From positions 4,703 to 68,702 of the forward strand of contig CALRBF010000003.1 of NCBI GenBank assembly GCA_943354045.1: a DNA stretch of 64,000 bases. Direction: 5' to 3'. Shown piece by piece: positions 1 through 64,000 of the stretch. Position numbers and translations under genes: made by a program. Under the pieces are notes generated by a model that was not told where the DNA came from, ran no database searches, and saw nothing but the letters and a program-made list of their open reading frames with translations. Positions within the stretch are counted from its first letter, which is position 1. Every line of letters begins with the position of its first letter. This DNA is from Parcubacteria group bacterium. Lineage in GTDB: Bacteria; Patescibacteriota; Minisyncoccia; SW-4-49-11.

Positions 1-143
1 CCCCTGTTGGATCTATTCCAAATTTTACTCGAAGCTGTTTACCAGATACTAATTGAGCCTTTAGGTGTTCTTTATCTATATAATTTGTAACACCTCTTGT
101 TAGCCATTCTTGAACTTTACTCTCATCTGTTATTATTGCCATA
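1..143 (-). CDS. tyrS: Partial CDS, N-terminal ~47 aa of a class I aminoacyl-tRNA synthetase, most likely tyrosyl-tRNA synthetase; continues beyond the window start
   Basis: Reverse-complement translation from ATG at 143..141 reads MAIITDESKVQEWLTRGVTNYIDKEHLKAQLVSGKQLRVKFGIDPTG. The ...SGK.LRV.xGxDPT segment that precedes the HIGH motif is characteristic of TyrRS N-termini. The HIGH motif itself lies outside the window. Confidence 0.5.
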
Positions 144-205
144 TCTATTCACTTAATTATTGATTTGAGTATAGCATATCTCAATCATTTCGATAATATA
201 CAAGT

Positions 206-2260
206 TTATAATATTACTTTCAAATCTAATATATTGCCTCCTTTAGGATATACAATAATAGGATTTACATCCAATTCCTTTATACTTGGTACTGAATAGA
301 CTAATAAATTGAGTTGGAAAATAGTATCAATAAGCCAATTAATATCATATTCTATACCTCTTGTACCTGACAATATCGTATAGGCCTTAGTTTTTTTGAG
401 TGTTTTCAAGATATAAGGCTTCGTAATAGGCATACTTGCAAAAGCAATATCATTTATAGTCTCAGCATATATACCTCCGAGTCCCAATAATAATATATTT
501 CCTAATTGAGGGTCTCGCTTTACTCCTACAAATATCTCTACACCCTTATGAGCTTGCTCTTGTGCAATAATAATTCCGTTTTTATGTTTATGATAAAATG
601 CTTTGACTTCATCTAGGGTATTGATACCCACTTTTACGAGTCCCGTATCGGTACGATGTAATATATTGGGATTCACATCTTTTAATACTAAAGGATATTG
701 TAAATATTTTTCAATTTTCTGAATATCTTTATTATTATGTAATAATAATGTTTTGGGTAACTCCAAAGACAATTCTTTTGCAATTAAATTCACCGTATCC
801 CAAGAAGCACTAATCAGTCCCTTTTCTTTATCTTGGGCTAAAGCTTTATCTATATCTTGAATTGAAGTTTTCTTGACATAACTTGTAGGAGCATCCCATA
901 ATTTTGCATTACGGGCAATATGATTCCAATTATATAATTTTGATACTGCGGCTATAGCTCTTTCTGGACTTTCAAAATAAGGTAAATGGGGAATTTCTTT
1001 TATTACTTGTTCTGTAAGATTTCCTGCTACAATACTAGTAATAATAGGCTTATGAGGATTTTTCTTACTAATATCAGCAATTACTCTTCCAATAGCAGAT
1101 AGAGGCGTCATTACCTGTGGGGTAATTAAGATAATAATTGCTCCTACTGATTTTTCTTTTACCAAAACTTGCAATGTTTCACGATAGCGAGTATCATTAG
1201 CATCCCCCAATATATCTACTGGATTGGCGGTACTGGCAGCTGAGGGTAATGTTTTTTGCAAACGACTCACAGCTTTTGGTTCAATTTTGGTTAATTTCAC
1301 ATTATGTACTGACACTGCATCTATAGATAAGACGCCAAGCCCCCCCGCATTGGTAACAATTGCAAGTCCATGCCGAGATATATGTTGAAATCGAGAAAAT
1401 AATTGTACAGTATCAAATAATTCTTCTAAGGTATTAACAATAATTGCTCCTGCTTCTTGTAATAATATTTCTATTACAATTTCATCTCCAGCCAAAGATC
1501 CAGTATGTGATTGTATAGTCTTTTTTGCTTTAGTAGATTTACCAGCTTTCAGGATAATAATTGGCTTTTTAGCATCTTTAATTGTCTCAATAAATTCCTG
1601 GGGATGAGCTATACCCTCCAAATACAAGCTAATCACCTCAGTTTTACTATCTTTTTCGAGATATTGTATAATCTCAACTTCATTAATATCTAATTTGTTA
1701 CCAAGACTTACAATTTTATTAAATCCGATACCCAATGCATCTGCTCTATTAATAAAAGCTGATATCAGAGCTCCTGATTGTGAAATAAGAGAAATATTTC
1801 CTGATTTTGCTGATAATAATCCAAATGATCCATTATATGCATATTTATTTGAATCATTATTGATAATTCCAAGACAATTTGGACCTACAATACGAATATT
1901 ATATATCTGTATTAATTTTGCTAATTGCTTTTCACGGGCCCGTCCTTCTACTCCAGATTCTTTAAATCCTGCTGAGATAATAATAATATATTTTACTCCT
2001 TTTTTACCAAGCTCCTCTACTGATTCAAGTACAAGAGGTGCAGGTAATATTATGATTCCGACTTGTATTCCTTGGGGTAATTGACTAGTACCCTGATATA
2101 CAGGATATCCTTCAATTTTTCTTGCTGAAGGATTTACCAAAAAAATATCTCCCTTATAATTACTTTTTAGAATATTATGAAAAATAACTGAACCAATTTT
2201 AGCCTTATGCCGAGAGGCTCCGATAATTGCAATACTTTTGGGGTAAAATAATTCTTGCAT
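206..2260 (-). CDS. Acetate--CoA ligase (ADP-forming), fused alpha/beta (NDP-forming acyl-CoA synthetase)
   Basis: 684 aa. N-terminal CoA-binding Rossmann segment (IAIIGASRHKAKIGSVIFHNIL), succinyl-CoA-synthetase-like ligase-CoA domain, C-terminal ATP-grasp. Length and domain order typical of fused Acd enzymes. Confidence 0.75.
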   Translation of the reverse strand: MQELFYPKSIAIIGASRHKAKIGSVIFHNILKSNYKGDIFLVNPSARKIEGYPVYQGTSQLPQGIQVGIIILPAPLVLESVEELGKKGVKYIIIISAGFKESGVEGRAREKQLAKLIQIYNIRIVGPNCLGIINNDSNKYAYNGSFGLLSAKSGNISLISQSGALISAFINRADALGIGFNKIVSLGNKLDINEVEIIQYLEKDSKTEVISLYLEGIAHPQEFIETIKDAKKPIIILKAGKSTKAKKTIQSHTGSLAGDEIVIEILLQEAGAIIVNTLEELFDTVQLFSRFQHISRHGLAIVTNAGGLGVLSIDAVSVHNVKLTKIEPKAVSRLQKTLPSAASTANPVDILGDANDTRYRETLQVLVKEKSVGAIIILITPQVMTPLSAIGRVIADISKKNPHKPIITSIVAGNLTEQVIKEIPHLPYFESPERAIAAVSKLYNWNHIARNAKLWDAPTSYVKKTSIQDIDKALAQDKEKGLISASWDTVNLIAKELSLELPKTLLLHNNKDIQKIEKYLQYPLVLKDVNPNILHRTDTGLVKVGINTLDEVKAFYHKHKNGIIIAQEQAHKGVEIFVGVKRDPQLGNILLLGLGGIYAETINDIAFASMPITKPYILKTLKKTKAYTILSGTRGIEYDINWLIDTIFQLNLLVYSVPSIKELDVNPIIVYPKGGNILDLKVIL

Positions 2261-2265
2261 ATCTT

Positions 2266-3648
2266 TTAGCTTAATATAATTACTTGGTTTTCCTCGGGGA
2301 CTTTGGCTGTAATATGAAGTGTATCTTTTATGGCATTAGCTAAAGATTCAGAAGCTTCCTGCTCCCCCTGTACTACAAATATATTTTTAGTTTGCTTAAT
2401 ATGAGATAACCAATCGAGTAGCATTTCTTTATCCGCATGAGCAGAATACCCATCTACCTTCCTCACCTCTATCTTATTCTCAACTGGATGATTATGTATA
2501 TATACTGGATTCTCACCTTCCAGAATACGCCTTCCTAATGTACGAGGAGCCTGATACCCGACAAATAAAATAATATTATTTGGATCAGACAAATATCGCT
2601 CTTCATGATATAGTACTCTTCCTCCTGTTGACATACCAGATCCGGCCATAATCATTTTGGGCTGAGGTTGACTATTAATTTTCATAGAATCTTCTCTATG
2701 TTCCGTCATAGTTAAAAAAGGAAATTCAAAAATCTCATCGGTTTTGGCAAGTTGCTTTGCTTCTTGATTATAATATTGGGTATATTTAGCATGAATTCTG
2801 GTCGCCTTGATAGCTAAAGGTGAATCTAAATACACATCAATACGCCCTACTCTTCCTTGAGGGAGCCCCTCTCCTGAATGATTTTCTACAATATCATTAA
2901 GTTCATACAAAATATCCTGTGTACGCTCAATAGAAAAGGTTGGCATAATCAATACTGACTTTCGGTCTATAGTATCTTTAATAGCTTGTTTTAAAATTTC
3001 TTTTCTCTCAGCTAATTTTTGATGAATTCTATCCCCATAACAAGACTCTACAATCACATAGTCTGCCTCTTCAATATAATCATATTTACGTAATAATACC
3101 GATGGGACATTCCCCAAATCTCCTGAGAATACTAATTTGATACGCTTCCCTGTCTCAGGGTCTAATACCCAAATTTCAGTAATAGCTGAACCTAAAATAT
3201 GTCCTGCATCTTGAAAACGGAAAGATATATTCTCATCAATTTCATAAATTTCATGATATTCCTTACCCCTCCATTGAGCGACAGCCTTATCTACATCTTC
3301 TTCGGCAAAAAGAGGTAATTGACTATGATCATGTTCCATAATAGATACCGTATCCCTTAGAGATATTTCTGCAAATTCTTGGGTTGGATAAGTAGAATAT
3401 ATTTCTCCACTAAACCCATCTTTAACCAGTTTAGGAATTCGTCCAATATGATCAATATGGGTATGTGTTGATATCATAAAAGATATACTTTTAGGATCAT
3501 AAACAAAGGGCTTATAATTTATTTCATCAGCCTCTGAACTTCCCTGTACTAATCCACAATCGACAACAAATCGTATTTTTCCATTATCAATAACATAATT
3601 AGCTCCCGTAACTGAACCGGCTCCACCACAAAATTGAATACTGACCAT
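2266..3648 (-). CDS. MBL-fold metallo-hydrolase with beta-CASP domain (RNase J/CPSF-like RNA-metabolising nuclease)
   Basis: 460 aa. HxHxDH motif (HTHIDHIG) plus downstream Asp/His motifs typical of beta-CASP RNases. Confidence 0.7.
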   Translation of the reverse strand: MVSIQFCGGAGSVTGANYVIDNGKIRFVVDCGLVQGSSEADEINYKPFVYDPKSISFMISTHTHIDHIGRIPKLVKDGFSGEIYSTYPTQEFAEISLRDTVSIMEHDHSQLPLFAEEDVDKAVAQWRGKEYHEIYEIDENISFRFQDAGHILGSAITEIWVLDPETGKRIKLVFSGDLGNVPSVLLRKYDYIEEADYVIVESCYGDRIHQKLAERKEILKQAIKDTIDRKSVLIMPTFSIERTQDILYELNDIVENHSGEGLPQGRVGRIDVYLDSPLAIKATRIHAKYTQYYNQEAKQLAKTDEIFEFPFLTMTEHREDSMKINSQPQPKMIMAGSGMSTGGRVLYHEERYLSDPNNIILFVGYQAPRTLGRRILEGENPVYIHNHPVENKIEVRKVDGYSAHADKEMLLDWLSHIKQTKNIFVVQGEQEASESLANAIKDTLHITAKVPEENQVIILS

Positions 3649-3701
3649 TATTTGTATATTAGTTTACTATGTATTTATAGTATCACAAAGAATATCTTTT
3701 C

Positions 3702-6700
3702 TCAATAGATAATAATTACTATCTTTTTGTCCTGATTTACAATAATTTTCTTAATGCGTGTTTTATCTGTGATAATGGTATTTACTTTATCTGATTCTAA
3801 AGCTTTTTGTTGAATAGCCTCATTGTCTAATTGTGCATTAACCGTAATAATATCTCGCATTTTTCCATTAATATGAATTTGATAATCTGCCTCTGTCTGA
3901 ATTAATTTTGATTCATCAAATTGTGGCCAAATAGATTTATGCACTGATTCTGTCTTACCTAATATTTCCCATAATTCTTCCGCAATATGTGGAGCAAATG
4001 GAGCTAAAAGAGTAATATATGTGGTGATATATTCTTTACCAATATCTTTATTAATATAGGTATTGAGATATTCCATCAAACTACTAATACAGGTATTATA
4101 TTTTTGGTTTTCAATATCTTCAGTAATTTTACGTATTAATATATGTGTATCATAATCTAATTTGATTGTATCTACGGCTTTCTCCAATGTTTGAGTTTGC
4201 ATATCAGTAATCCATTGATATACTCGCTTCAAAAATCGACTACATCCAATAAGACCGCTTGTATCCCAAGCAATTGCCTCATCATAAGGTCCCATAAACA
4301 TTTCATAAATTCTCAAAGAATCGGCTCCGAATGATTCTACCATTTCAACTGGATCCACGGTATTACCCTTAGATTTGGACATCTTAATACCCCCTTCAGC
4401 CAAAATCATTCCATGTGCAATACGCTTTTGATAAGGTTCTATTGTCGGTACCAATCCGATATCATATAAGAATTTATGCCAAAAGCGTGAATACAAAAGA
4501 TGCAAAGTTACATGCTCCATACCTCCATTATATAAGTCCACTGGTAGCCATTGCTCTAAAGCAGCTTGGTTTGCTAATTCTTGAGTATTATGAGCATCAG
4601 CATATCTAAGATAATACCAAGAACTTCCTGCCCAATTAGGCATAGTATCTGTTTCTCTGATACCCTCCACCCATTTATCATCGGGCTTAGTCTCGCTACG
4701 AGGAAGTGTTTTACCTGTTTCAATATGATACCAAACTTGAACCCAATCTTTTGCAAGTGCTAATGGCCCCTCACCTTGTCCCTCTGGAATATATGATTCT
4801 ACTTCTGGTAATTCGAGCGGTAATTCTGTTGGAGCCAAGGGAACCGCATATTCCGTATTATTATTTTTTTGTCGAGTAATGGGATTTGCTGGTAGAAACT
4901 TAACAATTTCACCTGATATTTGTCCATAAGACTGCTCATTAATCCACACAATAGGAAATGGCTCTCCCCAATAGCGCTGACGTGAGAATACCCAATCACG
5001 AAGCTTATATTGGATTTTCTGATGACCTAGATTCTTAAATTCTAATTCTTGTGTTAGCTTTTGTTTAGCTTCTAATGTTGATAATCCGTTATATAAATCT
5101 GAGTTCTCTAAAATATTATCCTCTGTAATAACATTGATAATTGCTAAATTATATTTCTCAGCAAATTCTCTATCTCTCTCATCATGAGCGGGTACCGCCA
5201 TCACAGCTCCCGTTCCATAATTCATTAATACATAATCTGCAGTCCAAATAGGAATTTGTTCCCCTGTTAATGGATGTACAGCATAGGCTCCTGTGAATAC
5301 TCCCGTTTTTTCTTTTTCTTGCTGACGATCTAAATCACTTTTTGATTTTGTTTGCTTTTGATAAGTTTGTATTGCTTCTTTATATTCTGATGTGACAATA
5401 GTATCTAAAATTGGATGTTCTGGAGCTAATACCAAAAAGATAACACCAAATAAGGTGTCTATTCTGGTGGTAAAGACTTTTATATTTTTTTTCGGAAATA
5501 TATTCTTTATATCTTCAAATCTTTTTAAAACCTGTTGCTCAGGCAATAAATCAAGGAGAGGCTGTAATCCCATATGTCCCCACCCACAACCAATTAATTT
5601 GTTTTTATCACATAAATTTTCTAATTCATAAATATCGGCTTGTGAATCAGTAAAATAATAAATGTCTTTTTCAGAAACACCCCAATCATTACAGATTATT
5701 TCAATTTTTTCTTCTTTTGAATAATGATCTTCATATGTTAAAACATGTGTAGGATTTACTCCTAATTTTTTAATTTCTTCTATCATTGGAGTAATATATG
5801 CATGCGAACCTGAGGATACAATTGCTATTTTTGTATTTTGTAATTTTACTATTTCATCTATAAATCCATTAAAAATTTTAGGTTCTAATTTTGCAAGAAT
5901 TTCTCCAAACTTTAATGTCCATGCATCAATTCTTTTAATTTCAGAATCTTCAGCACCACGAGCATGTGATGGTTTTTTTGATAAATAATTAAAGTTCTTT
6001 TTAAGAGCTTCAGTTTCATCTATCTGACTTATTTCCATTATTGCTTGTATTGTTTCTTTTTCCGTATCTCCAAGAACTCCATCAAAGTCAAAAATAATAT
6101 ATTTTTCTGTTTGATGTTCTAATTTAAAATCAATCTCACTGCCCTCACTGCGGCCAATCCAATTTCGCTGTTGAGTTTTGATAACAGGCAAATAATCGAC
6201 AATATCTAAATCTTTATCCAATCTATCTGCATATTTGGTAATAGCCAACATCCATTGTGTTAATGACACCCTCTCACAGGGATGCCCCCCGCGCTCTGAC
6301 TTTCCATCAATAACTTCTTCATTAGCAAGAACCGTCTTTAATTCATCACACCACCAAACCTTAGTAGTATCTTGATAAGCAAGTCCAGCTTTATACATTT
6401 GTAGCCATATCCATTGAGTCCAGCGATAATATTGTGGATCAGTAGTATTAATTTCACGACTCCAATCAAAAGATAGTCCTAATAATGCTAATTGTTTTTT
6501 GAAAGTATTAATATTATTTTCTGTTGCAATAATAGGAGATATATTATTTTGAATAGCATAATTTTCTGTTGGTAGACCAAAAGCATCCCAACCTATTGGG
6601 TATAATACATTTTGCCCCTGCATACGATACATTCTTGCCTTTATATCCTGAGCCACATAACTACGAATATGCCCCACATGTAGTCCAGCTCCTGATGGAA

Positions 6701-6821
6701 AAGGAAATTCCACCAAAATATATTTACTTTCTTTACCTGAAGAATTATTAGCCGTATAATCTACAAAGCCTTCAGCCCAGCGCTGTATCCATTTTTGTTC
6801 AATAGTTCTGTGATTATACAT
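3702..6821 (-). CDS. leuS: Leucyl-tRNA synthetase carrying an inserted HAD-like domain
   Basis: 1039 aa. HIGH motif (HVGH), KMSKS motif (KMSKSKGN), editing-domain signatures (TTRIDTLFG; GTGAVMAVPAHDERD) and a bacterial LeuRS C-terminal domain. About 180 aa longer than typical bacterial LeuRS because of the insertion described separately. Confidence 0.92.
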   Translation of the reverse strand: MYNHRTIEQKWIQRWAEGFVDYTANNSSGKESKYILVEFPFPSGAGLHVGHIRSYVAQDIKARMYRMQGQNVLYPIGWDAFGLPTENYAIQNNISPIIATENNINTFKKQLALLGLSFDWSREINTTDPQYYRWTQWIWLQMYKAGLAYQDTTKVWWCDELKTVLANEEVIDGKSERGGHPCERVSLTQWMLAITKYADRLDKDLDIVDYLPVIKTQQRNWIGRSEGSEIDFKLEHQTEKYIIFDFDGVLGDTEKETIQAIMEISQIDETEALKKNFNYLSKKPSHARGAEDSEIKRIDAWTLKFGEILAKLEPKIFNGFIDEIVKLQNTKIAIVSSGSHAYITPMIEEIKKLGVNPTHVLTYEDHYSKEEKIEIICNDWGVSEKDIYYFTDSQADIYELENLCDKNKLIGCGWGHMGLQPLLDLLPEQQVLKRFEDIKNIFPKKNIKVFTTRIDTLFGVIFLVLAPEHPILDTIVTSEYKEAIQTYQKQTKSKSDLDRQQEKEKTGVFTGAYAVHPLTGEQIPIWTADYVLMNYGTGAVMAVPAHDERDREFAEKYNLAIINVITEDNILENSDLYNGLSTLEAKQKLTQELEFKNLGHQKIQYKLRDWVFSRQRYWGEPFPIVWINEQSYGQISGEIVKFLPANPITRQKNNNTEYAVPLAPTELPLELPEVESYIPEGQGEGPLALAKDWVQVWYHIETGKTLPRSETKPDDKWVEGIRETDTMPNWAGSSWYYLRYADAHNTQELANQAALEQWLPVDLYNGGMEHVTLHLLYSRFWHKFLYDIGLVPTIEPYQKRIAHGMILAEGGIKMSKSKGNTVDPVEMVESFGADSLRIYEMFMGPYDEAIAWDTSGLIGCSRFLKRVYQWITDMQTQTLEKAVDTIKLDYDTHILIRKITEDIENQKYNTCISSLMEYLNTYINKDIGKEYITTYITLLAPFAPHIAEELWEILGKTESVHKSIWPQFDESKLIQTEADYQIHINGKMRDIITVNAQLDNEAIQQKALESDKVNTIITDKTRIKKIIVNQDKKIVIIIY
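5487..6110 (-). other. In-frame HAD-superfamily (phosphatase/beta-phosphoglucomutase-like) domain inserted in LeuRS between the catalytic core and the CP1 editing domain (aa ~238-445)
   Basis: Four ordered HAD motifs: motif I FDFDGVLGDT (DxDGV), motif II IAIVSSGS, a Lys-containing KEEKIEII segment, motif IV FTDSQAD. The flanks align with E. coli LeuRS (RNWIGRSEG.EI.F ... TTRPDT). Confidence 0.6.
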
Positions 6822-6876
6822 AATAACAATAATTTATTGGTATTATTCTAGCATATATGTCTTATTTTGTCATTGA

Positions 6877-7557
6877 TTAGCGCAATCTTGACCCCAATAT
6901 TTCCCCTGTATTAATATTACAGTTTAAGATTATTGCTTGAGCTAATGGTAAATCTATTTGAAGAGTATCCTCTATTGAGGTTTTTTGAAAATAATGAATA
7001 AATCCTTTTATACTATCATGATGAGCAATAATAAGAATGTTTTTGTCCTGCTTTAATAAAGGAATTATAGTGTCCTCTATAAGACTATTTACTCTTTTTA
7101 CAACATCTTCTAAACTTTCTGCTGAAGGCAATAATTCTGGCGCAATATAAGCATATCTTCTATCCTTACTTGGATGATGAGCATCACTAATATCTACCGC
7201 TTCAGTTTTTTTATCCCAACTTGATACAATATTTTCAATATCTGGATATTGTAATAAAGCTTCTTGATGAGTAAGTCCTTGTATTTTCCCATAATGCCTT
7301 GGATTCAGTCTCCAATCATGTATTTCCGGCATCCAAGAATGATACATATTATTAAGTACCGTCCAACCACTTACAATAGATCGCTCTAATACTGAAGTAA
7401 TCATAATATCTATATGAAATCCTTTGTTTAAAAGTATATTACCCATATGCTGTAATGATTCTCTCGCATTAACTAATGGGACATCTTCCCAACCAATATA
7501 TCTATTTTCTTGAGCCCATACACTATCCCCATGTCTAATTAATATAATTTGTGCCAT
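6877..7557 (-). CDS. Histidine phosphatase superfamily protein (divergent phosphoglycerate-mutase-like paralog)
   Basis: 226 aa. RHG motif (ILIRHGDSVW) and overall dPGM-like layout. Lies directly downstream of gpmA on the same strand. Confidence 0.65.
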   Translation of the reverse strand: MAQIILIRHGDSVWAQENRYIGWEDVPLVNARESLQHMGNILLNKGFHIDIMITSVLERSIVSGWTVLNNMYHSWMPEIHDWRLNPRHYGKIQGLTHQEALLQYPDIENIVSSWDKKTEAVDISDAHHPSKDRRYAYIAPELLPSAESLEDVVKRVNSLIEDTIIPLLKQDKNILIIAHHDSIKGFIHYFQKTSIEDTLQIDLPLAQAIILNCNINTGEILGSRLR

Positions 7558-7563
7558 ATCTAT

Positions 7564-8313
7564 TTATTTAAACAAAGATTTAATTTTATCCCAAAATGTG
7601 ATATTTTTTTTCAAGGCATCATTAAGATAATAACGCTTCTCTACTTTTAAATCTGACTCCCTAAGATGATATATCAATGGCTGTCCAGTTGGAATTTCTA
7701 AATCAATAATTTTTTTATCTGAAATATGTTCAATAAATTTTACTAATGCTCTTAAACTATTCCCATGTGCTGAGATAATAATTCTTTTTCCTGACAATAT
7801 AGCTGGCTTTAATTCTTGTTCCCAATAAGGGGAAACTCTATCCAAAGTATCCTTAAGAGATTCTCCAATAGGTAATTTATCCTTAGGAATACTCTTATAC
7901 CTATCATCAGAGGCTGGATATCGTGAATCATATTCTGATAATAGCGGAGGTCTAATAGCAAAAGCTCTTCTCCACACCTTTACCTGATATTCTCCAAACT
8001 CTTCTATCGCATCAGTTTTATCTTTTCCTTGTAATCCCCCATAATGTCTCTCATTAAGATGCCAATTTTTAATAACTGGTATCCATGTCATATGAGCTGA
8101 TTCTAGCGCATATTGTAATGTATCAACAGCACGATCTAGAACAGAAGTATAAGCAATATCAAACTCAAAACCATTCTGCTTTAAAGCAATTCCCAATGTT
8201 TTAGCTTCTTGTATACCTTTAGCAGATAATTCTATATCAGTCCAGCCAGTAAATTTATCTAGCTGATTCCATACACTTTCGCCATGGCGAATAAGCACCA
8301 ATGTATAGGCCAT
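7564..8313 (-). CDS. gpmA: 2,3-bisphosphoglycerate-dependent phosphoglycerate mutase
   Basis: 249 aa. LVLIRHGESVWNQLDKFTGWTD catalytic His motif plus the conserved GpmA C-terminal region. Confidence 0.85.
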   Translation of the reverse strand: MAYTLVLIRHGESVWNQLDKFTGWTDIELSAKGIQEAKTLGIALKQNGFEFDIAYTSVLDRAVDTLQYALESAHMTWIPVIKNWHLNERHYGGLQGKDKTDAIEEFGEYQVKVWRRAFAIRPPLLSEYDSRYPASDDRYKSIPKDKLPIGESLKDTLDRVSPYWEQELKPAILSGKRIIISAHGNSLRALVKFIEHISDKKIIDLEIPTGQPLIYHLRESDLKVEKRYYLNDALKKNITFWDKIKSLFK

Positions 8314-8315
8314 AT

Positions 8316-9389
8316 TTATTCTTCAATTGAGCTAGTATCAAGACTAGGAGCTTCTTCAGTTACCTCAGAAATATCTTCTTTAGCTAACACATCCGTATAT
8401 AGTTTTTCTAATGTTTCTGGATTATCTCTTAATTCTTTACGGGCTGATTCTAATCCTTGTCCAAGAGTATTTCCTTCCAAATCCTGAATATAAGTACCTT
8501 TTTTCTTTAATACCCCTACTTTGAGAGCTAAATTAATTAAATCCGTTTCCAAAGAAACACCTTCATTATACATAATATCAAATTCAGCCACCTTAAATGG
8601 AGCTGCTACTTTATTTTTTACAATTTTAGCTTTAGTTCTTGCACCAATAACCTCTTCTCCTTTTTTAATTTGAGCAATACGCTTAATTTCAATTCGAACT
8701 GAAGCATAAAACTTCAAAGCCTTTCCCCCCGGAGTTTCAACTGGACTACCATACCCCATCATACCAATTTTCATACGAGTTTGATTGGTAAATAAAATCG
8801 TGGTATTAGCTTTGGCGGAAATAGCAGTTAATTTACGTAATGCCTGTGACATAAGACGAGCCTGAATAGCCACATGAGAATCTCCCATATCACCTTCAAT
8901 TTCTGCCTTTGGTACAATAGCAGCAACTGAATCTAAGACAATAATATCTACATTACCTGATTGCACTAAAGCTTCTACTATAGATAAAGCTTCTTCTCCT
9001 GTATTAGGCTGCGAAATAAGCAAATCATCGGTATTTACTTTAAGTTTTTTTGCATATTCTGGATCAAGAGCATGCTCAGTATCAATAAATGCAGCCACGC
9101 CTCCTTCTTTTTGTGCATTCGCAATAACCTGAAGACAAATAGTTGTTTTTCCACTCGATTCAGGGCCATATATTTCAACAATTCTTCCTTGCGGGATTCC
9201 GCCAATTCCAAGTGCTCGGTCTAGCGAAATAGATCCAGTTGAATAGGCATGAATATCTACCTTTTTTACCTCACCTAGTTTCATCATGGATTCATCACCA
9301 AATTTACTTTTGATATCATCTAATACCGATTGTATTTTATCTTGTTTACTTGCTATCTTATCAATTACTTTGGATTTAGTCTTTGCCAT
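8316..9389 (-). CDS. recA: Recombinase RecA
   Basis: 357 aa. Walker A (GPESSGKTT) and RecA L1/L2 loop regions, RecA-wide conservation. Confidence 0.95.
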
Positions 9390-9461
9390 ATCAGTATTGG
9401 TTAATATTATTTATAGTATATCACTCCCCCCTCATCTTGTATAGAGGGGGGAGTGATTCAT

Positions 9462-10322
9462 TTATTCTTGAAATCCATATTCTAATGCTGCTTTCCCAAG
9501 AATATATACCTTTTCTCGCTTTGATGTTCTCGCTCTTTTTGTTAACACATCATAATGATTTTGTTCAATTTTACCGAGAATCGCCTCATACATACGACTT
9601 GCCATAATAACGGCAAATCTTCCTTTTCTATTCAGATATTGGAGTCCCTTATCTGATTTCCGATATAATTCACGAGTATGCTGTATTTGATATTTGAGAC
9701 AATTCACAAATTCTTGTGTTACCTGATGCTTCTGAATCATATCTTCTGTAACTTTATACTTTGATAAATCATACTGGGGTATATATATTCTACCACGCTG
9801 ATCATAATCCTCACCGATATCTCGAATGAAATTTGTCATTTGCATCGCCTCTCCAAGTAAAGAGGCATATTCCAAAGCCTTATCATCCGTATATCCAATA
9901 ATATATGTCATCATAAGTCCAACTACTGAGGCCGAGCCATACATATATTGCTGCAAATCTTGATATGTTTTATATTCTTTAATTGTGATATCCTGTTTCA
10001 TAGCAGCAAGAAAATTTAGACTATATTGATAGGGAATATGATAGGTATGGAATACTTTTGAGGTCAAATTTAGTACCGGGTATTCTGTTATACCCCCATG
10101 ATACGCCCTTTCCCAAACTTCTTGCCAATTATTTAACTCAGCTAAAATATCTGCATCTGAACTATCTTTAGTATTGTCTACAATCTCATCTGGAATACGA
10201 AAAAAGCTATACAAAGCATACGTTGCTTGTCTCAAATCAGTAGGTAAAAATCGAGTGGCAAAATAGTAACTCGTACCAAACTGCTTAGTAATAGCCTCTA
10301 TTGACTTAGTGTATTTGTCCAT
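9462..10322 (-). CDS. Squalene/phytoene synthase family (trans-isoprenyl diphosphate synthase, head-to-head)
   Basis: 286 aa. Two Asp-rich motifs: FRIPDEIVD (DxxxD) and RDIGEDYDQRGRIYIP (matches RDVGED...GR.YLP). Confidence 0.8.
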   Translation of the reverse strand: MDKYTKSIEAITKQFGTSYYFATRFLPTDLRQATYALYSFFRIPDEIVDNTKDSSDADILAELNNWQEVWERAYHGGITEYPVLNLTSKVFHTYHIPYQYSLNFLAAMKQDITIKEYKTYQDLQQYMYGSASVVGLMMTYIIGYTDDKALEYASLLGEAMQMTNFIRDIGEDYDQRGRIYIPQYDLSKYKVTEDMIQKHQVTQEFVNCLKYQIQHTRELYRKSDKGLQYLNRKGRFAVIMASRMYEAILGKIEQNHYDVLTKRARTSKREKVYILGKAALEYGFQE

Positions 10323-10330
10323 ATATGTTT

Positions 10331-11392
10331 TTAATATGACCTATCAGCAATATATGTAATCAGAGCATTTAATGCAATTCTTGTGTCCTCTGTAATATTA
10401 TTCTCCGCTCGCGTAATTTGTCGGGCCTGCTCTAAATACGATTGCACTTTAGCTCTCGCATATGAAAGAGCACCTGTGCGTTCAAATAAATTAATAATAG
10501 AAATTTGATCTGCATCTGTAAAAAATTCATTTCCCCAATAAGTTTGTAATACAGCAATATCTTTATCATTCCCCTGTTCAAGCACATATTGAGTCAAAAA
10601 AGTATGCTGATGCTCCCTAATATCCGATAATACTGATTTTTTAATAATATTAGGGTCAGCAATAATATCTAAAATATCATCTTGAGTTTGAAAAGCAAGT
10701 CCCAAAGCAATACCAAAGTCAACACAAAACTGCTCTAATTCTTTTCCTTTGCCCACCAAAGTTACTCCTATTTGCATAGGGCGCACAAAAGTATAACCAG
10801 CTGTTTTTAATCGCATTTTTGTTTCAATCAAATCAGCGTCAATTGAGTCCCTCGTCATAACATTCACATCAATCATTTGTCCTACCGCAACCTCATCAAT
10901 CATTTGATAGAATATTTTCCAAGCAGCGTTATGATAAGGTAATTGCTGAAACTCATGAAATCGTCCAATAGCCCAAGAAAACAACAAGTCCCCAATCAAA
11001 ATTGCCTGAGAATGTCCATAATGCACTCTATTCCTAACACTTCTATGATTATCTTGTATACTATTGGATACAAAAGTATGTACGGTATCTACTCTATGCC
11101 GTATTTTTCCTTCATCAATTACATCATCATGCACCAAGGCAAAAGCATGAAAAATTTCAAGAGATACTAATAAATCTAAGATAATATCTGGACTTTCTCC
11201 CCCCAAGGTTTCATATAGAGTATAGGCCATATAAGGACGAATACATTTCCCCCCCCCAATAATAGCTTTGACATAATGAATAATATTTAAAATTTCCTCA
11301 TCTTGAGTATAAAGGGAATATTCTACAAATTTTTGATCAAGAGCTTTCTCAAGAAGAGGTTGAAATTTTTCTTTAAATATCTTTATATTCAT
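10331..11392 (-). CDS. Polyprenyl diphosphate synthase (FPP/GGPP synthase family)
   Basis: 353 aa. FARM (LVHDDVID) and SARM (QDDILD) motifs. Confidence 0.8.
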   Translation of the reverse strand: MNIKIFKEKFQPLLEKALDQKFVEYSLYTQDEEILNIIHYVKAIIGGGKCIRPYMAYTLYETLGGESPDIILDLLVSLEIFHAFALVHDDVIDEGKIRHRVDTVHTFVSNSIQDNHRSVRNRVHYGHSQAILIGDLLFSWAIGRFHEFQQLPYHNAAWKIFYQMIDEVAVGQMIDVNVMTRDSIDADLIETKMRLKTAGYTFVRPMQIGVTLVGKGKELEQFCVDFGIALGLAFQTQDDILDIIADPNIIKKSVLSDIREHQHTFLTQYVLEQGNDKDIAVLQTYWGNEFFTDADQISIINLFERTGALSYARAKVQSYLEQARQITRAENNITEDTRIALNALITYIADRSY

Positions 11393-11515
11393 GATTATCT
11401 ATACAATGACTATTAACATACTATACTTTATTTAGTCTATACTATATTCTTATTCTTGACAATAAAAACCGGTTTTACCCGGCTTTTATTGTCAGTCTTC
11501 TCAATTTAGATAAAA

Positions 11516-11755
11516 TTATTTCTTATCTTGTTGTAATTCCTTGAGAGAATCTTGCTGTTTTTGTTGAGCTTGATCTTGCTTATATTCTTGATATGCATTA
11601 AATCCTAATGCTGTCAAAACATAAACAGCTTGATACAATATTATTCCACCAGCAACTAATACAATCATTGATTTTAATGCATACCTTGTAACAATTTCAG
11701 TTCTTGCAATAAATTCTTTGTGACTTGGATGCTTTTCTAATAATTTTTTACTCAT
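11516..11755 (-). CDS. Small hypothetical protein with one predicted TM helix
   Basis: 79 aa ORF with a hydrophobic core (MIVLVAGGIILYQAVYVLTALGF). No recognisable family. Confidence 0.35.
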   Translation of the reverse strand: MSKKLLEKHPSHKEFIARTEIVTRYALKSMIVLVAGGIILYQAVYVLTALGFNAYQEYKQDQAQQKQQDSLKELQQDKK

Positions 11756-11906
11756 ATTTATGATTATTACTTAATATGATAATATTATATCATATTAACC
11801 ATTATCTTACAATATCTTACAATAGATACATTATATTTATGTACAAAATAGCAATTATAAGCTATACTATACTTAATTCTTATATCAAGGTAAATTTTAG
11901 TTTTAT

Positions 11907-12371
11907 ATGACACAGGGTAAATTACGGAAAAATGTACTTGCTATCATCTTTGATGCAGATGGCAATGTACTTATTGTATCAAGATCCAATGACCCTCTTC
12001 ATTGGCAATTTCCTCAGGGAGGAGTAAATGAGGGTGAGACCAATCAAGAGGCGGTACTACGGGAATTAGGAGAAGAACTACATACTACAGAATTTAATCT
12101 CTTGGCTGAGTGTTCTGAAAAACATATATATCGCTGGGCAAAAAAATTAATTCGTGATGAAAATCTAGGCCAGGAACAAACTATTATGTTACTCAAATTT
12201 ACGGGAAATACCAAATCAATACAAGTGGATCGCCGCGAACTTGGAGGGTTTTTATGGGTACCTCAAGATAAAATTGAAATTTTCCTACATGAATACCGTA
12301 AGCCCGTATGGAATATTGTATTAAAACATTATTCCAAAGAGCAAATTACTTCTTTATTGACTAATGAATAA
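11907..12371 (+). CDS. NUDIX hydrolase
   Basis: 154 aa. Nudix box GGVNEGETNQEAVLRELGEELH (Gx5Ex7REUxEExGU). Confidence 0.8.
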   Translation: MTQGKLRKNVLAIIFDADGNVLIVSRSNDPLHWQFPQGGVNEGETNQEAVLRELGEELHTTEFNLLAECSEKHIYRWAKKLIRDENLGQEQTIMLLKFTGNTKSIQVDRRELGGFLWVPQDKIEIFLHEYRKPVWNIVLKHYSKEQITSLLTNE

Positions 12372-12374
12372 TAT

Positions 12375-13598
12375 ATGTATCAATCATCTCTTATTTCTAA
12401 AACTCGCAAACAAATCAGCCAATCCGAGGAGTCTTTAAATGCCCAAATTCTTATCAAGGCTGGATTTGTTGATCAAGTTATGGCAGGAGTATATGCCTAT
12501 TTGCCTTTGGGTTATCGTGTTATTCAAAATATTGAAAAGATTGTAAGAGAAGAATTAGCAGCTATATCAGCTCAAGAAATTCTCTTACCAGCCCTACAAC
12601 CAAAATCTTATTGGGAAAAAACTGGGCGCTGGGATAATCTCGATGTTTTATATCGTTTTACCTCATATTATACTAATACTGAATTAGCTCTTGGCTCTAC
12701 CCATGAAGAAATTATCACCCCACTTGCTCAAAACTTAATTCAATCCTATCAAGATTTACCTTTGGCAGCCTATCAAATTCAAACTAAATTTAGAGATGAG
12801 AAACGAGCAAAATCTGGATTGCTACGGGGAAGAGAATTTATTATGAAAGATTTGTATTCTTTTCATAGTAATAGTGAAGATTTGGATGCATATTATGATA
12901 TTGTTATTCAAGCCTATATCAATATTTATAAGAGACTTGGACTTGGAGATAAGACGCTCAAAACATATGCTTCTGGTGGGAGTTTTAGTAAATATTCTCA
13001 TGAATTTCAGACTTTATCAGATATTGGAGAAGATACCATATTTGTATGTGAGAAATGTAATATTGCTATAAATCAAGAAATTATCGATGAGCAAAATACT
13101 TGTCCTGAATGTGGAAATAGTGATTTGATTGAAAAAAAAGCTATTGAAGTTGGTAATATTTTTAAATTACAAACAAAATATTCTGATGCTTTTGGACTTG
13201 AGTTTACTGATGATAAAGGACAAAATAAGCCCGTAATTATGGGATGTTATGGGATTGGGATTTCACGACTTATGGGAACTATCGTAGAAATATTTGCTGA
13301 GAATAATGCAAAAATGCTATGGCCAGCTGAAATAAGTCCTTTTGATACACATATTATTGTACTCAATACCGATTCTGCTGAAGTGAAAAATAAAGCTGAA
13401 GAGCTTTATCAGCAGTATCAAAAAAATGGAAAATCCGTATTATTTGACAGTCGTGATGAAAGACCAGGTGTTAAATTTGCTGATGCTGATTTGATTGGAA
13501 TTCCTGAAAGAATTATTATAAGTAAAAAAAGTTTAGAGCAAAATGGAGTCGAGATAAATGGGGTTATTATCCCTTTTGAAAAAATCTATAAATTCTAA
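12375..13598 (+). CDS. proS: Prolyl-tRNA synthetase, minimal bacterial-type lacking the INS editing domain
   Basis: 407 aa. Class II motif 2 YQIQTKFRDEKRAKSGLLRGREFIMKDLYSFH is near-identical to the E. coli ProRS motif 2. Motif 3 GCYGIGISR is present, as is a C-terminal class II anticodon-binding domain. An internal C-x2-C...C-x2-C zinc ribbon is also present. Confidence 0.8.
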   Translation: MYQSSLISKTRKQISQSEESLNAQILIKAGFVDQVMAGVYAYLPLGYRVIQNIEKIVREELAAISAQEILLPALQPKSYWEKTGRWDNLDVLYRFTSYYTNTELALGSTHEEIITPLAQNLIQSYQDLPLAAYQIQTKFRDEKRAKSGLLRGREFIMKDLYSFHSNSEDLDAYYDIVIQAYINIYKRLGLGDKTLKTYASGGSFSKYSHEFQTLSDIGEDTIFVCEKCNIAINQEIIDEQNTCPECGNSDLIEKKAIEVGNIFKLQTKYSDAFGLEFTDDKGQNKPVIMGCYGIGISRLMGTIVEIFAENNAKMLWPAEISPFDTHIIVLNTDSAEVKNKAEELYQQYQKNGKSVLFDSRDERPGVKFADADLIGIPERIIISKKSLEQNGVEINGVIIPFEKIYKF

Positions 13599-13600
13599 AT

Positions 13601-13640
13601 AAAAAATCTCTCTGTATAAAAGAGAGATTTTTTATTTATA
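13601..13640. terminator. Bidirectional rho-independent terminator between convergent proS and the S41 protease gene
   Basis: Stem of ~10 bp or more (aaaatctctct / agagagatttt) with a 7-nt loop, A-run upstream and T-run downstream. Confidence 0.7.
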
Positions 13641-13645
13641 GTCCT

Positions 13646-14833
13646 TTATAAGGTTTTAATAATTTCTAAAGCTTTATCTAATTGGGGATCTTTTTTATCT
13701 TTAATATCCTCTGCTTTTAACTCAACTTCTATATCAGGCTTAATACCTTCTTTATTGATAGCTTTCCCTGATGGAGTAAACCATTCAGCAATAGTATATT
13801 TGAGCACTGACCCATCTGGAAACTCTTGAATACTTTGTACCACACCTTTTCCAAAAGTCTTTTTACCGATCAGCTGAGTCTTTTTTAAATCTCTTAATGC
13901 ACCCGCTACAATTTCTGAGGCTGAGGCTGATCCCTCATTAACTAATACTACTAATTTAATATCACTATATTTGGGATTTTTTTTCGTTTTTAATTCTTCT
14001 AACACTTTATCATTTTTACTTTTTTCCGTTACGGCAATAGAGCCTTTAGGAGCAAATAATTCTATTATCTCTACTGCAGATTGTAAATATCCTCCAGGAT
14101 TATTCCTGAAGTCCAATACTACTTTTTTGACACCCTTTTGATTAAGTTCAGCTAATTTAGAATCTAATTCCTGAGCTGTCTCAGCTTGAAATTGAGAAAT
14201 AGAAATTATAGCAATACCATCTTTTTCCTCAATTTTAATATTAGGAATATCTATTATTTCCCTAATAATAGTAAATGTTTTAAGTCCATCTTGATCTTTT
14301 CTTGCTATTTCTAATTTAACTTCAGTTCCCTTTTCTCCTCTTATTTTAGTTACAGCTTTTTCTACACTAAGCCCAATAGTACTTTCCCCATTAATAGTCA
14401 CAATTTCATCCCCAGGTAATAAACCGGCCTTATTGGCTGGAGTTCCATCAATAGGGGCTACAATAATAAGTTTATCTTCCTTTAAGCCGATTTCCGCACC
14501 AATACCTTCAAATTTTCCCTCTAAATTCTCTTGAAATGAATTATATTCATCTTTTGAAAAATATACGGTATAGGGGTCATCAAGAGAATTCACTAAACCC
14601 TTAATTGAACCTAATTCTATATCTTTTTTATCATTAATTTGATCAGGATATAAATATTTATCTCGTAAAAAACTATATACATTTTGTAATCCTTTTGTTT
14701 CAAAATTATTAGAACTAGAAGATAAAGGAGTATTACCAATAAAACTATGCACATAATCATCGAAATACAAACCGCCTAATACAAAGGAGATTCCAAGTAA
14801 TATAATGGTAAAGAGAATATTGAGAGGTTTCAT
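13646..14833 (-). CDS. Carboxyl-terminal processing protease (S41 family) with PDZ domain
   Basis: 395 aa. N-terminal TM, PDZ (GLLPGDEIVTINGEST), S41 catalytic region (LVNEGSASASEIVAGAL). Confidence 0.85.
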   Translation of the reverse strand: MKPLNILFTIILLGISFVLGGLYFDDYVHSFIGNTPLSSSSNNFETKGLQNVYSFLRDKYLYPDQINDKKDIELGSIKGLVNSLDDPYTVYFSKDEYNSFQENLEGKFEGIGAEIGLKEDKLIIVAPIDGTPANKAGLLPGDEIVTINGESTIGLSVEKAVTKIRGEKGTEVKLEIARKDQDGLKTFTIIREIIDIPNIKIEEKDGIAIISISQFQAETAQELDSKLAELNQKGVKKVVLDFRNNPGGYLQSAVEIIELFAPKGSIAVTEKSKNDKVLEELKTKKNPKYSDIKLVVLVNEGSASASEIVAGALRDLKKTQLIGKKTFGKGVVQSIQEFPDGSVLKYTIAEWFTPSGKAINKEGIKPDIEVELKAEDIKDKKDPQLDKALEIIKTL

Positions 14834-14843
14834 AATGACAATT

Positions 14844-15665
14844 TTATGTTAATTGATGAGGATTAGGTCTTAGCCAAGTTTTAAGAAAAAATGTAATACC
14901 ATCTTGAATATGTATCCAATATGCTTTACTAAATAGTAATTTTAAGAATATTCCATTTTGACTTGATTTGCGATGATAATGATACATTTGTACTTCGGGA
15001 AAATATATAACTTTTTTCTTTATTGACCAAATTTGCCAAGCAAAATAGGTATCTGATAAATAGAGAAACATATCTTCATCTAAATATCCTATTTCCTCTA
15101 CAATAGCTTTTGGGAACATATAGGCAGCTCCCAATACCCAATCGACTTCTTTAGTTGAATTGTGATCCCAGTCAGCCATACGAAAATGGGCTAAAGCTTT
15201 TTGTGCAAATGGTAATAGCCCTATTGGGGTTCTACGATAAAGAGCAATGAATGGAGTTAAGAAGTGATAACTTGACTCTTGAATTGATCCATCAAAATTA
15301 AGAAGTTGTGGAGAAATAATTCCAACAGAAGGGTTATTATCTAAATATTCCACCATTTTCTCTACAATACCAGGTTCAATAAAGGCATCAGTATTCAGAT
15401 TAAATATATACTGAGCTTCAGCTTTCTTAACACAAGCATTTACCCCCTTAGTATAGCCGGTATTTTGTAGTTGTCTTAAAAAAATAATTTCTGGGTATTT
15501 GCTCCTAATTTCCTCCTCCACCTCTTCAGCATCTCGTGAAGCATTATCTAGTACGATAATTTGAAAAGGGATATTAATATGAGCCTGATAAATTTTTTTC
15601 AAACAGTAAAGTAATAATTCCTTTGTATTATAATTAACAATAGTTAATGCTACCTTATATTTCAT
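14844..15665 (-). CDS. Glycosyltransferase family 2
   Basis: 273 aa. GT-A fold N-terminal signature (VALTIVNYNTKE ... LDNASRD). Confidence 0.7.
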   Translation of the reverse strand: MKYKVALTIVNYNTKELLLYCLKKIYQAHINIPFQIIVLDNASRDAEEVEEEIRSKYPEIIFLRQLQNTGYTKGVNACVKKAEAQYIFNLNTDAFIEPGIVEKMVEYLDNNPSVGIISPQLLNFDGSIQESSYHFLTPFIALYRRTPIGLLPFAQKALAHFRMADWDHNSTKEVDWVLGAAYMFPKAIVEEIGYLDEDMFLYLSDTYFAWQIWSIKKKVIYFPEVQMYHYHRKSSQNGIFLKLLFSKAYWIHIQDGITFFLKTWLRPNPHQLT

Positions 15666-15666
15666 A

Positions 15667-16725
15667 TTATTTTTTGGTATCTTGAGTATTCACTATAGGG
15701 AAAATATCTTTAATATCCTCTTTAAAAGCATTAAAGTTACCCGTTTTTGGTATAATCACATATCCTATACCAGGTTCTGTTTTAGAGGTAAAAGGTCCAT
15801 CAGCAGATGTGTCATATCCTTTTTGAATCATTGCATCTAAATCAAGGTCATTGAGAGTATTTACTGTAGTCTTTAATTCATCTAATGTCATAGTTGTTTT
15901 AACATGACTTCCCAAATTATTTAATGTATTAATTAAAAATACCGGATTTTTAAGGGCGTCTGTTTGTTGGGCCTTATCTTTTATCGCAGTTAATACTTCT
16001 CTTTGTCTTCGAGAACGATCAAAGTCACTACTACTTAATCTCGCCCATACATATTTGAGAGCTCTATCACTATTCAAATCATTAGGTCCTTTTTTTACTC
16101 GAATCCCCCCCTCATAATTAGGATCATAAAAGTCACTCGCAGCATTGACTGTGATTCCCCCTAATGCATCGATAATTCCCTTGAAAGCAATAAAGTCTAC
16201 ACTAATTCCATAATGCATAGGAAGTCCTGTCATTTCCTCTAATACTTTCATAGTATATTGTAGTCCTTGAGGGGGCTTTTGTTGTGACCCTATGGCATGA
16301 GCAGAGTTTAATTTTCCATAATTTTGAGTGCCTGGAATTTTAATTTTTAAATCCCGAGGAATAGAAATCATAGCCACCTGCTTGCTATCATTCTTAATAG
16401 AGATAATCATTATAGAGTCTGATAATAATCCTCCATTGGGATCATTTTCTCCTCGCATACCCAATAATACAATATTAGTTCTGCCATCATCTGATTTTAA
16501 CTCTTTACTAGGTGCTCCTGGTAATAAAGAACGGGCTGTGTCAAAAATAGACTGCTTTTCTCCTGTGATATTATTAATTGATTTATTGGCCTGATATCCA
16601 AAATATCCAAGTACTGATATTGCTATCAACAAAGTTACCCCTAATACAATAAGAATTATTTTCTTCCAAGATTTCATCTTTTTCTTAGTTTTATGATGCT
16701 CATTTGTAGGAATAATTTTTCTCAT
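15667..16725 (-). CDS. LCP family (LytR-CpsA-Psr) cell-envelope phosphotransferase
   Basis: 352 aa. N-terminal TM and LCP core (RTNIVLLGMRGE ... ISIPRDL). Confidence 0.8.
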   Translation of the reverse strand: MRKIIPTNEHHKTKKKMKSWKKIILIVLGVTLLIAISVLGYFGYQANKSINNITGEKQSIFDTARSLLPGAPSKELKSDDGRTNIVLLGMRGENDPNGGLLSDSIMIISIKNDSKQVAMISIPRDLKIKIPGTQNYGKLNSAHAIGSQQKPPQGLQYTMKVLEEMTGLPMHYGISVDFIAFKGIIDALGGITVNAASDFYDPNYEGGIRVKKGPNDLNSDRALKYVWARLSSSDFDRSRRQREVLTAIKDKAQQTDALKNPVFLINTLNNLGSHVKTTMTLDELKTTVNTLNDLDLDAMIQKGYDTSADGPFTSKTEPGIGYVIIPKTGNFNAFKEDIKDIFPIVNTQDTKK

Positions 16726-17840
16726 AGTGTATCTACTTTTTTAATCACTTCAAGTGTTTCTTTGGCACATCTTTGCCAAGAAAATTGTTTAACTCGTTTT
16801 AAACCTTTTTGCCGCATTTCTTGTCTTAATTTTGAATTAGTACATACAGTATCTAATACTTTTACCATATCGTCAATATTATGAGGGTCAAAGGAAAGAC
16901 TTGCATCCCCTCCCACCTCTACAAGACTTGGAGTATTAGAGACCAGAGTAGGGACGCCGCAAGCCATAGCTTCTAGTATAGGTAAGCCAAATCCTTCATA
17001 AAAACTTGGTAATATGAATATATTAGCACCCCATAATAATGGACTTAATTCCGCATCTTCAAATCGCCCGGTAAAAATAATATCCCCGCTATAATCATCT
17101 CCTATATCCTTCATAACTTCTTCTACCATCCAAGCTTTTGCCCCTGCAATAACAAGTTGATATTCATGGGATGTATTGTGCCGTAACTTCTGATAGGCTT
17201 TGATTAATCCCTGAATATTTTTGCGGGGCTGCACATTACCAATATACAGTATATAAGGTTTTGTAATACCATACTTCACCTTAACTTCATCTACCATATG
17301 CTGCTCTCCATCTTTTATTAACCGAAATCTATCTGTATCCACCCCATGATACACAACGGTAATACGATTAGGGTTAATATGATAAAATTTAATAATATCT
17401 TGTTTTGTGGCTTCAGTAATTGCAATTAGATGATTTGCTTTAGTAATTGCTTCTCTAACATATAATTTATGTAAGAAGGCATCCCTAGCGGGAAATGTTT
17501 CTGGATATAAAAGAAACGCTAAATCATGAATAGTAACAACAGATTTTTGTTTACGTGGCTTTAAGAATGGAAGCATTTGAATGGGCATAAACAAAATATC
17601 TGGTTTATCACGCCGCAATAAAAAGGGGAATACTCTTTGTGTCCACATAAAAGGAGCCTGATTCACTTTATGTTCAAAATTAGGAGCTTCTACTCTTTTC
17701 CCATTGGGTTTATTATAATAAAACATATATTGATTTTCTGTATCAATATCCCGAAGACCTCGAAATAAATTAAGCATATAGGTTTGATTCCCATCTTCTC
17801 TTTCTTGACATAAATGTGAGGCATGTACTGCAATTTTCAT
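16722..17840 (-). CDS. Glycosyltransferase family 4 (GT-B, group 1)
   Basis: 372 aa. C-terminal EX7E-region signature GFGLPILEAMACGVPTLVS. Confidence 0.8.
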   Translation of the reverse strand: MKIAVHASHLCQEREDGNQTYMLNLFRGLRDIDTENQYMFYYNKPNGKRVEAPNFEHKVNQAPFMWTQRVFPFLLRRDKPDILFMPIQMLPFLKPRKQKSVVTIHDLAFLLYPETFPARDAFLHKLYVREAITKANHLIAITEATKQDIIKFYHINPNRITVVYHGVDTDRFRLIKDGEQHMVDEVKVKYGITKPYILYIGNVQPRKNIQGLIKAYQKLRHNTSHEYQLVIAGAKAWMVEEVMKDIGDDYSGDIIFTGRFEDAELSPLLWGANIFILPSFYEGFGLPILEAMACGVPTLVSNTPSLVEVGGDASLSFDPHNIDDMVKVLDTVCTNSKLRQEMRQKGLKRVKQFSWQRCAKETLEVIKKVDTL

Positions 17841-18907
17841 GAATTCTTTGTATTATTTTCAAGAGCTTGTATTCCGGGTAATTGCCCTTTTTGAGCTATA
17901 TACTCAAGTATAGCTCCACCCCCAGTTGAGATAAAATCTATTTTTGATTCTTGATGTAAATTATAAATTTCATCTACCGTTTCTCCCCCACCAAGTACGG
18001 AATAACTCGATTCATTCTGAGCAATAGCTTCCGCTATATATTGAGTTCCCTCATCATAGGGTTTTTCCTCAAAATAACCCAAAGGACCATTCCAAACAAT
18101 AGTTGCGGCTTTATGAATATATTCCCCAAACAATGCTCTTGTTTTTGGGCCAATATCATATTTTTCTGCCCCTACAAAATCAATGGGTAATATAATTTTT
18201 TCACTTTGCGCCTGACCATATTCATCAATATATTCATTAGCAATTTTACCTCCAACCAATACATAGTCAAATATTTCTTCTAATACCGCTATTACTGGTA
18301 ATTTGGTAGATATTTTAGCTCCTCCAATAATTGCTATTGCGGGTTTGTCGGGACTCATTAATATATGGGTCAATACTTCAATTTCTTGAGCTAATTGAAG
18401 ACCTGCAAATGATGGTAAATATTCCGTAATAGCGGATACCGAAGCATGTTCTCGATGAGATACTGAGAAAGCATCATTAACATATATATCTCCTAATTGT
18501 GCCAAAGAAAAAGCAAATTCTTTATCATTTGATTCTTCCCTGGCATCAAAGCGAATATTCTCCAAAAACACTATCTCCCCATCTTGAAGATTTGCAATAC
18601 TATCCGTACTGATTTCATTTATTGGTTTATCGATAAATGTTACTGGAAATTCCCCCAATTCTCCTAATACTTGCGCAATATATTTCAAAGATAATCCCTC
18701 AATTCCTGATTCTTGAGGATTTCCCAGATGCGCAATTAATATAATTTTAGTTTCTTTTTCTCGAAAATATTGAATGGTCGCTAAAGCTTTTTTAATACGA
18801 AAAGTATCCTGAGGATATCCTTCAGCATTAACAGGTTCATTAACATCAATTCGTATTAAAACGTTTTTTCCTTTAAGAGAATAAGGAATATCTGGAATAT
18901 ATTTCAT
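17837..18907 (-). CDS. pgk: Phosphoglycerate kinase (compact)
   Basis: 356 aa. N-terminal substrate-binding motif (LIRIDVNEPV), hinge and C-terminal nucleotide-binding region (NGPLGYFE). Confidence 0.85.
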   Translation of the reverse strand: MKYIPDIPYSLKGKNVLIRIDVNEPVNAEGYPQDTFRIKKALATIQYFREKETKIILIAHLGNPQESGIEGLSLKYIAQVLGELGEFPVTFIDKPINEISTDSIANLQDGEIVFLENIRFDAREESNDKEFAFSLAQLGDIYVNDAFSVSHREHASVSAITEYLPSFAGLQLAQEIEVLTHILMSPDKPAIAIIGGAKISTKLPVIAVLEEIFDYVLVGGKIANEYIDEYGQAQSEKIILPIDFVGAEKYDIGPKTRALFGEYIHKAATIVWNGPLGYFEEKPYDEGTQYIAEAIAQNESSYSVLGGGETVDEIYNLHQESKIDFISTGGGAILEYIAQKGQLPGIQALENNTKNS

Positions 18908-18998
18908 ATATTATTAGTATATCATATTCAATAATTATTGCCCATATAGTTTAGACAGGCTCAAAAGTATATGTTATACTAAATTATATATATATGCC

Positions 18999-21989
18999 AT
19001 GGCTTCAATAAATAAACAATCAAATCGTCAAAGTTTTCGAGAAAAACTCCAGACTAATACAACTGCGGGATCAAATTTAATATTAATTCGAAAGAAAGAA
19101 GAGGAGCTTGCCACACAAAGAAAGGCAAACTCTCTTGGAATTGCCTATATTAATCTTAAATTTATTCCTATTAATCCTGATGCTCTTAAAATATTAACAC
19201 AAGAACAAGCCAAGAAGGCTGGAATGATTATATTTCAGCGCTCAGGAATTCATCTCAAAATTGCTATTGCAGACATTAATAATCCCCTTACCAAAACAAT
19301 TCTTCAACAATTTTATCAAAAAGAATATCAGATAGAATTATATTTGGTATCAAAATATAGTCTCGAGAAAGGATATGCTTCTTATGATTTTCTTCAAGAT
19401 AGAGGGCAAATTGTAAAAGATAGACTACTTATTCCTGAGCATATGATAAAAGATGCTCAGAGTGATATTGTGAAACTTGAAGATTTTGCTGACAAAATTA
19501 ATTCTGTAGAAATTTCAGAATTAATTCAAATGATTTGTGCGGGAGCCATATCTTCTTTTGCTAGTGATATACATATCGAACCAAAAGCATCTCTTACTCG
19601 CCTACGCTATCGTATTGATGGAGTTTTACAGGATATTTTAAATTTTGATTCTAATTTATATAAATCTCTCATATCACGTATCAAAAATCTTGCGTCTTTG
19701 GTACTCAATGTTAAAAGCACCTCACAAGATGGAAGATTTAGTATTGTAATTATTGATAAAGATGGTGTTAATAAACAAACTATTGATGTAAGAGTTTCTA
19801 TACTTCCCAGCAAAACAGGTGAAATTATTGTAATGAGATTATTGAATACTGAAATCCATAATTTGGATATTCATTCATTTGGGATTAGACCTTCTTTTTT
19901 AGATATTATTATAAGAAATCTTGAAAAATCTCAAGGAATGATTATGTTATCAGGACCAACAGGATCAGGAAAAACTACAAGCCTTTATTCTTTCCTTAAT
20001 TATATCAATAAAAGTGAAACGAATATTATTACTCTTGAAGATCCAATTGAATATCGATTACCAAATATTAATCAAACTCAAGTTGATACAAAAAAAGGCT
20101 ATACGTTTGCTAATGGCTTAAAGGCAATAGTGAGACAAGATCCAGATGTGATTATGATTGGAGAAATTAGAGATAATGATACTGCCAATATTGCGATTAA
20201 TGCCTCTATTACAGGACATCTCGTATTCTCCACTATTCACACCAATGATTCTGTAGGTATTGTGACCAGATTACAAGAATTTGATGTAGCCCCTCCTCTC
20301 ATCATATCTTCTATGAATTTATTTATTGCTCAAAGATTATTAAGGCGATTATGTGAATGTAAAGAAGAATATATTCCTTCAGAAGAGGAAATAACAAGTA
20401 TTAATCATGCTCTTGCTATTATTTCACCTAAATCCAATATCACAATACCTAAAGAAGTAACCAAATTATATAGAGCTAAGGGATGTCCCAAATGTTATGG
20501 GCTTGGATATAAAGGACGACTTGCTATTTATGAATTATTTGAAGCTCGCGATAATATTAAAGAGTTAATTAGTGATAATACTCCTGAGTTTAAAATATTT
20601 CGTAAAGCTATAGAAAATGGAATGGTAACCTTATTTCAAGATGGTATTCTTCATGCTATTGATGGGGAAACTTCATTTGAAGAAGTAGTGACTGTAGCTG
20701 GAGATACCAATTATATTGAAGAATTATATGAATCAACTCTCACATCAGCCCTATCTCGCGGAATTCATATAAAAGCGAATAGTAATCCTCCTCAAATTAG
20801 TCAATTATCTGAATCTATGTCAATTAATGATCAGTTAACTGCTATCACTACAGCCGCTCTCTCAAAAAGAGCTACCGATATTCACCTTGAGCCTGATGAA
20901 GGGAATTTAATTATACGATTTCGTATTGATGGAGTACTCTATGAAGAAGCCCGTATTCCAAAATCTCTTTATCCTCAAATTCTAACTCAAATCAAAATAT
21001 TCTCAGGATTAGCTCTTGATATCAGTAATACCATTCAGGAGGGAAGATTCACTATCTTTGCTGAAAAGAATGTTGATGTGAGGGTTTCTATTATTCCGGG
21101 AGGATATGGACAAACTATTGTACTTCGTATACTAAGATCAGATATAGCAAAACTTGGTCTCAAAGATCTTGGAATGGATGAGTATAATATTGAACTTCTC
21201 AAAGCTCAACTCAAAGCTACTACTGGACTTATATTGGTAACAGGTCCTACTAGCGCTGGAAAATCTACAACCCTGTATGCAACTCTTAATACCCTCAATC
21301 AACCTGGAGTAAAAATCATTACCATTGAAGATCCAATTGAATATAAATTGTCAGGAATTCTCCAAACGAGTATTAATGAAGAAACCGGATATAATTTCCC
21401 CAATGCTATCAGAGCTTTACTTAGACAAAACCCTAATATTGTTCTTATTGGAGAAATTAGGGACAATGAGACCGCCAAAGTAGCCATGCAAACAGCTGCA
21501 ACTGGACATCTTTTGCTATCTACTCTCCATACCAATGATGCTGCTTCTGCAATTTTGAGATTATATGATTTGGGTATTGGTCTTTCTGAAATTGCTGCTT
21601 TTGTAAATGTGACTATTGCGCAGCGAATTATTCGCAAACTTGACCCCAATACTGCTACTACTATCACATTATCTCCTGAACAAAAGGATATTATTCGATC
21701 AAAATTACCAGAACATTATCATAATCTTATTCCTGACACCATATTACAAGCTAATTCAAGCCCTGATCATCCTGATGGATATCTTGGTATTATGGCTATA
21801 TTTGAAGTGCTTGTTATTAGCCCAACTATGAAAGAAATTATTATTAGTCAAGCATCCACTGCCCGTATTAAAGATTTAGCTATTGAAGAGGGAATGACAA
21901 CCTTGGAAGTTTCTGGTATTCTAAAAGTATTAGATCATACCACCGATTTTGCTGAAATCGAAAGAGTATTAGGTGTCACAATATTATAA
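18999..21989 (+). CDS. Tandem-fused double GspE/PilB-type secretion/type IV pilus assembly ATPase
   Basis: 996 aa. Two complete ATPase modules. Walker A motifs GPTGSGKTT and GPTSAGKST. Asp boxes IMIGEIRD and VLIGEIRD. His boxes STIHTNDS and STLHTNDA. Each module has its own N1E-like domain (ASDIHIEP / ATDIHLEP). Only the first carries a tetracysteine zinc motif (CxC...CxxC). A GSPII_E N-terminal domain sits at the start. Confidence 0.85.
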   Translation: MASINKQSNRQSFREKLQTNTTAGSNLILIRKKEEELATQRKANSLGIAYINLKFIPINPDALKILTQEQAKKAGMIIFQRSGIHLKIAIADINNPLTKTILQQFYQKEYQIELYLVSKYSLEKGYASYDFLQDRGQIVKDRLLIPEHMIKDAQSDIVKLEDFADKINSVEISELIQMICAGAISSFASDIHIEPKASLTRLRYRIDGVLQDILNFDSNLYKSLISRIKNLASLVLNVKSTSQDGRFSIVIIDKDGVNKQTIDVRVSILPSKTGEIIVMRLLNTEIHNLDIHSFGIRPSFLDIIIRNLEKSQGMIMLSGPTGSGKTTSLYSFLNYINKSETNIITLEDPIEYRLPNINQTQVDTKKGYTFANGLKAIVRQDPDVIMIGEIRDNDTANIAINASITGHLVFSTIHTNDSVGIVTRLQEFDVAPPLIISSMNLFIAQRLLRRLCECKEEYIPSEEEITSINHALAIISPKSNITIPKEVTKLYRAKGCPKCYGLGYKGRLAIYELFEARDNIKELISDNTPEFKIFRKAIENGMVTLFQDGILHAIDGETSFEEVVTVAGDTNYIEELYESTLTSALSRGIHIKANSNPPQISQLSESMSINDQLTAITTAALSKRATDIHLEPDEGNLIIRFRIDGVLYEEARIPKSLYPQILTQIKIFSGLALDISNTIQEGRFTIFAEKNVDVRVSIIPGGYGQTIVLRILRSDIAKLGLKDLGMDEYNIELLKAQLKATTGLILVTGPTSAGKSTTLYATLNTLNQPGVKIITIEDPIEYKLSGILQTSINEETGYNFPNAIRALLRQNPNIVLIGEIRDNETAKVAMQTAATGHLLLSTLHTNDAASAILRLYDLGIGLSEIAAFVNVTIAQRIIRKLDPNTATTITLSPEQKDIIRSKLPEHYHNLIPDTILQANSSPDHPDGYLGIMAIFEVLVISPTMKEIIISQASTARIKDLAIEEGMTTLEVSGILKVLDHTTDFAEIERVLGVTIL

Positions 21990-21991
21990 TT

Positions 21992-22426
21992 ATGAGTATA
22001 CTTTCTCATTCCACTATACAAACCCAAGAAATCGCCCAAACTCTTGCACGAGAAGTGTTGGAAGGGTTAAAACCTCGCCTTATATTATTAGATGGCGAAC
22101 TCGGAGGAGGAAAAACAACATTTAGTCAAGGATTCCTAAAATCTCTTGGTATTACTCAAATAGTCAATAGCCCTACCTTTGTGATTATGAAACCCTATAC
22201 TATTCCAAATTCTGAATATACGGTATATCATTTTGATTTATATCGCCTAGAGCAAGAATGGGAAGCATTAGAACTTGGTATTAATGATATTATACAAAAT
22301 CCAAAATCTATACTTCTTATTGAATGGGCTAATAAAACTCCTCGTCTCTGGGAAAATATTCCTCATATACAAATTACTTTTAATGTAATAAGCCCAGAAG
22401 AAAGATCTATTACTATTGAATTCTAA
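21992..22426 (+). CDS. tsaE: tRNA threonylcarbamoyladenosine biosynthesis ATPase TsaE
   Basis: 144 aa. P-loop LDGELGGGKTTFSQGF typical of YjeE/TsaE. Confidence 0.8.
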   Translation: MSILSHSTIQTQEIAQTLAREVLEGLKPRLILLDGELGGGKTTFSQGFLKSLGITQIVNSPTFVIMKPYTIPNSEYTVYHFDLYRLEQEWEALELGINDIIQNPKSILLIEWANKTPRLWENIPHIQITFNVISPEERSITIEF

Positions 22427-23393
22427 TATTATGAGTTATCAATGTGCTATTCTTGGAGATATTTCGCTTGATAGATTTTTATTATTACCAGAAACTCCTA
22501 TTATCCCCTCTCCCAATAATCCAGGAAACTTTGTATTTAACTTAGAATTAGGTCAAAAAATTCCTGTATCAGATATATATGAATCTCTGGGGGGGAATGC
22601 CTATAATATTGCGTATGGATTAACATTATTACAAATATCATCTGCGCTTATTACTTCGGTTGGTAATGATCAATTATCTCAATATATAGTAAATACTATT
22701 GCTGAGTCTCATATTAATACTGATCATATACATATTTCAGAAGATTCGGGCATTAATCAATCTACTATTCTCTCTCTGTCAGGTGAGCGAGTAGTATTAT
22801 CCTATCATACTCCCAAAAATTATAATTCCATACAAATTCCAGAAGCCGATTGGCTATATGTAACTTCACTTAGTCATGGAAGTGAGACACTCTTAGAATC
22901 TTTGATTGGACAAAATATTCCCCATAGAATTGCTTTTAATCCAGGATCCCATTTACTCAAAAATAATTTAGATTTAATACATAATCTTATTCCTAAAATG
23001 GAAATTATTTTTGTAAATAAAGAGGAGGCCCAATATATTATTAATAACTTCGAGGAGGAGTCTATACCCAATCTTATTCAATCCCTACATAGTTTAGGAA
23101 TTCCTATTATTGTAATCACTGATGGGAATAAAGGAGCTTATGTCAGCGCTGAGAATATTACTCTGTATCTTCCATCAAGGCCAGTTACCGTTGCTGAGAC
23201 AACAGGAGCAGGAGACGCCTTTGCGGCCGCTTTTCTTGCTTCATTTATTCAATCCAATGACATTTCACAATCCTTAATATGGGGTATTATTCAATCCTCT
23301 GCGGTGCTCCGAGAAGTAGGTTCAGTCAATGGACTATTATCTCTGGAGGAATTAATATCAATATCCGAAACCCTAACTCCGCAAGTTATATGA
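22416..23393 (+). CDS. PfkB-family carbohydrate/nucleoside kinase
   Basis: 325 aa. C-terminal ribokinase-fold motif TTGAGDAFAAAFLASF. Confidence 0.8.
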   Translation: MNSNIMSYQCAILGDISLDRFLLLPETPIIPSPNNPGNFVFNLELGQKIPVSDIYESLGGNAYNIAYGLTLLQISSALITSVGNDQLSQYIVNTIAESHINTDHIHISEDSGINQSTILSLSGERVVLSYHTPKNYNSIQIPEADWLYVTSLSHGSETLLESLIGQNIPHRIAFNPGSHLLKNNLDLIHNLIPKMEIIFVNKEEAQYIINNFEEESIPNLIQSLHSLGIPIIVITDGNKGAYVSAENITLYLPSRPVTVAETTGAGDAFAAAFLASFIQSNDISQSLIWGIIQSSAVLREVGSVNGLLSLEELISISETLTPQVI

Positions 23394-24379
23394 TTTTAAA
23401 GCCCGCAGATGTTTCGCCTCATAATATATCTGAATATTATCAATTGTCAGATTGGGCTCTATTAATTGAAAAAGATATATTAGCTGTTGAGCGAATATAT
23501 ATTATTGACAATGATAAACCGGTACTATTTGCACAAATATATATATACCATTTGATTGGATCATATACCCAATTATATATCCCTCGTGGACCAATACTGT
23601 ATCAAGATAATTTGAGTACAAAGCAAAAAGATGAATTTTGGGATAATATCAAAAGCATAGCAAATAAATATAAAGCTGTATTTACATTAATAGAACCTGC
23701 TGAGCTAAACCCCACTCAAATATGGGATGCTCATACAAAAATTAGCTCAACCGAGAGACTTCCCCATCAAACCCAAATACTGAATCTCGAGCAGGACGAA
23801 GAAAAATTATTCCAATCTATTCATTCTAAAATGCGGTATAATATCAAACTCGCTGAGCGTAAAGGGGTGATAATAAAAAAGATTAAGGCAGATGATGCTC
23901 AATTTGAAATATATTTTAATGCATTTTTTGAACTAATACAGCAAACAAGTATTCGTGGTAAATTTGCCATTCATAATAAAGAACATTATTATCATTTACT
24001 TACGCATAGCCTTACCACTATTCAAACATCACTCATCATTGCTGAATATGAATCTACTGTTTTAGCTGCTAATATTATTCTCGATACTCCTAATAGCCGT
24101 ATATATCTTCATGGGGCTTCCAGTAATCAATATCGCAATCTGATGGCTCCCACACTACTTCAATGGGAATCTATTAAGGAAGCCAGGAAACTTGGTAAAA
24201 CGATCTATGACTTTTGGGGAATTTCTATCACAAAAAAAAGCTGGCAAGGAATTTCTCGTTTCAAAATACAGTTTGGAGGGAAAACAATAGATTATCCTTC
24301 AAGCCACATTATTATTCATAACCATATAATATTTTCTCTATATAGCTTATTTCGTAAGTTGAGAGGCAAATCAATTTGA
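23390..24379 (+). CDS. FemAB-family peptidoglycan-bridge aminoacyltransferase (aminoacyl-tRNA dependent)
   Basis: ~329 aa. ATG at 23390 overlaps the pfkB stop (ATGA). The longer track ORF from 23279 would overlap pfkB by 115 nt and is rejected. FemAB/GNAT-like core (MRYNIKLAERKGV, LHGASSNQYRN). Confidence 0.65.
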   Translation: MILKPADVSPHNISEYYQLSDWALLIEKDILAVERIYIIDNDKPVLFAQIYIYHLIGSYTQLYIPRGPILYQDNLSTKQKDEFWDNIKSIANKYKAVFTLIEPAELNPTQIWDAHTKISSTERLPHQTQILNLEQDEEKLFQSIHSKMRYNIKLAERKGVIIKKIKADDAQFEIYFNAFFELIQQTSIRGKFAIHNKEHYYHLLTHSLTTIQTSLIIAEYESTVLAANIILDTPNSRIYLHGASSNQYRNLMAPTLLQWESIKEARKLGKTIYDFWGISITKKSWQGISRFKIQFGGKTIDYPSSHIIIHNHIIFSLYSLFRKLRGKSI

Positions 24380-24419
24380 TAATATATATAAGCTATAGTA
24401 CACTATACATAATACATAG

Positions 24420-26072
24420 ATGTCTGATATGCAATTAACTTGGAGTCACGTAAAAAAACCTATAGTCATCTCAGGAATTAGTCTTGGGATTATTGCTTTA
24501 TCTATTACAGGAACGGCATATGCCTATCGTGACTCAATTTATCCTAAAATATCTGTACAGGGCATAGATATCAGTTCCAAAAATCTCAAAGAAGCTTTTA
24601 CCATTTTACAAGAGCAAAATAAAACTTTAAGTGAGAAACCCATCATATTAACCTATGAAGATCAAGAATACTCTACTACTTTAACAGAACTTGGAATTAC
24701 CCTGAATACCGATGACACCTTAGTTAAAGCTTATAAAATAAAACGTGAAGGAAATATTATAGAACGACTCCAAAAACTCTTTCAACCTATTTCTGTAAAT
24801 TGGGTATATAGTTCTGACACTGAAAATATAGCGTCTTCACTGGGAGCAAAGGTCAATCCCGCTCTTAATACCCTAGCTGATGCTAAATTAGATTATATCA
24901 ATGAACAAGTTACTATTATTCCCGAACAAGCGGGAGAAAGTATTGATAGTGAGGCTATTGCCCCTCTTATTATTACTGAACTTAATAAAGATGATGTTCG
25001 TATTGAAATTCCCCTCAAAAAAGAATTACCCACCATTACCAGCGCTTCTTGGGAGGCTCAAAAGTCTGATTTAGATACTTTTCTTATTAAACATGAGATA
25101 TTCTTCAGTGAGACAACGATTACCATACCTACAGAAGAAATGATAACCTGGATTACTATTGACCCCAAAACGCGTAAACTTGGTATATCCCAAGATACTA
25201 TTAAAGAATATCTAAAATCCGTACAAAAAACTCTTACCAGCCAACCTGTAGATGCTAAACTTAGATTTGATTCAGCTACCCAACAAATTCAAATTGTCCA
25301 AGAAGGAAAAGAAGGTGCTCAGCTTATGATTGATGAAAGTTCCAGACGTATTCGAGATGATATATTGGCTGGAGTCGCGAAAACTGAGTTATTCGTAGCA
25401 ATTACCTCACCCCTTATTGATGAGTCTCAATTTGATGCACTTGGACTAAAAACTCTATTAGGGAGAGGAGAATCTAATTTCCGTGGCTCAAGCAAAAGTC
25501 GAGTCAAGAATATTAATGTTGCAGCAGATAAAATTTCAAGCACTCTTATTAAGCCAGGAGAAGAATTTTCTTTTGTGAATACCTTAGGTAAAGTTGATGC
25601 TCGTAGTGGATATCTTCCTGAACTTGTAATTAAAGGTAAAAAAACTATTCCAGAATATGGAGGAGGTATTTGCCAAGTATCTACCACCTTATTCCGAGCC
25701 GCCCTCAATGCTGGACTTCCTATTACTGCAAGACAAAATCATTCTTATATTGTTAATTATTATGGGAAGCCAGGTCTTGATGCTACTATTTATATTCCAA
25801 AACCTGATTTCAAATTCAAAAATGACACCAATAATTATATTCTCCTTCAACATTATATCGTAGGAACTATAATTTATTATGAAATTTATGGAACATCTAC
25901 TGGTAAAACAGCTAAGACAATAGACCCCGTTGTACTTGAATCCAGTCCAGATGGATCTATGAAAACCGTAGCCTATCGTGAAATTTATGAGGGAGAAAAT
26001 ATGATAAAAAGAGATGCATTTTATTCCACATATCGCCCACCCAATAAAGCGACATCTAATCCTCTTCAATAA
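24420..26072 (+). CDS. VanW-domain protein with N-terminal TM anchor
   Basis: 550 aa. VanW-like core (GGGICQVSTTLFRAALNAGLPITARQNHSY) and upstream putative peptidoglycan-binding repeats. Confidence 0.7.
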   Translation: MSDMQLTWSHVKKPIVISGISLGIIALSITGTAYAYRDSIYPKISVQGIDISSKNLKEAFTILQEQNKTLSEKPIILTYEDQEYSTTLTELGITLNTDDTLVKAYKIKREGNIIERLQKLFQPISVNWVYSSDTENIASSLGAKVNPALNTLADAKLDYINEQVTIIPEQAGESIDSEAIAPLIITELNKDDVRIEIPLKKELPTITSASWEAQKSDLDTFLIKHEIFFSETTITIPTEEMITWITIDPKTRKLGISQDTIKEYLKSVQKTLTSQPVDAKLRFDSATQQIQIVQEGKEGAQLMIDESSRRIRDDILAGVAKTELFVAITSPLIDESQFDALGLKTLLGRGESNFRGSSKSRVKNINVAADKISSTLIKPGEEFSFVNTLGKVDARSGYLPELVIKGKKTIPEYGGGICQVSTTLFRAALNAGLPITARQNHSYIVNYYGKPGLDATIYIPKPDFKFKNDTNNYILLQHYIVGTIIYYEIYGTSTGKTAKTIDPVVLESSPDGSMKTVAYREIYEGENMIKRDAFYSTYRPPNKATSNPLQ

Positions 26073-26078
26073 TATTAT

Positions 26079-27494
26079 ATGATAAAACTATATAATACCC
26101 CAGCCAAGGCAATAGTCCCTTTCAAATCCATACACCCAAAAAGAGTATCCTTATATAGTTGTGGACCAACCGTATATGATAGACAGCATATTGGGAATTT
26201 ACGCAAAGGTTTATTTGATGATTTACTCAAAAGAACTCTGCAATTACATAGCTATAATGTCTATTCTGTTACTAATATTACTGATGTAGGGCATCTGGTT
26301 AGTGATGAGGATACCGGAGAAGATAAATTAGAAAAAGGAGCCAAAAGAGAAAATCTCACAGCATTAGAAATCGCCGAGAAATACACCAAACTTTGGCAAG
26401 AAGATTTAGAAAAACTCAATATTATACCCTCTGACCATTATCCGAAAGCCACTGAATATATCAAAGAACAAATTAATCTTATCAAGAGATTAGAGCGCAA
26501 AGGATATACCTATATTACCAGTGATGGAGTATATTTTGATACGAGCAAATTCCCTGAATATGCTGACTTTGCGCATCTCAATCTCAAAGCTCAAGAAGCA
26601 GGAGCTCGAGTAGATATGGGAGATAAAAAATCCCCCTCAGATTTTGCCCTCTGGAAATTCTCCCCTAAAGGAGAGACAAGACAAATGGAATGGGATAGCC
26701 CTTGGGGAATTGGCTTCCCGGGATGGCATTCTGAATGTGTAGTAATGGCAGACTCACTACTCCATGCACCTTTTGATATACATACCGGAGGTAAAGATCA
26801 TATCCCAATTCATCACACCAATGAAATAGCTCAGTTCAAAGCAGATACCGGTAAGCCTATGGCGCATTATTGGCTACATAGTTATTTTCTCACCGTCAAT
26901 ACAGCTAAAATGTCCAAATCAGCGGGAACTTTTATTACTCTTGATGATATTATTGCTCAAGGTTATTCCCCACTAGACTTGAGATTATTGGTTTTAATGG
27001 CACATTATCGCTCAGACATAGACTTCTCTTGGGAGTCTCTGACTCAAGCCAAACAAACCCGCCAGCGAATTATAGACTTTATCAATAGAGTGAATACTAT
27101 CAAGCCACATCGCAAAAACCTAAAACTCCAAAAACTAATCCGAGATACTTATAATAATTTCAAAAAATCTCTTTTCTCTGATCTAGACTCCCCCAAGGCC
27201 ATTGCCCATATATTTGATTTTATAAAAGAAGTCAATAGCTCAATAGATGCTGGAGACCCCATACCAAGACGCCATATAATCAAATTATTCCAGAGACTAG
27301 AGCGAGTACTGTCTCTAGATTTACCCCTCACTAAACCAGACATCCCCGCTGAGATAATGCTCATTTTCAATAATCGCAATCAAGCGAGAGCCAATAAAGA
27401 CTTCGCCCAAGCTGACAAATTAAGACAAGAATTGTCCAACTTAGGCTACACTATCCAAGACAAAGATGGACAAAGTGTAATTATTAAGACATAA
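26079..27494 (+). CDS. cysS: Cysteinyl-tRNA synthetase
   Basis: 471 aa. HIGH-type motif (HIGNLR), KMSKS motif (KMSKSAGT), zinc-binding Cys residues, CysRS-like anticodon-binding C-terminus. Confidence 0.9.
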   Translation: MIKLYNTPAKAIVPFKSIHPKRVSLYSCGPTVYDRQHIGNLRKGLFDDLLKRTLQLHSYNVYSVTNITDVGHLVSDEDTGEDKLEKGAKRENLTALEIAEKYTKLWQEDLEKLNIIPSDHYPKATEYIKEQINLIKRLERKGYTYITSDGVYFDTSKFPEYADFAHLNLKAQEAGARVDMGDKKSPSDFALWKFSPKGETRQMEWDSPWGIGFPGWHSECVVMADSLLHAPFDIHTGGKDHIPIHHTNEIAQFKADTGKPMAHYWLHSYFLTVNTAKMSKSAGTFITLDDIIAQGYSPLDLRLLVLMAHYRSDIDFSWESLTQAKQTRQRIIDFINRVNTIKPHRKNLKLQKLIRDTYNNFKKSLFSDLDSPKAIAHIFDFIKEVNSSIDAGDPIPRRHIIKLFQRLERVLSLDLPLTKPDIPAEIMLIFNNRNQARANKDFAQADKLRQELSNLGYTIQDKDGQSVIIKT

Positions 27495-27512
27495 TATTAT
27501 TGTCTATATATA

Positions 27513-27541
27513 TTGACATTTTGGCAATTTTGTGATATGAT
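27513..27541 (+). promoter_or_regulatory. Consensus sigma70 promoter: TTGACA - 17 nt - TGn-TATGAT
   Basis: -35 TTGACA at 27513..27518, 17-nt spacer, extended -10 tgaTATGAT at 27533..27541. Confidence 0.6.
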
Positions 27542-27566
27542 TTATTTTGTTCATTCACAAGGTTTT

Positions 27567-28007
27567 ATGCCCTCCCCATTCCGAATCCGTGAACGCCTTC
27601 GTTTACTCCTCCCCCCAACTCTGGATGATATTCAGAAAATGGTAGAAGAAGAGATGGAGCCAGAGCTTCAGCCACTCGAAATTCCCGAGGCCGAAGCACC
27701 CCCCATTCCAGGGAATCTCAATACCCAGCAATTTCCCCAAAAGAAGTTTGTAGCTGGAGTAGAAGCTCTACTCCCTGAGATCTTGGAGGAATCCAAGAAG
27801 TATGGGGGGGTGGTTCAGATTTTCGTGGCACTCACCCTGCTAGAAACAGTCGAGGAGACTGAAGCAAAATTCTTTTTCCTGGAGGAGCAGGCCCAGGGAA
27901 TTGAGCCTATTATTTTATTATGGGCTCAAGCTTACCAAAACAAAAATTACATGTTGCCACCTCTAACGGCAACAGTGCACTGGGGTTTTACCCCCATCAT
28001 CTGGTGA
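27567..28007 (+). other. GC/C-rich ~0.5 kb transcription unit of unknown nature: either an acidic Pro/Glu-rich protein (~147 aa from ATG 27567) or a structured non-coding RNA
   Basis: Composition clearly departs from the flanking AT-rich DNA. The track ORF starts at a TTG coinciding with the -35 box, so its N-terminus is spurious. The predicted protein is low-complexity (EEEMEPELQPLEIPEAEAPPIPG). Multiple short GC hairpins are present. A strong terminator follows. Confidence 0.3.
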
Positions 28008-28027
28008 TCAAGCCTCCACTCATACCC

Positions 28028-28060
28028 AAGCCCCGCAATACGCGGGGCTTTTTTTCTTTT
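28028..28060 (+). terminator. Rho-independent terminator
   Basis: Perfect 9-bp GC-rich stem (aagccccgc / gcggggctt), 5-nt loop, then tttttt. Confidence 0.8.
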
Positions 28061-28112
28061 GACAAATAGTATAGTCTCTGTTAATATATTTTGTGATGTC
28101 CTGCTATTTACA

Positions 28113-28409
28113 ATGACAACAAAATTGACTTTCGCTCTTGAAGACTGGGATACCATACTGAATCATTTGGAAAAATATGCAATACCCAAACTCCCTATCA
28201 CTCAATTAAGTGGTATTGAGAAAAGAAAAGCTCGGCAGAATATATTCAGTCTAGGGCGTCCTCATACAAGAGATCTCATAAGACCAACTATTAATGAGAT
28301 TCAAAGAGAATGTGATAAGAACAGAAAAAACTTTCAACCCGAAGCTACGGTATTCGTACATGATAATATTGTAAAACTTATCAATCGAATACCAGCCACA
28401 TCCTCATGA
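28113..28409 (+). CDS. Hypothetical protein (~98 aa from the internal ATG; track ORF starts at 28059)
   Basis: Open frame with lysine/arginine-rich C-terminal half, no recognisable family. Located between the terminator and tRNA-Thr. Confidence 0.3.
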   Translation: MTTKLTFALEDWDTILNHLEKYAIPKLPITQLSGIEKRKARQNIFSLGRPHTRDLIRPTINEIQRECDKNRKNFQPEATVFVHDNIVKLINRIPATSS

Positions 28410-28500
28410 GGAAATATTTTAATCATATTAATTCGGCATCACCATGATGTCGAATTTTTCTTCTTGCTCTTGCAGCCATTTTAGACTATACTATGCTTAT

Positions 28501-28575
28501 GCCAATGTAGCTTAGTTCTGGTAGAGCAATGCATTCGTAACGCATAGGTCGTGGGTTCGATCCCCACCATTGGCT
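28501..28575 (+). tRNA. tRNA-Thr (anticodon CGT); CCA is encoded immediately 3' (28576..28578)
   Basis: Manual fold. Acceptor stem GCCAATG/CATTGGC, 7 bp. D-arm GCTT/AGAGC with GG in the loop. Anticodon arm with loop TTCGTAA (anticodon CGT, one A-C mismatch at the stem end). 5-nt variable loop. T-arm GTGGG-TTCGATC-CCCAC. Discriminator T. Confidence 0.75.
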
Positions 28576-28597
28576 CCATTATTTATATGAAAAAATT

Positions 28598-30040
28598 ATG
28601 TCTTATTCTATACCTAATCATATTATTTTAATATTGAATACACTCGAAAAAGCGGGGTATGAAGCTTTTATTGTTGGGGGTAGTGTTCGTGATCTTGTGA
28701 GAGGTTCAAATCCCGTAGATTGGGATATCACTACTAATGCTCTTCCCAATCAAATTCAAGAATTATTTCCTGACTCTGTTTATGAGAATAGTTTTGGAAC
28801 TGTAGGGGTCAAGTATCGCCGTCCGGATGATACGACAGAGATTATTGAAGTTACCACTTATCGCAAAGAATCTCAATATACCGATAAGAGGCATCCTGAA
28901 CAAATTGAATTCGTCTCTGAACTCTCTCTTGACCTTGCCCGCCGAGACTTTACCGTCAATGCCCTTGCTATGAATGCCAGATTAGAAATACAAGATTTCT
29001 TTGGGGGGTTATCTGACTTAGAAAAAGGTATTATTCGTACTGTGGGTGAGCCAAAAGACAGATTTGGGGAAGATGCATTGAGACTAATGCGAGCTGTGAG
29101 ATTTGCAGTGCAATTAGATTTCACCATTGAACCTAAAACCTTGCAAGCTATTCAAGATTTAGCTCCTAATCTCGAACATATTGCGCAGGAGCGAATTCGA
29201 GATGAGCTCACCAAAATGATGCTAACCCCGCGAGCAATTAATGGCTATATATTATTAAGAGATACTCATCTATTACCTTTCATAATGCCCGAATTATTAG
29301 AAGGTATAGGAGTAGAACAAAATGGACATCATATTTATGATGTTTGGGAACATCTTTTGAGGACTATGCAACATGCTTGTGATATGTCTTGGAGCTTTGA
29401 TTTGAGAATGGCAGGATTATTACATGATATTGCAAAACCTCGTACCAAGGAAGGTGTGGGGAAAACCTGTACTTTTCATAATCATGAAGTTGTAGGTGCT
29501 AGTATGGCTTATGAAATTCTCAATAGACTTCATTATCCTAAAAAATTTGCAGCCCGAATTTCAAAATTAGTGCGTTATCATATGTTTTATTATGATACCA
29601 ATGAAGTGACTGAATCCTCTATTCGTAAGCTTATTCGTAATGTAGGAGTTGAGAATATCAAGGACTTGATTAAGCTAAGAGAATGTGACCGTATTGGTTC
29701 TGGAACTCCTAAGGCTCGCCCCTATCGCCTACGGCATTTTGAATATATGACAGAAAAAGTTATGTTAGATCCTATAGATTTATCTATGCTCAAAATAGAT
29801 GGAAATACTTTAATTAAAGAATTAAAAATTCCAGCAGGACCTATGATAGGTATGATTCTAAATGTTTTATTAGCAGAAATATTAGAGAATCCCAGTAAAA
29901 ACAATCTCGATTATCTTAAATCACAAGCTCAGATTCTGGCTACCCAAGACCTAAAGGACTTGAAGATAAAAGCTATCAATTTAATTGAAGAGAAACAAAG
30001 AGAACAAGATGAAACTATCCGCAAAAAGTTTTTTGTGTAG
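28598..30040 (+). CDS. cca: CCA-adding tRNA nucleotidyltransferase with C-terminal HD domain
   Basis: 480 aa. Pol-beta NTase head (GGSVRDLVRGSNPVDWDITT), tRNA-NT body, HD motif (LLHDIAKP). Confidence 0.85.
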   Translation: MSYSIPNHIILILNTLEKAGYEAFIVGGSVRDLVRGSNPVDWDITTNALPNQIQELFPDSVYENSFGTVGVKYRRPDDTTEIIEVTTYRKESQYTDKRHPEQIEFVSELSLDLARRDFTVNALAMNARLEIQDFFGGLSDLEKGIIRTVGEPKDRFGEDALRLMRAVRFAVQLDFTIEPKTLQAIQDLAPNLEHIAQERIRDELTKMMLTPRAINGYILLRDTHLLPFIMPELLEGIGVEQNGHHIYDVWEHLLRTMQHACDMSWSFDLRMAGLLHDIAKPRTKEGVGKTCTFHNHEVVGASMAYEILNRLHYPKKFAARISKLVRYHMFYYDTNEVTESSIRKLIRNVGVENIKDLIKLRECDRIGSGTPKARPYRLRHFEYMTEKVMLDPIDLSMLKIDGNTLIKELKIPAGPMIGMILNVLLAEILENPSKNNLDYLKSQAQILATQDLKDLKIKAINLIEEKQREQDETIRKKFFV

Positions 30041-30148
30041 GGATTTTATGTATGAAAAGACAATATAATAGATTGTCCAAAAAGTTATACAATGGTGGTT
30101 TTTGGTATTTTGTTACTGTGTGCGTAGATGATATGAAGTGTATATTTG

Positions 30149-30170
30149 TAGAGTCGGCGACCCCGCCGAC
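30149..30170. repeat. GC-rich palindrome tagagTCGGCGaccccGCCGAc inside the RAYT-like CDS (copy 1)
   Basis: 7-bp perfect stem GTCGGCG/CGCCGAC with a 4-nt loop. GC-rich in an AT-rich gene. The reading frame is maintained through it. Confidence 0.8.
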
Positions 30171-30429
30171 ATATATAGAAGATGTTTATAAATTTAAATT
30201 AAATAATATTGGCAATATTGTAGAAAGTACTTGGCTTGATATACCAAAGTATTATTCTAATATTACATTAGATAGATATGTATTGATGCCAAATCATTTT
30301 CATGGAATAATTGGTATAGACAAAAATTCATATTCTTTAGGTACTAGTAAAAAAGTTTCTTTGGGAGACATAATCTCTAGCTTTAAACAAATATCATTGA
30401 GGAATGTAAAAAAATACAATAATCCTAAT

Positions 30430-30451
30430 GTCGGCGAGGCCGCCGACTCTA
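30430..30451. repeat. Inverted copy of the same palindrome, GTCGGCGaggcCGCCGACtcta, inside the RAYT-like CDS (copy 2)
   Basis: Reverse complement of copy 1 including the tagag/ctcta flanks, differing only in the loop. Lies 260 bp downstream of copy 1. Confidence 0.8.
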
Positions 30452-30613
30452 CGAAAAATATAATGAATAAATATAATACTTTTTGGCAAAAATCTTTCTA
30501 TGATCATATCATTCGTAATAATACTGATTTACTAAGAATTCAAGAATATATTATGAATAATCCTATAAACTGGGAATGAGACGCTCTCAATCCCAATAAT
30601 CCCATACAAATAA

Positions 30614-30642
30614 TTGACAAATAAAATTCTGTGAACTATAAT
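30614..30642 (+). promoter_or_regulatory. Perfect consensus sigma70 promoter (TTGACA - 17 nt - TATAAT) upstream of the V/A-ATPase operon
   Basis: TTGACA at 30614..30619, 17-nt spacer, TATAAT at 30637..30642. Confidence 0.6.
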
Positions 30643-30663
30643 GAATTGTATTTATAAACACCT

Positions 30664-30930
30664 ATGAAAAAACTTGTTGAACTGATTGAAATTGAAAAGT
30701 CTTTTAATCATAATAAGAAATCTTTACAAAAAACCTATATTACCCAATCTCAAGATTATATTGCTCGAGCTAAAGAGAATATTGCAGTTCTTCAAAGAGA
30801 GATTCTGAACAAGAATCAGATTGTGAGTGAAAGATTAGCTTCTTATGAAAAACAGTCTAATGATTCTAATTCAACTGAAATTAAATTAGATGTTCAAAAA
30901 ATTAAAAAACTTATTTTAAGTCAATTATAA
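30664..30930 (+). CDS. Small coiled-coil protein, probable V/A-ATPase peripheral stalk subunit (G/H-like)
   Basis: 88 aa, helical and charged. First gene of the operon, which is the usual position of the G/H stalk subunit in ntp/atp V-type operons. Confidence 0.4.
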   Translation: MKKLVELIEIEKSFNHNKKSLQKTYITQSQDYIARAKENIAVLQREILNKNQIVSERLASYEKQSNDSNSTEIKLDVQKIKKLILSQL

Positions 30931-30936
30931 ATTTGT

Positions 30937-32973
30937 ATGGGAGTTAAAGCGGCTAAATTAATTCAAATCACTGTTCCAAATAATACTCAATTAGAATTAT
31001 TAGCCTATATTCAAAAGCATCAGGTTGGAGAAATTATAGAAAGAGTAGAAAGAACTCCTCTAACTAAAAAATATTTGCATAAACAGGAGGATTTATTAGA
31101 GAATTTAGATATTATCAATAAAGCTTTTGATGTTTATAAAACATATAATCAGCAGAAAAAATCTATTTTAACTAGTCTTATAGATAATCGATTTAGTATT
31201 ACTGAACCTATATTTGAGCATTATGATAAGAATCAAGATCTTATCATTGCCAAAGCCAAAGAAATTGTTGAAAAGGCTGAATTAAAAGATGATTTAACTA
31301 CTCGCCAAGAAATTCTACAAGATATTATTGCTAAATCAGAACCTCTCAAAGATATTGAGCTTAACATTTTTAAGCCCTATTCTTATATTGCTTTTATCCC
31401 CTTCTTGATTGATGAGTCTCGAGCACATTATCTGACAGATCAATTAGAGCATAGTCTCTCTCCTGTAGTTTTAGAATCTGTCAAAAAAGTTGGTACTGAT
31501 TATGTATATATTCTAGCCGTCCCCAAAAATCAGGCTAAAATTGCCCTGGATATAATTCAGAATCAAGCTACCCTGATTCAATTCTCAGCAGAAGTGAAAG
31601 GATCTTTTTATGATGTTTATCATAATAGTAAACAAGAGCTCAATGCCAATACTAAGAAAATTAATACATTAAATCGAGAGTTAAAAAAATCTCCCGTTAA
31701 AATGAAAGACTTAGCTATTTTAGTTGATGTATTAAACTCTCAATTAAATTTAATCTCTTATTTACACTCTTTTAATCCTGAGTCGGAGACTACTTCCTCA
31801 ATACAATTATGGGTAGATGCGGAAAAATTCAACTCAACCAAACAACCTATTTTAGGTATTTCAGAGGATATTACAATTGTAGAATTACCTTCTGATGCTG
31901 AGAATACTCCGATTATATTAAAAAATTTACCGATTATTAGACATTTTGAGACTGTGACCAAAATTATGGGCTATCCGCAAGCTGGTAAAATTGACCCGAC
32001 TTTGTCTATTGCTATATTCTTTACCTTTATGTTTGGATTAGCTTTATCTGAGGCTGGATATGCTTTAATCTTGATTGTTTTGACTGGGCTTGGTTTATTA
32101 AATCCTAGATTAAAATCAGGAATTCGAGATATCTTTGCGGTAGTATTTATTGCTTCTATCTCCACTTTGATTATAGGAGCTCTCTTTGGTAGTTGGTTTG
32201 GAATTACTCCAGATGCAGTTGACTATGCTACTGCCTCTCCTCATATGAAATTCTTGATTAGTATTGGACTGATCCCTTTCTTACAACAATTACAAATTAT
32301 CAACCCTATGGACAGTGTAATTGCCTTGATGGGATTCACTATTGTATTAGGTATTATTCATCTTTTATTTGGTTTGGTTCTCAATATTGTACAGGCTTTC
32401 AATCAAAAATCATTCTGGGATGCTAGCCTAGATTCTATTCTTTGGGCTTTGGCTTTAATCTTTGGAATATTCTTATTAGTGATTAACTTTGGATTATTAG
32501 GAGATGGTTTCAAACTTCTTATTGATCCTCTACTTTACTCCTATATTGCTTATGTTTTTGTGATGACATATCTACTAGGGCGAGAAATGAAGTCTATTTT
32601 TACTAAATTTGGTAAAGGAGCTTATGATGTTTTCTTTGGAGTTGTAGGATATTTGTCAGATATACTATCATACACTAGATTAGTAGCTCTGGGTCTTGCA
32701 ACCGGTATTATTGCTGGTGTAGTAGGAACCTTAGCTAATTTAGCTGGTGGTGGTTTGGTAGAAAAAGGGGGTGCCTGGCTCATTATTGGTTATATTATTA
32801 TGACTGTCATCTTTATTGCTGGAAATATATTTAATATTGCTTTGAATGTACTTGGTACTTATATTAATGTAGGTAGATTACATTTTGTAGAATTCTTTAG
32901 TAAATTCTTCCAATCCGGGGGGAAACCTTTACAAGTTGTCACAAGATCTCAAGAGTACAGTATTATTGAATAA
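30937..32973 (+). CDS. atpI: V/A-type ATPase subunit I (a-subunit, membrane stator)
   Basis: 678 aa. Soluble N-terminal half and polytopic C-terminal half with the conserved Arg-containing helix (SYTRLVALGLATG). Confidence 0.8.
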   Translation: MGVKAAKLIQITVPNNTQLELLAYIQKHQVGEIIERVERTPLTKKYLHKQEDLLENLDIINKAFDVYKTYNQQKKSILTSLIDNRFSITEPIFEHYDKNQDLIIAKAKEIVEKAELKDDLTTRQEILQDIIAKSEPLKDIELNIFKPYSYIAFIPFLIDESRAHYLTDQLEHSLSPVVLESVKKVGTDYVYILAVPKNQAKIALDIIQNQATLIQFSAEVKGSFYDVYHNSKQELNANTKKINTLNRELKKSPVKMKDLAILVDVLNSQLNLISYLHSFNPESETTSSIQLWVDAEKFNSTKQPILGISEDITIVELPSDAENTPIILKNLPIIRHFETVTKIMGYPQAGKIDPTLSIAIFFTFMFGLALSEAGYALILIVLTGLGLLNPRLKSGIRDIFAVVFIASISTLIIGALFGSWFGITPDAVDYATASPHMKFLISIGLIPFLQQLQIINPMDSVIALMGFTIVLGIIHLLFGLVLNIVQAFNQKSFWDASLDSILWALALIFGIFLLVINFGLLGDGFKLLIDPLLYSYIAYVFVMTYLLGREMKSIFTKFGKGAYDVFFGVVGYLSDILSYTRLVALGLATGIIAGVVGTLANLAGGGLVEKGGAWLIIGYIIMTVIFIAGNIFNIALNVLGTYINVGRLHFVEFFSKFFQSGGKPLQVVTRSQEYSIIE

Positions 32974-33078
32974 GACTATTATCTCTTTCATTGTATTTTT
33001 GATTAAGTTCAAGAGTATAGTGACAGAGATGGCAGTAATATCAATCTCTGTCACTTATTAAGAGTTAAAGTTAAATAT

Positions 33079-33558
33079 ATGGAAATATTAGGTGTGAGTT
33101 TAGCGGTACTTGGAGCTGCTTTAGCCGCTGGTTTAGCTGGGGCGGGTTCATCAATTGGAGTAGCTACTGCTGGAAAAACGGGAGCGGGGCTTGTTGCTGA
33201 AGATGACTCTCAATTTGGAAATATACTTTTATTATCAGCCCTACCAGGATCACAGGCTATTTATGGTCTTTTGGCAGCTGTTTTGATTTTGCAAAATACT
33301 GGAGTCTTATCTGGTGAATTTGCAAATTTAAGCTGGCAAAATGGTATGATTCTAGCATTTGCTGGGATTCCAGTGGGACTTACTTGTTTAGCTTCAGGAA
33401 AATATCAAGGGGATGTAATTGCTAGTGGAGTGCAGTTGATTGCTAGAGATAAATCCAAAATTGGACAAGTAATTATCTTAGCTGCTTTAGTAGAGACTTT
33501 TGCTGTATTCGGATTACTGGTTTCTATCTTAATTATTAATGGAGTATCAGTAGGATAA
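33079..33558 (+). CDS. atpK: V/A-type ATPase proteolipid subunit K (c-ring)
   Basis: 159 aa. Duplicated hairpin proteolipid rich in Gly/Ala, with a conserved acidic residue in the distal helix. Confidence 0.8.
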   Translation: MEILGVSLAVLGAALAAGLAGAGSSIGVATAGKTGAGLVAEDDSQFGNILLLSALPGSQAIYGLLAAVLILQNTGVLSGEFANLSWQNGMILAFAGIPVGLTCLASGKYQGDVIASGVQLIARDKSKIGQVIILAALVETFAVFGLLVSILIINGVSVG

Positions 33559-33560
33559 AT

Positions 33561-34097
33561 ATGACTTTAGCAGATTTAATACAATCTCAGAGCAATAAGG
33601 ATATTGAGAAATTAGAAGCTCAATATAAAGCTGAATTCAAAGAGACCAAAAATACTTGGGACTCCGCCTTAGCTGAGGTCAAAAAATTACATACTGAAAA
33701 AATTGAAGAGGCTGTCCAAACTCAAATTAATTTTCAAAAATTCCAAAATAGCAAAACTACTAAATTTACTTTTGGTTATGCCATACAATCTCAACTAACC
33801 CAAATTTATATTGAATCTTTATCAGAAATCCTAGCTTCTAACTTTGTAAAAACCTTAATTCAAGATACTCTTAAGGATATCCCTCAAACTGCAACTTTAA
33901 CTATAACTGGGCAATATGCCAAAGATTTACAAACTATTATCAGTAGTCTTGGATATATATCTAATTCAACTAAAGATAATTCTAATTTAGGTAAAATTAG
34001 CGCTTCATTGGATCATATTCGTCTCGAAATTACTGTTGAGGACATTCTTAATACTGTCAAGCAAGCAACATTAGCCTCCGTAATCAATGAACTATGA
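33561..34097 (+). CDS. V/A-type ATPase subunit E (peripheral stalk)
   Basis: 178 aa helical protein, assigned from its position in the conserved operon order. Confidence 0.55.
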   Translation: MTLADLIQSQSNKDIEKLEAQYKAEFKETKNTWDSALAEVKKLHTEKIEEAVQTQINFQKFQNSKTTKFTFGYAIQSQLTQIYIESLSEILASNFVKTLIQDTLKDIPQTATLTITGQYAKDLQTIISSLGYISNSTKDNSNLGKISASLDHIRLEITVEDILNTVKQATLASVINEL

Positions 34098-35035
34098 GTT
34101 TACAAATTCCTCTAATTGGTGTTGCTAGTAAATATGTCTCTCGATTAGGGCATTTACCCTCCTCTACCGAGGCCAAAAACCTACTCAATACAGATAATAT
34201 TGACGCTATTTTGATTATGATTAGAGATTCTTTTGGAATAGCAGATATTAGTCTAGATAATGTAATTGAGAAATTAAATAATTATTCTCCCACCCAAATT
34301 GAGGAAATTTTGTCCCTTTTACCAGATAATTCCGCTCCTTTTGTCTATTTAACTCTTGCTCAAGACTTTGAAAAATTAAAAACTCTAGCCCTAAGTAAAA
34401 CTATTTATGGCGAGGCTTTGGGAGATAAAGCTTTTGAGCAAATTTTAGCCGAGACTACCACTCATTTACATTATGCTTCTCAATTTAAGTCTAAATTATT
34501 GGCTAAAGAGGAAAAATTAATTCACTCTCATGATAGCTTTAGTCTAATTTCTTATTTAGAGGAAATATTTTTGACTTTACTTTTTGAAAATCTAAGTAAA
34601 AGCAGTGATATTATGCGAGACTTTGTCTTAGCAAAAATAGATAGCTATACCCTACTCAATGTCCTCACCAGAACCCAAAAAGGGCAGTCCAAAGAGCATA
34701 TTCTAAGGCATCTCTTACCAATTCAAGGTAGTCTCGCTATCAATGCAGTAAAGAGCTTTAGCTTTGGAGATATTCTAGGAGATATTGGGCAATATCTAAA
34801 TCTAGCTCCTGTAGATATCAATATCATCAATATTGAAAATACTTTAATTCAAAATGAAATCAAAACTCTACATAGAGCTCAATTTACTGGGATGTCTGGT
34901 GATAGAATTATTCAATATACCGAGAGATTACAATATTCGATTTCAAACTTTAAATTACTTATTTTGCAAAATTCCAAACAAATAGACTCCAAACAAGCTA
35001 AATTAAGATTTATAGATTATTCCAATATATGTTAG
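34094..35035 (+). CDS. V/A-type ATPase subunit C (d-subunit, central socket)
   Basis: 313 aa, all-helical. Assigned from operon position between E and F. Confidence 0.55.
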   Translation: MSLQIPLIGVASKYVSRLGHLPSSTEAKNLLNTDNIDAILIMIRDSFGIADISLDNVIEKLNNYSPTQIEEILSLLPDNSAPFVYLTLAQDFEKLKTLALSKTIYGEALGDKAFEQILAETTTHLHYASQFKSKLLAKEEKLIHSHDSFSLISYLEEIFLTLLFENLSKSSDIMRDFVLAKIDSYTLLNVLTRTQKGQSKEHILRHLLPIQGSLAINAVKSFSFGDILGDIGQYLNLAPVDINIINIENTLIQNEIKTLHRAQFTGMSGDRIIQYTERLQYSISNFKLLILQNSKQIDSKQAKLRFIDYSNIC

Positions 35036-35352
35036 ACTATAAAAAACCCGTTGTAATTGCTGAATCAGATATTATTCTTTTATTTCAATTATTTGGATTT
35101 GAGACTTTCAATAGTGAGAATATTTCATTAGATATTATCATTCAATCTATTGAGAAAGATATAGAGCAATATGCTATTCTCTTTATATCTTCCTCCATTA
35201 TACTTAATCCAAAACAACGAAAAATTATGAACTCATTTAATATCCCTATTTCAGAGCTCCCTATCAGCAGCGATAGCTCTTCTGTAGATGAGCTAAAACG
35301 GCTCACTGAGAAAGCTGTGGGAATGAGCCTCGACACATTATTCGCGTCTTGA
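35029..35352 (+). CDS. V/A-type ATPase subunit F
   Basis: 107 aa. Small alpha/beta protein sitting immediately upstream of the catalytic A subunit. Confidence 0.55.
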
Positions 35353-37181
35353 TTAATCTAACTATTATGAATACTGGAACAATTATCAAAATCTCTGGCC
35401 CCCTTGTTATCGCTGACTCTATGAAAGGCAGTAAAATGTATGATTTGGTTAAAGTAGGAAAGCTGGAATTGATGGGAGAAATTATTGAGCTCAAGGATGA
35501 TACCGCCTCTATTCAAGTATATGAAGATACTTCTGGGCTTCGTGTTGGAGAACCGGTATATTCAACTGGTGAACCTCTTAGTATTGAGTTAGGACCTGGA
35601 CTTTTGACTGCTGGATTATTTGATGGAATTTTGCGCCCGCTTAATGTTATTGCTGAAAAAACTGCTGCTAATGGGTTAAATCCAGGATATATTGAAAAAG
35701 GTGTTACTGCTCCCAGCCTCAACCGAGAGACAAAATGGGAATTTAAACCTCTGCTCAAAAAAGGAGACAAGGTAATTGCCGGAGATATACTAGGAACAGT
35801 ACAAGAAACTGAGTTGATAACTCATAAAATTCTAGTACCTTTTGGAGTAGAGGGAGAAATTACCGAGATTAAAACTGGAGCATTTACCGTCACTGAGACA
35901 GTAGCCACTATTGGAGATAATCCCGTACAATTAATGCATAAATGGCCAGTACGTACTCCCCGACCTTATCAAGCCAAACAAATTCCTACTACTCCTCTTA
36001 TTACTCAGCAAAGAATTATTGATACCTTTTTCCCTGTACCAAAAGGAGGAGCTGCTGCGGTACCAGGACCTTTTGGAGCAGGAAAAACCGTTATTCAACA
36101 ACAATTAGCAAAATGGTCTGATGCTGATATTGTGGTTTATGTTGGTTGTGGAGAGCGTGGAAACGAAATTACCGATGTATTAGTAGAATTCCCTCATTTA
36201 AAAGACCCGAATTCTGGCCGACCTCTGATGGAAAGAACTATTTTGGTAGCCAATACTTCCAATATGCCAATTGCTGCTCGTGAAGCTTCTGTCTATACCG
36301 GTATTACCCTAGCTGAATATTATCGAGATATGGGATACAATGTAGCTATGATGGCTGACTCTACTTCTCGATGGGCCGAAGCTATGCGTGAAATGTCAGG
36401 AAGATTAGAAGAAATGCCAGGAGAAGAGGGGTATCCTGCCTATCTTGGATCTCGAATTTCAGCCTTTTATGAAAGAGCAGGTATTGTGACAACCCTTGGA
36501 TCTGAGGGAAGAACTGGATCAGCTACTATTATTGCAGCTGTATCGCCTCCAGGAGGAGATTTATCTGAGCCTGTTAGTCAAGCTACCCTTAAAGTAACCA
36601 AAGCTTTTTGGGGATTAGACGCTTCTTTGGCTGCAAAAAAACATTTTCCATCTATTCATTGGCTTAATAGTTACAGTCTTTATAAGGACAATGTGGAAGA
36701 ATATTTTATCAATGCAACCGATGCTGATTGGAAAGAATTGCGTGATCTTGCTATGCAAATTTTACAAAAAGAAAATGAACTTGATGATATTATAAAATTA
36801 GTGGGAATGGACGCCCTATCTAGCGCTGAGAAAATTCTCCTAGACACTGCTCGTGGTCTCAGAGAAGATTATCTTCAACAAAATGCCTTCGATGAAGTTG
36901 ACGCTTTTGCCTCTACGCGAAAAATGTATCTGATGCTCAAAGCGATGTTAACCTTCCATCAAGAAGCTTTGGCATTCACTCAAGGTAATACTCAAATTGA
37001 AATTAATGATATATTAGAGCTCCCAATAAGAGAGTCTATTAGTCAACTCAAGAACATACCTGAATCTAATATAGAGTCAATTGTTACTTTAATTGATTCT
37101 ATTGCTCCTATCATCAAAAATCTCAAAGAGAATAATCAAGACTCAGACTTTGGTATTAATAAAGTAATCAACGGAATTTAG
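35349..37181 (+). CDS. atpA: V/A-type ATPase catalytic subunit A
   Basis: 610 aa. Walker [10 protein letters not shown], Walker B region, A-subunit-specific non-homologous insert. Confidence 0.9.
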
Positions 37182-37190
37182 GATAATTAT

Positions 37191-38576
37191 ATGAAGAAAT
37201 GGTATAACACAATCAAAGAAATTGCCGGACCACTCGTAGTAGTGGAAAAGGTACCCGAAGTTGCATTTGAGGAAATTGTAGAAATTCGAGATGCAAAAGG
37301 AAATATTCGCCGAGGAAGAGTACTTGAGGCTGGTAAAGATACCGCCATTGTTCAACTATTTACCAATACTGAAGGACTTGATACCAAAACAGCTGAAATT
37401 GCATTTCTTGGAGAAACACTCAGATTTGGTGTTGCAGAATCAATGCTTGGAAGAGTATTCACCGGAGCTGGTGAGGTCAAAGATGGTGGACCCGAGATTA
37501 TTGCTGAAAAATATGTAGACATCAATGGCGCCCCTATCAATCCTGGACAAAGACAATTCCCTAGTGAATTTATTCAAACAGGAATTTCTACCATTGATGG
37601 ATTAAATGCTCTTGTACGAGGTCAAAAACTCCCTATATTTTCTGGAGCTGGACTACCTCATGCTGAACTTGCTGCCCAAATTGCAGAACAATCTCGTGTG
37701 GTTGAAGTAAAAAATGGTACTGATTTGGTAGAGTCAGATGAACCATTTGCTGTTATTTTTGCAGCTATGGGAGTTACTTTTGAAGAAGCACAATTCTTTA
37801 TCGATTCATTTGAAAAGACAGGAGCTATGGAGCGAGCCGCTCTCTTTATCAATACCGCCAGCGACCCTATCGTAGAGCGTATTACCCTACCAAGACTAGC
37901 ACTTACTCTGGGAGAATATCTTGCCTTTGAGAAAAATATGCATGTATTAGTTATATTAACCGATATGACCAATTATGCTGATGCCCTCCGTGAAGTATCG
38001 GCCTCCAGAAAAGAAATTCCTGGAAGAAGAGGATATCCAGGGTATCTCTATACCGATTTAGCGACTCTTTATGAAAGAGCGGGACTTATCAAGGGATCTA
38101 CTGGTTCATTGACGCAAATTCCTATACTCACTATGCCTGATGATGATAAACAACATCCAATCCCCGATCTTACAGGATATATCACAGAAGGGCAAATTAT
38201 GGTAAATAGAGAGCTTCATAATCAAGGGATTTATCCTCCAATTCAACCAATTGGATCTCTTTCTCGTATTGCAGTAAATAAAAAATATACCCGTGAAGAT
38301 TTATCTGCCGTCAAAGAGCAAATGGCCTCCTCATATGCCAAAGGAATGGAAATCAAAGAATTAGCCCTCATACTTGGTGAATCAGCCCTATCCGAGACAG
38401 ATAAAGCCTATATCCGATTTGCTGAGGCTTTTGAGACAAGATATATTACTCAGGGTCGCCGAGAGAACCGTTCTATATTAGATACGCTTGATTTATCTTG
38501 GGAATTATTATCCATTCTTCCTAAAAAAGAATTAAAGAAAATCAAGCCTGAATTTATTGAGAAATATTCCAAATAA
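37191..38576 (+). CDS. atpB: V/A-type ATPase regulatory subunit B
   Basis: 461 aa. Conserved B-subunit core with a degenerate P-loop. Confidence 0.9.
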
Positions 38577-38578
38577 AT

Positions 38579-39193
38579 ATGCCAGCAGTAAAGCCTACCA
38601 GACAAGAGGCCCTAAGACTTAAGAAGAAAATTAAAACAGCTTCCAGAGGACATAATTTGCTTACCGATAAAAGAGATGGCCTAATTCAAGAATTCCTCGC
38701 TATTATCCAAGAAGTAATAAAACTTCGAGGAGAATTAACACCAAAAATGGTAGAAGCAATACAATTATTCCGATTTGCACAAACCAAAATTTCAGAAGAA
38801 GCTATTCAAGAATTAATTCATCTCTCACAAGCCAAAACATATTTAGAATTACAGAAAAAATCCATTATGGGAGTAAAAATACCCCATATTATACCCCATA
38901 TTACTGGAGACCCTTTCCAATATGGAACCTTTGGTACCCCCAAAGATTTAGATCAATCCTTATCATTATTACAATCCATATTACCCCTCATTATACAATT
39001 AGCGGAAATAGAATTCACCGCCAGACTACTCGCCGAGGAAATTGAAATAACCCGCCGAAGAGTGAATGCGCTAGAATATGTCATAATACCCGAGATGAAG
39101 CAAAACTTGAAGTCAATTCAAAGCTCACTCGACGAACTCACCCGCCAAGAAAAAGTCACTATTATGAAAGTCAAAGAAATTTTGGGATTGTAA
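38579..39193 (+). CDS. atpD: V/A-type ATPase subunit D (central rotor stalk)
   Basis: 204 aa coiled-coil. Its last 56 nt are repeated at 41281..41336. Confidence 0.8.
   Translation: MPAVKPTRQEALRLKKKIKTASRGHNLLTDKRDGLIQEFLAIIQEVIKLRGELTPKMVEAIQLFRFAQTKISEEAIQELIHLSQAKTYLELQKKSIMGVKIPHIIPHITGDPFQYGTFGTPKDLDQSLSLLQSILPLIIQLAEIEFTARLLAEEIEITRRRVNALEYVIIPEMKQNLKSIQSSLDELTRQEKVTIMKVKEILGL
39137..39192 (+). repeat. 56-bp direct repeat, copy 1 (3' end of atpD): boundary of a 2.1 kb inserted islet
   Basis: ctcacccgccaagaaaaagtcactattatgaaagtcaaagaaattttgggattgta, identical to 41281..41336. Confidence 0.9.
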
Positions 39194-39207
39194 TTAAGTA
39201 TACTTAC

Positions 39208-40287
39208 TTAGCTCTGACTATTGCTTGAATATTTTTCCTTTACAGACTCCCACAGTTTTTGTGCAAAGGCTACTTTTTGCTCATCCTTAGCATTTTTTAT
39301 AAATGGTATTCTTTTACCTAAATAGTTATAGTTATCTAAATTATATAGGAAATGATTTATAAATTGCTCTTCAGTTGGATTAGGCGATTGTTGAATAAAC
39401 TTACTTCTTAGTGCTTTATCATTTTCGTTTTTCTCCTCTTCAATATGTTTTAGTTCTTCCATTCTATCTCTAAAACTATTCAGTACTGCATTTTCTCCAT
39501 AAATACTAGCCTCAATTTCATTCACTGCTGGTATCAGATCCTTATTTTTTTCAATCCCAGAAGTCGTGAATTCTTCATTTCCATTCAAAGCGGCTGCTAC
39601 ATTTCCCAAATATACCCTCCCCCTACCTTCTTGTGCTGGCATTACTACAAAATGGTCAAAGACCGTGCTAGTCCCATCCAAAAAATCTGACTCTCTTGGA
39701 GTATATTCTTGTATTTTACATTCAGCCATTGTCTTAATATCCTGATAACCTTCCAAAGCTTGTTTTGGAAAAGTAAAATAAAGATTATCATTAGCATCAA
39801 AATAAACTAAAGTATCCCCTGCCTGTTCTATAATTAAGAAAGTATGTCCAGGAGCCTGGATGGTAGTATGCTCAATATTATGACTTTGTAAATAAGTCGA
39901 AGCTATCAATGTCCTACCTGCACATTCCAAATGTCCCGATTGCATAGACTTAATCAATACTCCATCTTGAGGGGCATCTGGATCAAGTTCCTCTGTATCA
40001 GCCTTGCTTTGCAAAAGCTTAAATATCTCATAAGGCAAATCCTGTGCCTCTACTACCTCAAGACTTTGCTCAATTTTCTGATATCTTGGTAAAGCTTTGG
40101 TAGCCTCTATCAGTGTACCTTCAAAATCATCTAATTTAATCTCCTCACTAATTCCCAAACTCTCTAAAACGACCTTATTACCCTCCTCCACTTGCTCTGG
40201 AGTAACTTCCTGTTCTACACCTGAGCTCTCAGCCACTTCTTCAGTTTCCTCAATTTTCCTAAAATTAGCTCCATTTTCAACACCCAT
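39208..40287 (-). CDS. Hypothetical acidic protein inside the islet; possible Cys-His-Asp (transglutaminase/papain-like) core
   Basis: 359 aa. Very acidic N-terminus. Central segment SGHLECAGRTLIASTYL...GHTFLIIEQ...VYFDAND resembles the Cys...His...Asp layout of transglutaminase-like peptidases. Weak match only. Confidence 0.35.
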   Translation of the reverse strand: MGVENGANFRKIEETEEVAESSGVEQEVTPEQVEEGNKVVLESLGISEEIKLDDFEGTLIEATKALPRYQKIEQSLEVVEAQDLPYEIFKLLQSKADTEELDPDAPQDGVLIKSMQSGHLECAGRTLIASTYLQSHNIEHTTIQAPGHTFLIIEQAGDTLVYFDANDNLYFTFPKQALEGYQDIKTMAECKIQEYTPRESDFLDGTSTVFDHFVVMPAQEGRGRVYLGNVAAALNGNEEFTTSGIEKNKDLIPAVNEIEASIYGENAVLNSFRDRMEELKHIEEEKNENDKALRSKFIQQSPNPTEEQFINHFLYNLDNYNYLGKRIPFIKNAKDEQKVAFAQKLWESVKEKYSSNSQS

Positions 40288-40341
40288 AAGTTTTAGTTTA
40301 CTATATTAATAATATCATATTATGTGGGAGACTATTAAGAT

Positions 40342-41190
40342 TTAGACTTTTTTATCTTGATCTAAATAATTTTTAGACCTTTGTAATTGTGTTGCATTTT
40401 TAGGAGAAATAATACTTTTTCCTGTTTGTTTCTCTAATGTTATTCTTGCTTGTTTAGCAACATTGCCCCCTTCTTTTGCTACTTTTTTGTTTTCATTCAA
40501 TCCTTTTGGCTTTTGTTCTTTTGAAATTTCGGCAGTAGAGGCTTCGGCTAACATATTCAAAACTAGCTCAAGATTAGTCATATTATCTCTTAGATTTTGT
40601 TTTTTGAGACCTTTAAAATTTTTATATTGCCTTACTGATTTATCTGCCCAGGCTTTTGTGATTTCATCTGTTAAAATTGCATATTCTAAACCTTCTTGAA
40701 CCCCTCTTTCATCCCATTCATCAGTTAACTCTTTTCTAATCTCAATACTTTTTAATCTTTGATTAATCCAATTTGGAGAATATCCTTTCTTGAAATAAGT
40801 TTTCATTGCTCTTTCAAAAGCAAGCTCTGGATCCTCAGTCTCCTCTATTCTCTCATATCCAACCTTTGCTAACCAAAGTTTGAAAGGTTCAGCTTTTGGC
40901 GATGGAATTGATTGAATTAGTCTTAAAATATTTTCTGTGTCTAAGACATCGGTAAGGTAGCTTTTACCATCAGACGATTGCATTTTCAGTTGTCCCATAT
41001 TTTGGGACAACTGACTTCCTTCATTGTTTAACTTTGTTTTTAAAGCATTCCAATACTTTCGTGGTCTAGGACTTTCTGTTAAAATCTCAATTACATCCAC
41101 AACAGAAAAATACCAAAGCTCTTTTTCATTATCCCAAGCCCTACGAACTTGCTTTTGATTGAATATTATTATGGAATTTTCTTTTTTCAT
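40342..41190 (-). CDS. DinD-like (DNA-damage-inducible protein D) / Bro-N domain protein
   Basis: 282 aa. C-terminal segment VRQYKNFKGLKKQNLRDNMTNLELVLNMLAEAST parallels E. coli DinD (KGLKKNQKILDHMGSTELAANLFRAT). The N-terminal region is Bro-N-like. Confidence 0.6.
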   Translation of the reverse strand: MKKENSIIIFNQKQVRRAWDNEKELWYFSVVDVIEILTESPRPRKYWNALKTKLNNEGSQLSQNMGQLKMQSSDGKSYLTDVLDTENILRLIQSIPSPKAEPFKLWLAKVGYERIEETEDPELAFERAMKTYFKKGYSPNWINQRLKSIEIRKELTDEWDERGVQEGLEYAILTDEITKAWADKSVRQYKNFKGLKKQNLRDNMTNLELVLNMLAEASTAEISKEQKPKGLNENKKVAKEGGNVAKQARITLEKQTGKSIISPKNATQLQRSKNYLDQDKKV

Positions 41191-41280
41191 AATTTTTTAT
41201 TACCATCTTTGATTACTATGATACCACAATTCATGCTTCTCTTCCAATTTATGTACTAGCTGACTACACTTTGTAGTCAC

Positions 41281-41336
41281 CTCACCCGCCAAGAAAAAGT
41301 CACTATTATGAAAGTCAAAGAAATTTTGGGATTGTA
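41281..41336 (+). repeat. 56-bp direct repeat, copy 2: orphan 3' fragment of atpD (last 18 codons, ending TAG)
   Basis: Perfect identity to 39137..39192. Divergence begins 1 nt after the repeat on both sides. Confidence 0.9.
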
Positions 41337-41421
41337 GGAAAATATCTTCAATAAAAATTATAAAATTGACTCAAATACTATAATTCTTTATACTATAGTT
41401 ATAAATATATAATTCCACCCT

Positions 41422-42060
41422 ATGAATAAACAGCGTTTCGAAGCATTAACCGAAGGAATATTTGCGATTGTAATGACTTTGCTTGTGATTGAGATTAAAG
41501 TCCCTGAAATCCATCATATTGCAACTAATCTTGAGTTATGGGAGGCTATCAAAGAATTAACTCCCCTATTCTTAAGTTTTATATTGAGTTTTACGGTACT
41601 TGCAACTCTTTGGAGAGCTCATGTATTTATGATTTCCTATTATGCCAAATCAATAGATACTCATATGATAAACATAAATATTATATTCTTTATTTTGGTA
41701 GCCTTATTGCCTTTTTCAGCCCATCTATTGGGAGCATATCATTATACTCAATTTGCTATTATTTTTTATGGACTCAATATATCTCTATTGAGCTTAACCC
41801 TGTATGGTCTCAGGACATATATGCGAATTTCTGGGAATATTGATACTGAGAGATTCGATACCTCTGATCGTAAATATACTCGAATTCGTATTTTACTTCC
41901 GCTTTTATGTTCTATGCTCGCTATTCCCCTATCATTCTGGAATACTAATATTTCTATTATTATGTATACTTTTGTGGTACTATTCAATTTCTTACCAGGA
42001 GGAATTGTCTTTATTGAAAATATAGTTAATAAAATATTAGGCCGAAATATTGAGGTGTAA
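41422..42060 (+). CDS. DUF1211/TMEM175-family membrane protein (putative K+ channel)
   Basis: 212 aa. N-terminal signature RFEALTEGIFAIVMTLLVIEIKVP (RxxxFSD/GxFAI motif of TMEM175/DUF1211) and 6 predicted TM helices. Confidence 0.65.
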   Translation: MNKQRFEALTEGIFAIVMTLLVIEIKVPEIHHIATNLELWEAIKELTPLFLSFILSFTVLATLWRAHVFMISYYAKSIDTHMININIIFFILVALLPFSAHLLGAYHYTQFAIIFYGLNISLLSLTLYGLRTYMRISGNIDTERFDTSDRKYTRIRILLPLLCSMLAIPLSFWNTNISIIMYTFVVLFNFLPGGIVFIENIVNKILGRNIEV

Positions 42061-42098
42061 ATTGTGGATATGTTAATTATTGACATATTTAAAATATA

Positions 42099-42428
42099 TT
42101 GATATTATTTTATTATACAGTTATAGTTTATATAATGAATTATCTCAAACTTATTCTGAATGGATTTCTCTCAACGATTACCATAATTATAGTATTGGGA
42201 GTTTTATATTTTTTCTGGGCAACCCAATCTAATAGCTCTCTATTAAATTTGTCATTTGGGAGTTTACTTATATACAAATATCAGCCCGATCCTCCTGGAT
42301 TTGCTTTTGGGAATGGATTATTTCTCATAAGTTTATTGGGTGGTTTATTGAATGCTCTTTTCATAAAATTTCAAAAGCCCAAATCAAAAAAAGGAGAGGA
42401 GGTGAATACAAATGGACAATCTCAATAA
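42099..42428 (+). CDS. Small hypothetical membrane protein
   Basis: 109 aa, two hydrophobic helices, no recognisable family. Confidence 0.3.
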   Translation: MILFYYTVIVYIMNYLKLILNGFLSTITIIIVLGVLYFFWATQSNSSLLNLSFGSLLIYKYQPDPPGFAFGNGLFLISLLGGLLNALFIKFQKPKSKKGEEVNTNGQSQ

Positions 42429-42645
42429 CACTCAATCTACCAGCTCTGCAGTTCTCTATGTAGGTATTGCTTTGGTTTTACTTTTTGGAGTATGGGGATT
42501 TTGTATGAGTAAAGGTTATCGTGGTGGTAAAATTCTTTTTCAACCAACAAAAGGAATATATGCCATTGAATGTGTTAAGTAAAGTGATTCTATCCTAGTA
42601 TTATCTGAGGCCTCAGATATCCGACCTAATAATATTATAATCTAA

Positions 42646-43419
42646 ATGTATATATTTAAAGCTCAGCATATTTCCAAACAATTCCAAGACACTCCTATTT
42701 TACATAATATTTCTTTTGAACTTTCTAATCAAAATAATATTATTGGGTTAATTGGTCCAAATGGCTCAGGAAAAACGACATTACTCAAATGCTTATCTGG
42801 GTATTTGGAATCGACCTATTCAATATTAGAAGTATATCCTCATATATCTTTAGCTCAAAATCCTGATTTGTATCAGGAGAATATTTCTTTTGTCCCAGAT
42901 ATTGATTCTATTTCTCCATTTTTAACTGGTAGAGAATTTTTGAATCTTGTGATAGATATGCGTAAATTATATTCCTCTAAAATACAAAAAAGGCTTCATT
43001 TACTTTGTGATTATTTTGATATATCAAATGACTTGGATAGATTGATGAAGGAATATTCACATGGAATGATAAAAAAGATATCCCTTATTGCTGGATTTCT
43101 TCCTTCGGCAAAAGTCTTATTATTAGATGAGCCCTTTAATGGACTTGATCCTGAAATGATTACTTTGACCCAAAATCTCATTCGCCAATACTCAACAGGA
43201 GACAAAGCCTGTCTCTTATCTTCTCATTATCTTCAAGGGATTGAGGAGCTTTGTAGTTCAATTATTGTTTTAGATAAAGGGCATATTCACTATAAAGGTA
43301 CCGTGAATAGCTTTATTCAACAATATCAAACAAAAAATCTCGAGACCTCATGGATACAATATTTAGGAATTTCTGATGAAAAAAATGAACTTATTCAAAA
43401 AATTATTGATTGCAATTAA
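42646..43419 (+). CDS. ABC transporter ATP-binding protein
   Basis: 257 aa. Walker A GPNGSGKTT, signature/Walker B region (LLLDEPFNGLD). Confidence 0.85.
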   Translation: MYIFKAQHISKQFQDTPILHNISFELSNQNNIIGLIGPNGSGKTTLLKCLSGYLESTYSILEVYPHISLAQNPDLYQENISFVPDIDSISPFLTGREFLNLVIDMRKLYSSKIQKRLHLLCDYFDISNDLDRLMKEYSHGMIKKISLIAGFLPSAKVLLLDEPFNGLDPEMITLTQNLIRQYSTGDKACLLSSHYLQGIEELCSSIIVLDKGHIHYKGTVNSFIQQYQTKNLETSWIQYLGISDEKNELIQKIIDCN

Positions 43420-44503
43420 GTTAAATATTCTCGAGAATAAAAACTATATTCGAGAATTAGCTAAAAGTAATATTTTTGTATATATAATACCGATATTATT
43501 GATAGCTTTGTCTATTTTTTATATATTATTTTGGCAATTATTAATAGATACATACTTTGAAAATATACAACTTTCAATACAAAATATATTCAAGTTATCT
43601 ATATTAACACTCTGTATTATTTCTGTAGCACAGGTATTATTATTAGGGATATTCTATAAAGACACCCCCATATCTCCACTTGTCAGTAATTTAGATAATA
43701 AAGAAAAATATTGGTTTAATCTCATATCAATACTATATATTCAGGTTATCATAAGTAGTATTTTACTTTGTCCTATATTTTTTATTTATCATATAGTATT
43801 CTCAATACCTATTTCTCTTATATATTATATTGTACTTATTACTGCTATTCATAGTCTTAGCATACTATTATTTACCCTAATACTTAGATACCCCATTATA
43901 TTTAAAACTTTTACCATCTCTCACAAAAACACTCCCCTTTATAATGGATTATTACGTATGCCCTTTTTTGGAATTGAAATTATCTCAATACTCTTTTTAC
44001 AAATTATTCTGATTATAGTTCTCAAAACAGTATCTCTAGATTGGCTTGATTCTATATTATCTCAACTTATTATTATATTCCCCTATCTCATTATATTTTT
44101 TGCTTTACTAATTCAATCTATTTACCAGTCTTTATACCCAATTATTATACCCTACCCCAAATCAAAACAGTATTTATTACAATTACATATTAATACCCTC
44201 ATAATAATATGGATACTATTTAGTATAAGCACTTTATTCAATGCCCTAATATATGACATACACAATTATACTACATTTATAGAGGGTTTAATATTAATTA
44301 TACTAGCTTATAGCATAAGTAAGTTTTTTACTTTACTACATTCTGACCAAATTGCAATTCTTATTATGGGAATGATTTTAATTATATTAAATAATTATTT
44401 TATCCAAATTATTCCTAGTATCTGGATACGGTTAGGAATAGCTTTTACTCTTTGTGTATTTAGTACTATTGTTAATAAAAACTCAGCTTATGAGTCTCGT
44501 TAA
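43376..44503 (+). CDS. Polytopic membrane protein, probable permease partner of the upstream ABC ATPase
   Basis: 375 aa, extremely hydrophobic with ~10 predicted TM segments. Overlaps the ATPase gene end. Confidence 0.45.
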   Translation: MKKMNLFKKLLIAIKLNILENKNYIRELAKSNIFVYIIPILLIALSIFYILFWQLLIDTYFENIQLSIQNIFKLSILTLCIISVAQVLLLGIFYKDTPISPLVSNLDNKEKYWFNLISILYIQVIISSILLCPIFFIYHIVFSIPISLIYYIVLITAIHSLSILLFTLILRYPIIFKTFTISHKNTPLYNGLLRMPFFGIEIISILFLQIILIIVLKTVSLDWLDSILSQLIIIFPYLIIFFALLIQSIYQSLYPIIIPYPKSKQYLLQLHINTLIIIWILFSISTLFNALIYDIHNYTTFIEGLILIILAYSISKFFTLLHSDQIAILIMGMILIILNNYFIQIIPSIWIRLGIAFTLCVFSTIVNKNSAYESR

Positions 44504-44963
44504 TTATATACATCTCATCAAGTCAATTATATTTGCCTATCGATTAATATGGTTTATATCTATTGCCTTGATATTCTCTTCTCTGTGGATACAGAATATA
44601 TTCATTTTTAGTATTATTTCTACTTTTGGTTTATTTAGTGCTATATTTATTCATGAAATTGCTCACTTATTATTGGCATATTATTTTCATTCTCCAAAAT
44701 TAATAAAGATTCAATACCAGCACAATCATCTTAATATATCCTATCCCTTTCATCCTATTCCTAGTATTATCATTAGTTTAGCAGGACCCTTATCCAATAT
44801 CATAATTGCTATTATAGCTAGTATACTTACTCAAGATATATTTAATATTATTGTCATTATTAACATCATATTTGGAATAGGCAATTTCTTCCCACCCAGT
44901 AATGATGGCAAAGAGATATTCAAAGGATTAAAAATACTTATCCGAGATACGATATCAAAATGA
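44454..44963 (+). CDS. Site-2-protease-like (M50 family) intramembrane zinc metalloprotease, short form
   Basis: 169 aa. HExxH within a TM helix (IHEIAHLL) and NxxPxxxxDG motif (GNFFPPSNDGKE). Confidence 0.55.
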   Translation: MYLVLLLIKTQLMSLVNYIHLIKSIIFAYRLIWFISIALIFSSLWIQNIFIFSIISTFGLFSAIFIHEIAHLLLAYYFHSPKLIKIQYQHNHLNISYPFHPIPSIIISLAGPLSNIIIAIIASILTQDIFNIIVIINIIFGIGNFFPPSNDGKEIFKGLKILIRDTISK

Positions 44964-44965
44964 TA

Positions 44966-47677
44966 TTACTTCGCCCCTAATCTCACTCGCCATTTGTAGA
45001 CTTCGGCGACGGCGATGACGACAGCGATGGAGATAAAGCCATAATAAATAGAATCATATAGCGAGACTGGGGTGAATTGTAATATTCTCTGGAGGAATGG
45101 GAGGGTTATCATAGCGACTAAGATGAGAGCTGAGGCGGCGACAGCTAGGTTGATCATACGATTGGAGAAGAAGCCGATGCTGAATAGAGATTCTTTTGGG
45201 GATCGCATATTATAGCTATTGGCTAATTGCATCAAGGCTAAGCAGAGGAAAAACATTGTTCTGGCCTGTTCAATTCCATTAACTAAATAAGCTAGATAAA
45301 TCCAGAAGCCTATTACGGTCATAATTAAAGTCATAACTATAATATAGGGATAGGTATTGGGTGAGACTACTTTCATATTGGCTGACAGTGGTTTTTCTAA
45401 CAAAATTCCTTTATGACTTCGCTCGGTAGCAAGGGCAATATCTGAAATTCCATTGGTAACTAAGTTTAGGCACAAAACTTGTATAGCTAAAAGTGGTAAT
45501 GGCAGCCCTAAGCTGAGGCTTAATATAAAGAGTAAAATCTCCGCAATACTGGTAGTGATGAGGAAAATACTAGTTTGTTGTATATTCCTGAATATAACTC
45601 TTCCCTCTTCCAGAGCCGAGATAATACTGACAAAATTATCATCAGTAAGTACAATATCACTGGCTTCCCGAGCTACATCAGTACCTCTGATACCCATAGC
45701 TATACCTATATCGGCTTTTTTGAGAGCTGGGGCATCATTTACCCCGTCTCCCGTCATAGCCACGATATGCTTATGTTTTTGTAGGATAGTGGCTACTCTG
45801 AGCTTACTTCTTGGACTTAACCTAGCTAGTACAGAAATATGCTTGAGTTTTTTATATAATTCCTTATCAGATAACTTTTGAATCTCATCATCGGTCAAAG
45901 CTTCTCCTGTCTCGTCTATCAAACCAATGGATTTAGCAATGGCCAGAGCAGTGTCTTTATGGTCTCCAGTTGCCATAATTACTCTGACTCCTGCTTTTTT
46001 AGCCTGTGCAATAGCATCAGCTACTTCAGCTCGAGGCGGATCGATAATCCCAACTATACCTACAAATACTAAATCTTGCACTTGCTCGGCTTGAATAGCT
46101 TTTAGTCCCGCTGATTCATCTCTATAGGCAAGGGCTATAACCCTCATAGCTTGTTTAGAGAATTGAACTATTTGCTGATTAACCTTCTCAATATGATTGT
46201 CTGTTAAATCAATTATATTACCTTTTTTATCTAAAATTTTATTACTTAATTTCAGCAAAGTTTCACTAGCTCCTATCACCATCATCTGATATAAGTCCTG
46301 ATCTTGATTATACACATAGCTGGCTCTCAATTTATTCTCAGAGCGAAAAGGTAAATCTGCTAATCTATGCCATTCATTGTCAAGTAAATCTTTATTAAGT
46401 CCAGACTTGTTAGACAATACTGCTAAAGATACTTCTGTGGGGTCTCCAAGACTCTTGATTGTAGGCGTTACACTCTCTATAACTTCTTCATATACCTGCC
46501 CATTATGAGCAAGCCCTGCTATATGCAATAATTTAGCAATTGCAGGATAATCTAAAGGAATAATAATATTATTACCTTGTTTAAAGTCACCTATAGGAAT
46601 AAGCCCTCGACCAGTAATATCTATTATTGGCTCATCCAAAACCCATAATTTTTGAACCGTCATATTATTCTCAGTCAAAGTTCCCGTTTTATCTGTAATA
46701 ATAGTATCCATCACAGCAAGAGATTCTGTGACTGGAAGAGACCTTATAATAGCCTTTTTATCACTCATTCTTTTAGCTCCTATTGCTAATACCACTACCA
46801 AAACTACTGGTAAACTCTCTGGGATACCACCCACTAGAGCAGACAAAGTAAAGCTTATCATTTCATCTAGAGGTAGTCCCCGAAACCAAAATCCAATCAC
46901 AAACAGAATAGCTGCTGAGCTAAAAGCAAAAATAGCTAATTGTCGAGCTAAAGTAGCAGTTTGAGTATGGAAATGAGTCTTTTCTACTGGTAATTTTTGA
47001 ATATCCTCGGCAATTGTCCCGATTTGAGTATTCATACCTGTAGCAACTACCACAGCTTTTGCCCAGCCAGTAGCTACCAGAGTTCCCATCCAAACGGAAT
47101 TCACCATATCTCCAATACCAACTTCTTTTGTAATTATTTCTAAGGATTTTTGAATTGGTTGCGACTCCCCCGTCAAAGCCGACTCTATGATCTGTAATTC
47201 TACAGCCTCAATCAGCCTTGCATCAGCCGGAACCTTATCTCCCTCCTCCAAAATAATAATGTCCCCAGGTACTAAGTCCTTGGCATCATGCTCTTCCAAA
47301 TGCCCATCACGATACACCTTAGTTTTGACCAAAATTTTCTGAGCCAGAGCCGATACCGCTTTCTCTGCCCTATACTCTTGGGAAAACCCAATAATAGAAT
47401 TTATCAACACAATAACAATAATAATCCAAAAGTCTACCCAATGATTAAATACAGCCGAAAGTATAGCAGATAAAATCAACACATAGACTAATCCATTATG
47501 AAATTGTTTTAGAAATGTCCAAATAGGTGAGGTACTCTGTTTAGGAGTTAATATATTTTTACCATATTGTACTTGTCTAACTTCTATCTCTTGAGAAGTT
47601 AGACCCCCTGTATTAGTAGCTAATAATCCTAATATTTCTTCTATCGTAAGTTGATAATATTCTTTTCTTTTTTTCAT
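44966..47677 (-). CDS. P-type cation-transporting ATPase (Ca2+/Mg2+-type, P2)
   Basis: 903 aa. DKTGTLT phosphorylation motif, TGDGVNDAPALKKADIGIAMG hinge, 10 TM layout. Confidence 0.9.
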   Translation of the reverse strand: MKKRKEYYQLTIEEILGLLATNTGGLTSQEIEVRQVQYGKNILTPKQSTSPIWTFLKQFHNGLVYVLILSAILSAVFNHWVDFWIIIVIVLINSIIGFSQEYRAEKAVSALAQKILVKTKVYRDGHLEEHDAKDLVPGDIIILEEGDKVPADARLIEAVELQIIESALTGESQPIQKSLEIITKEVGIGDMVNSVWMGTLVATGWAKAVVVATGMNTQIGTIAEDIQKLPVEKTHFHTQTATLARQLAIFAFSSAAILFVIGFWFRGLPLDEMISFTLSALVGGIPESLPVVLVVVLAIGAKRMSDKKAIIRSLPVTESLAVMDTIITDKTGTLTENNMTVQKLWVLDEPIIDITGRGLIPIGDFKQGNNIIIPLDYPAIAKLLHIAGLAHNGQVYEEVIESVTPTIKSLGDPTEVSLAVLSNKSGLNKDLLDNEWHRLADLPFRSENKLRASYVYNQDQDLYQMMVIGASETLLKLSNKILDKKGNIIDLTDNHIEKVNQQIVQFSKQAMRVIALAYRDESAGLKAIQAEQVQDLVFVGIVGIIDPPRAEVADAIAQAKKAGVRVIMATGDHKDTALAIAKSIGLIDETGEALTDDEIQKLSDKELYKKLKHISVLARLSPRSKLRVATILQKHKHIVAMTGDGVNDAPALKKADIGIAMGIRGTDVAREASDIVLTDDNFVSIISALEEGRVIFRNIQQTSIFLITTSIAEILLFILSLSLGLPLPLLAIQVLCLNLVTNGISDIALATERSHKGILLEKPLSANMKVVSPNTYPYIIVMTLIMTVIGFWIYLAYLVNGIEQARTMFFLCLALMQLANSYNMRSPKESLFSIGFFSNRMINLAVAASALILVAMITLPFLQRILQFTPVSLYDSIYYGFISIAVVIAVAEVYKWRVRLGAK

Positions 47678-47689
47678 ATATCAACAATA

Positions 47690-49309
47690 TTATTGCCCCT
47701 CATATTTATCCAGATTAGCAGTTTTAGGTATTTTTACCACAAATACTGCTCCATGTGAAGAACCAGGATTTTTGAGTTTTAATGTACCATGATGTAGCTC
47801 AACAATAGTACGAGAAATAAATAATCCAAGACCAGAACCATTTGGATTTTGATCCCCTACTCCTCGAGCACGGAATCGATATGTAAAAATTTTATCTTTT
47901 ATAGTAAAATCTATTCCAGGCCCATTATCTCTAAAGAGAATTTTTAATCTATCCCCCTCATCAACCACTGTAATCCAAATTTTTCCTTTTCCATAATAAA
48001 TCGCATTGAATAACAAATTCTGAAAAACCTCCTTCATTCTTATACTATCCATGGATACTTTAAAATCTTTTCCTATTGATTTTAAAATAGTTTCTGTTTC
48101 AAAATACTCTAATATATATTTACTATCTTCTAGCAAATATTGTAATTCATCTTTTACATCAACTTCCAGACGTATAGTAACTCCAAATCTATTAGCTTTT
48201 ATTGCATTAAAGGCTAATAAATCATTTACAATAACAATGAGTCTCTGAGCATTCAAATATACTTTTATCAAATCATCATGAGTGGCTTGATTCATTTTAT
48301 ATTTACCTTGCCATTGCTCTAAAATCAAAGAAAGAAATCCATTTAATGATGTAAGTGGTGTACGTAATTGATGAGATGTCATACGAAGAAACAAATCTTT
48401 TGACTCAATTATCTCAATTAATTTATTATTAGTTTTCTCTAATTGATGTTCTCGCTTAATACCCTTCAATAATTCTTGTATTAAGGTATAGGCTAATCCA
48501 GTAAATAGTAAAAAGAATATCACGCTCACTATTACCTCATAGGTATTCTTTGCAATAAAAATATAGATAAATAAAATAATACCCATTAATCCGAGTAATA
48601 TTTCTGATAAAATCATCTTAATATCAAAAAGATGATGTTTTAAGATAGCATAGGTGGTGAAGATAGTTAAAAATATTGAGCATAATTGACCAACCCAATT
48701 AAATGTAAATACTCCTATCCATGGTAAAATTAAATTAGTTACAAAGGCTGGATATGTTGATAAAGTAGTCCCTAAGATAATAAATAAAATTTGATTTTGT
48801 TTAACTCCTTTAAACTCTTTATACTTGAGCCTTAATTCATAAAAGGCAAGATTAAATGTTACTATTATAAATATAGCATATATCCAAAATAATTCCCCAA
48901 AAATAATTTTATGTTCCAGACCATCTTGTAGAACAACTGAGCTAATTATATAAGGGGTAGTCCATGTTAATATAAGTAAAAAACCTAAGAAAATTAATAA
49001 AGCTTTTTCTAATATTTTATTCTTTTTTACATATATAAAACGATTTACAAAAAGTAAAAATACCATTGGGATAAAAAGAGCAGAAATATATAATAATTTT
49101 GTAATCCCTAAGAGCCCATCTATATTATTAGTAGAGCGGTATATAGTTATCATTGTAATCCAACCTACCACTGTTAGTATCACGAGTGAGAACAACCTCT
49201 TGCTTGAATCTTGTTTTTGATCTGAGCTAAAAAAAAGTAGCAACCCTAAAGCAAAATTTGTTACTCCAATCGTAATTAATAATATATTTATTACATCAAA
49301 TCCAACCAT
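47690..49309 (-). CDS. Sensor histidine kinase with multi-TM N-terminal sensor domain (no response regulator in window)
   Basis: 539 aa. H-box RMTSHQLRTPLTSLNGF, N/G boxes (GSGLGLFISRTIVELHHG). Confidence 0.8.
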   Translation of the reverse strand: MVGFDVINILLITIGVTNFALGLLLFFSSDQKQDSSKRLFSLVILTVVGWITMITIYRSTNNIDGLLGITKLLYISALFIPMVFLLFVNRFIYVKKNKILEKALLIFLGFLLILTWTTPYIISSVVLQDGLEHKIIFGELFWIYAIFIIVTFNLAFYELRLKYKEFKGVKQNQILFIILGTTLSTYPAFVTNLILPWIGVFTFNWVGQLCSIFLTIFTTYAILKHHLFDIKMILSEILLGLMGIILFIYIFIAKNTYEVIVSVIFFLLFTGLAYTLIQELLKGIKREHQLEKTNNKLIEIIESKDLFLRMTSHQLRTPLTSLNGFLSLILEQWQGKYKMNQATHDDLIKVYLNAQRLIVIVNDLLAFNAIKANRFGVTIRLEVDVKDELQYLLEDSKYILEYFETETILKSIGKDFKVSMDSIRMKEVFQNLLFNAIYYGKGKIWITVVDEGDRLKILFRDNGPGIDFTIKDKIFTYRFRARGVGDQNPNGSGLGLFISRTIVELHHGTLKLKNPGSSHGAVFVVKIPKTANLDKYEGQ

Positions 49310-49336
49310 TATATTAATTTTATTTTTATGTGAAAA

Positions 49337-50440
49337 TTATAATTGTGTTATTTTTACCTCTAAATTGTCACTATCCCAACTAGCACAACATGGTATTCCT
49401 CCTCTATAAGCTCTTGGGAAATTTGGAAAAGATTTTCCTTTTACTCCAATAATATGGAATAATTGCACCCCTTTTCCTGTGAGACTATGGGTTAACTCTC
49501 GGGAAGGTTCTGGATACACTTCATTTATTATGATAACTTTTTCATTAAAATAAAGCAAATTTTCTTGTAATGCCTTTTGATTTGCAACATTAAGAATAAT
49601 AACTTTTTCTTTTACTTTTTTCAAAATATCTTCAATAGAGTGTGAGTCTGAATCTTGTTTGTCTACACAATACACCTCTCTATCTGACATTTCAGCTACA
49701 AATTTATTCCCTATAAAGCCTTTGCCTCCTAATACAATAATAGGAGTTGTATTAGGAAGCTTTAACTCATCAATAGCTTTCAATACTGCTTGCTTCACTG
49801 CTTTTACTGTAACATCTAATTCTATTGGCAGTGTATGAATAATATTTTTTTTATAGAATAAACCAGGTAATATTCCTGCAAAAGTCATTTGATCGGCTTC
49901 TAATAAAGATTTGAGATAATTCATTCTCAGCCATAATATTCGTAAATTTTCAATATTATTTTCATCTCTAAAATCTTCTTCTGTAGAAGATATTGCAAAT
50001 TGAATACCAATTTTTCCATTTTGAATAAAAAACCCCGTAAACCATGGGTTCCATTTAGTCTCCTCTAAAACATTATCAAATACATATTCTGTCGCAAATT
50101 TATGATTAGCAGGATATGCTAAAAATACTGTTTTAATAATAGGAAATCGTTTATTTATAGTCCCTACTAAAGCCCATACCATACGATTATTCAATATAAG
50201 ATTGATGCTCAAAACAAATAATCGGCGTATTCGCCGCTTCACAGACTTTATTTTTAATAATAGATAGGTAATCCAAATAATACCAAATAGACTCAATGCT
50301 AAAAGCCATAGAGATATAAGTAAATCACTTTCTCTAGTTGCAAATAAATATATAACTAATATGATATATCCTATATATACTGCTATCAATAAAGAGAGCT
50401 CAGCTAAAAATAATAATTTCTGGGCAGAAAATCTAGCCAT
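49337..50440 (-). CDS. Hypothetical membrane-anchored protein with Rossmann-like GxGxxG segment
   Basis: 367 aa. Two N-terminal TM helices. IIVLGGKGFIGNKFV suggests a nucleotide-binding fold. Confidence 0.35.
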   Translation of the reverse strand: MARFSAQKLLFLAELSLLIAVYIGYIILVIYLFATRESDLLISLWLLALSLFGIIWITYLLLKIKSVKRRIRRLFVLSINLILNNRMVWALVGTINKRFPIIKTVFLAYPANHKFATEYVFDNVLEETKWNPWFTGFFIQNGKIGIQFAISSTEEDFRDENNIENLRILWLRMNYLKSLLEADQMTFAGILPGLFYKKNIIHTLPIELDVTVKAVKQAVLKAIDELKLPNTTPIIVLGGKGFIGNKFVAEMSDREVYCVDKQDSDSHSIEDILKKVKEKVIILNVANQKALQENLLYFNEKVIIINEVYPEPSRELTHSLTGKGVQLFHIIGVKGKSFPNFPRAYRGGIPCCASWDSDNLEVKITQL

Positions 50441-50529
50441 ACGATCAAATCATTAATTGCCCCCACCATAACATATCTTTTATATTTTGTCAATACCTGA
50501 CAGTCAAATTAATTCATTTCGAATTCTTT

Positions 50530-51315
50530 CTATTTGAGTACAATAGTCATAGACTTGATTTCACGGCGAGTAAATTCACTGAGAGCATACAGGGCTAGTA
50601 TAAGACCCATTATTTCGAGAAACTCTTCGATATGAGATAGTTGTACATACCAATTAGTAAGCCCCTCCGTGCTCAATACTAGACCTCCAATAGCCTCCAC
50701 TCCAATAACACCAAGAACATATATGATACCCCCTGTTATCAAATAAAATCGTATATTACGTGGTAATCGGAATAAAAATTGTATATAAGCAAGTCCCACA
50801 ATCAAGGCAATAGCCAGCCCTACTATTATCCATGACTGATATAACCAACCGGTTAATCCAAATGCATTACGCAAAGGCTCTATCAATAATTCATGCAAAC
50901 CTCCCACCTCATCCAAAGCAATATATACAAATAAACAAGCCAGCCCTCTCCAACCAGCAGATTTTTTCCCTTGAGACTTCATACTAGATGCAATCAAGGA
51001 AGCCATCAAAGCAGTATATAATGCAATAGAAGCGGTAAACCATGTCGGAATATTCGCCTCCTGATCTACATTGAATACTCGGCTCGGCTCTGACATAATA
51101 CTATAGGAGAGTGAAGCTTTTTTCTCCAATAATTCATCCCCTTGGGGAGATACAATAGCACTAATCACAATTAATATTACTGCAATCAATACCATTCCAA
51201 TTATCACCATTCTTTGATTCCAGTATATCATTTCTATTCTTATCGATTCTGTCTCTCGTATTGTATATATTGTATTATAAAATAACGTATTTAGATAGAG
51301 AAAAGCCCGACACAT
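50530..51315 (-). CDS. Hypothetical polytopic membrane protein
   Basis: 261 aa, ~7 predicted TM helices, no recognisable family. Confidence 0.35.
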   Translation of the reverse strand: MCRAFLYLNTLFYNTIYTIRETESIRIEMIYWNQRMVIIGMVLIAVILIVISAIVSPQGDELLEKKASLSYSIMSEPSRVFNVDQEANIPTWFTASIALYTALMASLIASSMKSQGKKSAGWRGLACLFVYIALDEVGGLHELLIEPLRNAFGLTGWLYQSWIIVGLAIALIVGLAYIQFLFRLPRNIRFYLITGGIIYVLGVIGVEAIGGLVLSTEGLTNWYVQLSHIEEFLEIMGLILALYALSEFTRREIKSMTIVLK

Positions 51316-51349
51316 GGTGCCGGGCTGATAGAGTTTTAGTTGAGACGAA

Positions 51350-51823
51350 TCAATCTCCAGTCTTCATTCCTTCAATCTTGATAGCTGCTTTTTGAACTTC
51401 CATGAGCTGATCCGAGATAAAGAACTCATCATCTCCTGTAGTGAAACAATTACAGCAGATATTCCCTAATTGAATGGAACAATTGTGGAGCCCTGAAACA
51501 TAGCGGGACAATGCCTGATTCAGAGCGCAATCTCCCAGAATCTGACTAATTTGTTCAGCTAATGTATCTTGTTCATCAAGGTAAACAAGCCTATACTGCC
51601 CCTCTCCAGCCAGAGCTTTGACTTGCTTATCGAATTCTCCTCCAGGACAGTTCTCTGCAAAGCATTTAGCTTTCTGAAGAATAAACTGTAGTGCTTCAGG
51701 GAAGTATTGCATCAATCCTTCAATTGGATTCCCCTTTCCCCAAACTTTTTGGGCATCTTGGCATTTCATCAGATTAAAGTCAAAGGACAGAGCTGGTAAT
51801 GTTCCCATTACCAAAGAACCCAT
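51350..51823 (-). CDS. Cysteine-rich hypothetical protein, candidate metal-binding
   Basis: 157 aa with many Cys, including a CCNC cluster. Immediately downstream of two metallocenter-assembly NTPase genes. Confidence 0.35.
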   Translation of the reverse strand: MGSLVMGTLPALSFDFNLMKCQDAQKVWGKGNPIEGLMQYFPEALQFILQKAKCFAENCPGGEFDKQVKALAGEGQYRLVYLDEQDTLAEQISQILGDCALNQALSRYVSGLHNCSIQLGNICCNCFTTGDDEFFISDQLMEVQKAAIKIEGMKTGD

Positions 51824-51849
51824 TCTCGCGAGCTCTTTGGTAACGGCAA

Positions 51850-52704
51850 CTAATTATGAGAGAATTCGTGATTACGTTGAAATTTCTTTATGGTTCTTTC
51901 TAAACGATTATTCTGAGATAGCTTTTGTGCATGTTCGAATATCATGGACAGCTCATCACTCCACTCTGAAACTAAGAGCGAGGGATTTCTTTTTAAATTC
52001 GTACTTTCCATTAAGTAAGCAATAGGAACCTCCCCCAAACTTTCCTCAATAAAGTTTTTATCTTCACTTGAAGCTATTTTATTCCCTACAAACATATAAG
52101 GGGTTTTATAAAATTTCATTAATTCTGCAATTTGCTTTGCAGTTTTGATACTATGTAATGCTGGTTCACAAACTATTACTCCAATATCCACCCCTGTAAT
52201 AATTCCTGTAGATACTCCATCTGCCCCAGCTTTCTCATCAATTACCACAACCTCATTTTCTTGAAGCTCTAATAAAGGAAGAAGAAGTTTTAATGGAGTA
52301 GTTAAAATATGACTACAAGCTTTTCCATACAGAACATCATCAGTTTGAGGTCCAGCAATCATCAATCGAATACCATTCTCTAATTTCACAGAATACTTCT
52401 CAATTTCAGAAGATAATGGAGATAGAGTGAATCGATGAGTAATCTTTTTAAGAAAGGCCGCAGAATACTTTTCTCCTTTATCCAATCCAACTGCTAATTG
52501 CAAATCCATTAAAGCATTTCCATAATACATTATATCCTTTACATCATCTCCCCCCAGATTATACGAAAGATCCATATTATGATCAGCATCAATAGCTAAA
52601 ACCGATTTATGTTGAGAGTTAAGGTAAAGAGCAATCTGACTAGAAACAGAAGACTTACCACTTCCACCCTTACCCAAAAATGCTAAAATCACATCACCAA
52701 ACAA
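51850..52704 (-). CDS. CooC/MinD-like P-loop ATPase (deviant Walker A)
   Basis: 284 aa. GKGGSGKSS deviant Walker A and LAIDADHN motif as in CooC-type Ni-insertion ATPases. Confidence 0.65.
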   Translation of the reverse strand: MFGDVILAFLGKGGSGKSSVSSQIALYLNSQHKSVLAIDADHNMDLSYNLGGDDVKDIMYYGNALMDLQLAVGLDKGEKYSAAFLKKITHRFTLSPLSSEIEKYSVKLENGIRLMIAGPQTDDVLYGKACSHILTTPLKLLLPLLELQENEVVVIDEKAGADGVSTGIITGVDIGVIVCEPALHSIKTAKQIAELMKFYKTPYMFVGNKIASSEDKNFIEESLGEVPIAYLMESTNLKRNPSLLVSEWSDELSMIFEHAQKLSQNNRLERTIKKFQRNHEFSHN

Positions 52705-53765
52705 TTATCTAATGACTCTATAATCGCTTTTTTATCCATATCAGCTCCAATAAAGACAATTTTCTGTTCCCCCTTGCTCTCTCCAACTTTAGATTTACTC
52801 CAATATCCATACGGATCAAGATTAATAATATTCCCCGCTTGAGACCATAATAAGGCTGTTGTAAGGTCAGAATTATCCCAAGCAAAACCTTTAGACCTCA
52901 CCACTCCTTGTAATGTTCCATTTTGTAATAATTCCATCAACTTTTGTCTATCAAAAGGCTTTTTACTCTCATAGACAAAGCTACTAATCCCATATTCTTC
53001 AGTCTCTGGAGTGTGTTCTCCTCGCATTTCTTTGAGCCACCCTACATTTTGAGAAGCCTTATCAAAATCAAATAATCCCGTATTGAGAATTTGGTCAAGA
53101 GGAATATCCCCTTTGACCGCCTCAATAATTCGAGCATCAGGATTGAGTTTCGCGACAATACCTCGAATAGTTCCTACGGTACCTTTAGAAACCAAGTCAA
53201 CTTTAGATAATACAATTACATCAGCAAATTCAATTTGATCTGTGAGGAGCCCCACAATAGTTCGAGTATCTTCTTCACCAAGAGATTCATCAGTATCCTT
53301 CAGCTGATCCTCTGAGGCAAGATAATTCATAAAGTTAGCAGTATCAACCACCGTCACCATAGTATCTAAGCGAGCAAAATGAGACAAGATATCTCCCGAT
53401 TCATCATCAAAAGTAAAAGTCTCCGCAATAGGTAATGGCTCAGAAATTCCCGTAGACTCAATCACCAGATAATCAAATCGGTTCTCTAAAGCAAGTTTTT
53501 TGACCTCCACCAATAAATCCTCTCTCAGAGTACAACAAATACATCCATTGCTAAGCTCTACCAATTTTTCTTCTGTTTTACTCAGAGATACCTCATTATT
53601 AGCTACCAACTCAGCATCGATATTCACCTCAGACATATCATTCACAATCACCGCAACCTTAAGACCCTGCCTATTTTTGAGAATAGCATTAAGAATAGTG
53701 GTTTTTCCACTACCTAAAAATCCAGATAATACCGTCACTGGTAAACGAGACAAAGTTTCAGACAT
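52689..53765 (-). CDS. COG0523 (CobW/ZigA/YciC-family) metallochaperone GTPase
   Basis: 358 aa. GFLGSGKTT P-loop, CICC metal-binding motif, C-terminal CobW_C-like domain. Confidence 0.85.
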   Translation of the reverse strand: MSETLSRLPVTVLSGFLGSGKTTILNAILKNRQGLKVAVIVNDMSEVNIDAELVANNEVSLSKTEEKLVELSNGCICCTLREDLLVEVKKLALENRFDYLVIESTGISEPLPIAETFTFDDESGDILSHFARLDTMVTVVDTANFMNYLASEDQLKDTDESLGEEDTRTIVGLLTDQIEFADVIVLSKVDLVSKGTVGTIRGIVAKLNPDARIIEAVKGDIPLDQILNTGLFDFDKASQNVGWLKEMRGEHTPETEEYGISSFVYESKKPFDRQKLMELLQNGTLQGVVRSKGFAWDNSDLTTALLWSQAGNIINLDPYGYWSKSKVGESKGEQKIVFIGADMDKKAIIESLDNCLVM

Positions 53766-53807
53766 AGAATATTCTTATATCTGTACAGTATATCGTATAT
53801 GCATATA

Positions 53808-53828
53808 TAATGCAAATCATTTGCAATA
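53808..53828. promoter_or_regulatory. 21-bp palindrome taaTGCAAATcATTTGCAata in the divergent promoter region upstream of the COG0523 gene; candidate metalloregulator operator
   Basis: 7-1-7 perfect inverted repeat (9 of 10 with flanks), overlapping a plausible minus-strand promoter (TTGCAT-17-TATACT). Confidence 0.4.
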
Positions 53829-53883
53829 GGATATAGAGAGTATACTTAATTATGCTATAATATTATTATCAACTAAATTTAAA

Positions 53884-54168
53884 ATGATGGCACATACAGA
53901 TTCTAAAGACTTACAAGCCAAACTTGAACCAACTCAATATAATATAGAAGTCGGAGCTTATTATTATCATTACAAAAACCCCCAAACTCATTACCAAGTT
54001 CTCCATATAGCCCTGTCCGAATGGGATGAAGAGCCAGTAGTAGTCTACCAAAGTCTAGCCGACTCAATCATCTGGGTAAGGAAAGTAAGTGGCGAAAATG
54101 GCTGGGACACCCCCATCACCCTAGCTGACGGTGAAGTGGTGAATAGATTTGAGAGAGTGAGGGGGTAA
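53884..54168 (+). CDS. DUF1653-family small protein
   Basis: 94 aa. YYHYKNPQTHYQVLHIA...VVVYQSL matches the DUF1653 core. Confidence 0.55.
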   Translation: MMAHTDSKDLQAKLEPTQYNIEVGAYYYHYKNPQTHYQVLHIALSEWDEEPVVVYQSLADSIIWVRKVSGENGWDTPITLADGEVVNRFERVRG

Positions 54169-54170
54169 GC

Positions 54171-54515
54171 CTATTTTCTATTTTTCCCCAATCCAAAACT
54201 AACTACATAGAAGGAGATAAAAATTGCAACACTATGAGTGAGTTGACTAGAGGGAATTTGTACTTCCTTATCAACCACATTGTCTAATTGATCCATCTCT
54301 AAATATAACATTTGTAGAGCATACCAATACAAGACTATAGCTACTAAAACTAATATAATTTTATCTAAACTTTTTGCTTGTAGGGACATTTTTAAGCCGA
54401 TCAGAATTATAAAAGGTATTATAAACTGACCAAACATAAATGGTAAAAAGTATAATATTATTGCTATTACTAATATTATTGTAAGTTTTAGAAGGTTAAT
54501 TTTGATTATATTCAT
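54171..54515 (-). CDS. Small hypothetical membrane protein
   Basis: 114 aa, 3 TM helices. Confidence 0.3.
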   Translation of the reverse strand: MNIIKINLLKLTIILVIAIILYFLPFMFGQFIIPFIILIGLKMSLQAKSLDKIILVLVAIVLYWYALQMLYLEMDQLDNVVDKEVQIPSSQLTHSVAIFISFYVVSFGLGKNRK

Positions 54516-54544
54516 TTACTATTTACTAAATATTTTTAATTTCT

Positions 54545-54853
54545 TTACTTCTTCAAATCTCTTGCCTTACGAACAAGATATAATTGTCTTAACATGAGAA
54601 TATAATTAATAGTCATCCATGTAATATGTTTTACCCAACTAGATTCTCCTTCAACTCCAGATACAATCTCCATACCAATACTAAAATTTACTCCCATAAT
54701 AGATACAAAGAATATTCCTACCACCCAAAGTAATCTTCTCTGATATTTCAATATAGATATTTGTAACCATAATAACAGAATAAATGGGAAAAACTGTATA
54801 TATAATAATAGTATTACTACTATTATGTTTTCCCATATAATATTCCATTCCAT
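54545..54853 (-). CDS. Small hypothetical membrane protein
   Basis: 102 aa, 2-3 TM helices. Confidence 0.3.
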   Translation of the reverse strand: MEWNIIWENIIVVILLLYIQFFPFILLLWLQISILKYQRRLLWVVGIFFVSIMGVNFSIGMEIVSGVEGESSWVKHITWMTINYILMLRQLYLVRKARDLKK

Positions 54854-54861
54854 ATATTTAC

Positions 54862-55392
54862 TTACTCAATACTAAACTCTATTTTTGCTCCCATACCAGG
54901 TGATATATATTCAATAATATTTTCTCTTTTTTTAGTACCCTCAAATATATAATTAATATCTATAGAACAATCTTCTGGGATCTTAATCCAAATTGTCTTC
55001 TTATCCTCTTTTTCTAATTTACCAATCATTTTTTCTTCACATCCTAAAATTTGTATATCTGTCACTGTGCTTGAGGTAGAATTAATCAAGTTAATTCTTA
55101 CATAATTAGTCAACATTATAGCAAAATAACTATATGCAATTACTATCAAAATATTTAGTACTATTATACTACAAGATTTTAGCTTTATATTTGTACTATT
55201 TTTACTAAAAATTATGATACATCCTAAAATAATACTTATTATAAGAATTATTATCCCTATAAAATAACTTATAAAAATAATATCTATTGATAAAGTTATA
55301 TAATACATCCCAAATAAAACTGTCTCTATCAGGAAAAATATTAGTGCTGTTATGACTGTAAATTTTTGTAAGCTCATATAATCTAATACCAA
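54862..55392 (-). CDS. Hypothetical membrane-anchored protein
   Basis: 176 aa. N-terminal TM helices then a soluble beta-rich tail. Overlaps the upstream gene by 10 nt. Confidence 0.3.
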   Translation of the reverse strand: MVLDYMSLQKFTVITALIFFLIETVLFGMYYITLSIDIIFISYFIGIIILIISIILGCIIIFSKNSTNIKLKSCSIIVLNILIVIAYSYFAIMLTNYVRINLINSTSSTVTDIQILGCEEKMIGKLEKEDKKTIWIKIPEDCSIDINYIFEGTKKRENIIEYISPGMGAKIEFSIE

Positions 55393-56420
55393 ATTAATAA
55401 TTTACTCTGAACTCCACTCACACACCTTTCGCGCAAAAAATTTGTTGATCCAGACCATGCTCCTATAACTCTTCCTACTGCATTATTATGTAAATCCATA
55501 TTTCTATATATACCACTACTTCCTGATTCATGCCTAGTACCTATTTCATATGAATGCTTTGCACCAATAACTTGGACCATTCTTCCACTCCAATAACAAT
55601 GTCTAACTGCATCTGCCCCACCATTACTAAGCGACCACCCATATTGTCTATGGATAGATAGGGCTACGTTTTCCGCCTCTTTTCTAATAGATCCACTGGC
55701 TAATCTACATGCATTTGTATTCCAGGGCAATGCACAATACTGTATTTCACTCCAAGTAGGATCCGCCACCACAGGGTAAACAACACCAGGAACATTATGT
55801 TCTACATGTTGTATGAGAGTAAGTCCATCAGTACTAAACCACGTTTTTACTTCTTTTCCATTAGCATCTTTTGCCCAAGGTTTCCCAATAATAGATATAG
55901 CAGTATTGCTATTATCATATAATACCGCACTCCCATCAGATTGCAACTCTATTTTTCCACCCGCTGGTAAATCTACCTTATACTCATATTCAGTAGGAGC
56001 ATCGGGATTATCTATGATGGTGGTCATTCTTACTGAGCCATCATTATTGGCTTGTACAGTATTACTAAAGTCTGATTCGCTAGCATAAGCAACTACTCCT
56101 TTTGCTATGATTGCTCCTTCTTGAGGCTTGTCTAATTCTGGTAACATAATATTAATAGATGCCCCCCCTGCTTTTATATTTACTGCCTCATCTGGATTCT
56201 TTGGAATATCTATTGTACTATTATTTGTCTTGACTATTCCTGCAGAATCTTGATCTGATTTGAGATTTACTTGTGACGATTCTTGTAATAAACCTTCTAT
56301 TCCTTCTAATGATTGCTTAATTTCAACTGTCTCAGTGTCTATTGCTTGAGCTAATGTTATTGGATATACTTGAACTAACCCAATAGCTATTACCATTATC
56401 TGTATAAGTCTCTTTCTCAA
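55383..56420 (-). CDS. Secreted protein with signal peptide and a conserved-looking C-terminal His/Cys/Trp-rich domain
   Basis: 345 aa. Signal peptide MRKRLIQIMVIAIGLVQVYPITLAQA. C-terminal ~110 aa contain RHCYWSGRM...AKHSYEIGTRHESG, suggestive of a catalytic module of unknown type. Confidence 0.45.
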   Translation of the reverse strand: MRKRLIQIMVIAIGLVQVYPITLAQAIDTETVEIKQSLEGIEGLLQESSQVNLKSDQDSAGIVKTNNSTIDIPKNPDEAVNIKAGGASINIMLPELDKPQEGAIIAKGVVAYASESDFSNTVQANNDGSVRMTTIIDNPDAPTEYEYKVDLPAGGKIELQSDGSAVLYDNSNTAISIIGKPWAKDANGKEVKTWFSTDGLTLIQHVEHNVPGVVYPVVADPTWSEIQYCALPWNTNACRLASGSIRKEAENVALSIHRQYGWSLSNGGADAVRHCYWSGRMVQVIGAKHSYEIGTRHESGSSGIYRNMDLHNNAVGRVIGAWSGSTNFLRERCVSGVQSKLLIWY

Positions 56421-56483
56421 ACTCTTAAATTTAACTTTAATTTATATTTAAATTCTATATAATTTGTCAGCTACTGTCAAGTT

Positions 56484-57254
56484 TTAACTCCTCAATCCAA
56501 CACCTCGGCGGAGTAGCATTAAGTCTGTAATAGAGAGTACCAGGACGAGCATTATGAGAATGGTGACAGATATTCCAATATTGACATCAGATATTCCAAA
56601 AAATCCATATCTGAATCCATTTACCATATAGAGAATAGGATTGAATTTGGATATATTTTGCCAGAATTCTGGGAGAGCATTAACAGAATAGAATACTCCT
56701 CCAAGATAAGTAAGCGGGGTCAAGACAAAGGTCGGGACAATAGCAGTATGGTCAAATTTTTTAGCAAATACGGCATTCATAAGCCCCCCTAGTGAGAATA
56801 CTACAGCTGTTAGAACTGAGAACAGAATTACTGCCCATAAATTTACAATCGTAAGCTTGGTAAATAATAATGAGATAATCAGTACCAGAACTCCCACCAC
56901 AAGTCCTCGTACAACACCCCCAATCACATAACCCCAGACAATCACCCAGTTTGGGGTTGGAGAAACTAATGTATCCTCTATCCCTTTACTAAGTTTTGCC
57001 CCAAAAAATGATCCCACTACATTCATAAAAGCATTGGTAATAATCGCCATCATCACCAGTCCCGGGACAATGAACTGCATATAACTCACACCCTGTATAT
57101 CCTGAATTTGTGAGCCTACAAATGAACCAAAAATGAGAAAATAGAGACTTGTCGTAATCACCGAAGGCAATAATGTTTGTGTCCAGATTCGGAAGATTCG
57201 AATCATTTCTTTATTGACAATAGTATATAATGGTATCCAAATAGGTGCTTTCAT
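56484..57254 (-). CDS. ABC-2 type transporter permease
   Basis: 256 aa, 6 TM helices. Adjacent to its ATPase. Confidence 0.7.
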   Translation of the reverse strand: MKAPIWIPLYTIVNKEMIRIFRIWTQTLLPSVITTSLYFLIFGSFVGSQIQDIQGVSYMQFIVPGLVMMAIITNAFMNVVGSFFGAKLSKGIEDTLVSPTPNWVIVWGYVIGGVVRGLVVGVLVLIISLLFTKLTIVNLWAVILFSVLTAVVFSLGGLMNAVFAKKFDHTAIVPTFVLTPLTYLGGVFYSVNALPEFWQNISKFNPILYMVNGFRYGFFGISDVNIGISVTILIMLVLVLSITDLMLLRRGVGLRS

Positions 57255-57255
57255 A

Positions 57256-58161
57256 TTAATCCTTCACTTTATTAATAAATACTTCTTCTAACCTGTTCGT
57301 CTTATTCCTAATTCCTGTCACTTGTAACCCCTTGCTATGGAGTTCATTAGTAATAGTATACAAATCCTCACCCTGTAATAAATCTGTCTCTAGTCTCCCT
57401 TCTTCTATAACTCTATACCTTTTAGGCAATCCCTTAATCTCTCCAACCGTATCTAGAACCAAAGTATCTTTTTTAAGCTCTGATAATAATGCTTTGACCG
57501 TACCAATTTCTAAGATATTACCTTTATTAATAATTCCTACTCTATCGCATAGATTCTCCGCCTCCTCCAGATAATGGGTAGTCAGGATAATAGTTACCCC
57601 TTCCTGATTTAGCTCCCTCACAAATTCCCACATCTCACGCCTCAAGTCCACATCCACTCCTGCTGATGGCTCATCCAGTATAAGTATTTCTGGTTTATGA
57701 ATCAGAGCACGGACAATCATCAGACGCCTTTTCATACCTCCAGATAGCTTCATCGAGACAGTATCTTTTTTGTCCCAAAGTCCCAGTCGTTTTAGTAAAA
57801 TTTCAGCCCGCTCTTTAGCCTCCCCTGCTGGCATACCATAATATCCCGCTTGCTGTACTACAATATCCTCCACCTTTTCAAACCAATGAAAATTAAATTC
57901 CTGTGGCACCACCCCTAGATAAGTCTTGGCCTCTGAGGGAAATTTTGCAAAATCCAAACCATTAATTATAATCTCTCCTGAAGTTTTATTAGCAAGAGTA
58001 GTGAGTACATTAATTAATGTTGACTTTCCCGCTCCATTTGGCCCGAGTAACCCGAATATCTCTCCTTTATATATAGTTAAATCTACTCCATTGAGAGCTT
58101 TTACCTTACCATCGCTATAGGTCTTATATAACCCCTTTATATCTAATGCAATATCTACCAT
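57256..58161 (-). CDS. ABC transporter ATP-binding protein
   Basis: 301 aa. Walker A GPNGAGKST, signature LSGGMKRRL, Walker B ILILDEPSAGVD. Confidence 0.85.
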   Translation of the reverse strand: MVDIALDIKGLYKTYSDGKVKALNGVDLTIYKGEIFGLLGPNGAGKSTLINVLTTLANKTSGEIIINGLDFAKFPSEAKTYLGVVPQEFNFHWFEKVEDIVVQQAGYYGMPAGEAKERAEILLKRLGLWDKKDTVSMKLSGGMKRRLMIVRALIHKPEILILDEPSAGVDVDLRREMWEFVRELNQEGVTIILTTHYLEEAENLCDRVGIINKGNILEIGTVKALLSELKKDTLVLDTVGEIKGLPKRYRVIEEGRLETDLLQGEDLYTITNELHSKGLQVTGIRNKTNRLEEVFINKVKD

Positions 58162-58164
58162 ATA

Positions 58165-59067
58165 TTATACTTTATCTGAATACTTTTTGAATACTGCAAT
58201 TAATCCAATTCCAATCAATATACTAATCCCTATTCCAAGTATATATTCTGAATCCCATGGAGTTTGTAATATATAACTTTTATCATTTACCTCAAAAAAT
58301 GGCCACATTGCCCGTAATGATGCCAAGAGAATTCCCGTAATAATAGCCATAATAATACTATGATAAGAAGCTAAGGCTTTTTTGATTAAATTAATGAAGA
58401 GTAAAAATCCCACTCCAAGTCCACTAAAAAATACAATCAGTGGTAAAAGAGCAGTAAAATCTAATCCCACAATATCCCCCACTAACCCAAGAATATACTG
58501 ATATAATCCCATTGCAACCAAAACAGTAGAACCACCTGATCCGAGTAACATAGAAGCAACCCCCAAAACTCCCCCAATAAAAATATATCCATAAGATGGG
58601 CTCGCAACAAGCTCAGTAGGAGTCAATGAGAATACTCCAAAGAAAACAATACTAGATACGATAAAAAGAATATAATGCAATGATTCTTTTTTATGAATAC
58701 TTGCCCATGGCACTGAGATAGATGCCAAAATAAGCCCAAAGAAAAACCCATATACATATTGAGGTGCAATATCTAATAATGTATGCAAAAGCTGAGATAA
58801 TCCAATTACCGCAATCAAGGTTCCAATACATAATGAAATCCCAAATCCCCAAGGAATAGCCTGAGCCACCGCCTTAACTTCAGACCATTTCCCACGACGC
58901 AATATGATGACAGCAAATCCCGTTTTAATCAACTGAGAAATCTGAAAAAGAATATCAATGAATTTTTCATATATTCCCAAGACCAAAGCCAATGTTGCGG
59001 CATTAAGTCCAGGGATAAGCTCTGCTACCCCCATCGCAATTCCTTGTAATACGGTAATTAAATTCAT
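58165..59067 (-). CDS. Polytopic membrane protein, possibly DUF368-like
   Basis: 300 aa. N-terminal GVAELIPGLNAATLALVLG segment resembles the DUF368 signature. Weak match only. Confidence 0.4.
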   Translation of the reverse strand: MNLITVLQGIAMGVAELIPGLNAATLALVLGIYEKFIDILFQISQLIKTGFAVIILRRGKWSEVKAVAQAIPWGFGISLCIGTLIAVIGLSQLLHTLLDIAPQYVYGFFFGLILASISVPWASIHKKESLHYILFIVSSIVFFGVFSLTPTELVASPSYGYIFIGGVLGVASMLLGSGGSTVLVAMGLYQYILGLVGDIVGLDFTALLPLIVFFSGLGVGFLLFINLIKKALASYHSIIMAIITGILLASLRAMWPFFEVNDKSYILQTPWDSEYILGIGISILIGIGLIAVFKKYSDKV

Positions 59068-59154
59068 ATACTTTTATACTAAAATATTAGACCTATTATA
59101 GCATAAAGTATGAGACAATGATATAATAGATACAATTGTCAGTAAAAACATGTT

Positions 59155-60438
59155 ATGGTGAAAGCCTTTATAAAAAAACAATATCATAGCCCCCTATTTC
59201 GTGGAGGTATGATTGTATTTATGGGATCATTTGGAGTGGGAGCTCTCAATTATATATTCAATATTATTGTCGCTCGTATACTCGACAAAGAGCAACTTGG
59301 TACTTTTGCAAGTTTATTCTCCCTACTCACCATCATCATCGTATTAGGAGGTGCCTTGAGTTTAGTCGTAATCAAATTCTCCTCGGTACTCTATGCCAAA
59401 AAAGATTATCCCGCACTTGCTTCTTTTATACGAGCTTTATCCTATTATCTTGGACTCATATCACTCGGGCTTATTATTCTATTTGGTATTGCAAGCCCCT
59501 TTATTTATCGATTTCTCCATCTTGAATCCTTTGGTCCACTTATCATACTCGCCTTGGCTCTCGGACTATCCCTCATAGGTTCTCTGGGTGGCAGTGTATT
59601 ACAAGGAACCCAAAGATTTGTCGGGTTTTCTCTATCCAGCCTATTTGGAGTAATAGCAAAAATACTAGCACTGATTATATTCACCCTACCTTTTTGGCCT
59701 ATGTCACCCGTGACTGGAGCAATGCTCGCGGTACCAATATCTAGTGTATTAATGCTAGTACTATCCCTTTATTTTCTCCGAGATATTTTAAAGGCATACA
59801 ATCCAGAAGCACCCCAATTACCCCATTTCAAATGGAAGGATATTATAATTTATACCATACCCACTACGGTTGCTGTATTAGGAATTACTCTCCTCAATTC
59901 TGTTGATATAATACTCGCCAAACATTATCTAATAGATGAGACATCTGGAGATTATGCAGGACTTGCCACATTAGGTAAAATAATATTCTTTGCTACTTCC
60001 GCCATTCCTGTTGCTATGTTCCCAATAGTATCCGCCCGCCACGCCGTCAATGAGCCTCATCACAAAATGCTGTATGCCTCACTCGCCTCAGTAGGACTGA
60101 TGAGCGTAATTGCATTTATATGTTATCAATATTTCCCCGAACTTATTGTCAAAATTTTATTAGGAGACAAATTCCTCCCTATTGTCCCATTACTTGGAAA
60201 ATTTGCCCTTATTATGGGAATGTATTCTCTTATCAATGTACTCGTCAATTATAATCTCTCTATTCAAAAATATAGTCTCAGTGTATTCCCTATTATAGGA
60301 AGCATTACTATGGCCATTGCCATTGTATATAATAATTCCTCCCTGGAGAGCATTGTGAATGCCGTATTCTGGAATATGACAGGACTATTTGTAATAATGT
60401 CATTGGTAAGCATATATCAAAATCGTAAAAGCACTTGA
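59155..60438 (+). CDS. MOP-superfamily oligosaccharide flippase (Wzx/MurJ-like)
   Basis: 427 aa, ~12-14 TM helices with flippase-like topology. Confidence 0.65.
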   Translation: MVKAFIKKQYHSPLFRGGMIVFMGSFGVGALNYIFNIIVARILDKEQLGTFASLFSLLTIIIVLGGALSLVVIKFSSVLYAKKDYPALASFIRALSYYLGLISLGLIILFGIASPFIYRFLHLESFGPLIILALALGLSLIGSLGGSVLQGTQRFVGFSLSSLFGVIAKILALIIFTLPFWPMSPVTGAMLAVPISSVLMLVLSLYFLRDILKAYNPEAPQLPHFKWKDIIIYTIPTTVAVLGITLLNSVDIILAKHYLIDETSGDYAGLATLGKIIFFATSAIPVAMFPIVSARHAVNEPHHKMLYASLASVGLMSVIAFICYQYFPELIVKILLGDKFLPIVPLLGKFALIMGMYSLINVLVNYNLSIQKYSLSVFPIIGSITMAIAIVYNNSSLESIVNAVFWNMTGLFVIMSLVSIYQNRKST

Positions 60439-60520
60439 TACAAATAATTTGTTCCTCGCTGGCGAGAGGCCCACATTAGCGAAATTAGATACGGGTCTTT
60501 TCTTAATATGTTATTATGTA

Positions 60521-60549
60521 TTTACAAATTAGCTAATCCATGATATAAT
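60521..60549 (+). promoter_or_regulatory. Near-consensus sigma70 promoter TTTACA - 17 nt - TGn-TATAAT
   Basis: TTTACA at 60521..60526, 17-nt spacer, tgaTATAAT at 60541..60549. Same extended -10 architecture as the promoter at 27513. Confidence 0.55.
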
Positions 60550-60555
60550 GTTTAT

Positions 60556-60740
60556 TATCCTATCATGGTAAATCCATGAAACTCCGTGAAACCCCTCCCA
60601 AAAACCCGCCAAAGGAGAATAAGGAGTCTAGCATGGAACCGGCCCCAAAGCCTATCGTGCAAGAACAGAGGAACACAATCCCTCCAAATAAAGTTTAATC
60701 CCTCCCCGACACCTTAACTTGGTGCTCGGGGAAATTTTTT
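60556..60740 (+). ncRNA. Candidate ~185-nt C-rich small RNA (or mRNA of a 40-aa Pro-rich peptide, ORF 60576..60698) between consensus promoter and terminator
   Basis: C-rich runs (cccctccc, ccctcccc, ccggcccc) in an AT-rich genome. Terminator hairpin 60704..60731 (ccccgacacc / ggtgctcgggg, loop ttaactt) followed by a T-run. The alternative peptide reads MKLRETPPKNPPKENKESSMEPAPKPIVQEQRNTIPPNKV. Confidence 0.3.
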
Positions 60741-60790
60741 ATTCCACAACTCAAATATGATATACTATAATAGCACCTTGTAAAAAAGTC

Positions 60791-61411
60791 ATGTTATCCC
60801 AACTTCCGAAAACTCTCCGATTTGGACTTCAAGACCTGATTAATTTGATTCGTGAAACAAATCCTAGTATTAACCTTAGCTTATGGGGAAAGGGTGATGC
60901 AAAAACAGCAACACACCTTATTGATGAAGTAAATAATGGAGAATGTACCCTCGAATTGATTAATGGAGTATTGTATCGGAATATTAACGTTGTCAGTATT
61001 ACCATCACTTATCTTTCTCCAAATGGGTTACTCCATCTACAAGAAAAATATCAAATATTCACTGATAGCCGGCCACGTACTCGCAAGCTCCCCGACCGAT
61101 GTTCTGTCGCAGAGAAGATAAAGATCGGTAAAGAAGAACCTCGCCTAGAAGCAGCCCTAAGAGCTATCAATAGAGAAGAGTTGAGTGAAATTCAAGCCGT
61201 CCCCGTTATTGCAAGTCAATTACAATTTATCAGGACGATTCAGGGAGAAAACCACTCATCAAGTTATCCTGGCATTATCACTGATAAGACAGTTCATATT
61301 TTTGAATGTGTATTTACGGACGTGCAATTCAATCCGAAAGGTTATACCGAAATTCAAGACGATAAAAAAACTCATTTTCATTGGGTACCTGTGCCCTCTC
61401 AGCCAGTTTAG
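60791..61411 (+). CDS. Hypothetical protein
   Basis: 206 aa, GC-elevated. A degenerate Nudix-box-like stretch (GKEEPRLEAALRAINREELSEI) is too weak to rely on. Confidence 0.35.
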   Translation: MLSQLPKTLRFGLQDLINLIRETNPSINLSLWGKGDAKTATHLIDEVNNGECTLELINGVLYRNINVVSITITYLSPNGLLHLQEKYQIFTDSRPRTRKLPDRCSVAEKIKIGKEEPRLEAALRAINREELSEIQAVPVIASQLQFIRTIQGENHSSSYPGIITDKTVHIFECVFTDVQFNPKGYTEIQDDKKTHFHWVPVPSQPV

Positions 61412-61477
61412 CGACTGGCTTTTTCTTTACTTTTTTATCATAATATGCTAATATTGCTCTGATTTGCACCTTCCCAA

Positions 61478-62347
61478 TTGGGAGATATTATGAAACCTTT
61501 TCGACTTGTGTCCTGGAATATTGGTGAAGGAGGACAACCGTCTTACCTCATCAAAGAAAGCTATATATGGACTCCACGACTTACATCCATCGCTAATTCA
61601 ATCAACTTTCTAAAAGCAGATGTCGTGGGGGTGATTGACGCTTTTGGCTGGAATAAATGGCCAAAAGGATTGTTTGAGGAAAAATTTCCTGAATACCGGC
61701 TTTCCCTCTATCCTCTAGGAGATATTGAAGACATTAATTATGCCATTTTGGTGAAAAAAGATATTTCTCCTGAGGAAGTCTCAATTAAGTCCGTACATTT
61801 GTTTAGAGATCGCAACGTTATAGAAATATCATTATATGGAGTAAATATTACGGTGGCTTATCTGGATGCCAATGATGCTGACAAAAGAAGAGGGGAATTT
61901 TCTTGCTTACTCTCCACAATCAAGCAAGATATCATTTTTGGTGATTTCAATACCATATTTTTTGACACCAATATTCTCTTTAGCTCTATTCCAAAATTCT
62001 TCCAATATTGGAGAACATTTGGACTATGGCTTTGTAGTAAAGATGTAAGAGAGATGTTTGTTCATCCCAAAGTCTTAGAGGCTCAAGGATGGATACAAAT
62101 GGTCAATACTTCAAGTTTCCCATTACCCCATTTCTGGACGGGATTTTTGGCGAAAGGGATCAAATACCGTACAGCCTGGCTATGGAGGAATTTCTTCTTC
62201 CCTTGCCCGGCGCTTCAACTGGATCATTGTCTATGGAATACCCTGTCTAAGACACGAAGAGAAAATTTCCAGGTAGAAATAGTCTCCAGTACGTCAATTC
62301 AGAAGGCCTCAGATCACTGCCCCATTGTGATTGACTACACACCCTAG
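61478..62347 (+). CDS. Endonuclease/exonuclease/phosphatase (EEP) family protein
   Basis: 289 aa. N-terminal LVSWNIGEGG and C-terminal SDHCPIVIDY catalytic motifs of the EEP fold. Confidence 0.7.
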   Translation: MGDIMKPFRLVSWNIGEGGQPSYLIKESYIWTPRLTSIANSINFLKADVVGVIDAFGWNKWPKGLFEEKFPEYRLSLYPLGDIEDINYAILVKKDISPEEVSIKSVHLFRDRNVIEISLYGVNITVAYLDANDADKRRGEFSCLLSTIKQDIIFGDFNTIFFDTNILFSSIPKFFQYWRTFGLWLCSKDVREMFVHPKVLEAQGWIQMVNTSSFPLPHFWTGFLAKGIKYRTAWLWRNFFFPCPALQLDHCLWNTLSKTRRENFQVEIVSSTSIQKASDHCPIVIDYTP

Positions 62348-62380
62348 CCACTCCCCCTTACGGAGTGGCTTTTTTATTTT
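62346..62380 (+). terminator. Rho-independent terminator after the EEP gene
   Basis: 9-bp stem agccactcc / ggagtggct with a 7-nt loop, then tttttt. The 3' arm overlaps the end of the convergent GT2 gene. Confidence 0.7.
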
Positions 62381-63110
62381 TTAATTTTTTAACTTGCTTC
62401 TGATAATATCTCAAAATTCTAAGGCGATAAAATATTCCAAGGGTGTCAACAAAAGTATCTCGGGTAGTTTTATATGTCACACCACTTGCAGTTAGGTTGA
62501 GATATAATCTTACTGGCACTTCCAAAATAACATATTTATAATAGCGAGCTAATACCAACATCTCTATATCAAAAGCATAACGCTTTACCACCATTTGATC
62601 CATAATAAAGGTGATTTTCTCCCGCTCAAACCCCTTGAGACCCACCTGTGTATCGCTAACCCCCAATCCGAATAATGCAAAAGTAGTAAGTTGCGCACAA
62701 GCACTAATAACTCGTCGGAAAAAAGGATATTGAATCACCGAACCTCGAGCCCGTTTTGACCCAATCACCACAGGGGCTTCGGTAATCTGTAGGGTTGCAA
62801 TCACCAAAGAAATATTCTCAACCGGAAAATCAAGACCCGCATCATAGAAAACCACATATTTACCCTTAGCAAATTGCAATCCATACTTCAGAGCCCAACC
62901 CTTACCTTGATTCGGGGTAGAGAGATTAACGGAGGTCAACTCTGACTCATAGGGGTAGGCCGCATCAAAAGTCTCCTGACATCCATCAATTGCAATAATA
63001 ATTTCTATATTTTCTGGCTGTTTGATAGCATAAGCCTCGAGAGCTAGAATTGTTTTGGCGATATTCTCCTTCTCCTTATAAGCCGGTACAACAATACTAA
63101 TATCAACCAT
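62358..63110 (-). CDS. Glycosyltransferase family 2 (polyprenyl-phosphate glycosyltransferase-like)
   Basis: 250 aa. ISIVVPAYKEKENI and DxD region of GT-A/DPM1-like enzymes. Confidence 0.75.
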   Translation of the reverse strand: MVDISIVVPAYKEKENIAKTILALEAYAIKQPENIEIIIAIDGCQETFDAAYPYESELTSVNLSTPNQGKGWALKYGLQFAKGKYVVFYDAGLDFPVENISLVIATLQITEAPVVIGSKRARGSVIQYPFFRRVISACAQLTTFALFGLGVSDTQVGLKGFEREKITFIMDQMVVKRYAFDIEMLVLARYYKYVILEVPVRLYLNLTASGVTYKTTRDTFVDTLGIFYRLRILRYYQKQVKKLKNKKATP

Positions 63111-63174
63111 ATATTATGATAAATTCTTATCCTTATAATAGCATAGAAATTATATTTTATGCAAAAATATCTTA

Positions 63175-63984
63175 TTATTTTCTCCCCCAAAACCAAACTG
63201 TTTGAATCCCTAGCCACACAAAACCTAATATTGCGAGGATAATGAGTCCATAGGATATAATCTCTGCAATTACTACATTCCGAGCTTTATGATAACCAAA
63301 TTCACATTCTGAATTAGCGGGTAATATGGCTGATTGAGTAAGCCCATTGAGCTCAGACTTGGTATTAATAGTTTTATCTCCACAAGCCCATTTGAATTGA
63401 GGATTATAGACTTCTGCCACATTGACATTTCTCTCCTTATCCCCCGTTCTCACCATGGGACTATAAGAAAATCCAACCTCCATTTTATCTCCAGAGATAT
63501 ATTCTTTTACATCTGGTACTTCATAAATACGATATCCCTCTATAGTAGATTTCACCCATTTTAATTCTGACTTCCTATCTAGGAGATAGCAAGCTACCAG
63601 ATTTCGATTTTCCTTGAATCTATCATCACAATAATTATCGTAGCTCGTCGTCACAATATATTTGACATTATTTTCTCGTAGTATAGGGACCCATTCTGGA
63701 ACAGAATATTGAAGGAGTATTTTTTCAAAATTATTAAATACTCTCTGATCAATAGCCATAGCTCGCGTATGATTCCAAGCCCCATCATCATCCCGCGTTA
63801 AGTCAAGAATACGATATTCCTGATTAGGATTAAGTTTATCTATTATTTTTTTTGCCCTATCAATACCAGGATAATGATCCTCCATAGAAGGTACCGTATA
63901 AAATGTATACATTTTTAGACCCTGATACCGAGCTGAAACTAATATCATTATCAGGAATACAGGAATAGAAAATACCCCCACCAT
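63175..63984 (-). CDS. Hypothetical protein with N-terminal TM anchor
   Basis: 269 aa. One N-terminal and one C-terminal hydrophobic helix, no recognisable family. Confidence 0.35.
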   Translation of the reverse strand: MVGVFSIPVFLIMILVSARYQGLKMYTFYTVPSMEDHYPGIDRAKKIIDKLNPNQEYRILDLTRDDDGAWNHTRAMAIDQRVFNNFEKILLQYSVPEWVPILRENNVKYIVTTSYDNYCDDRFKENRNLVACYLLDRKSELKWVKSTIEGYRIYEVPDVKEYISGDKMEVGFSYSPMVRTGDKERNVNVAEVYNPQFKWACGDKTINTKSELNGLTQSAILPANSECEFGYHKARNVVIAEIISYGLIILAILGFVWLGIQTVWFWGRK

Positions 63985-64000
63985 ACGCCATTGCTTTGCC

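Follow-up and report, generated by a model that had tools for sequence, protein, structure and literature searches.

The 64-kb stretch of DNA analysed here (the window) comes from an uncultured freshwater Paceibacteria (CPR) bacterium and carries a 2.1-kb islet of two genes directly 3′ of the V-ATPase D gene (atpD). This accessory islet varies between strains and lies in a recombination hot spot, with the V-ATPase operon on one side and a P-type ATPase gene on the other. On our best reading, the islet fits the published class known as "insertion with long target duplication" and is similar to cis-mobilizable elements (CIMEs); it adds one more case to a known pattern of insertion and is no new kind of element. 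We tentatively favour a mechanism in which the islet is inserted and excised by a single crossover within a 56-nt repeat, without a recombinase of its own and most likely through host RecA.

CPR/Patescibacteria have tiny genomes, and to our knowledge little is documented on how they gain or lose accessory or defence genes. The locus is a concrete case, checkable at the population level, in which a 56-nt gene tail marks the entry and exit of cassettes. Alternative cargos occupy this one site: the candidate defence protein PDC-S13 with a transglutaminase-fold protein, PDC-S13 with a protein of ~1000 aa, and a type II RM system.

An islet between two copies of the atpD tail

Table 1. Features of the islet and its neighbours, in window coordinates
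Feature	Position	Strand	Evidence or remark
atpD, V/A-type ATPase subunit D	38579..39193	+	Pfam ATP-synt_D E=4.6e-52; insertion target
T56 left copy, last 56 nt of atpD, attL position	39137..39192	+	exact repeat
359-aa acidic protein, transglutaminase-like fold (predicted)	39208..40287	-	Cys122-His148-Asp164 triad
282-aa Bro-N protein, PDC-S13 / phrog_15286	40342..41190	-	Pfam Bro-N E=3.7e-10
Cassette arm, promoter and palindrome	41200..41280	-	promoter scan, hairpin, same arm beside other cargos
T56 right copy, orphan atpD tail, attR position	41281..41336	+	exact repeat
TMEM175-family channel gene	41422..42060	+	Pfam TMEM175 E=3e-19; right neighbour, outside the islet

The last 56 nt of atpD, CTCACCCGCCAAGAAAAAGTCACTATTATGAAAGTCAAAGAAATTTTGGGATTGTA (termed T56), occur exactly twice in the window, even with three mismatches allowed; the expected number of matches in shuffled sequence is 0. 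As the original prediction stated, the atpD end recurs without a mismatch and identity ceases at both edges, where the flanking bases differ (A versus C on the left, A versus G on the right). Because of the difference on the right, the left copy closes as TAA and the right copy as TAG. The repeat stands alone, and the possibility that it belongs to a larger segmental duplication, named beforehand as an argument against a mobile insertion, can be set aside. The insertion leaves the reading frame of atpD and its 204-aa product unaltered. The right copy forms the anticipated orphan tail of 18 codons, ~85 nt upstream of the TMEM175-family gene, which has its own promoter-like site at 41366-41394 (promoter scan). 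The 2,088 nt between the copies hold two minus-strand genes and do not stand out from the flanks in G+C content or composition. No Rfam match was obtained in 38000-42500.

The islet is a single leftward transcription unit, running from the promoter and palindrome of the arm through the Bro-N/PDC-S13 gene to the gene of the transglutaminase-fold Cys-His-Asp protein. The arm promoter reads TTGGAA, 18 nt, TG-TATCAT (41247..41218, promoter scan), and an 8-bp palindrome (41261-41268 / 41272-41279) ends one base before the right T56. At the arm/T56 junction there is microhomology of 2-4 nt, TCAC/CTCAC in the window and AA in the related loci L003 and L022.

An empty site in relatives had been predicted, and it exists. 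At L001, L002, L004, L007 and L011 the site consists of exactly the left flank, one T56 and the right flank, so that atpD, the single 56-mer and the TMEM175 gene run on directly; the junction is atpD + T56 + GGAAAATATC, and what follows atpD there is the sequence found 3′ of the right T56 in the window. The site is occupied in L003, L005, L006 and L008-L010. AtpD is 100% identical over 204 aa across all these empty and occupied sites, a true presence/absence polymorphism. This layout, flank/56-mer/flank when empty and a restored gene end when filled, is the predicted architecture of a single-crossover, att-like insertion.

Some contigs with identical AtpD hold the same islet and others a different cargo at the same position. 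In L003, the Bro-N gene is paired with a 956-aa protein at the same arm/T56 junction; the same arm also precedes the Bro-N gene with another partner in L010. In L022, from a related species, the cargo is a type II RM cassette (RadC-Dam/AlwI/MTase, with two methyltransferases and an AlwI-family endonuclease) behind the same ~80-nt promoter and palindrome arm and with the same duplication of the atpD tail. An older, decayed islet with a Bro-N remnant of 33 nt lies to the right of the second T56 of L022, which indicates tandem accretion.

Other alleles follow different rules. L005 and L006 contain the islet with a different right arm, 115 nt that match no related locus compared, and the second T56 is absent. 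In the sister-species loci L013, L017 and L021 the acidic gene lies beside atpD with no duplication. Therefore not every gain or loss at this site passes via T56. The region is thus a hot spot of ordinary recombination as well, both homologous and illegitimate. The same interval holds type I RM and toxin-antitoxin-like genes in neighbouring species, and the flanking genes are mosaic: lineages switch inside atpD in L012, and L022 has 92-93% identity in atpA/atpB and 80% in atpD. The polymorphism of the neighbouring ABC-transporter block is a plain deletion.

The cargo proteins

The original prediction described the cargo as a Bro-N-like protein and a protein with a possible Cys-His-Asp core, and both assignments hold. 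The 282-aa Bro-N protein matches the PADLOC profile PDLC04920 PDC-S13 over its full length (E=2.8e-135, residues 1-275, 286-position profile) and phrog_15286 with E=1.3e-122. For its C-terminal domain, the AF2 model is poor (pLDDT 69, falling below 50 at residues 112-168), and no sequence relative was found in the PDB. PDCs were predicted from gene embedding (Payne et al. 2024, bioRxiv 10.1101/2024.01.29.577857); a text search for the name PDC-S13 gave no paper, and we found no experimental test of it. Homologues of the Bro-N protein lie inside or adjoining type II, type III and type IV restriction loci, the setting by which PDCs were defined. The copy in the window stands outside an RM system and is paired with a CPR-specific protein; the locus gives this candidate a natural partner gene and context.

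That partner, the 359-aa protein, belongs to a family confined to Patescibacteria (CPR). It is predicted to adopt a transglutaminase fold with an invariant triad, followed by a large helical C-terminal half and preceded by an acidic, disordered N-terminus. In the predicted structure, the triad lies on a papain/transglutaminase core fold, as in the transglutaminase-like cysteine peptidase superfamily. The predicted fold and the triad are shared with LapG, TglA, arylamine N-acetyltransferases and the menin core; in contrast to those Cys-His-Asp enzymes, the protein has the helical C-half and the acidic N-terminus, and no Pfam family, such as Transglut_core, matches it above noise. Judged by context alone, the most likely function of the cargo is that of an anti-phage or accessory module.

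We examined 58 Bro-N loci for long flanking direct repeats. Only ~10 of the 58 have any flanking repeat, and two are convincing: a Bro-N/RM cassette with a ~220-nt duplication in three copies (L032) and another with a ~130-nt duplication (L046). A further candidate, L121, proved to be merely a repeated intergenic hairpin. The flanking-repeat pattern around Bro-N genes thus recurs, but it is no rule.

A proposed crossover within the 56-nt repeat

T56 behaves as a portable recombination site, on two lines of evidence. Across species it differs by 2-5 mismatches, as against 8-18 per 56 nt in the remainder of atpD, and it is common to species whose atpD is otherwise ~80% identical; in the controls L012 and L019, T56 has 9-12 mismatches. 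The second line comes from copies that are not identical. In L003, the left copy has the host-type base at position 24 and non-host bases at 36 and 42; the right copy has non-host bases at 7 and 24 and host-type bases at 36 and 42. These reciprocal polymorphisms therefore imply one crossover between T56 positions 24 and 36. The two copies in L010 differ by one base.

In the mechanism that we favour, a T56 copy carried beside the cassette arm would recombine with the T56 at the chromosomal atpD end. One reciprocal crossover would amount to a Campbell-type insertion, in which the atpD end is rebuilt and the displaced tail is left on the far side. The crossover would most likely be made by host RecA acting on the 56-nt homology after DNA uptake, competence being assumed; the window also encodes RecA and a type IV pilus/secretion-type ATPase (T2SSE family). 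Recombination between the two T56 copies would delete the islet cleanly and generate the empty alleles, and the flanking homology could spread the islet within the species. Excision of this kind predicts a circle with the junction ...TGTAGTCAC + T56 + ATTAAGTATAC... The different cargos of L022 and L003 share one arm/T56 junction, in support of such a crossover. Against it stand the alleles with an islet and no second T56 (L005, L006) or with an acidic gene and no duplication (L013, L017, L021). No free or circular form was seen, which also counts against this reading; a 2,148-nt Logan contig (L160) considered as a circle is the islet with 30 nt of T56 at each end, cut by a break in the k=31 graph. 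For RecA in particular, 56 nt is little homology to work on, and the conserved palindrome one base from T56 and the identical junctions also have the look of a recombinase site. The catalyst would be host RecA or an integrase that has escaped view.

An integrase is the core of the next explanation, which is possible, if less probable than a crossover without a dedicated enzyme. T56 and the palindromic arm would together form the att site of a tyrosine or serine integrase whose gene lies outside the islet, on a related full-length element, a phage or a plasmid of these bacteria, and the islet would be a decayed or minimal, CIME-like element that such an enzyme integrates and excises, in trans or in cis. 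The geometry is that of classic attL and attR with a restored gene end, the element-side arm with its palindrome is conserved beside different cargos, T56 is kept between species with 80% identity in the rest of atpD, and the tandem accretion in L022 fits as well. There is also precedent in streptococci, where CIMEs of 1.2-13 kb lie at the 3′ ends of fda, rpsI and rpmG (PMC7563491). The enzyme itself is missing: no integrase or transposase was found in the 64-kb window or in any islet variant, none of the 24 related atpD loci holds an integrase-bearing relative, and neither cargo protein has a recombinase domain, in line with the original prediction that the islet lacks an integrase. Of the site-specific integration that it proposed, the att-like geometry stands, and nothing shows an integrase to be its maker. 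Exact scans of IMG/VR returned neither the arm nor the 56-mer, and the arm had no match in JGI metagenome contigs. The duplications of ~130 and ~220 nt around Bro-N/RM cassettes of other phyla are longer and more variable than usual site-specific repeats. Finally, L006 has the non-host base at T56 position 24, in contrast to L003; provided that both carry the same cassette, the crossover fell at different points.

We consider it unlikely that no cassette was inserted at all. In that case the acidic and Bro-N genes would be old residents 3′ of atpD, the second T56 would have arrived at the head of a fragment of atpD tail plus TMEM175 gene, joined by homology-facilitated illegitimate recombination, and the empty alleles would be later deletions between the T56 copies. 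Such recombination is documented in competent bacteria according to PMC3240628, and the microhomology at the arm/T56 junction and the plain deletion in the adjoining ABC-transporter block suit it. In sister species, atpD is followed by the acidic gene, with or without Bro-N, and by neither a duplication nor TMEM175; in L021 the acidic gene has diverged like the core genes (79%). In L013 and L017, however, identity to the window is 88-94% for the acidic and Bro-N genes and only ~80% for the core genes, pointing to transfer between species. L022 has the same arm/T56 junction on an unrelated RM cassette, with other sequence to the right of T56, and the reciprocal polymorphism of L003 places a crossover inside T56.

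More speculative still, and improbable in our estimate, is that T56 and the palindromic promoter arm are the attachment site of an unrecognised family of recombinase-less CPR defence cassettes, moved between species by an unidentified or new type of recombinase, with L032 and L046 using the same mechanism. If so, this defence cassette family would carry RM systems, PDC-S13 and effector-like genes, and its recombinase would target the 3′ tail of a housekeeping gene. An assembly artefact, a de Bruijn path wrongly routed through a separate element with a k-mer in common with atpD, is very improbable: Logan k=31 contigs do break inside T56 and a common maximum k of assemblers, 55, is close to the repeat length, but identical junctions come from independent samples and different assemblers, the non-identical copies in L003 and L010 (contig k119_96246, a name that suggests a k-mer longer than the repeat) support each junction uniquely, and L022, another MAG, shows the same layout.

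Relation to known insertion classes

Insertions of RM units that lack an integrase and duplicate more than 30 bp of the target are already known as a class, termed "insertion with long target duplication" by Nobusato et al. 2000 (cited in Furuta, Abe & Kobayashi 2010, PMC2853133). The published units have target duplications of 46 to >400 bp and no mobility genes and come mostly from naturally competent species; Furuta et al. set the cut-off at a 30-bp duplication and asked for an insert below 20 kb, no other mobile-element genes and an empty allele. The islet, 2,088 nt long with a 56-nt duplication and a clean empty allele, encodes neither integrase nor transposase and has each of these properties, and some published duplications likewise overlap gene 3′ ends (PMC2853133). 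The window cargo lacks the R and M genes of that class and consists instead of an RM-associated candidate defence gene and a transglutaminase-fold protein, in a CPR host. A further difference from the described cases is that the duplicated segment and the promoter/palindrome arm are common to different cargos and species.

Integrative elements such as prophages, genomic islands, ICEs and IMEs encode a tyrosine or serine recombinase, and the islet does not; it shares with them the flanking direct repeats and the single copy at the empty site. With CIMEs it shares the lack of recombination and transfer genes, att-like repeats at the 3′ end of a housekeeping gene, the presence of cargo, a similar size and the tandem arrangement with other elements (in L022). 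Unlike the streptococcal CIMEs, it has no known cognate element that bears an integrase, and no such element appeared among the 24 related loci. Insertion at a protein-coding gene, which the original prediction regarded as rare, is in fact familiar from streptococcal ICEs, IMEs and CIMEs at fda, rpsI and rpmG (PMC7563491). Two other classes were rejected. An integron gene cassette would have an attC-type hairpin and IntI nearby; the folding of T56 is not significant (z = -0.4, +0.6) and no integrase was found. A transposon or IS does not fit the 56-nt duplication; the islet ends lack terminal inverted repeats, and no transposase was found.

The locus could help to decide whether RecA or a recombinase drives "insertion with long target duplication". 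At the very same site, the L022 sister cassette has both R and M genes and is a standard RM example of that class.

The islet and its occupied and empty sites

A repeat scan of the window confirmed that a two-gene islet at the end of the V-ATPase D gene (atpD) is bounded by an exact 56-nt repeat (T56). The left copy comprises the final 18 codons and two stop-codon bases of a 204-aa ATP-synt_D protein, and the second copy matches it with zero mismatches. T56 occurs nowhere else in the window with three mismatches permitted (0 matches expected in shuffled sequence), and the bases bordering the two copies differ on both the left and the right side. The copies enclose 2,088 nt that G+C content does not distinguish from the flanks.

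Features of the window and of compared loci
Feature	Position	Strand	Description
T56, left copy	39137-39192		end of atpD
Acidic gene	39208-40287	minus	359 aa; between T56 copies
Bro-N gene	40342-41190	minus	282 aa; between T56 copies
Arm	41200-41280		~80 nt, Bro-N gene start to right T56
T56, right copy	41281-41336		
RecA	8316-9389		
Type IV pilus/secretion-type ATPase	18999-21989		T2SSE family
ORF	30052-30579		175 aa, no domain hit; between CCA-adding enzyme gene and V-ATPase operon
Second presence/absence polymorphism	42069-44872		small membrane proteins, ABC ATPase, 375-aa membrane protein
Alternative alleles of acidic gene	L003:10671-13541; L006:10671-13853		956 aa; 1060 aa
115-nt replacement of arm and T56	L005:12640-12770; L006:14955-15084		
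atpD mosaic	L012:8001-8615		compared with window 38579-39193
Tandem Bro-N/RM units	L032:8500-17100		1.58-Mb contig
Duplication around Bro-N gene	L046:7650-7793 and 8858-8998		~130 nt, ~90% identical

A look-up of identical AtpD sequences gave contigs from many samples. For the near-identical loci, MAG titles name Candidatus Paceibacteria or Parcubacteria (CPR bacteria), and many of the samples are freshwater. The empty site anticipated by the original prediction, left flank, one 56-mer and right flank, was found in contigs L001, L002, L004 and L007 and in the MAG locus L011, where the TMEM175 gene follows atpD 85 nt on. Contigs L008 and L009 match the window without difference; in L010 the islet is 95% identical, and its two repeat copies differ at one position. 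In L003, the Bro-N gene is paired with a 956-aa protein and the repeat has diverged. L005 and L006 pair it with a 360-aa or 1060-aa protein; their right arm is a different, 115-nt sequence, and the second T56 is absent. This unrelated sequence keeps a promoter-like TTGAAA, 18 nt, TATAAT and has zero matches among all fetched loci; the TMEM175 upstream region in both is short of 23 nt. The 956-aa and 1060-aa proteins, which gave no domain hits, have only the first ~36 residues in common with the 359-aa protein, so alleles have been exchanged with a breakpoint within the N-terminal coding region. The common leader is acidic (MGIENxxNFRKVEE...TPEQ). This pattern of one conserved leader before exchangeable bodies recalls polymorphic effector loci.

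Candidate mechanisms of insertion

The geometry is of Campbell type, in which an arm-adjacent T56 copy would have recombined with the chromosomal T56. We tentatively favor RecA, or host homologous recombination, as the driver of this crossover. Evidence that T56 is a recombination site comes from L003, from L022 and from comparison with sister species. Compared with the empty-site allele, L003 has the host base at position 24 of its left T56 and non-host bases at 36 and 42; at these three positions its right copy shows the opposite state, with a further non-host base at 7. These reciprocal polymorphisms are the trace of a single crossover between positions 24 and 36. Counted for host recombination are the absence of a recombinase, the mosaic flanks, and L006, which unlike L003 is non-host already at position 24. 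In lineage L012, the 5' half of atpD is window-like (1–4 mismatches per 56 nt) and the 3' half is foreign (7–13); in sister locus L022, identity to the window is 92–93% for atpA/atpB and 80% for atpD. The mosaic core genes indicate homologous exchange breakpoints inside the V-ATPase operon.

The same architecture in unrelated bacteria is likewise counted for host recombination. In L032, the same promoter module precedes each of two tandem Bro-N genes, which are 97% identical, and a RadC-Dam/AlwI/MTase system; between these units lie ~220-nt repeats of the 3' part of a convergent Glycos_transf_N-family glycosyltransferase gene, which is thereby present in three copies in total. In L046, whose Bro-N gene is 88% identical to the window's, the duplicated segment is the 3' end of an upstream 189-aa gene and ends just past the stop codon. 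Both duplication lengths fit the published "insertion with long target duplication", in which RM units lacking mobility genes are flanked by 46 to >400-bp duplications, mostly in competent species, and a cycle of insertion, amplification and release is proposed (PMC2853133). The window islet fits structurally in all but its cargo, which is not an R-M pair; the L022 cassette fits in every respect. What is new here is that the host is a CPR bacterium, that the cargo is non-RM, and that a shared module of arm and gene tail moves between species.

This module is seen in L022, where a second, 58-nt atpD tail (91% identical to its own atpD tail) is preceded by the window's arm, with RadC-Dam rather than Bro-N behind it. 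Homology to the window spans T56 exactly up to the start codon. Within the arm lies a predicted promoter that points leftward (TTGGAA, 18 nt, TG-TATCAT), along with an 8-bp palindrome ending one base short of T56. An older islet survives in decayed form to the right of the second tail and includes a 33-nt Bro-N fragment; its start resembles, by eye, the L003-type left end. The L022 arrangement is tandem accretion. Between the window and sister species, mismatches per 56-nt bin number 8–18 in the atpD body and 2–5 in T56, the rate changing ~6 nt ahead of T56. General constraint does not account for this conservation, as the island-free lineages L012 and L019 have 9–12 mismatches in T56. The acidic and Bro-N genes of sister loci L013 and L017 are 88–94% identical to the window's, against ~80% for core genes; T56 and the cassette have thus crossed species boundaries.

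The conserved, palindromic arm, the identical junctions around different cargos, and the conservation of T56 across species would also suit an integrase acting in trans, by analogy with CIME (PMC7563491), which the islet resembles. We consider this rather unlikely: the link to an integrase-bearing element that defines CIME was looked for in 24 related atpD loci and not found. As originally noted for the islet, no integrase is present, and neither the whole 64-kb window nor the sister-species intervals encode an integrase or transposase. More doubtful still is a reading in which the two cargo genes, acidic and Bro-N, were resident and homology-facilitated illegitimate recombination brought in the second T56 together with TMEM175; sister species without the duplication and 2–4 nt of microhomology at the junction favor it, but L022 and L003 are left unexplained. 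That the repeat and islet are an artefact is extremely improbable. An integron cassette and a transposon were ruled out for the islet.

Cargo proteins and the surrounding hot spot

Both guesses about the cargo, a Bro-N protein and a Cys-His-Asp core, were right. With a Bro-N domain at its N-terminus, the 282-aa protein matches phrog_15286 (E=1e-122) and, over its full length, the PADLOC candidate PDC-S13 (E=3e-135). Its family is very large (at least 8000 matching homologues), with members up to 79–84% identical in MAGs labelled as other phyla. Homologues lie ahead of the same RadC-Dam/AlwI/MTase system as in L022 (L032), within a type III RM operon (L039), adjoining GmrSD (L033), with RhuM between ilvH and ilvC (L029), alone (L035), and on viral contigs. 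From context only, we infer a defence role for the cargo. The 359-aa protein has just 90 detectable homologues, the few named ones from Patescibacteria/Parcubacteria. C122, H148 and D164 are invariant, and the best structural neighbours of its confident model (pLDDT 88) are transglutaminase-fold Cys-His-Asp proteins. More distant members of this family (L025–L028, ~50% identical) also occur in variable surroundings, as neighbours of a type I RM system or of RIO1-type kinase genes, or near a tyrosine recombinase; some members are 560–630 aa long.

In sister species (AtpD ~90% identical), the interval from atpD to the P-type ATPase gene differs in content. It holds a type I RM system together with KilA-N, DUF3800 and Xre-SocA antitoxin-like genes in L016; MazF-like, T5orf172-like and lectin-like proteins, assigned by eye from translations, in L015; a type II RM system (N6_N4 methylase, AlwI-family endonuclease, RadC-Dam fusion) in L022; the acidic gene alone in L013 and L021; and the acidic gene with Bro-N, lacking the duplication, in L017. 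The 175-aa ORF marks a further small indel nearby: the window, L008 and L044 have it, and L001–L007 lack it. The second polymorphic block has no long flanking repeat, so its loss is a plain deletion; in L002, L004, L007 and L011, the 3' tail of its last gene alone remains.
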